Shown here one piece after another: positions 1-36,043 of a DNA stretch of 36,043 bases. The DNA comes from Nanobdellota archaeon (lineage in GTDB: Archaea; Nanobdellota; Nanobdellia; Woesearchaeales; DSVV01): contig JBNJGV010000006.1 of assembly GCA_051819785.1 (NCBI GenBank), positions 1 to 36,043 on the forward strand, given 5' to 3'. The first letter of the stretch is position 1, and each line of letters opens with the position of its first letter. The notes beneath the pieces are model-generated. The model was not told where the DNA came from and made no database searches. It worked only from the letters and a program-made list of their open reading frames with translations. The position numbers and the translations under genes are program-made.

Positions 1-30
1 TTTTTTGTTATTATGAAACAACAATAATTA

Positions 31-38
31 TTTAAATA
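31..38 (+). promoter_or_regulatory. Putative TATA box for a leaderless scpA transcript
   Basis: TTTAAATA ending 20 nt upstream of the ATG at 59. Confidence 0.55.
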
Positions 39-58
39 AGCTAATTAATGGTCTATCT

Positions 59-835
59 ATGGAAAACCAAACTAAACTTTTTGATATTATTTTCAATGAA
101 GATGAAGTTACTTGGCAATCTATGATTTATAAACTTGTAAGAGAAGAAGGAATGAATCCGTGGGATGTCAATATATCTGTTTTATCAAAAAGATTTCTTG
201 ATATGCTTCATAAATTAAAAAAAATGGATTTCAGAATTTCAGGAAAAGTAATTCTCGCTGCAGCGATGCTTCTTAGAATTAAATCTAGACGACTTGTTGG
301 TGAGGATTTTGATAATCTTGATAGGCTTATTGCTATGAGTGATGAAGCTGATGATGATTATGACAGTTTTGATGAAATTGAGGGTGGATTTATAGAAGAT
401 GTTGAAGAGATGGAAAAATCTGAGGAATTTTCAAAGAAAGGGGATGGGTACAAATTAAATACAAAAACACCTCTTCCCAGAAAAAGAAAAGTTTCAGTTT
501 ATGATTTGGTTGATGCTCTTCATAAAGCGCTTGAAGTTAAAAAAAGGCGAACAAACAGACTATCAAATGACTTAGAGGTTGACGTGAAGGTTCCTGAGAA
601 ACAAAGAGACATCACTAAAGTTATTCAGGAAGTTTATGAGAACATAGTAAAATATTTAGGTGAAAAAGGCGTAAAAAAACTTAATTTTTCAACAATTGTT
701 CCTGAAGGGAGCTCAAAAGAGGAGAAAGTGAGTACTTTTATGCCCTTACTATATCTTGATAATCAAAGGAAAATAGAAATGTATCAAGAGAGGCATTTGT
801 CAGATATTCATATAACTCTCAACCATACTACATAA
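59..835 (+). CDS. scpA: Segregation/condensation protein A (kleisin ScpA)
   Basis: N-terminal MNPWDVNI...SGKVILAAAMLLRIKS kleisin motif, RKRKVSVYDLVDAL, and C-terminal winged helix TFMPLLYLDNQRKIEMYQE; smc is in the same window. Confidence 0.93.
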   Translation: MENQTKLFDIIFNEDEVTWQSMIYKLVREEGMNPWDVNISVLSKRFLDMLHKLKKMDFRISGKVILAAAMLLRIKSRRLVGEDFDNLDRLIAMSDEADDDYDSFDEIEGGFIEDVEEMEKSEEFSKKGDGYKLNTKTPLPRKRKVSVYDLVDALHKALEVKKRRTNRLSNDLEVDVKVPEKQRDITKVIQEVYENIVKYLGEKGVKKLNFSTIVPEGSSKEEKVSTFMPLLYLDNQRKIEMYQERHLSDIHITLNHTT

Positions 836-852
836 AAAAATAGTGAATTCAA

Positions 853-2079
853 ATGAAAGAATTAGTAGCCATTTTTATAGCACTTTCTGCTCTTATTATT
901 GGTTCAATTACCGACCTTAAAAAAAGAGAGGTTCCAGATTGGCTGAATTATGGTTTGATGTTTGTTGGTTTCGCTCTTGCATTAATTGCAGGGATTATAG
1001 ATAATGATTTTGCTTATTTTCTTGAAAGCGCTGTTGGATTTATTTTCTTTTTTTTATTGGGTTCTTTGTTGTTTTATACAGGGCAATGGGGAGGCGGTGA
1101 CACTAAGATGCTAATGGGTTTAGGCGCTCTTGTTGGTATTGAGCTGTCTTTTAAAATTCCTCAGAATATTCAAGATGCCCCTTTTATGATTATTTTTGTA
1201 GGTCTGACCTTGGTTTCGGGAGCATTTTATGGTACTCTTTGGACGATATTTATGGCGTTTAAAAACCGCCGTTTATTTATCGAAGAATTCAAAAAAAGAT
1301 TATCGGCCAAGTGGATTATTTTTTTAAAATACCTGTGTCTTTTGTTAGTATTTATAGTAGCAATTGTTTTTTGGACAATTGATGATTTACTCTTAAAAAT
1401 GAGTTTTTTACTTATTGGTGTCTCTATACCTTTACTGTTTTATTTATCTATAGCTATAAAATCTATTGAAAAGGTTTGTATGATTAAAAAAGTTAGTCCT
1501 TCAAGCCTTACTGAAGGTGATTGGATTGAAGAAGAAATAATGGGAGATAAAACAAAAGTGTTTGGTAAAAAGGTTCTTTCTGAAAGTGATATTAAAAAGA
1601 TAAAAAAAATAAAATCTAAGTATTATGTGGATGTTAAACGTAAATTTTTAATTATAAGGCTTAAAAAAAGAGTTCATATTAGATTATTGAAAACCGGTGA
1701 TATCTTATTAGAAAAAATTGATAGTCCATTAAAACTAAATTCTGGGTTGTTGAAAAAAAGCGATATTGACAGGGTTAAAAATATTGGATTATATACTTTC
1801 AATACCCCAAAAATTCGGAAGAGTTTTATGTTTATGACTTATAAAACTGAATTTGATGAAGATTCTGTTAAAGCAGGAGACGAATTACTTAATGACCTTT
1901 ATTTTGGTGAATACATTTCAGGACCAAAAGATCTTGGAATAAGCAAACAAAACATTGCTAGGCTCGTAAAGTACCAAAAAGAAAATAAAATAAAACAAGT
2001 AACAATAAAGGAAGGTATTCCCTTTGTTCCCAGTTTTCTTATTGCTTTTATTGCGACTATTTTTTTGTTCTATTTATAG
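853..2079 (+). CDS. A24 family prepilin/preflagellin peptidase (PibD/FlaK-like) with an expanded cytoplasmic insert
   Basis: First catalytic Asp in ITDLKKREVPD, GxGD motif WGGGDTKML, multiple TM helices, C-terminal GIPFVPSFLIAF helix. Confidence 0.88.
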   Translation: MKELVAIFIALSALIIGSITDLKKREVPDWLNYGLMFVGFALALIAGIIDNDFAYFLESAVGFIFFFLLGSLLFYTGQWGGGDTKMLMGLGALVGIELSFKIPQNIQDAPFMIIFVGLTLVSGAFYGTLWTIFMAFKNRRLFIEEFKKRLSAKWIIFLKYLCLLLVFIVAIVFWTIDDLLLKMSFLLIGVSIPLLFYLSIAIKSIEKVCMIKKVSPSSLTEGDWIEEEIMGDKTKVFGKKVLSESDIKKIKKIKSKYYVDVKRKFLIIRLKKRVHIRLLKTGDILLEKIDSPLKLNSGLLKKSDIDRVKNIGLYTFNTPKIRKSFMFMTYKTEFDEDSVKAGDELLNDLYFGEYISGPKDLGISKQNIARLVKYQKENKIKQVTIKEGIPFVPSFLIAFIATIFLFYL

Positions 2080-2083
2080 ACAC

Positions 2084-2518
2084 TCATCTACTAAATTTAC
2101 CCATTAAAGTAGCTTGTTCGATTATATGCTTTTCCATAGCTCTTTTCAAATCTTCTTTAGTGGTTTCAGACACTAGATTGAGTTCAGTGTCTAATGCATA
2201 GAGCTTGAAGAAATACCTATGCTCACCTGATGGTGGACAGGGGCCTCCATAATGATTTCTTCCAAAGTTATTTATACCTTCTTTTCCGGGTATTGAATCT
2301 TCTTTGATTTCATCAGTTGGTTCAATATCCCATACAACCCAATGGACGAATGTCCCCATTGGCGCGTCAGGGTCGTCCATTATTAATGCAAGGGTTTTAG
2401 TATTTTCAGGTATGTCCTTTATATTGAGTGGCGGATTAATATCTTCACCCTCGCATGAATATTTTTCAGGTATTACTCCTCCGTCTTCAAAAACAGCACT
2501 TGTTAGTTTAAGAGCCAT
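2084..2518 (-). CDS. YbhB/YbcL family PEBP (Raf kinase inhibitor-like) protein
   Basis: LIMDDPDAP, FVHWVVWDI, YGGPCPPSGEHRYFFKLYALD motifs. Confidence 0.95.
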   Translation of the reverse strand: MALKLTSAVFEDGGVIPEKYSCEGEDINPPLNIKDIPENTKTLALIMDDPDAPMGTFVHWVVWDIEPTDEIKEDSIPGKEGINNFGRNHYGGPCPPSGEHRYFFKLYALDTELNLVSETTKEDLKRAMEKHIIEQATLMGKFSR

Positions 2519-2761
2519 ATAATCACCCCCATTTTTAGAAGAGTAATATAAACTTAAATATAAAATTTCTTATCAAAGACCTTTTAAATTTTTATTTTAA
2601 TAGTATTATATCAATTTTGGCGGATTAATTTATAAGTAATTATTTTGTCTTATATTTGTCTTGAAAATTTTTTTAGCATTTATTTATTCTTTTATTCATC
2701 CGTTTATTTTTTTTGAAGTTCACCATTAATCTTATAAATGGTAGCTTTTTGCAGTAATTTT

Positions 2762-4888
2762 ATGAAACCTGAGTTTAATTCGGATGGAAGTCTTAAAGTG
2801 CCAGACAAACTAAAAAGAAAAATTTCTCCTGAAGAAAAAGTCATCAGGGTGTTAAATGAACTTGATTATCCCTTCGGTAAAAGATTAATAGCTGAAGTAC
2901 TTAAGGGTGAGTTGACTCCTAGAATAAAGAAATTGAAGCTTAATCAGCTTTTAAGTTTTGGTGCGCTTGAGTTATATGATTTTCCTGATATCTATGAGTT
3001 GCTTGATAATATGGTTTTCCAGGGCATTCTTAAAGTTGAAAAATCTCATAAAACAGGATTCTTACCAGTTGTTATGATTAATAATGGGCTTTTCAAAGGG
3101 GATAATGAGGGTAAGGGAGTAACTTGTCAAAATTCTTTTGATGAGGTTACTGAAGATGACAAAAACAAGTTCATGGCTTTAGATTCCTTTTTAAACGGGT
3201 ATAATGATGAACAAAAAAAAAGTATAATAGAAGATCATAATAAGATTTTATGTATTGCGGGTGCAGGAAGCGGAAAAACAACTGTTCTTACAAAGAGGAT
3301 AGAATTCCTTGTTAAATATAAATCTGTTTCCAGCAGAGAAATTCTTGCAGTAACTTTTACAAGGAAAGCTAGACAAGAGATGATGAGTAGGCTTTCATAT
3401 ATGCTTCCCGGACACAATGTGTCAATAGAAACTTTCAATTCTCTATGTGAAAAGATTCTTCAAAAGAATGAATCATTAATATATGACAAAAAATACAGGG
3501 TTATGAGTTTCAAAGATAAGGTTGAAGTTTTCAATACTGCTTTGAGCAATCAAGGGTTTAGTGTTAGAGAAGCTATAGATAAGTATTACTCAAGAAAAAA
3601 ACAGAGAACTACCGACCAAAAACAATTGTTTTTTGGTCTTATTAATGATGTGTTCTCGATAATTGAAAATTGTAAAAATAACGACCAGAGTGTTCCAGAA
3701 ATCAGGCAAGCAATAAATAATATGGGCAATGTTTCTGAGAAAAATACTGGTCTTTTTATTTACTCTTTGATTAGGGAAATTGAAAAGCTTAAGACTGAAT
3801 ATGGTTTAAGGGATTATACTGATCAGTTGCGGGATGGTGTTAAGCTAATTGAACAAAAGCAAGATTTACTAAGGTTTTCTAATGTTCTAATAGACGAGTT
3901 TCAAGATGTAAATGAGATCCAGATAAAATTATTAAAAAAGATGTCTCCTGAAAATATTTTTGCTGTTGGTGACCCGAGACAGAGTATATATGGTTGGAGG
4001 GGTTCAAAAGTTGAATATATTATGAATTTTTCAGGGTTATATCCTGATTCTAAGATTATCCAGTTATCGAACAACTATAGATCGTGCCCCTGTATAGTTG
4101 ATGCTGGAAATGCTTTAATAAAAAGAATGAATCTTCCCCCTTTAACAGGTGTCAAAGACAGGGAGAACAAAATAACATTAATACAGCAAGAAAACCAGGA
4201 TGCAGAAGCAATGTTTATTGCCCAAAGTATACTTTCCATGGATGTTAAAAGGAAGAATATTTTTGTTCTTGTAAGGACAAATAAGCAAGCTGATAAAATT
4301 TCAGAAGTATTCACTTCACATAATATATCCTTTCTTAAAAGGACTGTTGAAGAACAAAAACAGAAATTACAGCCTGCTGAAAACGAAGTAACTATATCAA
4401 CAGTTCATGCAATAAAGGGGCTTGAGGCAGAGGTAGTTTATCTTGCAGGAGTAAATTCAAACAATTTTCCATGCCTTGTCTCAGATAATCCTGTTGTTGA
4501 TCAGATGAAACTGAATCTTCATTATGATAAATATAATGAAGAATTAAGGCTTTTATATGTTGCAATGACAAGGGCCAAGAAAAGGTTGGTTATTAGTTAT
4601 TATAATAAGCTAAGCCCCTTTATTACAAATGAGGTTTCTGAGATTATGTCTTTTTCAAAAAATGGTTCGTTACAGGTCAATCCTGAGGAAAAATTAAGAC
4701 AATGGAGGATTGAAAAGGCGAGAGAGCTCGGGATGCTGCCTTATATGTTGTTTAGTGATAAGACAATGTATCAACTTTTGTCAATGAGACCAAGAAATTG
4801 TGATGAGCTTAATCTAATAAATGGGATTGGTGAAGCTAAGATAAACCGCTTTGGTGATGAACTTCTTGATATGCTTTCTACATTGTAA
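2762..4888 (+). CDS. UvrD/PcrA-family SF1A helicase fused to an N-terminal RQC-like winged helix and a C-terminal HRDC domain
   Basis: Motifs AGAGSGKT, VTFTRKA, DEFQD, GDPRQSIYGWRG, NYRS, TVHAIKGLE, EELRLLYVAMTRAK; HRDC-like LRQWRIEKARELGMLPYMLFSDKT...GIGEAK. Start moved from 2738 to ATG 2762 because 2738 overlaps a TATA-like CTTATAAA (2731-2738). Confidence 0.9.
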   Translation: MKPEFNSDGSLKVPDKLKRKISPEEKVIRVLNELDYPFGKRLIAEVLKGELTPRIKKLKLNQLLSFGALELYDFPDIYELLDNMVFQGILKVEKSHKTGFLPVVMINNGLFKGDNEGKGVTCQNSFDEVTEDDKNKFMALDSFLNGYNDEQKKSIIEDHNKILCIAGAGSGKTTVLTKRIEFLVKYKSVSSREILAVTFTRKARQEMMSRLSYMLPGHNVSIETFNSLCEKILQKNESLIYDKKYRVMSFKDKVEVFNTALSNQGFSVREAIDKYYSRKKQRTTDQKQLFFGLINDVFSIIENCKNNDQSVPEIRQAINNMGNVSEKNTGLFIYSLIREIEKLKTEYGLRDYTDQLRDGVKLIEQKQDLLRFSNVLIDEFQDVNEIQIKLLKKMSPENIFAVGDPRQSIYGWRGSKVEYIMNFSGLYPDSKIIQLSNNYRSCPCIVDAGNALIKRMNLPPLTGVKDRENKITLIQQENQDAEAMFIAQSILSMDVKRKNIFVLVRTNKQADKISEVFTSHNISFLKRTVEEQKQKLQPAENEVTISTVHAIKGLEAEVVYLAGVNSNNFPCLVSDNPVVDQMKLNLHYDKYNEELRLLYVAMTRAKKRLVISYYNKLSPFITNEVSEIMSFSKNGSLQVNPEEKLRQWRIEKARELGMLPYMLFSDKTMYQLLSMRPRNCDELNLINGIGEAKINRFGDELLDMLSTL

Positions 4889-4948
4889 CTACTATTAATT
4901 GGTAACTAAGTATTTTAAATGAATCTATCTTAAGTTGAAAAGGATATT

Positions 4949-5473
4949 ATGGTAAGATATGCTGAAAATTCGCTGGAGAGAGTAGTTAATAAACTAGTTT
5001 TTATATCAATTTTCTTTATACTTGTTATGGTTATTATGGATATATTGTCTTTTTTTTTAAATTCATTCCAGAATCCATTAAGTCAGGTCTCCGTAATATT
5101 GGGCTTTATGATTAATCTTATTTTTTTGGTAGATTTATTGCTTATTTTTAGAAAAGAGCTAACTATTGCTTCATTTTTTAAAAATAATTGGCTTGATATA
5201 ATTGCTGTACTCCCTTTTGATATGTTCAGGTTGGCAAAAATTGCGAGGCTTTCAAAACTTGCGAGATTCACACGCCTAACAAAAGAGACGAGGCTTTTTA
5301 GGTTTATACCAAGAATATTTTATTTAAGGGGAGCAAAAGCATTTTCAAAAGAGACAGATTTGAACAGGCAACTTGAACGGACTAGAGATAGAATCTTTGA
5401 GCTTAAATTAAAAAGAAAAGATTCAGAAATGGAAAAACTTTACCATAAGATTAAAAAGATAACTGGGGTTTAG
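4949..5473 (+). CDS. Stand-alone voltage-sensor-like (Ion_trans S1-S4) membrane protein with no pore domain
   Basis: S2-like NLIFLVDLLLIF, S3-like KNNWLDIIAVLPF, S4-like R/K at every third residue (FRLAKIARLSKLARFTRLTKETRLFR); no S5-P-S6 or GYG filter; charged helical tail. Confidence 0.75.
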   Translation: MVRYAENSLERVVNKLVFISIFFILVMVIMDILSFFLNSFQNPLSQVSVILGFMINLIFLVDLLLIFRKELTIASFFKNNWLDIIAVLPFDMFRLAKIARLSKLARFTRLTKETRLFRFIPRIFYLRGAKAFSKETDLNRQLERTRDRIFELKLKRKDSEMEKLYHKIKKITGV

Positions 5474-5480
5474 ATTTAAA

Positions 5481-6617
5481 ATGGCTAAAAATGAGATAAC
5501 AACAGGTGTTGATAAGCTTATAAAACTTATAGATGAAGCAGGAGGTAGAATTGCTCTTAAAGATGCAATGAAAAGGCTTAATGTTTCTAAAGAACTTATA
5601 GAAGAATGGGCAAGTACTTTAGAGGAGAATAAAACAATAAGTATTGAAGACAAGCTTTTCAGGACGTACCTTGTAAAAGGGGTTAGCCAAAAAGAGCTTA
5701 AGAAAAAGGCAAAGGAATTGACATTAAAAGAAGAGGCCTTTAAGCAAAATGCGCTTGTGGCTCTTAAGGATTTCAAGGGAGAGGCAAAAGGTCTTGAGGA
5801 ATTGGAAAAAGAATTTGAGTCCCTTTCTAAAACTTTGAAAGATAAAAGTAAATCAATAAATGACCAGTTAAAGAATTTATATGAATTTGATAAATTGAAC
5901 AAAACTTTTGAACAGGAATTAAATGAAGTTGATAAAAGAACTAATGATTATGTAAAAAAAATTGAGGATGCAGTTGAATCAAAGAAGAAAGAATATCAGG
6001 ATCTATTATCAAAAGTTGATAAGGAAAAACAAGTTATTGATAAAAAAAATAAGGAACTTCAAAAATTTCTTGAGAATGCTAATCGGCTTAATAAAGAGAT
6101 TTCGGAATCCAAACGAAAGATTAGTGAATTGCAGGAATCTGCAAAGAATGTAAAGCCTCAAATTGAGCTTCTTAAGGAATCAAATGTCAAGGATTTTGTT
6201 TCTAAACAAAAAGAATTTGTTCAGAGGATATCAAAAAAACAATCCAAATTCTTGAAAGAGATTATGCTTAAGAGGAAGTTTATGAAAATTGGCTTTGAAG
6301 AAAGCCAGATGATTAAAGAAAGAATTGATTATTTTTTCAATAAACACCAAAAAATTGAAAAAAAATACGAAAAGTTGCGAAATGAGCGAAGCGAGATCCT
6401 AAAAGAACTAGGAGAAATACTCAAACTTGCTGAGCAATATAGGGTTTTGGCTAAGAAAAAGGATGTTTCAAGAGAATTTGAACAAGTTGAAAAAAGATTT
6501 TCTCAAATTAAGAAAAGGAAAGAAAATTTTAACCAAGAACTTGAAGAATTGCGCAAGACTGTCAAAGGCAAAAACGCAGGAAAATCAAAATCTATAAGGA
6601 GAAGAAAACAAAAATAA
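5481..6617 (+). CDS. Hypothetical protein: N-terminal winged-helix-like domain plus long coiled coil
   Basis: TGVDKLIKLI...IALKDAMKRLNVSKELIEEWASTLEE resembles a wHTH; the rest is K/E-rich with heptad periodicity. Confidence 0.7.
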   Translation: MAKNEITTGVDKLIKLIDEAGGRIALKDAMKRLNVSKELIEEWASTLEENKTISIEDKLFRTYLVKGVSQKELKKKAKELTLKEEAFKQNALVALKDFKGEAKGLEELEKEFESLSKTLKDKSKSINDQLKNLYEFDKLNKTFEQELNEVDKRTNDYVKKIEDAVESKKKEYQDLLSKVDKEKQVIDKKNKELQKFLENANRLNKEISESKRKISELQESAKNVKPQIELLKESNVKDFVSKQKEFVQRISKKQSKFLKEIMLKRKFMKIGFEESQMIKERIDYFFNKHQKIEKKYEKLRNERSEILKELGEILKLAEQYRVLAKKKDVSREFEQVEKRFSQIKKRKENFNQELEELRKTVKGKNAGKSKSIRRRKQK

Positions 6618-6646
6618 TATTAATAAACTCTTATAATTGAAGCCTT

Positions 6647-7297
6647 ATGGATGCAAAAGATGTAATTTTAGTTGTGTGTGCGCATAATGATGATCATATA
6701 CTCGGAGTTGGTGGGACCCTGGCCAAATATGCTAAACAGGGATATAAGGTAGTAGTAATTATTTTATCTTATGGTGAGACCTCACATGTGTGGCTTAAGC
6801 AAAAGGAAATAATTAAAACAAGGGTTAAAGAATCACGGAATGCCGATAAAATATTGGGGCTTCATAAAACTTATTATTATGGTCTAAAAGAAGGAAGCTT
6901 TTTGAATGAGTTTGAGAATAAAGGAATTCAAAAGAAGCTCTTGAGAACTATTTCTGTTTTGAAGCCTGTTAAAATATTTACTCATTCATTTGACGATTTA
7001 CATCCAGATCATAGGGCAACTTACAGCAAATTGATGGAAACTGTTGAGAAGTCAGGAATTGGTTGTGATGTATATTCTTTTGATATATGGAATCCTTTTA
7101 ATATTAGGAAAAGAGATAGTCCTAAGATGGTGGTTGATATAACCAAAACTTTTAAGTTAAAAGTTAAATCTTTCGCTCTTCATAAGAGCCAGTGGCAGGC
7201 AAAATTGATTATGACACCTGCTATGTATGCCAGGGGTATATTAAATGGATTAGAGCATGGTATAAAGTTTGCTGAGGTTTTTTATAAGTTAAAATGA
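6647..7297 (+). CDS. PIG-L/LmbE family metal-dependent GlcNAc de-N-acetylase
   Basis: AHNDDH (variant of AHPDDE), LSYGE, DLHPDH, K...HKSQ motifs. Confidence 0.9.
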   Translation: MDAKDVILVVCAHNDDHILGVGGTLAKYAKQGYKVVVIILSYGETSHVWLKQKEIIKTRVKESRNADKILGLHKTYYYGLKEGSFLNEFENKGIQKKLLRTISVLKPVKIFTHSFDDLHPDHRATYSKLMETVEKSGIGCDVYSFDIWNPFNIRKRDSPKMVVDITKTFKLKVKSFALHKSQWQAKLIMTPAMYARGILNGLEHGIKFAEVFYKLK

Positions 7298-8409
7298 AAA
7301 AGCTGCTAATTGCAACGGATGGTTTTTTGCCAAGATGGGATGGGATTGTCAGGTTTCTTATAGAATTAGTCCCTCGTTTAGAAAAAGATTATCAAATAAA
7401 GATTGTTGCCCCTAAGTTTCCAGGTCACTTTATAAATCCATTTAATTCAGAAGTTATAAGGTTTGATCTTATGAACCGAAATTTTGGTGATATACAATTT
7501 TCTAAGGTGAAAGCTAAATCACTAGAGCCTTATATAGAATGGTCTGATTTGGTATTTGTTCAAAGTTTAGGCACGTTGGGAATGAAGACTATAAAGCTTG
7601 CTAAAAAATCAGGTAAGCCAACGATTTCTTTTCTTCATTTGATTGAGTGGGAACTTGCAACAAAGAGTATAAAACATTTTAAACGAATTGCTAGGTACTT
7701 AAGTTTTATAATTTCTAAAAAATATTATAAAATGTGTGATATGCTTATTTGTCCGTCAGAAGAGATGTCTCTTATTTACGAAAAAAATGGCATAAAAACA
7801 CCAAAAAAAGTTGCAACCTTGGGTACTGATATTTATTATTTTAAGCCAATGGATAAAACAAAAGCTAAAGAACGGATAGGAATAGGTGAGGAGACTAAAA
7901 TAATAGGATATCATGGAAGGATAGGAAGAGAAAAAGATCTTGTGACTCTTTATAGGGCATTTAGAAGGGTTGAAAGAAAATATTCTGGTGTTAAACTTAT
8001 GATTGTAGGTAAAGGAGTAAAGGAAATGGAAACTATTTTCTCTTCTGATAAAAATATAATTTTTCCTGGTTCACAAGATGATGTTGCTTCGTATTTACAG
8101 GCAATGGATATTTATGTAACGCCTTCTTTGACTGAAACCACTTCTTTATCCACTCTTGAAGCAATGTCGTGTGGTCTTCCTGTGATTTCAACACCTGCTG
8201 GTTCGGTTAAGGAGTATATCAGTGAAAGGGAGAATGGTATGCTTTTCCCTTTCAGAAATTCGGTTAGGTTATCTATGAAGATAGAGCTTCTTCTTAATAA
8301 TAAGGAGTTGCGCGAAAAACTTGGAAAGAATGCTCGCCAAACAGTGAAAGAAAACTTTAATTGGGAAAAAACTTACAAAGATATAAAGGAAGTATTGGGA
8401 AGGTTTTAG
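7294..8409 (+). CDS. GT4 family glycosyltransferase
   Basis: TDGFLPRWDGIV N-terminus, HGRIGREKD, PSLTETTSLSTLEAMSCGLPVI (EX7E); overlaps the upstream PIG-L gene by 4 nt. Confidence 0.92.
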   Translation: MKKLLIATDGFLPRWDGIVRFLIELVPRLEKDYQIKIVAPKFPGHFINPFNSEVIRFDLMNRNFGDIQFSKVKAKSLEPYIEWSDLVFVQSLGTLGMKTIKLAKKSGKPTISFLHLIEWELATKSIKHFKRIARYLSFIISKKYYKMCDMLICPSEEMSLIYEKNGIKTPKKVATLGTDIYYFKPMDKTKAKERIGIGEETKIIGYHGRIGREKDLVTLYRAFRRVERKYSGVKLMIVGKGVKEMETIFSSDKNIIFPGSQDDVASYLQAMDIYVTPSLTETTSLSTLEAMSCGLPVISTPAGSVKEYISERENGMLFPFRNSVRLSMKIELLLNNKELREKLGKNARQTVKENFNWEKTYKDIKEVLGRF

Positions 8410-8454
8410 TCTGCTTGAACTAAATTTTTTATATATGAATTGTATTATCAATAA

Positions 8455-11400
8455 TTATACTCTGAGGCTTACTACTTTACTTATAGCGTCCTCGTTCATA
8501 GACACTCCATATAATGTATCAGCTTCACTTATAACTCCATCCTTATGGCTTATTATTATGTATTGAGCTTTATCAGAATATTTCTTTATCAAATCTGCTA
8601 AAAGTTCGCTATTTTTTTTGTCAAGAGCAGCGTCAACCTCATCGAATACATAAAAAGATGCTGGCTCAAATTCTAGTATACTGAATATAAATGCTAATGC
8701 AGTCATCGTTTTTTCCCCGCCTGAAAGACTTCTTATATCTAAGAATTTCTTACCACTTATACGCACCTTTATTCTTAATCCTCCCTCAAATGGGCTTTCT
8801 GGGTTTTCTAGTTCCAGGAACGCTTCGCCTTTTGAAGAAAGATGCTGGAACATGCTTCTGAAACTTTTGTCAATTTGTTCAAAAGTATTTATGAAAACGT
8901 CCTTTTTTTTGGATTCAATTTCATTAATCATACCAATAATTTCTTGTCTTTCTTCTTTTAGTTTATCTCTTTTTTGAAGTAATTGCTGGTATTCTTCATT
9001 TATCTGGTCATATACTTCTAAGGCCCGCATGTTTATATTGCCTGCATTAGAAAGTTGTTTCTCATGGTTTTTGATATCGTTTTTTAGTTCGGATTCGCTT
9101 TTGCTTTTGTAAAGATCTATATCTTTATATTTTGCAAATTCTTCTTTTAGGCTTTCTAACTCTGAGTTTAATCCTGCTCTTTCAACCGAGTGGGTGTTTT
9201 GCCTGTGTTCATAACCTCTTATCTGTTCTTCTTTTTTTACAATATTATTCTCAATTTTTTGTATTTCTTCATTTAGTTTGTCTTTTTTCACGAAAAGTTC
9301 TTTGTATTTTCCATAAAACTCTTTTTGTTTCTTTTCTTTATCAGCGAGATCTTTCTCTTGATTCTTGACCTTTTCTTTGAGCCTTTCAAGCTCACTTTTA
9401 AACTTGCTTTCTTCTTTATCTAATTGGCTGAGGATTTTTGATATGTTATCCCTTTCAGGTTCCATTATGTTCTTTAGTTGCATATTTATGTTATTGATGT
9501 CTGATTCAAGTTTTATTGATTTTTCTCTCAGTTGAGTCTTTTGTTGCTCAAAAGTATTAAGCTCTGCAATGACTGTTGGGTTCTTAAGTTGGGCAATCCT
9601 ATCCCTGAATTGCTGTTTTTTTGTCTTCAATTGCGCGAGCTCTTTATTAACTTGTGTTATTTTATTTTGGACTTGTGTTAAAGATTTGTCTATATCCTTT
9701 TTCTTCTCGTTAAGTTCTTTCTTTTCTTTTTTGTTTGCTTCAAGATCACTTGAATCAAGGTGGAGGGATTTCTCAATCTTTATTATTTCTCCTTCAAGAG
9801 TTGATTTGTGTTCGCGCAGGTTTACAATCCTTTCTTCATTTTCTGACTTTTTATTCTCAAGTCTGCTTATAAGGCTTTCCATATCATTTACTATTTTTTC
9901 TTTTTCCCGGATTTCGTTTGTTAATTCTTTTTCTTGGAATCCTATATTGGATTTTTTCTGCCGATAACCTCCGTGCATAGCACCGCTAACTTCAACGAGA
10001 TCTCCATCCAGAGTTACCATTCTTACTTTACCTATTCCCACTCTTCTTGCAACTTCAATAGTATCAACTACAATTGTATTTCCAAACACATAGCTGAAAG
10101 CCTTTTTGAACTTAGGCTTGTAACTTATAAGGTCTATTGCAAGCCCGTGGACACCATTTATTTTTTCTGTTTCAGGTAGGTCCTTGGTATCAGGAGTTTT
10201 TATTTTATTTAGAGGCAGAAAAGTAGCTGTACCTACCTTTTTTTGTTTGAGATGATTAATGCATTTTGAGGCAGTAGTATCATTATCGACTACTATACTT
10301 TTAATCCTTGCTCCTGCAGCAGTACTTAATGCTTGGGCATATTTATTTTCTACTTCACCTAAATCGGATATTGTGCCATAAACCTCTCCAAACTTATTTT
10401 TTGATTCGGTAATAGTCTTGGCTGCAATATTGTCAGCCATTTTCTGTTTAATTGAGCTGTTCTTTGCTTCAAGTTTGCTTAAGCCATCTCTGGCATCATT
10501 GAGTTTGTTTCTTGCATTTCCTAATTGAGATGCTATATTGGAATCTTCATTAATAAGTTGGTTCAGCTCTTTAGTGGTCTTTTTGAAATCATCTCGTTTA
10601 TCTTTAAGTTTTTGTAGGTCTTGTTTATGTTTAGTTTCGATCTCTTTTACTTTCTGGATTTTTTCATCTACAGAGTTTATATAAAGCTCTATCTTGTCGT
10701 TTTGCCTGAAATACTCCTGTTGTTGTTCTCTGAGTTCTTGAATCTCTTTTTGTTTTTCATCTATGTCTTTATCAAGCTTATCGATATCTTTTTCTAAGTC
10801 TTCAGAGTCGTCAAGTTTATGTTTTTGTTTGAATTTTTTTATCCTGTTTTCAATATTAAGGATTTCTTCTTTGTTTTTTTTTATATTATCTTCATACTTT
10901 TCTTTATTTTTGTACATCTCTTCTATCTTGTTATTCTGTTCAGTAAGACTTTTCTGGAGCTGGTCTTTTCTTGAAATAACTCTGTTTAGTTCATTTTCAT
11001 TTGAGCCTATATTAGTTTTATTAGTAGCAATATCTATTTTTAATTGCTCAATAGATTTCATTATTTCAACTTGTTCTTTTTCACCTTTATCTTCAATCTC
11101 TTTTGATAATTTTTTGACTTCTTCTCTTTTTTGGTTGACTCTTTCTTTTTCTGAGTTAATTTTCTCCTGAGTTTCTTTTATGCTATTATCAATCTGTTCT
11201 ATTTTCTTTTCTAACTCTTCTTTTTTTGAGCTTTGATTCTTAATTTTCATATTGCAAAGGGTAGCCTTTGATTTTTCTAGCTTATCTTGTATTTCTTTAT
11301 ATTTAAGAGCCTGGTCCCTGTCTTTTTTCAGGTCTTTTAGGTGATTTTCTCTTTCAGAAAGTATAATCTCTGCTTCATTTATTTTTTCATCAGCCTTGCT

Positions 11401-11946
11401 TAGTTCTTTCATAGCTTTGTCTTTTTTGTCTTCGTAAATTGATATTCCAGCGATGTCCTCAGCGATTTTTCTCCTTTCGATAGGTGACATCTCGATTAGT
11501 CTGGATATATCTCCTTGCAATACTATATTGTATCCATCAGGGTCAATATTGGCAGCAGATAATATGTCTAACACTTCTTGTCTTGTCCTGGTCTTGTCAT
11601 TTATTTTGTATACACTTTGCCCGGTGTTTTTTATAATCCTTGTTAATTTTAGGTATTCTTCGTCTACAGGGAATGTTTTTTTAGAATTGTCAAAATATAT
11701 ACTTACTTCTCCATGTTTTGCCGGGTTTTTCTTTTTCCCACCATTATAGATAAGGTTTGCAGATTTATTTGCTCTAAGCCCTTTAGCAGAACCCTTACCT
11801 AAAACAAAGCAAACTGCATCCATAATATTACTTTTTCCAGAACCATTAGGGCCTAGGATACAACTGAAATTACTATTAAAATCAAGTTCAGTTTTTTTCC
11901 CGAACGATTTAAATCCTTTAATTACTATTTTACTAATCCAAGTCAT
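8455..11946 (-). CDS. smc: Chromosome segregation ATPase SMC
   Basis: Walker A GPNGSGKSN, Q-loop VLQGD, hinge G..GTISDL...TFLPL...GAMHGG, signature LSGGE, Walker B/D-loop FDEVDAALD, long coiled coils. Confidence 0.98.
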   Translation of the reverse strand: MTWISKIVIKGFKSFGKKTELDFNSNFSCILGPNGSGKSNIMDAVCFVLGKGSAKGLRANKSANLIYNGGKKKNPAKHGEVSIYFDNSKKTFPVDEEYLKLTRIIKNTGQSVYKINDKTRTRQEVLDILSAANIDPDGYNIVLQGDISRLIEMSPIERRKIAEDIAGISIYEDKKDKAMKELSKADEKINEAEIILSERENHLKDLKKDRDQALKYKEIQDKLEKSKATLCNMKIKNQSSKKEELEKKIEQIDNSIKETQEKINSEKERVNQKREEVKKLSKEIEDKGEKEQVEIMKSIEQLKIDIATNKTNIGSNENELNRVISRKDQLQKSLTEQNNKIEEMYKNKEKYEDNIKKNKEEILNIENRIKKFKQKHKLDDSEDLEKDIDKLDKDIDEKQKEIQELREQQQEYFRQNDKIELYINSVDEKIQKVKEIETKHKQDLQKLKDKRDDFKKTTKELNQLINEDSNIASQLGNARNKLNDARDGLSKLEAKNSSIKQKMADNIAAKTITESKNKFGEVYGTISDLGEVENKYAQALSTAAGARIKSIVVDNDTTASKCINHLKQKKVGTATFLPLNKIKTPDTKDLPETEKINGVHGLAIDLISYKPKFKKAFSYVFGNTIVVDTIEVARRVGIGKVRMVTLDGDLVEVSGAMHGGYRQKKSNIGFQEKELTNEIREKEKIVNDMESLISRLENKKSENEERIVNLREHKSTLEGEIIKIEKSLHLDSSDLEANKKEKKELNEKKKDIDKSLTQVQNKITQVNKELAQLKTKKQQFRDRIAQLKNPTVIAELNTFEQQKTQLREKSIKLESDINNINMQLKNIMEPERDNISKILSQLDKEESKFKSELERLKEKVKNQEKDLADKEKKQKEFYGKYKELFVKKDKLNEEIQKIENNIVKKEEQIRGYEHRQNTHSVERAGLNSELESLKEEFAKYKDIDLYKSKSESELKNDIKNHEKQLSNAGNINMRALEVYDQINEEYQQLLQKRDKLKEERQEIIGMINEIESKKKDVFINTFEQIDKSFRSMFQHLSSKGEAFLELENPESPFEGGLRIKVRISGKKFLDIRSLSGGEKTMTALAFIFSILEFEPASFYVFDEVDAALDKKNSELLADLIKKYSDKAQYIIISHKDGVISEADTLYGVSMNEDAISKVVSLRV

Positions 11947-12172
11947 CTTAAATTTTGCAGCTTAATGTGATTTACTCCTTAGATGAAACTCATGTGATTT
12001 TTTATATTTTTTAGAGTTTCTTTTATTTTATTAGGTTTTTATTTACCTATGGGAAAAGTTTTAAAAGCCATATTTAAAGGTTTTGATTGTTACTTAGTTA
12101 AATTATTGGTTAATTGGTGTTTTAAATTGACAAAAATTCTAGATAATTCAATTATTTAGATGGTTTAGTTTC

Positions 12173-12817
12173 TCAGAAATTTGTTAGAGACTCTTGCTTT
12201 TTATCAAAGTTGACTTTTTTCCATGTACTCCAGCTTTTTCTGAATATTGGAAGATGATGATTTTTTTTAATGAATTCCTTGGTTTTTGGGTCTGACGGAT
12301 AACCTGAGCCAAAATCTCCATATTTTTGTATAAGTTTTTTAATTTCTTGGTCTCTTTTTACTTTAGCCAGAATACTGGCTGCAGAACAAGCAAGGTATTT
12401 TTCATCTGCTCCATGCTCCATTATTATATCTGTTTGTGTTTTAATTCTTTTTTTAACATATTCTAAAAATGAAGTAATGTTACGACTTGGACAATCAATG
12501 TACGCTTTTTTGGGGTTTAGTTTATTGAGTATTTCTGCGTGTGCTTCAGCTTCTATCCAATTAAGGTTCATGTTTTCTTGTGTGAGAGCTTGGTCGATTT
12601 TTTCAGGCGTGATTTCTATAATAAAATGTTTATTGATTACTTTAATAATCTCTTGGAATAATTCATCTCTTTTGTAAACCGGTATTTTCTTTGAGTCTTT
12701 TACTCCTAGTTCTTTGAGTTTGTATAAATTATCTTTTTCTATATCTATTCCTGCCATTACCATTGGGCCTATAACTGGCCCTCTTCCTGCTTCGTCTATT
12801 CCGCATATTAAATCCAT
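12173..12817 (-). CDS. rnhB: Ribonuclease HII
   Basis: GIDEAGRGPVIGP, VKDSK, SAASILAKV.RD, GSGYPSDP; C-terminal PIP box QESLTNF. Confidence 0.97.
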   Translation of the reverse strand: MDLICGIDEAGRGPVIGPMVMAGIDIEKDNLYKLKELGVKDSKKIPVYKRDELFQEIIKVINKHFIIEITPEKIDQALTQENMNLNWIEAEAHAEILNKLNPKKAYIDCPSRNITSFLEYVKKRIKTQTDIIMEHGADEKYLACSAASILAKVKRDQEIKKLIQKYGDFGSGYPSDPKTKEFIKKNHHLPIFRKSWSTWKKVNFDKKQESLTNF

Positions 12818-12972
12818 TGTATAAATAGCCTTTTGAAATTATTTATATGTTTTATTGCTGATTACTGTTATGGGATATTGTATTTTATAATTATATTAAT
12901 TATGTAGTTCTTGTTGTTAAATTTCAGAGCTATCTGGTATTTTAATTGCTGTTGAAACGAAATATGGTTGCT

Positions 12973-13416
12973 TTAGCTGAGTTCTTCCTGGGGATATCTT
13001 GGGGGATGTTGTCTCATACAATATTTTGAATTGTATATAACACTGCTTTTTACTTTACAAAAGTTACTCTCATGGTTATCTGTCAATACACGGCGCAATC
13101 TTCTAATGTCAATCCAATCTATATCTATGTTTTTCTGATTGTAAGGTAGCTTGTGAAGGAAAGCTTTTAAGAGCATAAATTCAACTTCGTTTTCTTTGCC
13201 ATTTTCTTGTGTTATTTTTATTTTTCCAAGGTTTTTAATGTACATTAAGTAATCTTTTTTAATTCCAGTTTCTTTTGTTATTCCTTTGTATAATGTATTG
13301 ATAGGTTCTTCATTTTCTTTCTTGAAATATTTAGGTAGGTATATGTACTCTCCTTTTTTTAGTACAAGAGCATCATTTTTGGATATTATGATACAGCCAA
13401 TCATCTTATTTATCAT
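12973..13416 (-). CDS. Nudix-fold protein with a degenerate Nudix box
   Basis: LPKYFKKENEEPINTLYKGITKETGI aligns to the Nudix box, but G, RE and EE are substituted. Confidence 0.5.
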   Translation of the reverse strand: MINKMIGCIIISKNDALVLKKGEYIYLPKYFKKENEEPINTLYKGITKETGIKKDYLMYIKNLGKIKITQENGKENEVEFMLLKAFLHKLPYNQKNIDIDWIDIRRLRRVLTDNHESNFCKVKSSVIYNSKYCMRQHPPRYPQEELS

Positions 13417-13624
13417 ATAAATTATTATAGATATACTAATTAATTAATTTTCTGTATTTTTTTGGAATTATTAGATAAGCTTTAGGGTAAATTGGCGAGA
13501 TTGTTTGTGGGTTAGGGTGTTTTTTTAGCTTTGACAAATAATAACCTTTAAATATAACCCTCTTTTACAATTAGATGAACTACTTCTCAAAATTCTTAAA
13601 GAGGTAGGTTCAAGGCGAGTTCAA

Positions 13625-14335
13625 ATGGTAAAAAAAAATGATTTTGTAGAGATTCAGTACACTGGAAAGGTTAAGGATAATGGTTTAGTTTTTGACACTA
13701 CTTCAAAGACTATTGCCAAAGAAAATGGATTTGATGACCAAAATCTGCCAGAAGGTCCAAAAATTATTTGTGTGGGCCAGGGGCAGCTTATACCTGGTTT
13801 GGATAAGGATTTAGTTGGAAAAGAAGAAAATAAGGATTATACTATTGAGGTGTCTCCTGAAGATGGTTTTGGTAAGAAATCTGCTAAGAATGTTCAACTT
13901 GTTCCAACTAAAAAATTTTATAGTCAAAATATAAATCCTGTACCTGGATTACAGGTTAACATCGACAACTCAATAGGGATTATCAAAACTATAACTGGGG
14001 GAAGGACAATGGTTGATTTTAATCATCCTTTAGCTTCTACAGACTTGGTGTATGAGTATAAGATAAACAGGGTTGTAACTGATACTAAAGAAAAGGCGGA
14101 GAGTTATGTGAAGAATTTATTAGGAATTCCTGCTGAAGTAGCATTTTCAGAGGGTAAACTTACCTTAAACATGAATTTTGAGCTTCCCGACGCTATAAAA
14201 TCACAGATAGAGACTAAATTAAAAGAGGTAATTCCTGAGATAAATGAGATTTCTTATGAGGGATCTCAAGACAACTCAGTTAAAAATAAAGATAGCTCTG
14301 ATGGGGAAAATAAAGGTTTAGATGAGAATAATTAA
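13625..14335 (+). CDS. slyD: FKBP-type peptidyl-prolyl cis-trans isomerase (archaeal long type, SlyD-like)
   Basis: DFVEIQYTGK...VFDTT, GQLIPGLD, PEDGFG, GRTMVDFNHPLA. Confidence 0.93.
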   Translation: MVKKNDFVEIQYTGKVKDNGLVFDTTSKTIAKENGFDDQNLPEGPKIICVGQGQLIPGLDKDLVGKEENKDYTIEVSPEDGFGKKSAKNVQLVPTKKFYSQNINPVPGLQVNIDNSIGIIKTITGGRTMVDFNHPLASTDLVYEYKINRVVTDTKEKAESYVKNLLGIPAEVAFSEGKLTLNMNFELPDAIKSQIETKLKEVIPEINEISYEGSQDNSVKNKDSSDGENKGLDENN

Positions 14336-14402
14336 AAATTCGAAGCATTTAAATATGAGTTCCCCCTAAAATGAGAACAAAAATAAGCCAGGGTGGGGTA
14401 AC

Positions 14403-15602
14403 ATGAGTGACTTTATAAAGCTTGTAGGCGGAAATGCCAATTATGATCAATTAAATGAGGAAAATAATGGTGGGGATAATGCTCCAAAGAAGGACAATGT
14501 AGGTATGTCTCACGAGAATAATAATTCTGATTCAAATCCTAAAGTTTCTAGGCAACATGAGATTGATTCTGAACTTGAGCAGCTTCTTTCAAGCCAAAAA
14601 GCCAAAATTAAAGTTGTAGGAACTGGTGGTGGCGGAAATAACACTATATCTAGAATTTCAGAGGTGGGTATAGAAGGTGCTGATGTGGTAGCTATTAATG
14701 CTGATGCGCAGGATTTACTCTATACAACTGCTGATAAAAAAATATTGATTGGAAAGGAGATTACTGGAGGGCTTGGCGCAGGTTCTGTTCCTAAAATTGG
14801 AGAAGAAGCTGCAAGAGAAAGCGAGCATGAGATAAAAAACGCATTAGCAGATTCCGATATGGTCTTTATCACTTGCGGTCTAGGTGGTGGCACTGGTACA
14901 GGTTCTGGTCCAGTTGTTGCAGAGATTGCTAAAAAAATAGGAGCATTAACCATCGGGGTTGTTACCGTGCCTTTTGCAATGGAAGGGCAGAGAAGATATG
15001 AAAATGCCTTGATAGGTCTTGAAAAGTTGGAGCAATCGGTAGATACTCTTATTGTTATCCCTAATGATAAACTTTTGGAATTAGCGCCTGAGTTGCCTAT
15101 TCAAACAGCTTTTAAAGTTGCAGATGAGATTCTTACTAATGCTGTGAAAGGTATTGCTGAGCTTGTCACAAAGGCAGGGCTTGTTAACCTAGATTTTGCT
15201 GATATTAGAGCAGTTATGGGCAAAGGTGGTGTTGCTCTGATAGGTGTTGGTGAATCTGATTCAGAAAATCGGTCTACTGAAGCACTTCAAAAAGCCCTAG
15301 AAAACCCGCTACTTGATGTAGATGTTTCAGGAGCAAATGGTGCTTTGATAAACGTGATTGGCGGAAATGACATGACTCTTGACGAGGCAAGAAGAGTCGT
15401 TGAGACAATCAGTAATCGTCTTGATGAAGATGCAAGAGTAATTTGGGGTGCCCAAATTAATGAGGATATGCAAAATACCATCCGGACTATGTTAATTGTT
15501 ACCGGAGTTAAATCTTCACAAATATTTGGTAAAACTAGAAAACGCTCAGATGAGACAAAAGAGGAGATTACCTCAGAATTAGGGATTGAGTTTGTTGATT
15601 AA
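14403..15602 (+). CDS. ftsZ: Cell division protein FtsZ (FtsZ1-type context)
   Basis: GGGGNN, tubulin signature [10 protein letters not shown]7 loop NLDFAD, IWGA; upstream TATA TTTAAATA and SD-like GGGTGGGG. Confidence 0.99.
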
Positions 15603-15603
15603 T

Positions 15604-15780
15604 ATGAAACTATTAAAAAAAGCTAAAATCAAACTGAATGAGTATTGGAGAGTCTTAAGAGTTACAAAAAAACCTGATTCAATGGAGTTCAAGACTATTA
15701 TTAAGGTATCTGGTTTGGGAATGATTCTAATAGGTTTGATAGGGTTTATAATACAACTTACATGGGAAATTATGACTTAA
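15604..15780 (+). CDS. secE: Protein translocase subunit SecE (Sec61 gamma)
   Basis: EYWRVLRVTKKP...EF...GLIGFII; located between ftsZ and spt5; ATG 15604 just after the ftsZ stop. Confidence 0.95.
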   Translation: MKLLKKAKIKLNEYWRVLRVTKKPDSMEFKTIIKVSGLGMILIGLIGFIIQLTWEIMT

Positions 15781-15801
15781 TAATAATAATAATAATAATA
15801 A
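15778..15801 (+). repeat. (TAA)8 microsatellite beginning at the secE stop codon
   Basis: taa repeated 8 times in frame with secE. Confidence 0.9.
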
Positions 15802-15817
15802 TTTATAGAGAGTAAAA

Positions 15818-16321
15818 ATGGAAACGGAAAATACTGAAACGAAGATTTTTGCGCTTAGGACAACTGCAAACAGAGAAGATCAAGTGTTAGATTTCGTAGG
15901 TTCGAATGTGAAAAAAAGAGGGCTTAATGTTTATAGTATGATTCGGCCTCATGGTATGAGAGGATATGTTTTTATGGAAGCCGAATCACTTCAAGAAGCT
16001 GAGCAAGCTGCTTATAATGTTCCTTATGCGCGAGGTATTCTAAAAGATGGTGAATCTCCTAAATTAGTGAGTGTTAATGAGATTGAGAATATGCTGGAAC
16101 AGGTTAAAAAGGATGTTGATGTAAGAGTGAATGATATTGCTGAAATTATTTCAGGTCCTTTCAAGATGGAGAAAGCAAAAATCAAAAGGGTTGATAAGAC
16201 TAAAGAAGAAGTTATTGTAGAGCTTCTTGAGGCTGCTGTTCCAATCCCTATAACTCTTTCAATGGATAGTATAAAAGTCATCAGAAGAGAAGACGATGAT
16301 GACTTTTCAGATGAAGATTAA
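15818..16321 (+). CDS. spt5: Transcription elongation factor Spt5 (NusG)
   Basis: NGN domain (ALRTTANRE, GYVFMEA) plus KOW (EIISGPFKMEKAKI...AAVPIPITL). Confidence 0.96.
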   Translation: METENTETKIFALRTTANREDQVLDFVGSNVKKRGLNVYSMIRPHGMRGYVFMEAESLQEAEQAAYNVPYARGILKDGESPKLVSVNEIENMLEQVKKDVDVRVNDIAEIISGPFKMEKAKIKRVDKTKEEVIVELLEAAVPIPITLSMDSIKVIRREDDDDFSDED

Positions 16322-16431
16322 TTTTTTATTTAACTCTTTTTTCTCTTTTTGAATTTTGATTGTTATTTTTGATTCTTATGGTTTAATTTATTAACCATAT
16401 AACTTAAATACTACATATTTTTTTTTTCACT

Positions 16432-17622
16432 ATGGAGCCTGAAATATTAGCCCCTGCCGGAGACTGGCAAATGTTGTCAAGTGCTATAAGTGCAGGTGCA
16501 GATGCGGTCTACTTTGGCGTGACTGGATTGAATATGCGTGCAAACGCTAAAAATTTCAATGAAGATGATCTTTCTAAGATAGTTTCTACCTGCCACAAGA
16601 ATGGTGTCAAAGCTTATATGGCCGTAAATACTATTGTATTTGATTCAGAGGTGAAAAGATTAGAATTTATTCTTAAGAAGGCAAAGCAAGCTGGAGTAGA
16701 TGCAATAATTTGTTGGGATTTAGCTGTTGTAAAGCTTGCCAAAGAAAAAAAATTACCAATACATCTTTCAACACAAGCGAGTGCTGCTAATTCATTAGCA
16801 CTGGAGGAATATAAATCTTTAGGGATTAAAAGGGTTATTCTTGCAAGGGAATGTTCCCTTGAACAGATTAAAGCACTAAATACAAGCCTGGAAATAGAAT
16901 TTTTTATTCATGGCGCTATGTGTGTTGCGGTTTCTGGGAGGTGTTTTATGTCACAATATCTATATGGTAAATCAGCTAATAGAGGGGCATGTATTCAACC
17001 ATGCAGGAGAAAGTACTTGATAACAGACCCAGAAACTGAAAAGCAGCTTGAAATAGAGAATCATTATGTTATGAGTCCAAAGGATTTATGTACAATTGAT
17101 ATTTTAGATAAATTACTAGATAGTCCGGTATCTTCTTTTAAGATTGAGGGTAGAAATCGTTCTCCCGAGTATGTTTCTATTGCTGTTAAAACCTATAAAA
17201 AAGCTATTAAAGCACATAAGGAAAATTATCTTACTGATGAATTTAAAAAAACTCTTAAGAATGATTTAAAGAAAGTATATAATCGTGGATTTTCTACAGG
17301 GTTTTATTTAGGTACTCCCATAAATGAATGGACTGACCAGTATGGCAGCAAATCCTCATATGTGAAGGTTTTTGTTGGTACGATTGTGAATTATTACAAA
17401 GTTCCGAAGGTCGCTGAGATTAAGCTTGAAACTGGCCAGATTAATAAAGGTGATAAGCTTTTAGTTCAGGGCCAAAAAACGGGTAACTTGGAAGTACAGG
17501 TTGAATCAATACAATTAAATGATGGGCAGGTTTCTAGTGCAAAAAAAGGTGATACTATAGGTATAAAGTCTCCTTTAATAAGGAAAAATGATAAAGTTTA
17601 TGTTTTTAAAAAGCGTGGATAA
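16432..17622 (+). CDS. Peptidase U32 family Fe-S protein (TrhP/YegQ-like, possible tRNA hydroxylase)
   Basis: EILAPAG, GADAVYFG, HLSTQ, HGAMCVAVSGRC, NRGACIQPCR, FKIEGR, C-terminal beta-barrel. Confidence 0.92.
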   Translation: MEPEILAPAGDWQMLSSAISAGADAVYFGVTGLNMRANAKNFNEDDLSKIVSTCHKNGVKAYMAVNTIVFDSEVKRLEFILKKAKQAGVDAIICWDLAVVKLAKEKKLPIHLSTQASAANSLALEEYKSLGIKRVILARECSLEQIKALNTSLEIEFFIHGAMCVAVSGRCFMSQYLYGKSANRGACIQPCRRKYLITDPETEKQLEIENHYVMSPKDLCTIDILDKLLDSPVSSFKIEGRNRSPEYVSIAVKTYKKAIKAHKENYLTDEFKKTLKNDLKKVYNRGFSTGFYLGTPINEWTDQYGSKSSYVKVFVGTIVNYYKVPKVAEIKLETGQINKGDKLLVQGQKTGNLEVQVESIQLNDGQVSSAKKGDTIGIKSPLIRKNDKVYVFKKRG

Positions 17623-17721
17623 GTTTTTTAATTTTTTTTAAGTTGTAGAATTATTTGCTTATTACTTTCCATAGGAAAAACCAAAAACCTTATAAATCAA
17701 TTTAACCAAGTTGAAGATAAA

Positions 17722-18933
17722 ATGATAAAAAAGAGTTTACTAAGTATATTGTTCATGATTTTGTGTTTTTCATCGTTAGGTTTAGCTGCAGATTGTTTTG
17801 AGCCGAAAGCAGGAGAAACAATTGATGAGAGTGTTACTCTTTGTAGTGGAGAGTTCCAGTTGGATGATGGTATGAAAATTACTAGCGATAATGTTGTTGT
17901 TAAATGTGATGATACCATTATAGAAGGTTATGATAATGAAGATGCTTTTAGTATTGTCGCTAGAGAAAACGTGACTATTAAGGGTTGTGAGATTGTGAAT
18001 TTCCAAATGGGGATTACTGTTATAAATTCAGATCTGGTTAAGATTTTGGATAACCTGATAAAGGAGAATAAGATTGGTCTGCTTTTTACAAATTCAAACC
18101 AAAATCTTGTAGAAGGTAATACTTTAGAAAAAAGCACTAACTTCGGTGTTTTTATAAAAAACAAAAGCAAGGTTAATTCTTTTAAGGATAATCGGTTTAC
18201 TGGTTCGGCTTTTAATATAGAAACAGCAGAAAAAGCTCCATATAATAACTATAATTCAAATGAATATGTAGAGTTGGATGGTCCAGGCGATTATACTACT
18301 GATTATGTTATAGATGAAGAAGTAACAGACGAAAATAATGACACAAATGAGGAGAGTATTAAAAGGGGTACCCAAACATTTGATGAGGATGAATTCTTTT
18401 TAGACCCTGAAGGAGATTTAAGTGACGATGATTTGATGAATCTTGTGTATGAAGCTAAAGGATTGAATTCAGGAGAGTTTATTGAAGAAGATATTGAAAA
18501 GATTGAAGCGACTATGGATAAGGTTAAAGAAACTGCAGAGAAAGTAAAAATTGATTATGATGAAAAAACAACCACTTTTATCAGGGAGTACGAAGCAAAT
18601 GAGGATGTAGAAAACTTGCAACTTTACGAGTATATTCCAAAAAGTATTGCAGAGAATGTGAGTATGATGGATATTTATACCCCTAATTATACTGTTTTGG
18701 TTGATGACCCTTTAATTATGTGGGAATACGAAGAAGTTAAAGCGGGACAAAAAGTTGAAGTTTCATACAAAGTCAATAAAGTGGTTAAGCGTGAAAAAAA
18801 ACCTGAGAATACAATTTGCCTTGATTGTACAAAAAAGAAGGCTGGGTATTCTTTTATAATTCCTTTGCTGCTTATTCCGGTTATTATTTTTGGCTTCATT
18901 GCATTCGACAAGATGCAGAGCAAAAACCAATAA
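17722..18933 (+). CDS. Secreted, membrane-anchored right-handed beta-helix (NosD/PbH1-repeat) surface protein
   Basis: Signal peptide; N/I/G-rich beta-helix repeats (NVTIKGCEIVNFQMGI...NNLVEGN-like); acidic linker; C-terminal TM helix. Confidence 0.78.
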   Translation: MIKKSLLSILFMILCFSSLGLAADCFEPKAGETIDESVTLCSGEFQLDDGMKITSDNVVVKCDDTIIEGYDNEDAFSIVARENVTIKGCEIVNFQMGITVINSDLVKILDNLIKENKIGLLFTNSNQNLVEGNTLEKSTNFGVFIKNKSKVNSFKDNRFTGSAFNIETAEKAPYNNYNSNEYVELDGPGDYTTDYVIDEEVTDENNDTNEESIKRGTQTFDEDEFFLDPEGDLSDDDLMNLVYEAKGLNSGEFIEEDIEKIEATMDKVKETAEKVKIDYDEKTTTFIREYEANEDVENLQLYEYIPKSIAENVSMMDIYTPNYTVLVDDPLIMWEYEEVKAGQKVEVSYKVNKVVKREKKPENTICLDCTKKKAGYSFIIPLLLIPVIIFGFIAFDKMQSKNQ

Positions 18934-19113
18934 AGTATTAGTTCGTATTTTTATTTTTTTGATATATTTTTTTAATTGTTCTTAACAATTGGGACAGACA
19001 TAAAAATAGATATTTTCATAGGTTTTATCTTTTAGAAGGGTTCTACAAACCTATTTTTTGTTATTTACTTAGTTTATTGCTCTAGAGAATTAAAGGCAGA
19101 TTACTTAAAAAAT

Positions 19114-19131
19114 TAATAATAATAATAATAA
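19114..19131. repeat. (TAA)6 microsatellite in a convergent intergenic region
   Basis: taa x6 immediately downstream of the minus-strand stop at 19135. Confidence 0.85.
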
Positions 19132-19134
19132 TTT

Positions 19135-20784
19135 TTATTTTCTAAATGGCCAAAGTTTTTTGGTAAAATCTTTAAGCCTATCAGAAAATGATAGAAATTC
19201 TTTTGAAAGATCATCATGAGTTGTTACTGATTTCATATTTTTAATCATTTCTGAGGCGCCCTGTGAAGGCATTACTGCCCCACTTGCTGGGGAATTTGTT
19301 CCTGATTTGGATTCCACGCTTAGCTCATTATTGTCTTCATTTTGGGACAAATCATTTTGATTGTTATTTAAATTACCTTCTTTATTTTTATCTATTTCAT
19401 CGTTTTCTGCAACACTTCCACTTGTATTATTCATGAAACTTGGTTTTTGATTGCTTTCGCTTTGCTTTTCACTTATCTCTTGGTTATTATTTGGTATTTC
19501 TTCTGCTTTTTGATTTTCTTGTGCTCCGATTGGATTACTGGGCAGTGGACTTGGATATTGATTGCTTCCAGCCTGATTACTGGCTTGTTTTTCTGTTACA
19601 GATTCAGTGTTGTTATTGCTATTCTCTTGTGTATTAACTGGGTTGCTTGGCATCAATCCTGCCATATCTTGGGCTTTTTGGTACTGATTGCTTTGACCTG
19701 TTTGCTGATTTTCGATTATTTCTTCTGTTTTATTATTATTACTACTATTATTTTCTTGTGCAGCTATTGGATTGCTTGGCATCAAACCCGCCATATTTTG
19801 GGTGTTTTCATTTTTATTGTTAATTTGGTCTTTTATTATAGGTTGTTGATTTTTGTTATCACTATTTTCTTGTCCAATTTTTGTATTATCTGGAATTGGA
19901 TTATTAGTGATTGTATTATTATTATTATTATTATTATCATTATTGTCAGTTTTATTCAAATCCTCTTTTGATTGCATTCCAACAGGCATTGGTGGCTTCG
20001 CCTCTTTTGATAAATCTTCAGTTTTGCCAAAATCGGGTAAAAAACTTTCATTATTGTTATCTTTGAGAGAATTATCTTGTTCGGTTTTTCCAGGATTTGC
20101 TTCTTTGTTTATTTCAGCTGCTGCAGGCATTGGTGGTGTACTTAGGCGGCCCGTTTCTTTATCAGTAGGGAAATCTATGCTTACATTATCATCATCTTTG
20201 ACTGAATCACTTGTATAATCTTTTTGATCATTTTCTTCGGGCAGTTCTTCTTTAGCTTCTTGAATTTGATTTACTTTATTTTCTTGCTCATTTTTCAATT
20301 CACTCATATTTGGGGCGTTAGGCATAGGTGCTTGTGAAGCGTTGGTATTTGTAGTATTCTCGCCAAATGAAATATCCTGATTATTATTATCATCATTAGG
20401 TTCTTTTTTTTCAATAATTTTATTATCCATATTACTCATCTCTTTTTGTTTTTGGAAGTTAAAGGAATTTATCTTGTTAATTACTTCACCCATGTGTACT
20501 CTTTTTTCTAGTTCATCAATCCTTTTTTTTACAATTTTTTTTGTCTCTTCTAAATCAGTGGTTTTTCTAAGTTCTTCTGCTAGAGTTTTGTCACCTACAG
20601 AGTTTTCTACCCATGTTGCATAATCATTTTTATCTTTATTAGCGTGATGGCCAAATATTTCTAAGTTAACTTTGCACAATCCATCATATAATTCGTGAAG
20701 ACTCCTTGCCTCATCTCCGCCTTTTGTTTTGAAAGATTTACTGGCATCTACATTTGCCAACTTTTTTTTTGACTCATCAAGCAT
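19135..20784 (-). CDS. DUF5752-like domain protein with a long N/Q/P/E-rich disordered repeat region and a C-terminal amphipathic helix
   Basis: N-terminus (ARSLHEL...IFGHHANKDKNDYATWVENSVGDKTLAEEL) is paralogous to 20797..21138; low-complexity remainder. Confidence 0.72.
   Translation of the reverse strand: MLDESKKKLANVDASKSFKTKGGDEARSLHELYDGLCKVNLEIFGHHANKDKNDYATWVENSVGDKTLAEELRKTTDLEETKKIVKKRIDELEKRVHMGEVINKINSFNFQKQKEMSNMDNKIIEKKEPNDDNNNQDISFGENTTNTNASQAPMPNAPNMSELKNEQENKVNQIQEAKEELPEENDQKDYTSDSVKDDDNVSIDFPTDKETGRLSTPPMPAAAEINKEANPGKTEQDNSLKDNNNESFLPDFGKTEDLSKEAKPPMPVGMQSKEDLNKTDNNDNNNNNNNTITNNPIPDNTKIGQENSDNKNQQPIIKDQINNKNENTQNMAGLMPSNPIAAQENNSSNNNKTEEIIENQQTGQSNQYQKAQDMAGLMPSNPVNTQENSNNNTESVTEKQASNQAGSNQYPSPLPSNPIGAQENQKAEEIPNNNQEISEKQSESNQKPSFMNNTSGSVAENDEIDKNKEGNLNNNQNDLSQNEDNNELSVESKSGTNSPASGAVMPSQGASEMIKNMKSVTTHDDLSKEFLSFSDRLKDFTKKLWPFRK
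19514..19802 (-). repeat. Three imperfect intragenic repeats encoding (Q.MAGL)MPSNP..AQEN
   Basis: QNMAGLMPSNPIAAQEN, QDMAGLMPSNPVNTQEN, PSPLPSNPIGAQEN; DNA copies ttgcttggcatcaa at about 19643 and 19772. Confidence 0.85.
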
Positions 20785-20796
20785 TTTACTATTCTC

Positions 20797-21138
20797 TTAT
20801 AACTTTTTCACAATAAATTTGAGGAGCTTAATCTGGAAATCAGTTCTTTGTTTAGTTTTCATTAATTCTTCAGCGAGGTCTTTTTCTTTGAGAACTTCTT
20901 TAACCCAACTTGAAAAATCATTTCTATCCTCAGATACATGGTAGGAAAACACTTCATCTCCCATTTCATCTACACTGAGTGCCAGTTCCTTTAAGCTTCC
21001 AATAACTTGTCCATTTGAGAGAACGAATCTTTTATCTTCAGGAACCCTTCTTTTTATTTTTGAAAGACCTGTCTTTTTAGTTGTTTTACTTTTATTTTCA
21101 GATTTGGCTTTACTAGCTTTAGTAACCATTATTTTCAC
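20797..21138 (-). CDS. Small DUF5752-like protein
   Basis: VPEDKRFVLSNG...SLKEL...VFSYHV...NDFSSWVKEVLKEKDLAEEL; lies directly after GH57; upstream SD GGGGTGA. Confidence 0.78.
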   Translation of the reverse strand: MKIMVTKASKAKSENKSKTTKKTGLSKIKRRVPEDKRFVLSNGQVIGSLKELALSVDEMGDEVFSYHVSEDRNDFSSWVKEVLKEKDLAEELMKTKQRTDFQIKLLKFIVKKL

Positions 21139-21189
21139 CCCTTTTTTGGAAATATTAATATTTACGAACTTATTAATATAAAAATATTA

Positions 21190-22440
21190 CTATTTTTTTA
21201 GCGAATTTACTACTTTGTGGGGACTTTCAGATATAGTGTAGCTTTTAGATGATGTCGCTTCTTCTTCTTCTTTGTTAATTCTTACAACAATATCATTAAG
21301 TATGTTCATGTAAGTAATAAATGCTTCATAAGGTGTGTTGTAGGGGTTGAAATAGTTGTGTACTTGACCATCAGAAAAACATTTAGTATCCATATAGTAA
21401 AAGTGATCACTGGTTGTAAGTCTTCTCCAATCTTTTAATAATCTTTTTTCTCCTGTAGCTTTAACAGAAGCTTCGAGCAGGAATATCTCTTTCATAGCAT
21501 TAGCTTGCATTGCATTACCTAACCACGCAGATGTGTCTCTTTCTTTATCTGCCCAAGAAACATATTCATGCATATCAATCTCGCCTTTAACCTCGTTTTT
21601 TTCAAAAGTTTCGCATGGTGTCAGAAACCTACCTCCCTTTTCAATAAAAACTTCCGGGAATTTTTTTAAAAATTCCATAATATTTGTTTCTTTTGTCTGG
21701 TGTTCTCCAAAAGTTTCATAATCCATGAATATATTTACTACTTGACCAGTTATTGCATTTAACCATCCTGTGTATTTTTCAGCTGTGAGGGGGAATTCCT
21801 TCCACTCTTTATCTGAAAATCTGAACGCTACATCATCACTTAGTTTATAGTTTCTTAGAAGGACTTTTAGTTTATCCGTACTTACACTCTTGTAAATATA
21901 ATCAGGACTCCTCCATCCAAGTATATGGTCGGCCCCTTCAGCCATTGCGCCTGAAAATCCCATATCTTGTATGAATTTAGCCATTTCATTATTGAATACC
22001 AGCTCAGTATTCCTGAATACTTTAGGAGTTAATCCGAATATTTTTTTAATTTTCTTTGTATGGAGCTCAACTTGCTCTTTGAATTCTTTTTTGCTATACA
22101 TATAGGATAATGAATGGTGATATGTTTCGGCCAAAAATTCAACACATCCAGTGTCTGCAAGTTCTTTGAAACTTTCAATGACTTCAGGAGAATATTTTTC
22201 AAGCTGCTCAATAACACTTCCTGTTAAAGAAAAAGTTACCTTAAAATTTTTATTATTTTTTTTAATCAAATCCAGGATTATTTTATTAGCAGGTAAATAA
22301 CAGTTCCTAGCGACCTTTTGACAAATCTTTTTATTCTCCTCAGTATTGAAGTAATCATGATTTTGATTGATGTCAAATACTTGGTATTTTCTTAATCTAA
22401 ACGGTTGATGAACTTGAAAATATAAACATACGTCTACCAA
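21190..22440 (-). CDS. Glycoside hydrolase family 57 (alpha-amylase-like)
   Basis: YFQVHQP, ETYHHSL, catalytic FRNTEL and FMDYETFGEHQ, SWAD.ERD.SAW, TSDHFYYM; TTG start with SD GGGGGA. Confidence 0.95.
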   Translation of the reverse strand: MVDVCLYFQVHQPFRLRKYQVFDINQNHDYFNTEENKKICQKVARNCYLPANKIILDLIKKNNKNFKVTFSLTGSVIEQLEKYSPEVIESFKELADTGCVEFLAETYHHSLSYMYSKKEFKEQVELHTKKIKKIFGLTPKVFRNTELVFNNEMAKFIQDMGFSGAMAEGADHILGWRSPDYIYKSVSTDKLKVLLRNYKLSDDVAFRFSDKEWKEFPLTAEKYTGWLNAITGQVVNIFMDYETFGEHQTKETNIMEFLKKFPEVFIEKGGRFLTPCETFEKNEVKGEIDMHEYVSWADKERDTSAWLGNAMQANAMKEIFLLEASVKATGEKRLLKDWRRLTTSDHFYYMDTKCFSDGQVHNYFNPYNTPYEAFITYMNILNDIVVRINKEEEEATSSKSYTISESPHKVVNSLKK

Positions 22441-22471
22441 TTAATATCCCCCTATATTTTTTAATTAACTT

Positions 22472-23806
22472 TTATGATAAGCTTTTATAGATTTCAACAC
22501 AGCGAGTTGCAGCACTATCCCAGTTTTGACTATGGGCTTCTTCATATCCTCCTTGAGTAATTGTTTTGTGCATTGTATTATAATTAAGTGCAGCTATTAT
22601 TAAATTACTTGTCATATTTATGTCCCAAAAATCTACTTTAAAGCAATTTTGTAGCACTTCTGAAACACCAGATGTTTTAGAAATTATACAAGGTGTGTTA
22701 TTTCTCATAGCTTCTAAAGGGGTTATACCAAATGGCTCGGAAACAGAAGGCATAACATATAAATTTGCCATTTTATATGCTTTATCAATTTCTTTACCTC
22801 TTAAAAAACCGGCAAATAAAAGATTTTTTGAAATCCCCATCTCGGCTGCTTTTTCTATTAGTGTGGTTTCCATATCTCCTCCTCCTGCCATTATAAATCT
22901 AACACTATTATCATATTCTACTACTTTCTTTGCTGCTTGCAGGAAGTACTCTGGTCCTTTTTGCATAGTCATTCTACCTAAATACAAAACTGTTTTTCCA
23001 GCTTTTTTGGCTTCTCTTTCACTTGTGCTTTTGTAATCATTGAACTCAACACCATTGTGAACAACATCTATCTTTTCTTCTGGCACTCCATAATTCTCAA
23101 CAACTTTTTGTTTTGTGAAATTGCTTACTGCTATAATTCTTTCTGCAGCGTGGAAACCTTCTCTTTCAATATCATAGACTTTTTGGCTGGGATTGCCACA
23201 TGTCCTGTCAAATTCAGTTGCGTGGATATGGACTATTAATGGTTTTCCTGTTTCTTCTTTTGCTTTTATGCCTGCTTTATAGGTCATCCAGTCATGAGCA
23301 TGTATAATATCATAGTCATCTACACTCGCAATTGTTTTTACCTTGTCAGCATATCTTTTTATTTCTTCATAAAGGTCTTGTCCATATAATGTTCCGTTAA
23401 CAGATTGGTTTGATTTTTCGAGATACTTAAATCTTGTGAGCTTCTCCTTGTAAGCTGTAGAATTAGTATATTCCCCAAGTAGAGAATTTATCGCCTTTAT
23501 CTTGAAATTTTTATTCTTTAGAAAGACATTATTTGCCATAATTATGTTAATATGGCTTGATTCAGGGTCAAAATTATCAAGGGCTTTTGGAAGAACGAAA
23601 GTTATTTCAAGATCGTGTTTGGTCATTGCTTTAGTGAGCCCATAACAGGCAGTGCCCAAACCCCCTGCATTAAAAGGCGGGAATTCCCATCCTAACATAA
23701 GTACTTTCATTTTTTGGCTGCCCTCTTTCTGATCACCTTTTTGACCAATTGACTTTAATGTTTGTGGCCTATTATTTAAAGTTTTTGAAAGCTTACCCTT
23801 GTCCAC
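22472..23806 (-). CDS. GT4 glycosyltransferase, glycogen/alpha-glucan synthase-like
   Basis: MLGWEFPPFNAGGLG, HAHDWMTY, HIHATEFDR, MPSVSEPFGITPLEA; adjacent to GH57. Start is GTG 23806 or ATG 23710. Confidence 0.9.
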   Translation of the reverse strand: MDKGKLSKTLNNRPQTLKSIGQKGDQKEGSQKMKVLMLGWEFPPFNAGGLGTACYGLTKAMTKHDLEITFVLPKALDNFDPESSHINIIMANNVFLKNKNFKIKAINSLLGEYTNSTAYKEKLTRFKYLEKSNQSVNGTLYGQDLYEEIKRYADKVKTIASVDDYDIIHAHDWMTYKAGIKAKEETGKPLIVHIHATEFDRTCGNPSQKVYDIEREGFHAAERIIAVSNFTKQKVVENYGVPEEKIDVVHNGVEFNDYKSTSEREAKKAGKTVLYLGRMTMQKGPEYFLQAAKKVVEYDNSVRFIMAGGGDMETTLIEKAAEMGISKNLLFAGFLRGKEIDKAYKMANLYVMPSVSEPFGITPLEAMRNNTPCIISKTSGVSEVLQNCFKVDFWDINMTSNLIIAALNYNTMHKTITQGGYEEAHSQNWDSAATRCVEIYKSLS

Positions 23807-23911
23807 ATAAGTATGTTATTTTATTACAAATTGAAACCTTTTTATATAAGTTTATTTCTCATATTGTCATGTTCATGACTTATTTTTTTAAAATAATAGG
23901 GAGGTGTTTAC

Positions 23912-24487
23912 ATGGCAGAGTATGATAACCAGGATAAAGCGATTATTAAGGAGTTAATAGTAAATCCACGTTTAAGTGATAACAAAGTTTCGAGAATTAC
24001 AGGTATACCTGTTAAAACTGTAAACAGGAAAAGGAAGAGGCTTGAGACTAATGGTGTGTTGAATTATTTTGTTCATGTAGAAAATGGTCCGGAAGGTACT
24101 GGTAAATTTGGTGCTAAAGCTCAATTTATGGTAATATTTAGACAAGGAATTACAAGGCAGAGTTTCTTTGAAAATCTAAATCGAGTTGGATTTTCTTACT
24201 TGGATATCAAGCATATTAAAACTGCAAATGTAGGTGAGTATGAAGGCCGGCTTGCTTTGATACTTCTTATTGAGTCAAGAGTGCAATCTGATTTATTAGA
24301 AGTATTTAATTCAGAGATATTTGTAAAGCTACAATCAATGTTGGGTCATGATTGTGTTTACAAAGTCAATGTTGTATATGTTCATACGGATTTAGTTAAT
24401 CTTCACAATTATATAAAGGGTTATAATATTTCTAATGGTAAGATTAAAGAGGATTGGCCTGCTGACAAAATATATACTTGGGAATAA
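23912..24487 (+). CDS. Lrp/AsnC-family HTH transcriptional regulator
   Basis: DKAIIKELIVNPRLSDNKVSRITGIPVKTVNRKRKRLE HTH; SD GGGAGGTG; divergent from the glucan operon. Confidence 0.82.
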   Translation: MAEYDNQDKAIIKELIVNPRLSDNKVSRITGIPVKTVNRKRKRLETNGVLNYFVHVENGPEGTGKFGAKAQFMVIFRQGITRQSFFENLNRVGFSYLDIKHIKTANVGEYEGRLALILLIESRVQSDLLEVFNSEIFVKLQSMLGHDCVYKVNVVYVHTDLVNLHNYIKGYNISNGKIKEDWPADKIYTWE

Positions 24488-24491
24488 TTTA

Positions 24492-24554
24492 TTATACTTT
24501 TCCAGGTATAATATTATATTTAAATACAATTATATTATACTCTGAAGAGTATAA
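24492..24554. promoter_or_regulatory. Two palindromic TTATAC-N8-GTATAA sites flanking a TATA box
   Basis: 24492-24511 TTATACTTTTCCAGGTATAA; 24535-24554 TTATACTCTGAAGAGTATAA; TTTAAATA at 24519-24526. Confidence 0.6.
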
Positions 24555-24653
24555 GTATTTTCTATAGAACCAAAACTTTTAAATAAGATATTAATCTAGG
24601 GAAATATAATTTTATATGTAAATAAATATAATAATATGGAATAAGGTATATTA

Positions 24654-25208
24654 ATGTTCGAAAGCGAGTTGGTTCAAAAAATAGTAAAGCTGTATGATTC
24701 TAATTTACTGAATCTTATGAGCATAAATGAAATTTCTAAAAAGTTGGGCAAAAAATATCCTTATATAAATAAAAAAGTTAGTGATTTGATTGAATGTGGG
24801 ATTCTAAAAAAAACAGTTATTGGGAGGAGCTATTTATGTTCATTGAACCTTGACAATGAAAAGACGGTACTTCTTTTAGCTTTGAATGAAATAAATAAAC
24901 AAGATCCAGACAGGAAAATTGTAAAAGATTTTATTTGTAATTATAATCTAGAATTATCAATTAATTCAGTAGTAAAGAATCAAGGAAAATTGATTTTTAT
25001 CCTTAACTCTCTTAGAGAGAGAAAGAAGATTGAGCGTTTTTTTGAAGGTTCTTTAGTGCTTGACAAAGGAGAATTTGTAGATATGCTTATTGAAGATCAT
25101 TCTCTTTTTAGTAATCATTGCGTTGTTTATGGATATGAGCGTTTTTTTGAATTAATAATCTTCGCAAGAGAGGAGCTTAAAAAAGTATATTCACCGATTA
25201 AATATTAG
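24654..25208 (+). CDS. Winged-helix DNA-binding protein with a possible degenerate nucleotidyltransferase-like C-domain
   Basis: SINEISKKLGKKYPYINKKVSDLIECGILKKTVIGRSYLCSLN wHTH; C-terminal EFVDML...NHCVVYGYERFFEL. Confidence 0.68.
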   Translation: MFESELVQKIVKLYDSNLLNLMSINEISKKLGKKYPYINKKVSDLIECGILKKTVIGRSYLCSLNLDNEKTVLLLALNEINKQDPDRKIVKDFICNYNLELSINSVVKNQGKLIFILNSLRERKKIERFFEGSLVLDKGEFVDMLIEDHSLFSNHCVVYGYERFFELIIFAREELKKVYSPIKY

Positions 25209-25214
25209 GTTAAA

Positions 25215-27266
25215 ATGGCAATAGGAAAAAAGATGTTTATGATTAGTTTATTTATCTTAATTTTAGTTTTTCCTATGGCTATTTGTAAAAATAGTCCTTA
25301 TGATTTGGTCATAAAAGCGAAATTTAGCGATAAAGATCTTAATGATGCAAATGTTACAATTAATGGTATTACAAAAAAAACAAATCTATATGGGAAAGCT
25401 AAATTTAAGAATATTGATGATGGTAATTATGAAGTAGCTGTTGAAAGGGAGGGTTATGATTCTGTTAGTAAAAATATAGATGTGGATGGACCTTCTAATT
25501 TTACAATTGAGCTTAAAAGGGATGATGTTGATAATAAGCAGAATTCAGCAAAGCTTAAAATTTTAAATGTAGAGAATGATTCTATAGTTAATGTTAACCC
25601 TTTGTCTGTTAGGTTTTCGGTTGATTCTGATGTTGCTGTTTCGTATTGCAGGCTTCTTATTCAAAAATCAGGTTTATCAGGATACAGGGCTTATGAAAAA
25701 CTTGATGATATTTCTCTTTCAAATAAGCATGAACTTACTGGTGAAATATCAAATGGTAGGCATATTGTTAAAATTATGTGTGAAGGTTCTTCTGGAATCT
25801 TTTACTCACCAAAGTATTACTTACATGGCGAGGGGATTTCTAATAAAAAAGTGGATAGTTCATCTAAAAAACAAGTATCCGGTCAGGATAAAGTAACTGA
25901 TGCTGGTTCATCTATTGATAAGGAATTTTCTGATTTTATTAAAAAAGCCAAAAATGCTAAAAAAAATATAAAAAATAGTGGGCTTAAGGAAACTGCAAGA
26001 ATTTTTGGTTTAATAGATAAAATTAATGAAAATATAAAGGATGTGGAAGCTTTGAAAATAAAAAGAAGGAATCTTGAAAATTTAGAAGTTTCACAATCAG
26101 ATTATAATTCTAAAAAAAGGGAAATTTCTAAAAAATTCAATTCAATTAAAAAATCAACACCATTAAGCATTGAAATTATTAAAAATAAGAAGATTATTGA
26201 TCCTGTGACAAAACAAGAAACCGAAGCGGCTGTAGAAAAGTATTTAGCTGTAAATGGCAAGGATGAAGCGGGGATTGGAACTCTAACAGAGGCAAGCAGA
26301 GATGTCCAGCAGGATATTTCTACTTATGGTGTTTTCAGGCATGCATTGGTAAATTATGCAGCTAATAATTCCAAGGTTTTTAGTATTATCCAAAAAGAAA
26401 ATAAAATTAACAAAAATCTCAGTAAGGGATTTTTTGTTGAGTCTATTCCTGAAGAGTTTGCTTCCTCTGTTGAAAAGATTAACTTTTTGAGCCACTATGA
26501 GCTTTTTAATGAAAGTTTTGTAAAATTTGAGCCGATGGCCAAAATAACTTATTATGTAAGGGGTAAAGTGGATTTTTCAGTGATGACAAAAGCTAAAACT
26601 GTCTTTGTTTTGCCTGAAGGAAATTCTGGGAATATGCTTACAGGCTTTAGCTTTGCTGGCGGATTAGAAAAAGCAAAGGGCAGTTTTATAGTTATATTTT
26701 TAGCAATTATAGGGCTTGTGGGTTCAACTTTAGTTGTAAAAAATGTGGATTATGGCAAAGTGAAAAATAGTTTTCCTAGTTTGAGCTTTGGTGCCAGAAA
26801 TATAGATAATAACAATAATTTTGTAGATTTACTCAATAATGCCTTGGGTTATTTGAAGGAAAACAGAGGAGCAGAAGCTGTTGAATTATATCCAAAAATT
26901 ATAAGAGGGTTTGATAATCTTGGTGAAAAAAGCAAAAACGAACTCCAGCCTATGGTATCTTATCTTAGTAGCATGGTTGATATACAGTATATTAATAAGT
27001 TGATTGATAAGGCATGTCGTGATATGGCAGAAGGCCAGTTTAATACATGTGGTGATTTATGCAAAGAAATAGAGGGTTGTTACTCAGAGTTACCGAATTA
27101 TTTTGCATATAGATTAAAAGACAAATATGAGTTCTACAAGTATCTTTTAAGTTTAAAGAATCAGCGCCAAAATGAAAAAGTTAGACAAGTTTATGAGCGT
27201 TTTTATAATGGTCATGTTAAGGAAGGACAGGTTGATGACAGGATATTTGGTCTAGAAACCATGTAA
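25215..27266 (+). CDS. Secreted/membrane-anchored surface protein with a PEGA/carboxypeptidase-regulatory-like beta domain and a cytoplasmic helical tail
   Basis: Signal peptide; ANVTING...TNLYG...GNYEVAVEREGY; coiled segment; TM helix IVIFLAIIGLVGSTLVV; helical C-terminus. Confidence 0.7.
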   Translation: MAIGKKMFMISLFILILVFPMAICKNSPYDLVIKAKFSDKDLNDANVTINGITKKTNLYGKAKFKNIDDGNYEVAVEREGYDSVSKNIDVDGPSNFTIELKRDDVDNKQNSAKLKILNVENDSIVNVNPLSVRFSVDSDVAVSYCRLLIQKSGLSGYRAYEKLDDISLSNKHELTGEISNGRHIVKIMCEGSSGIFYSPKYYLHGEGISNKKVDSSSKKQVSGQDKVTDAGSSIDKEFSDFIKKAKNAKKNIKNSGLKETARIFGLIDKINENIKDVEALKIKRRNLENLEVSQSDYNSKKREISKKFNSIKKSTPLSIEIIKNKKIIDPVTKQETEAAVEKYLAVNGKDEAGIGTLTEASRDVQQDISTYGVFRHALVNYAANNSKVFSIIQKENKINKNLSKGFFVESIPEEFASSVEKINFLSHYELFNESFVKFEPMAKITYYVRGKVDFSVMTKAKTVFVLPEGNSGNMLTGFSFAGGLEKAKGSFIVIFLAIIGLVGSTLVVKNVDYGKVKNSFPSLSFGARNIDNNNNFVDLLNNALGYLKENRGAEAVELYPKIIRGFDNLGEKSKNELQPMVSYLSSMVDIQYINKLIDKACRDMAEGQFNTCGDLCKEIEGCYSELPNYFAYRLKDKYEFYKYLLSLKNQRQNEKVRQVYERFYNGHVKEGQVDDRIFGLETM

Positions 27267-27324
27267 TAACTACTTATTAATACTGAACAATATATTTAAA
27301 TAAATAAACGCACAGGTTAAACAA

Positions 27325-30048
27325 ATGGGGGGAGAATATAGACTAAAAACCTTTTTGGGATTATTAATTATTATATCTGTCCTTTGTGTGCCTGTTTTTG
27401 GATATACCATTAAAGGAGGGGAAATCCATCTTGTTAGACCCAACAATAATTACATTGATTCGAATCATATTCCTCCTGAATATCTTTCGAATGAAGATTT
27501 ATTTTTCTACACTTGTATAGAAGAGGAAAATGTTCCCTTAAGAACAAGTGTTCTCTGCAAAGATGATAATAGTTTTCAGGATATTGATTTATATAATTGG
27601 GATAAGGGAAGCAATTGTTACCTAGGTTCTTATGATTTAAATGAGAAAGATTGCAGGAATATAGTAATTGAATCTGAGTATGTAAAAGATGAAGAAGTAA
27701 TGAAAATTAGAAAAGAACTCCAGGTTAACAGGTTCTCGTCTCTTTTAGATCTTGTAAGCACTGAACAATACAGTGATGGTGGTTGGAAAAACGCCACAGA
27801 AACAGCATCGGGTATATGGGTTTTAAGCAATTATAGGGATATTTTTGATGATGAAATTGTTCTAGCAAACAAGTGGCTAAAACTTAATAGGAACAATGAG
27901 ATGAAATGTTGGCCGAATGAAGATTGTGATGTGAGGGATACAGCAAAAATATTATCTTTTTTGACTTTGGCTGAAAATAATGATTCATTAAGGATTATGC
28001 ATGATGGTAATATTTTCCTTAAGAAAAAGCAAAATTATTATGAGCCTGGAGACAAGTGGAATTTAACCATTAATCCTTTTGAGGATGGCATTACTGAATG
28101 TGTTATCACTTATAAACGTAATCATTTGAATGATAAAGAGTTTAAGATTAATGAGAATCAAACACAATATTACCAATTGGATGCTTCTTATGGCGAAAGG
28201 TTGATTGTTATTTGTGATCAGAATATAGATGCTAATCTGGCTACTGACAAGGGGGAGGAAGTTTTTATCTATGAGGGGGACAATTTAACCTATACTTTAC
28301 CATATGCTTGTTGGCCGAGGGATGATCAATGGGGTAAGTGTGACCCTCGTGCTACGCTTTATGCAATGACAACTGATATAGATCAAACCAGAAAAGATGC
28401 AGCTTATCAATATTTGGAAGATAAAAGAGAACAAGCCAGAGGAGAGGAAGAATTTGTTGAAGCAGGAGATAACCTCGTTAATACAGCTCTTTATTCCTTT
28501 GTTTTGGGTAATAATTCTGTTTCAAAATATAATAAAGAAGGCTTGGTTGCTTGGCTTCGTTTTAGGCAAAATAATAATGGTAGTTGGGGGTATGGTGGGT
28601 TCCAGGAAATGATAAAGCCTACTGGATTTTCGATACAGGGTTTAATGTCAAATGGTTTCTCAAGGAACCACGAGGTTATACAGGATGCTGAAAGCTGGAT
28701 TAATAATAGAGAGCTTGAACTTTCTAAAAACAAAACTGCTGAATATAAGGGATGGAATTCCACAGAAAAAAATGCTCTTGCTTTTACTGTTCTTAAGAAT
28801 AACGCTCGGCCTGTTCTTAAGTTCTCACCCAAAATAATAATTCTGGACAAGAATAATAAAGAAGTTGATGTATATAACCCTACAACATTTCCTTTGGAGG
28901 ATGTCACGTATGAATTTTCTGATAATTTGAAAGATAAAGTTAAGATAGAGAAAAAGAGAGAATTAATTCCTGCTTTTAGTTATGTGAAGCTTAAACTTCA
29001 AAAGAACAAAAAAGAGTTAAGCAATATACATGGCTACTTAACAATTTATAATCTTGGAAAAGAAATTACCAGAGTTCCTGTTATGGTCGCAAATTTTCCT
29101 ACAATCAAAATAAATCCTAAAAAGGACCACCTTAAAGTATTCGGAAAAAGCTCACCCTTATATTTTAATGTGGATAAAACAAGTCATAATTTTGATTGCA
29201 AACTTACATGGGATGAAGAGGACATATCTTCTAAGACCGATTTAAGAATCAATAGCAATAGTCTAAAAATAGATGTCAGTTTTGATAAGGCAGAGAGGCT
29301 CGAAAACACTTATCATGGGGAATTTGAATGTAAAGCTATGAATCAGGATTTTGTGCTTCCCTTTTCAATTGATATAAGTAGGTATGCCACTTTTCCCTTT
29401 ACTGTAGAGCCCCAGCGAATAAAAGTAAACAAAACTTCGCAAAATAAAAATTTCACGATTAAGAATAATCTTGATGAGAGCCTGCAGGTTGATGTTGATT
29501 TCCAGCGTAATACTGGCGACTTTGGTTTTTCATCTACTTCAGTTGTTGTTGACCCTAACGGTGAAGAATCAATTACTATTTACAATAATGCCGCTCCCTT
29601 AACTAACATCACTCATACTAACACTATTAAGGTTAATGCTTTAGACCAGGAAAAGACAATAAATTTTAGGGCTTTTATATATCATGATAAGGAGAAAAAA
29701 GAAAGCGGATTGTTTTTTTGGGTATTTTTGGTAGTATTTATTGTTCTTTTGGGTGTCTTAGGATATCTTTCGTATTTTTATAAAGATTTTTTTCTTAATC
29801 TTTTCAAGAAAGAGAGCAGTGTTGATAAAGTAAAGATGAAAATTAAAAAACTTGAACAAAAAGAAAAAAATACAGCAGTCCTTAATATGATCCAGATAAT
29901 GAGGATGCAAAATAAGGAAGAAAAAGATATAAAGGGCCGTTTAAAGGAGGAAGGCTTTTCTGATGAAGAGATTGATAACGGCTTTAAATTAGAAAAAGGT
30001 GAAGTTGAGGAAAGTTCAGGGGATGAAGATAATAAAGCAAATTCATAA
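27325..30048 (+). CDS. Large membrane-anchored surface protein with prenyltransferase/squalene-cyclase-like QW repeats and Ig-like domains
   Basis: Signal peptide; QYSDGGW and QNNNGSWG motifs; Cys pairs; beta-rich C-terminal half; TM helix LFFWVFLVVFIVLLGVLGYL; upstream TATA TTTAAATA (leaderless). Confidence 0.7.
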   Translation: MGGEYRLKTFLGLLIIISVLCVPVFGYTIKGGEIHLVRPNNNYIDSNHIPPEYLSNEDLFFYTCIEEENVPLRTSVLCKDDNSFQDIDLYNWDKGSNCYLGSYDLNEKDCRNIVIESEYVKDEEVMKIRKELQVNRFSSLLDLVSTEQYSDGGWKNATETASGIWVLSNYRDIFDDEIVLANKWLKLNRNNEMKCWPNEDCDVRDTAKILSFLTLAENNDSLRIMHDGNIFLKKKQNYYEPGDKWNLTINPFEDGITECVITYKRNHLNDKEFKINENQTQYYQLDASYGERLIVICDQNIDANLATDKGEEVFIYEGDNLTYTLPYACWPRDDQWGKCDPRATLYAMTTDIDQTRKDAAYQYLEDKREQARGEEEFVEAGDNLVNTALYSFVLGNNSVSKYNKEGLVAWLRFRQNNNGSWGYGGFQEMIKPTGFSIQGLMSNGFSRNHEVIQDAESWINNRELELSKNKTAEYKGWNSTEKNALAFTVLKNNARPVLKFSPKIIILDKNNKEVDVYNPTTFPLEDVTYEFSDNLKDKVKIEKKRELIPAFSYVKLKLQKNKKELSNIHGYLTIYNLGKEITRVPVMVANFPTIKINPKKDHLKVFGKSSPLYFNVDKTSHNFDCKLTWDEEDISSKTDLRINSNSLKIDVSFDKAERLENTYHGEFECKAMNQDFVLPFSIDISRYATFPFTVEPQRIKVNKTSQNKNFTIKNNLDESLQVDVDFQRNTGDFGFSSTSVVVDPNGEESITIYNNAAPLTNITHTNTIKVNALDQEKTINFRAFIYHDKEKKESGLFFWVFLVVFIVLLGVLGYLSYFYKDFFLNLFKKESSVDKVKMKIKKLEQKEKNTAVLNMIQIMRMQNKEEKDIKGRLKEEGFSDEEIDNGFKLEKGEVEESSGDEDNKANS

Positions 30049-30160
30049 TTTCTAAGAAAATTAATCATTCAGATTAATAATATTTTAGGTTAAATGCAGT
30101 TGTATGTGTTTAATGGGATAAAATCTCTTTTTTGTTACCTGAATAATTGTTTATAAGTAA

Positions 30161-30281
30161 TGGGCCCGCCCGGATTTGAACCGGGGACCCCCGCCGTGTC
30201 GAGGCGATGTCATCTGCGGCGTGCTACATTTCAGCCATATTTTTGGTTAAATTTTGCACGTAGCCGCTAGACCACGGGCCC
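30161..30281 (-). tRNA. tRNA-Val(GAC) with a 48-nt intron in the D-loop (exon 1 30281-30262, intron 30261-30214, exon 2 30213-30161)
   Basis: Spliced form GGGCCCG TG GTCT AGCGGCTA TGAC A TCGCC TCGACAC GGCGG GGGTC CCCGG TTCAAAT CCGGG CGGGCCC A folds as a cloverleaf; no encoded CCA; TATA box about 25 nt upstream. Confidence 0.93.
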
Positions 30282-30361
30282 TTATGGTTTATGAGAATTT
30301 GCTTATTTAAATAGATTTCCTTATGTACTTTAAAACTTGCAATATTGTTTTTGTGTTATTG

Positions 30362-30568
30362 AAAATCTCGGGAGAGAGTCTATCGAAAACTTAACAGTTT
30401 TCTCGGACCCTGATTATTCCATTATGTATCTAAAATTAAAAATTAGTGGAATAATCAGATTTGAATAGGGGTAAAATACCCCGCCTAAAGCCGGGGATAA
30501 CAAAAATTCATCGAATTTTTGGAACAAGAAATGAAAACATTTCTTTGTAGCCGTCTTGCGTCGATTTT
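30362..30568. other. Multi-hairpin non-coding element (MITE/REP-like or structured RNA)
   Basis: Perfect 12-bp inverted repeat (30410-30421/30447-30458) plus further hairpins GAAAAC/GTTTTC, GGGGTA/TACCCC, CCCCG/CGGGG, CAAAAATTC/GAATTTTTG, AAGAAATG/CATTTCTT. Confidence 0.6.
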
Positions 30569-30609
30569 TTGTTATTGATAAAATTTCGGTTAGTTTCTTG
30601 TAAATCTTT

Positions 30610-31761
30610 TTATTCCAGGAGTTTCCTTTTTAATTCGTACATAATATCTTTTTCTATACTTTCTTTATTGTTTTTGAAGTCATCAAGCTTTTCTCTTTCA
30701 CAGAAATATCTCGTGGGGATATAAAGCTTTCCTGCATTTTTTCTTCCACCACCTTTGGCTCCTTCAAACTTATTCATTAGCTCGAAATAGTTCATATCTG
30801 TTTTGTAAGTTCTGATGGACATTTCCACAAAATGTTCATCAAACCCGAATAAATAAGCAGTGCCTATGTTTTCCTCAGTAAGCATCTCATTTGCGACTAC
30901 AGGAATGGCATCCCTACTATTTTTAACAAAAGTTCCAATGGTGGAAATAATGCTATAATCATTTCCAACCACTTTCTTATCGGGTCTGTTAGATTCTCTA
31001 AAATATAGTGCTTTGCCTTTGGCATTATAAAACTCTTTAGTTCCTTTCCTTTTATAAAATTCACTAGTTAAACTATGATTTACTTTTGAAGCAATTGAGG
31101 TGAGCATAGAAAAATCAAAATCAGTAGCTCCAAATCTTAAATGGTTAGTGTCTATATTAATTCCTAAGTAAATGAGGTTATATATCTTTTGTAAATTATC
31201 ATCACTCAGATATTGGTTTGCTCCTTGGTTTAGGTATTCGATTAATATTGAACTTGCTGCACCTACATCCCTGCAATCCAGAAGTTCTCCTCCTGATACA
31301 TTTTCACAATCGTGATGATCAATTATAGCACTGATTTCATTATCTTTAATTTTGCCTTCCCTATACCATTTGCAATTCATGCCGTGATGGTCAACAAATA
31401 TAAATTTGTTAAAATACTGGGGATACAGGAATTCTAAGTCTTTTTTATTTCTGTGTTCATAATTCCAGTATAGAACATCGCTTGTAGAAGAAAACCTGTA
31501 GGTGTTGTCGTACATTCCAATATTTTCAAGAAATTCTTTGGTTTGGCAATCTGTTTTTCCTGAGAATAAAAGGTATGTATTAAAGTCTTTTCTTTTATTG
31601 TCATATGTAAAGCCCATACCTTCAATTATTTTTTTGATTCCAAAACCTAACGCGATGCAATCCATATCAGGATTATCATGCATAATTATCCCGAATCTTG
31701 TATCTGGCTCGTGCTCAAGTACAATGTTTTCAAGTTCTTGCCATTTACTCATAAGGTTCAA
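30610..31761 (-). CDS. DHH/DHHA1 family phosphoesterase (NrnA-like)
   Basis: IMHDNPDMDC, FVDHH, IIDHH, GINIDT, DHHA1 GGGRKNAG. Confidence 0.88.
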   Translation of the reverse strand: MNLMSKWQELENIVLEHEPDTRFGIIMHDNPDMDCIALGFGIKKIIEGMGFTYDNKRKDFNTYLLFSGKTDCQTKEFLENIGMYDNTYRFSSTSDVLYWNYEHRNKKDLEFLYPQYFNKFIFVDHHGMNCKWYREGKIKDNEISAIIDHHDCENVSGGELLDCRDVGAASSILIEYLNQGANQYLSDDNLQKIYNLIYLGINIDTNHLRFGATDFDFSMLTSIASKVNHSLTSEFYKRKGTKEFYNAKGKALYFRESNRPDKKVVGNDYSIISTIGTFVKNSRDAIPVVANEMLTEENIGTAYLFGFDEHFVEMSIRTYKTDMNYFELMNKFEGAKGGGRKNAGKLYIPTRYFCEREKLDDFKNNKESIEKDIMYELKRKLLE

Positions 31762-31951
31762 GCCCTTTTACTGCTAAAAACTGGGCTGGAGAACCCATGT
31801 CTTATTTAAAAGTTTTTATTATTTAGTAGTACACGTCTCATAAGGGAAAATAATTATATGTAAATGTTTATTTTTAAAATAATTTACAGAAATAAACTTT
31901 TGATACTGATTATATTCTTAATCAATAATCAATTTATGTATTTTTTTATTC

Positions 31952-32497
31952 TTATTTTTTCATTAAGTCATGTATTATTTTTTCTGCATTTATTTTTTTT
32001 AAAAAATTAGAAACATTGGGGTCAAGATATTTTTCCCATTTTTTCCCCTTGTTTATAATCTCTCTAACCTTTGTGGCAGATAGGTTCTTATATTTAGAGG
32101 TAAAATCAACACCTGGTGTGAGGATTTTATAATTTTTAGAGTAAATAGTGAAACAACCGATTGTATGCGGATTTCCTGAAATCAGGCAAGTGTGGTTTTG
32201 GCTGCTTCCGGTAATTTTTTCAACATGTTTAGCATAATCCTCATCGTGTTTGATATCAGGTATTTTCCTTACTTCTATTAAGTTAGAATTGAATACCAGA
32301 CCAATCATTTCCTTTACTTCTTCAAATTTGAAAGGGTATTTTTTAGTTCTGAAATCTCCATTATTTCCTATTCCTATTATTATCCTACTGAATCCCTTGG
32401 ATTTTGTTTTTTCTATTAAATCTATATGACCTAAATGAAATGGTTGGAATCTTCCTATAATTAAGGCTTCTTTTTTTCTTTTTTTTGCATCAGTCAT
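31952..32497 (-). CDS. nadM: Nicotinamide-nucleotide adenylyltransferase (archaeal NMNAT, cytidylyltransferase-like fold)
   Basis: IGRFQPFHLGH (HxGH), IPDI, SGNP, LSATKVRE. Confidence 0.85.
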   Translation of the reverse strand: MTDAKKRKKEALIIGRFQPFHLGHIDLIEKTKSKGFSRIIIGIGNNGDFRTKKYPFKFEEVKEMIGLVFNSNLIEVRKIPDIKHDEDYAKHVEKITGSSQNHTCLISGNPHTIGCFTIYSKNYKILTPGVDFTSKYKNLSATKVREIINKGKKWEKYLDPNVSNFLKKINAEKIIHDLMKK

Positions 32498-32646
32498 TTT
32501 ATCTTCAAATAATGGTGTTTGTCAATAATTATAAAAAATAAACTTAATTTTAATTAAAAATTCCTTTTAAATTTTTTTTTAATAGGGAGCTTTTGATTTT
32601 ATAAAAAGCGAAAATTATATATATTTTCTGATGATGTGGCTATATT

Positions 32647-33183
32647 ATGGCAGATGATGAACCAGCAGTGTTAAAAGGACAAACTTGTCCAATGTGCAAC
32701 AAGGATACATTGACTTTGACTGAGCAAGAGCGCGAGGTTCCTTATTTAGGGAATGTATTTTTATTCTCGATGCGGTGCTCAAATTGTGGATACAAAAAAT
32801 CAGATGTTGAATCCTCTGAAGAGAGAGAACCTGTTAAATATACTTTTGATATCGAATCAGAGGATGATTTACAGGTAAGGTTTGTTAAATCAGCCCAGGC
32901 TACAGTTAAACTTCCTAGAATTCTTACTATTGAGCCTGGTGTGGCTTCCGTAGGTTACATCACTAATATTGAAGGTTTACTTGTACGAGCAAAAGATGTA
33001 ATTGAGGCCACCCGTGATAGTACTGAAGATAACGATGAAAAGAAGAAGTGTAGGAAACTTATAAAAAAGTTAATGCGAGTTATGCAAGGGAAAGACCGCT
33101 TAAAGATTACTGTAGAAGACCCATCTGGAAATAGTGCTATTATTTCTGAAAAGGCAGTAAAATCAAACACAAAAAAAAAATAG
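32647..33183 (+). CDS. ZPR1 zinc-finger protein
   Basis: CPMC...VPYLG...CSNCGYK, ITNIEGLL, EDPSGNSAI. Confidence 0.95.
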   Translation: MADDEPAVLKGQTCPMCNKDTLTLTEQEREVPYLGNVFLFSMRCSNCGYKKSDVESSEEREPVKYTFDIESEDDLQVRFVKSAQATVKLPRILTIEPGVASVGYITNIEGLLVRAKDVIEATRDSTEDNDEKKKCRKLIKKLMRVMQGKDRLKITVEDPSGNSAIISEKAVKSNTKKK

Positions 33184-33211
33184 AATCTATAAATAAATTT
33201 TAACTGAAAAA

Positions 33212-33391
33212 TTATTGCTTTTCCATATAACCACATTTGCCGCATGTCTTGCGATCCTTATGGTTAGCCAAGAATACTGATGGACCGCACTTAGGGCAAG
33301 TCTTATTCTTTCTTTCTAATTTATTGTTATTTACTGAATAATTGTTGCTTACCTTGCTGGTCCTTTTATCGTTTCTTTTTTTCTTACCCAA
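33212..33391 (-). CDS. rps27ae: 30S ribosomal protein S27ae (not in the ORF track)
   Basis: Manual translation from a TTG start: MGKKKRNDKRTSKVSNNYSVNNNKLERKNKTCPKCGPSVFLANHKDRKTCGKCGYMEKQ; SD GGAGG lies within the end of rps24e. Confidence 0.95.
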   Translation of the reverse strand: MGKKKRNDKRTSKVSNNYSVNNNKLERKNKTCPKCGPSVFLANHKDRKTCGKCGYMEKQ

Positions 33392-33393
33392 TT

Positions 33394-33756
33394 TTATTCC
33401 TCCTTATTTTCAGGATTTTCTTCTGCAGTCTCTTTTGTCTCCTCTTGTTCAGTTTTTTCTTCTTTACTGTTTTCTTTTTCAGCAGGCTTATTTTTTTCAA
33501 TAAGATTCTTTCTTTCAAGCTTTTCAAGAGTTTCCCTATCCTTATAAACATGGGCAATAATTTTCATATTTGTTTCCCCGAACCTTGTATAAATGTGCTT
33601 TATTATTACTAGTTCAGGTTTAGTCTTTGCTTTCTTGGCAAGTTGCGATAGAACCTCTTTTCTTGAAGGTGTCGCCTTTTCATGATGTGCCCATGCTGTA
33701 ATTCTTTTCCTTGATAGTAATGGGGTCTCTTTTTCTTTTGTTATTTCGATTTCCAT
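33394..33756 (-). CDS. rps24e: 30S ribosomal protein S24e
   Basis: KETPLLSRKRI, ATPSRKEV, IYTRFG, AHVY; conserved operon position. Confidence 0.95.
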   Translation of the reverse strand: MEIEITKEKETPLLSRKRITAWAHHEKATPSRKEVLSQLAKKAKTKPELVIIKHIYTRFGETNMKIIAHVYKDRETLEKLERKNLIEKNKPAEKENSKEEKTEQEETKETAEENPENKEE

Positions 33757-33761
33757 TCTTA

Positions 33762-33950
33762 TTACCTTATTTTGATTGCGAATTCTCCTTTTGTTTCAAT
33801 TCCCATTTTCTCCGCAACTATTGACCTTTTTGGATCGATGATTAGCACCTTTCCCATCCAATTATTTGCGAAAGTCTCACCCTTACAATTAGGGCATTGG
33901 TTACCATCTATGAACATTTTACATTTTTTGCAGACTTTTTTTTTTGTCAT
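33762..33950 (-). CDS. spt4: Transcription elongation factor Spt4 (RpoE'')
   Basis: CKKC...CPNC, WMGKVLIIDP.RS.VAEKMGI...GEFAIKIR. Confidence 0.96.
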   Translation of the reverse strand: MTKKKVCKKCKMFIDGNQCPNCKGETFANNWMGKVLIIDPKRSIVAEKMGIETKGEFAIKIR

Positions 33951-33956
33951 TTTAAC

Positions 33957-34514
33957 CTAACTTGATTTGCTTTTAGATGATTGTTTCTCTTCCTCGAGCC
34001 ATTCTAGTTTGCCCATTCCTTCTTGTCTCATGGTAAGACCTATTTTTGGGTTTGAAATGTCTTTATAACTGACTGCAATGACTCTTGCTCTACACATGTC
34101 ATCAACCTTAAGATTCCTTCTTGTTTCTTTTCCTAATAGAACTTTATCCTTTCCAAATGAAACATAATCATTCATTGTCTGGGATATGTGAATCATTCCC
34201 TCAGCAGGTCCCATTGACATAAATGCTCCAAAATCTGCAATGTCTTTTACTCTACCAAGAATTACTTCTTGCAATTCCGGCTTAAAAGTCAATAGTTCAA
34301 ATTTAACCTTGTAATAGGGAGCTCCGTCTCCAGGTATTATGACTCCTTTTCCGACTTCATTGACTTTTGAAACATCAATTACAATTCCCAAGGCTTGCGA
34401 AATGTAACCTTCATATTTTTTCTTAATCATCTCAATGATTGCTCCATTGAGATCAAGGTTGAATTGGTCTGGTGAGACACGTATATGGTCTTTAATTGTT
34501 GTTTTGTAAAACAT
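33957..34514 (-). CDS. rpoE1: DNA-directed RNA polymerase subunit E' (Rpo7)
   Basis: IIPGDGA.Y, FKPELQEV, FGAF..MGPAEGMIHISQ, KIGLTMRQ.G.GKLEW; start reassigned to ATG 34514 (MFYK). Confidence 0.97.
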   Translation of the reverse strand: MFYKTTIKDHIRVSPDQFNLDLNGAIIEMIKKKYEGYISQALGIVIDVSKVNEVGKGVIIPGDGAPYYKVKFELLTFKPELQEVILGRVKDIADFGAFMSMGPAEGMIHISQTMNDYVSFGKDKVLLGKETRRNLKVDDMCRARVIAVSYKDISNPKIGLTMRQEGMGKLEWLEEEKQSSKSKSS

Positions 34515-34515
34515 T

Positions 34516-34905
34516 TTAATCTGCAATTCCTCTAATTTCTATAAATTTTTTTTGCCTCATATAAATGTACTTTTTTAAACGCCTTTTTAGCCCTAAATCT
34601 TGTGTTGCGATTATGTAATCTTTTTTTGAAAGTTCAACAAGAGCATCATCAACATGTTCTTCTCCGGTTTTTATAACTTTAAGATCTTTCCTTTTCAAAA
34701 GACCTAAGGCGATTCTTGCTGCGCTTTTGTCTTTCCCTTTACCACTTTGTTCGAGTTTTTCCAATTCTTTTATAGTTCCGCTGGCAACAAACAATTCAAC
34801 AGGTTTGTAAAATGCATTTTTTATCTCTTCAAAGATATCCACACATTCTTGCCCCGGAATCATTAAAAAATTGGTGTCTAAAATCACCTTTGCTGAATCA
34901 GACAT
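34516..34905 (-). CDS. PIN-domain protein (Fcf1/Utp24-like)
   Basis: VILDTNFLM, ELEKL, HVDDALV, IATQD..LKRRL; conserved position upstream of rpoE1. Confidence 0.9.
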   Translation of the reverse strand: MSDSAKVILDTNFLMIPGQECVDIFEEIKNAFYKPVELFVASGTIKELEKLEQSGKGKDKSAARIALGLLKRKDLKVIKTGEEHVDDALVELSKKDYIIATQDLGLKRRLKKYIYMRQKKFIEIRGIAD

Positions 34906-35041
34906 CTTGATGCAAAAGTGGACATCTCTTTAAAAATGTATTGTTTTTAATTACTTAAACAGATTCAGCGGAAAGGTCACTTATTTAAAAAGGTTACGAA
35001 ATTTATTTTATATTTTTCCTTTTTTTTGCTTGTTGCAAGGG

Positions 35042-36043
35042 TCAGTAGTTAATTCTTCCTCTTGCCTTTTCAGCAAGTTGTAATCTTCTAACAGCTTTCA
35101 TGTACGCAGCTGTTCTCAGGTCTATATCATTTTCTTTCATAAGTTTGTAACAGTCATAAAAGGCTTCTTTCATTTTTTTGTGGAGCTTTTTATTCGTTTT
35201 TTCTTCAGACCATTTTTGCCCACTTAAACCTAAGAACCACTCAAAGTACGAAACAGTTACTCCTCCCGCATTAGCGAGTATATCTGGTAAGATATTTATT
35301 CCTCGTTTAGTAAGGCTTTTTTCAGCCTCTATACTAACTGGCCCATTCGCAAGCTCAACAATAAAATCTGTTTTTATTTTATTTGCATTCTTGGTGGTAA
35401 TTGTGTTTGAGAGCGCTGCAAGGCATAATATGTTTGTCTCAATTGCTAAGAGCTCTTCATGTTTGATTTCTTTATCAAATCCTTTGACTGTTGAGTATTT
35501 TTCTTTATATTCAATAAGTTTGTCTATGTCAATTCCTGCTTCATTATATATAGCAGCTGTACTATCAGAGACAGCTATAATCTTTTGTTCTTCAAATCCA
35601 AGTATTTTGGCAATGTTTTGTCCTGCATTTCCAAACCCATGAATCGCGACAGAAAGTCCGGTGCTTTTATATCCAAATACATCAAGGGCTTCTCTTAGAA
35701 CATAATAAGCACCTTTGCTTGTTGCATATTCTCTTGCCTTATTCCCTCCGATAATTTCAGGTTTTCCAGTTACTACAGATGGGCTTTGTTTTCCATTAAT
35801 CTTATTGAATTCATCCATCATCCAGCCCATTATTTCTGGATTTGTATAAACATCAGGGGCAGGAATATCTTTTTCTGGCCCTATGTCATTTTTAAGTTGG
35901 CGTACAAATTCACGGCTTAGAATTTCTAATTCTTCTTTTTCGAATTCTTTTGGATTGATAAGAATACTTCCCTTTGCTCCTCCATAAGGCAAACCCATTA
36001 ATGCATTTTTTATAGTCATCCAGAATGCGAGGGCCTTTGTGTG
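35042..36043 (-). CDS. gdhA: Glu/Leu/Phe/Val dehydrogenase (glutamate dehydrogenase), 5' end outside the window
   Basis: Frame open to the window edge (HTKALAFWMTIK); GGAKG, DIPAPDV, VTGKP, GFGNAG, ELANGP, PDILANAGGVTVSYFEW. Confidence 0.93.
   Translation of the reverse strand, partial: HTKALAFWMTIKNALMGLPYGGAKGSILINPKEFEKEELEILSREFVRQLKNDIGPEKDIPAPDVYTNPEIMGWMMDEFNKINGKQSPSVVTGKPEIIGGNKAREYATSKGAYYVLREALDVFGYKSTGLSVAIHGFGNAGQNIAKILGFEEQKIIAVSDSTAAIYNEAGIDIDKLIEYKEKYSTVKGFDKEIKHEELLAIETNILCLAALSNTITTKNANKIKTDFIVELANGPVSIEAEKSLTKRGINILPDILANAGGVTVSYFEWFLGLSGQKWSEEKTNKKLHKKMKEAFYDCYKLMKENDIDLRTAAYMKAVRRLQLAEKARGRINY

Follow-up and report, generated by a model that had tools for sequence, protein, structure and literature searches.

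A stand-alone Kv-type voltage-sensor protein without a pore of its own in a nanobdellote archaeon, and its candidate coiled-coil partner

Results

Organization of the locus

The window, by which we mean the whole stretch of 36,043 nucleotides that was analysed, encodes a small pore-less voltage-sensor protein, followed on the same strand by the genes of a coiled-coil protein, a PIG-L-family deacetylase and a GT4 glycosyltransferase (Table 1). In the sensor protein, S2 contributes F59 and D62, S3 reads NWLDIIAVLP (residues 80-89) and D31 lies within the segment VMVIMDIL near the end of S1, while S4 presents basic residues at positions 94, 97, 100, 103, 106, 109, 112, 115 and 118, which is a strict i+3 spacing. 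A run of nine was found in none of 200,000 composition-preserving shuffles of the sensor, the longest shuffled run being eight. The C-terminal tail is charged and helical. No pore helix or selectivity filter follows S4: the stop codon is reached 56 residues past R118, and there is no Pfam match to Ion_trans_2 in the protein. The first-pass annotation had read these features from the letters, i.e. S1-S3-like helices with F..D in S2 and NWLDIIAVLP in S3, nine basic residues at i+3 spacing, D31, a charged tail and no pore, and all of them are present.

Table 1. Features of the sensor locus, in positions of the window
Feature	Positions	Strand	Basis or remark
Gene of the pore-less voltage-sensor protein, class A	4949..5473	+	ATG-started ORF, 174 aa
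S1 helix (residues 8-36) with outer acid D31	4970..5056	+	AF2 helix, pLDDT about 90
S2 helix (residues 44-69), carrying the charge-transfer-centre residues F59 and D62	5078..5155	+	Conservation, KvAP alignment
S3, kinked (residues 73-87), N80-W81-L82-D83, then P89	5165..5209	+	AF2 helices 73-79 and 81-87
S4 helix (residues 90-110) and basic i+3 run onward to R118	5216..5302	+	Sequence, AF2
Post-S4 amphipathic helix (residues 120-133), motif G-A-K-x-F-S-x-E-T	5306..5347	+	AF2, alignment
C-terminal cytoplasmic helix (residues 135-172), class A only	5351..5464	+	AF2 single helix, pLDDT 93-97
Gene of the 378-aa winged-helix-like and coiled-coil protein, candidate partner	5481..6617	+	8 nt 3' of the sensor gene
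Genes of the PIG-L-family deacetylase and the GT4 glycosyltransferase	6647..8409	+	Pfam; downstream in all three genomes

Compared with its closest orthologue, the sensor gene has a pN of 0.27 and a pS of 0.71 (dN/dS about 0.14, with dS near saturation), and because pN is far below pS we conclude that the gene is maintained by purifying selection. RNA-library contigs cover the sensor gene; parts of the locus are without such cover.

Sequence relationship to voltage-gated channels

Residues 22-122 of the sensor match positions 6-111 of the 241-position Pfam profile Ion_trans (PF00520), which correspond to the S1-S4 half only, and the score of the sensor alone (21 bits) is under the 25-bit cut-off. 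NCBIfam returns nothing for the protein, a phmmer search of the sensor against the PDB sequences gives one chance match (VMA21, E=0.076), and in the Protein Atlas the nearest clusters (scores 0.89-0.91) consist of hypothetical proteins without a name. The nearest named records belong to MAGs labelled Candidatus Nanoarchaeia and Candidatus Woesearchaeota.

Relatives were collected with phmmer, run exhaustively against 1.84 billion cluster representatives, and 123 sequences were obtained at E<=1e-3. Pore-less relatives are reached from the sensor query at E about 1e-10, and several of them, e.g. P0010 (37 bits) and P0024 (36.4 bits), stand above the Pfam cut-off on the S1-S4 half alone. An Ion_trans match at E<=1e-3 is present in 71 of 127 related sequences, and a profile of all 127 finds the KvAP sensor with E=8.3e-11. 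As a control, a second profile was built from the 119 sequences that were left once any with a pore motif or an Ion_trans_2 match had been dropped. In the PDB this pore-less profile detects KvAP (E=1.8e-9), NavRh (1.2e-7) and NaChBac (4.9e-6), as well as Shaker, Kv1.2, Cav3 and hERG, with alignments that extend over S1-S4 only. Among the matches listed, the solved proteins that come closest by profile are KvAP, Shaker, Kv1.2, NavRh and NaChBac; Hv1 and VSP are absent among the best 60 of 62 matches of the 127-sequence profile and among the best 60 of 76 of the pore-less profile. For a profile of seven class-A sequences the best match in the PDB is NaChBac at E=0.087, which is not significant.

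Across the 127 sequences, F59 is found in 123, position 62 is acidic in 126 and position 83 in 125, and W81 and P89 are kept in 113 and 125, respectively, with an acidic residue at position 31 in 75. At the first five S4 positions (94-106) a basic residue is found in 96-117 sequences; further on, 99 sequences have a basic residue at position 130 and 69 have F132. An HMM alignment with KvAP equates D62 with the S2 aspartate, D83 with the S3 glutamate and D31 with the S1 glutamate. The alignments show that the sensor keeps the residues by which such domains are defined, namely the aromatic plug of S2, the acids of S2 and S3, and five or six gating-charge positions in S4. We consider this sequence evidence for a voltage-sensor identity to be strong.

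Predicted structure

An AF2 model of the full sensor, computed with the family alignment (pLDDT 83.8), has helices at residues 8-36, 44-69, 73-87, 90-110, 120-133 and 135-172. The start of the S4 helix differs between two AlphaFold models (90-110 or 94-110), and both end it at residue 110. Six of the nine S4 charges (94-109) are inside the modelled S4 helix, while the last three fall in a segment of low confidence (block pLDDT 52-63) between this helix and the post-S4 helix.

As alignments of the whole model suffer from the long C-terminal helix, residues 1-134 were folded alone (pLDDT 77, pTM 0.61). The Foldseek matches listed for this trimmed model (n=50) are all S1-S4-bearing channels, with a TM to the query of up to 0.60 (Kv1.2-2.1 chimera, rmsd 3.8 Å) and of 0.57 for Kv1.2. 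The model superposes on the S1-S4 region of Kv channels, as expected of a four-helix voltage-sensor bundle, although the Foldseek E values are weak, being 0.26 at lowest for the sensor models. With the full model, Foldseek returns mainly sensor-bearing channels (E about 1, rmsd about 13 Å), and a wide structural search returns mostly generic helical hairpins (Z about 8), with Kv4.2 at Z 7.7. A VIA re-alignment of the sensor with the KvAP VSD gave a middling Z of 7.8. The full-model Foldseek search also matched a few unrelated proteins, e.g. Lon protease and the glycine receptor, and dVGAC (9m05), one of the fold matches, was set aside as irrelevant since it is a de novo designed protein.

The fold evidence from these models is consistent with a voltage-sensor identity but moderate. 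Sequence and fold place the sensor among the VSDs of the voltage-gated channel superfamily, with KvAP and Kv1 as its closest kin, and it is a stand-alone Kv-type voltage-sensor domain (S1-S4) without its own pore.

A family of pore-less proteins

A pore is present in only six of the 127 related sequences. Five of these have an Ion_trans_2 match at E<=1e-3, and the sixth, P0102, is a full-length Ion_trans protein with RCK domains. The 121 pore-less relatives comprise 81 short proteins (67-212 aa) with an N-terminal sensor, 36 proteins of 242-363 aa with more than 100 aa before the sensor, and four with a shorter extension. In all 121 the tail past the sensor match measures at most 67 aa (median 6), which is too short for S5-P-S6. 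Since metagenomic gene calls may be cut at contig ends, complete ORFs with their stop codons and flanking genes were read in more than 20 genome loci (L003-L006, L009-L028, L043 and L044), where the pore-less genes are complete. Judged from these sequences, the family consists almost wholly of pore-less members and not of truncated channels, in agreement with the first-pass annotation, which had called the protein pore-less; the full 6-TM homologues that would have spoken against it are the exception.

The i+3 basic runs comprise up to 15 residues in the pore-less relatives and 6-12 in the six pore-bearing (6-TM) relatives, and because the latter have them too, a long run is a family trait rather than a mark of pore-lessness. 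The “extra-long S4” seen at first is real as a run of nine basic residues, but it is common in the family and the modelled S4 helix ends well before the run does, at residue 110.

Distribution and classes

A class-A profile matches at E<=1e-3 in 70 of 301 sampled genomes of the taxonomic class (55 of 204 high-quality ones), and these matches are heterogeneous. Class A proper, i.e. sensors with the C-terminal helix, was found among 61 relatives only in the window genome, in a congener and in a single genome from a second genus. A fourth genome (G308) encodes a 140-aa variant without this helix, which has other neighbours, and there is no match to the downstream coiled-coil protein in that genome. 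A metagenome scan with a wide alignment was dropped as too diverse; a closer alignment gave three loci.

Within class A, residues K130, F132, S133, E135 and T136 are invariant, as are T145, K153, L154 and E160 of the C-terminal helix. The heptad pattern of this helix is weak: the best register has hydrophobic residues at 6 of its 11 a/d positions. The window genome also contains, on contig 9, a class-B paralogue of 296 aa, which is built from an uncharacterised 4-TM domain, the sensor, the segment 'KFFSGDSSFNKY' and a poly-Lys tail. Class A and class B (the latter ~270-300 aa) share the post-S4 motif (G/S)-A-K-x-F-S-x-(E/S).., whose counterpart in the aligned 6-TM relatives is the S4-S5 linker region.

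The downstream coiled-coil gene

The 378-aa protein encoded behind the sensor is composed of a winged-helix-like N-domain and a long coiled coil. It has no match to a curated family; NCBIfam gives sub-threshold SMC/Rad50-like coiled-coil matches only, and a profile search of the PDB yields only generic coiled coils. The gene order sensor, coiled-coil protein, PIG-L deacetylase and GT4 glycosyltransferase is kept in the congener (L003, with a 2-nt gap between the first two genes) and in the other genus (L043, 6-nt gap). The sensor and coiled-coil genes are thus separated by 2-8 nt in three genomes of two genera, at sensor identities down to 36-56%; in L043 the sensor is 36-44% identical and the upstream genes differ. 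In three of three genomes the coiled-coil gene adjoins a full-length class-A sensor, and its close orthologues (72% and 55% identity) occur, among the 61 relatives, in only two genomes, each time beside the sensor. The order of the gene pair may be inherited rather than selected, as the three genomes are kin. The PIG-L and GT4 genes are conserved neighbours for which we saw no functional link to the sensor.

Of the 61 relatives, 24, among them both genomes with the close orthologues, encode a member of a more distant coiled-coil family (about 386 aa, 27-33% identity), which directly adjoins genes of a T2SSE (PilB/FlaI-type) ATPase, of T2SSF platform proteins and of pilins with class-III signals. 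As far as its sequence tells, the 378-aa protein is a diverged paralogue of this component encoded beside type-IV-pilus ATPases. It is possibly connected with pili itself, to the extent that the neighbourhood of paralogues of 27-33% identity is a guide.

RNA-library contigs from three runs of one salt-lake study bridge the junction between the sensor and coiled-coil genes with no mismatch (e.g. positions 5030-5711). They fit a co-transcription of the two genes, which is probable, although DNA may be present in libraries of this kind. A complex prediction for the sensor and the 378-aa protein (score 0.00, mark 0.32, no controls) speaks on neither side of the question of binding. By gene neighbourhood, the downstream coiled-coil protein is the best candidate for a partner.

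Discussion

Comparison with known voltage sensors

The archaeal sensor resembles the VSDs of KvAP and Shaker/Kv1.2 in its four helices, the aromatic residue and acid of S2, the acid of S3 and the basic residue at every third position of S4. In these channels, however, S4 is followed by S5-P-S6, whereas the archaeal protein continues with an amphipathic and a long cytoplasmic helix instead. TMEM266/HVRP1 is a vertebrate stand-alone sensor that is likewise pore-less and carries a cytoplasmic tail; it is non-conducting, and its output is unclear. In VSP the sensor is followed by a PTEN-like phosphatase, while only 56 residues lie past the basic run of the archaeal protein, without a Pfam match to such a domain; no phosphatase, exchanger or cyclic-nucleotide domain was found by Pfam in this small separate sensor. 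In SLC9C1 a sensor drives an effector that is not a pore, to which the fusions of the archaeal sensor's relatives with APC permeases form a parallel. Split Eag and hERG channels and the isolated Shaker sensor illustrate (PMC13095418, PMC10651576) that a sensor on its own polypeptide is able to fold, and to gate a pore in trans or leak ions. These are laboratory constructs, whereas the archaeal sensors are a natural conserved family with no consistent pore partner.

According to passages of a 2023 review (PMC10377628), a pore for K+, Na+ or Ca2+ accompanies all prokaryotic voltage sensors known so far, bacteria and archaea have no known Hv, and the universal presence of the pore in prokaryotes is used there to argue that Hv1-like pore-less sensors arose in eukaryotes. 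The sections of a 2024 voltage-sensor review considered here (PMC13095418) list no prokaryotic pore-less sensor. In the full-text literature, with subscription journals and supplements outside its scope, we found no description of prokaryotic pore-less sensors. We present a natural prokaryotic family of stand-alone voltage sensors with a candidate two-gene output, which may have been described earlier outside the literature covered. Two questions become testable now: did the sensor exist as a module in its own right before its union with a pore, and what besides a pore can a sensor control?

Proposed function

Signalling through a partner protein, as already suggested in the first-pass annotation, remains the best reading of a pore-less sensor of this sequence. 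We consider it plausible, at somewhat below an even chance, that the sensor relays the movement of S4 to a partner, which would most likely be the downstream coiled-coil protein. In such a mechanism, S4 would move with the membrane potential, and the conserved post-S4 helix together with the class-A cytoplasmic helix would pass this movement on. The partner would be the cytoplasmic coiled-coil protein, probably co-transcribed with the sensor, and the two genes would form a module signalling the membrane voltage to a machine in the cytoplasm, possibly one related to pili. A bolder idea, which we regard as a long shot, is that stand-alone sensors are an old independent signalling module of ultra-small archaea rather than fragments of channels, and that this one, paired with a coiled-coil protein derived from a pilus locus, couples the membrane potential to the type-IV-filament machine that serves attachment. 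Such a switch would sense, e.g., the energised state of the cell or host contact and, if true, would make this the first voltage sensor of natural prokaryotic origin whose output is cytoplasmic and not a channel.

Could the sensor instead be a conductor itself? An Hv-like or omega-type protein would let H+ or small cations cross by its gating pore in a voltage-dependent manner, and might do so as a dimer that the C-terminal helix keeps together. The layout, in which a cytoplasmic C-terminal helix comes after a sensor without a pore, does resemble that of Hv1, and unmutated isolated Shaker, sNHE and CatSper3 sensors carry currents according to parts of two reports (PMC10651576, PMC13095418). 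Furthermore, most genomes with the sensor are without a K+ pore, which makes a self-sufficient function attractive. On the other hand, the plug residue F59 and an unbroken basic S4 series are kept, a combination that seals the gating pore in channels, as described in the pertinent section of PMC10651576. Among the hallmarks of Hv1 are, according to the abstract of PMC8804609, the signature RxWRxxR with the S4 tryptophan and an aspartate deep in S1. The archaeal S4 has neither the signature nor a tryptophan, and the sole acid in the S1 membrane span is D31 near its outer end, at the place of the S1 glutamate in KvAP. The tail, which would have to hold the dimer, has only a weak heptad pattern. 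We therefore consider a conductor unlikely, though worth keeping in mind. The Hv1-like architecture noted at first holds for the layout but not for kinship, given the missing S4 tryptophan and RxWRxxR, the Kv-type outer acid in S1 and the solved relatives nearest by profile, KvAP among them.

Signalling to a partner does not have to proceed through the coiled-coil protein. The sensor could act in trans on a transporter or another membrane protein encoded elsewhere, as the unfused equivalent of the sensor-permease fusions. Three genomes encode proteins of 765-780 aa that carry an APC amino-acid permease (AA_permease_2, E=1e-43 to 1e-47) behind a related sensor, and in 36 of the 127 relatives the sensor is fused to the uncharacterised 4-TM domain. 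On account of the permease fusions and class B, we regard the sensor as a module that is placed on non-pore partners in this lineage. The conservation of a helix resembling the S4-S5 linker fits such a role, and a sensor can gate a transporter, as reported for SLC9C1 in the abstracts of PMC6052114 and PMC10620091. However, no candidate gene for such a partner is linked to class A, and the 4-TM N-domain of class B, which belongs to no Pfam family, has no stand-alone copy in the window genome (next match at E=0.1). Moreover, the feature specific to class A is a cytoplasmic helix and not a membrane surface. In our opinion a trans-acting regulator of this kind is decidedly unlikely for the class-A sensor. 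As a side observation, one of the sensor-permease fusions also carries a methyltransferase domain, and canonical 6-TM channels exist in the lineage beside these fusions.

A split K+ channel is unlikely as well. In this case the sensor would combine with a pore-only protein to form a two-gene voltage-gated K+ channel, and the separate pore-only K+ channel for which one would look is indeed encoded in the window genome: a 200-aa 2-TM protein with the filter sequence TLGYGD on contig 22, which matches the pore half of Ion_trans alone. Eag and hERG channels that were split between sensor and pore still gate, as stated in the relevant part of PMC13095418. The two archaeal genes, however, are located on different contigs, and their distributions are not associated. 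K+ pore matches (PF07885) occur in 51 of the 301 genomes of the class, and sensor and pore coincide in 14 genomes against 11.9 expected (Fisher p=0.47). No PF07885 match was found in 56 of the 70 sensor-positive genomes, some of which are rated 99-100% complete, nor in the genome with the closest sensor orthologue (68% complete). The specific pairing of the sensor with the contig-22 protein thus appears very improbable.

A functionless, decayed remnant of a 6-TM channel gene is hardly conceivable, in spite of the score of the sensor under the Pfam cut-off, because orthologues of 165-174 aa with 40-65% identity retain all key residues, pN is far under pS, the family is overwhelmingly pore-less, RNA-library contigs span the gene, and the region 3' of it contains no frameshifted pore but an unrelated gene that begins 8 nt past the sensor stop.

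At 140-175 aa, the proteins are small and for this reason attractive objects of structural and biophysical study, and they might also serve as minimal scaffolds for reporting voltage.

Voltage sensors in other protein contexts

In three Nanoarchaeia genomes, an N-terminal voltage sensor and an APC-family amino-acid permease are joined in one protein of 765-780 residues, and one of the three fusions additionally carries a C-terminal methyltransferase domain. The arrangement parallels, in archaea, that of the voltage-gated transporter SLC9C1. A large subfamily of 150-230-residue proteins has S1-S3 in common with the query, and here the regular S4 is replaced, after S3, by a long polar insertion together with a proline-bearing basic segment, “RFxRPxxRxPRLxK”. 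In one genome (locus L067), a complete 6-TM Kv channel gene (326 residues, TVGYGD filter, C-terminal zinc ribbon) is preceded, at a distance of 40 nt, by a pore-less sensor-like gene, which also adjoins a gene for an APC-methyltransferase permease lacking a sensor.

The genome of the window itself encodes a sensor paralogue that opens with a 4-TM N-terminal domain and ends in a poly-lysine tail; between them lie the sensor and the shared “KFFS..S.FNKY” motif. This N-terminal domain had no match in Pfam and was not found as a stand-alone protein within the window's genome. The same genome has a pore-only K+ channel, with TLGYGD as its filter and a tail in the cytoplasm, which matched Ion_trans (PF00520) through the pore half alone.

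Gene neighborhood and type-IV-filament loci

In each of the three genomes with the sensor/coiled-coil pair, the genes that follow it encode a deacetylase of the PIG-L family and a GT4 glycosyltransferase. The typical product of such enzyme pairs is a glucosamine-containing glycoconjugate. The sensor gene is preceded, at about 3 kb, by a gene with a type-IV prepilin peptidase domain, and ScpA, SMC and FtsZ are also encoded in the window.

A winged-helix and coiled-coil family of ~386 residues, which has no curated name, is encoded directly beside a PilB/FlaI-type ATPase, platform genes, a VWA giant protein and class-III-signal pilins. The family probably represents a component of DPANN type-IV-filament loci that has yet to be described. 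On contig 28 of the window's genome this pilus-locus protein appears to be split in two: the winged helix makes up a protein of 145 residues, the coiled coil another of at least 369 residues. A pilin-like single-TM protein is encoded next to them. On contig 15, the gene directly upstream of that for a 574-residue pilus-type ATPase encodes a membrane protein in which a TrkA/RCK-like nucleotide-binding motif occurs; relatives have the coiled-coil protein in this slot.

Coordinates of the genes discussed (L, genome loci in relatives or on other contigs of the window's genome)
Feature	Position (strand)	Remark
Sensor-permease fusions	L029:2822-5152 (+); L030:1529-3871 (-); L031:114-2411 (+)	
150-230-aa subfamily	L012, L014-L016, L018-L027	e.g. 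L016:1384-1914 (-)
Pore-less sensor-like gene	L067:2818-3441 (-)	207 aa
6-TM Kv channel	L067:1797-2777 (-)	
Sensor paralogue	L028:3100-3990 (-)	296 aa; contig 9, window's genome
Pore-only (2-TM) K+ channel	L001:1240-1842 (-)	200 aa; contig 22, window's genome
PIG-L-family deacetylase + GT4	window 6647-8409 (+)	overlap 4 nt
Peptidase_A24-domain protein	window 853-2079 (+)	408 aa
~386-aa family	L057:8822-9979 (-); L058:8944-10101 (+)	
Split pilus-locus protein	L066:1111-1548 (-) and 3-1109 (-)	contig 28
TrkA/RCK-like-motif membrane protein	L061:3-659 (+)	contig 15, window's genome
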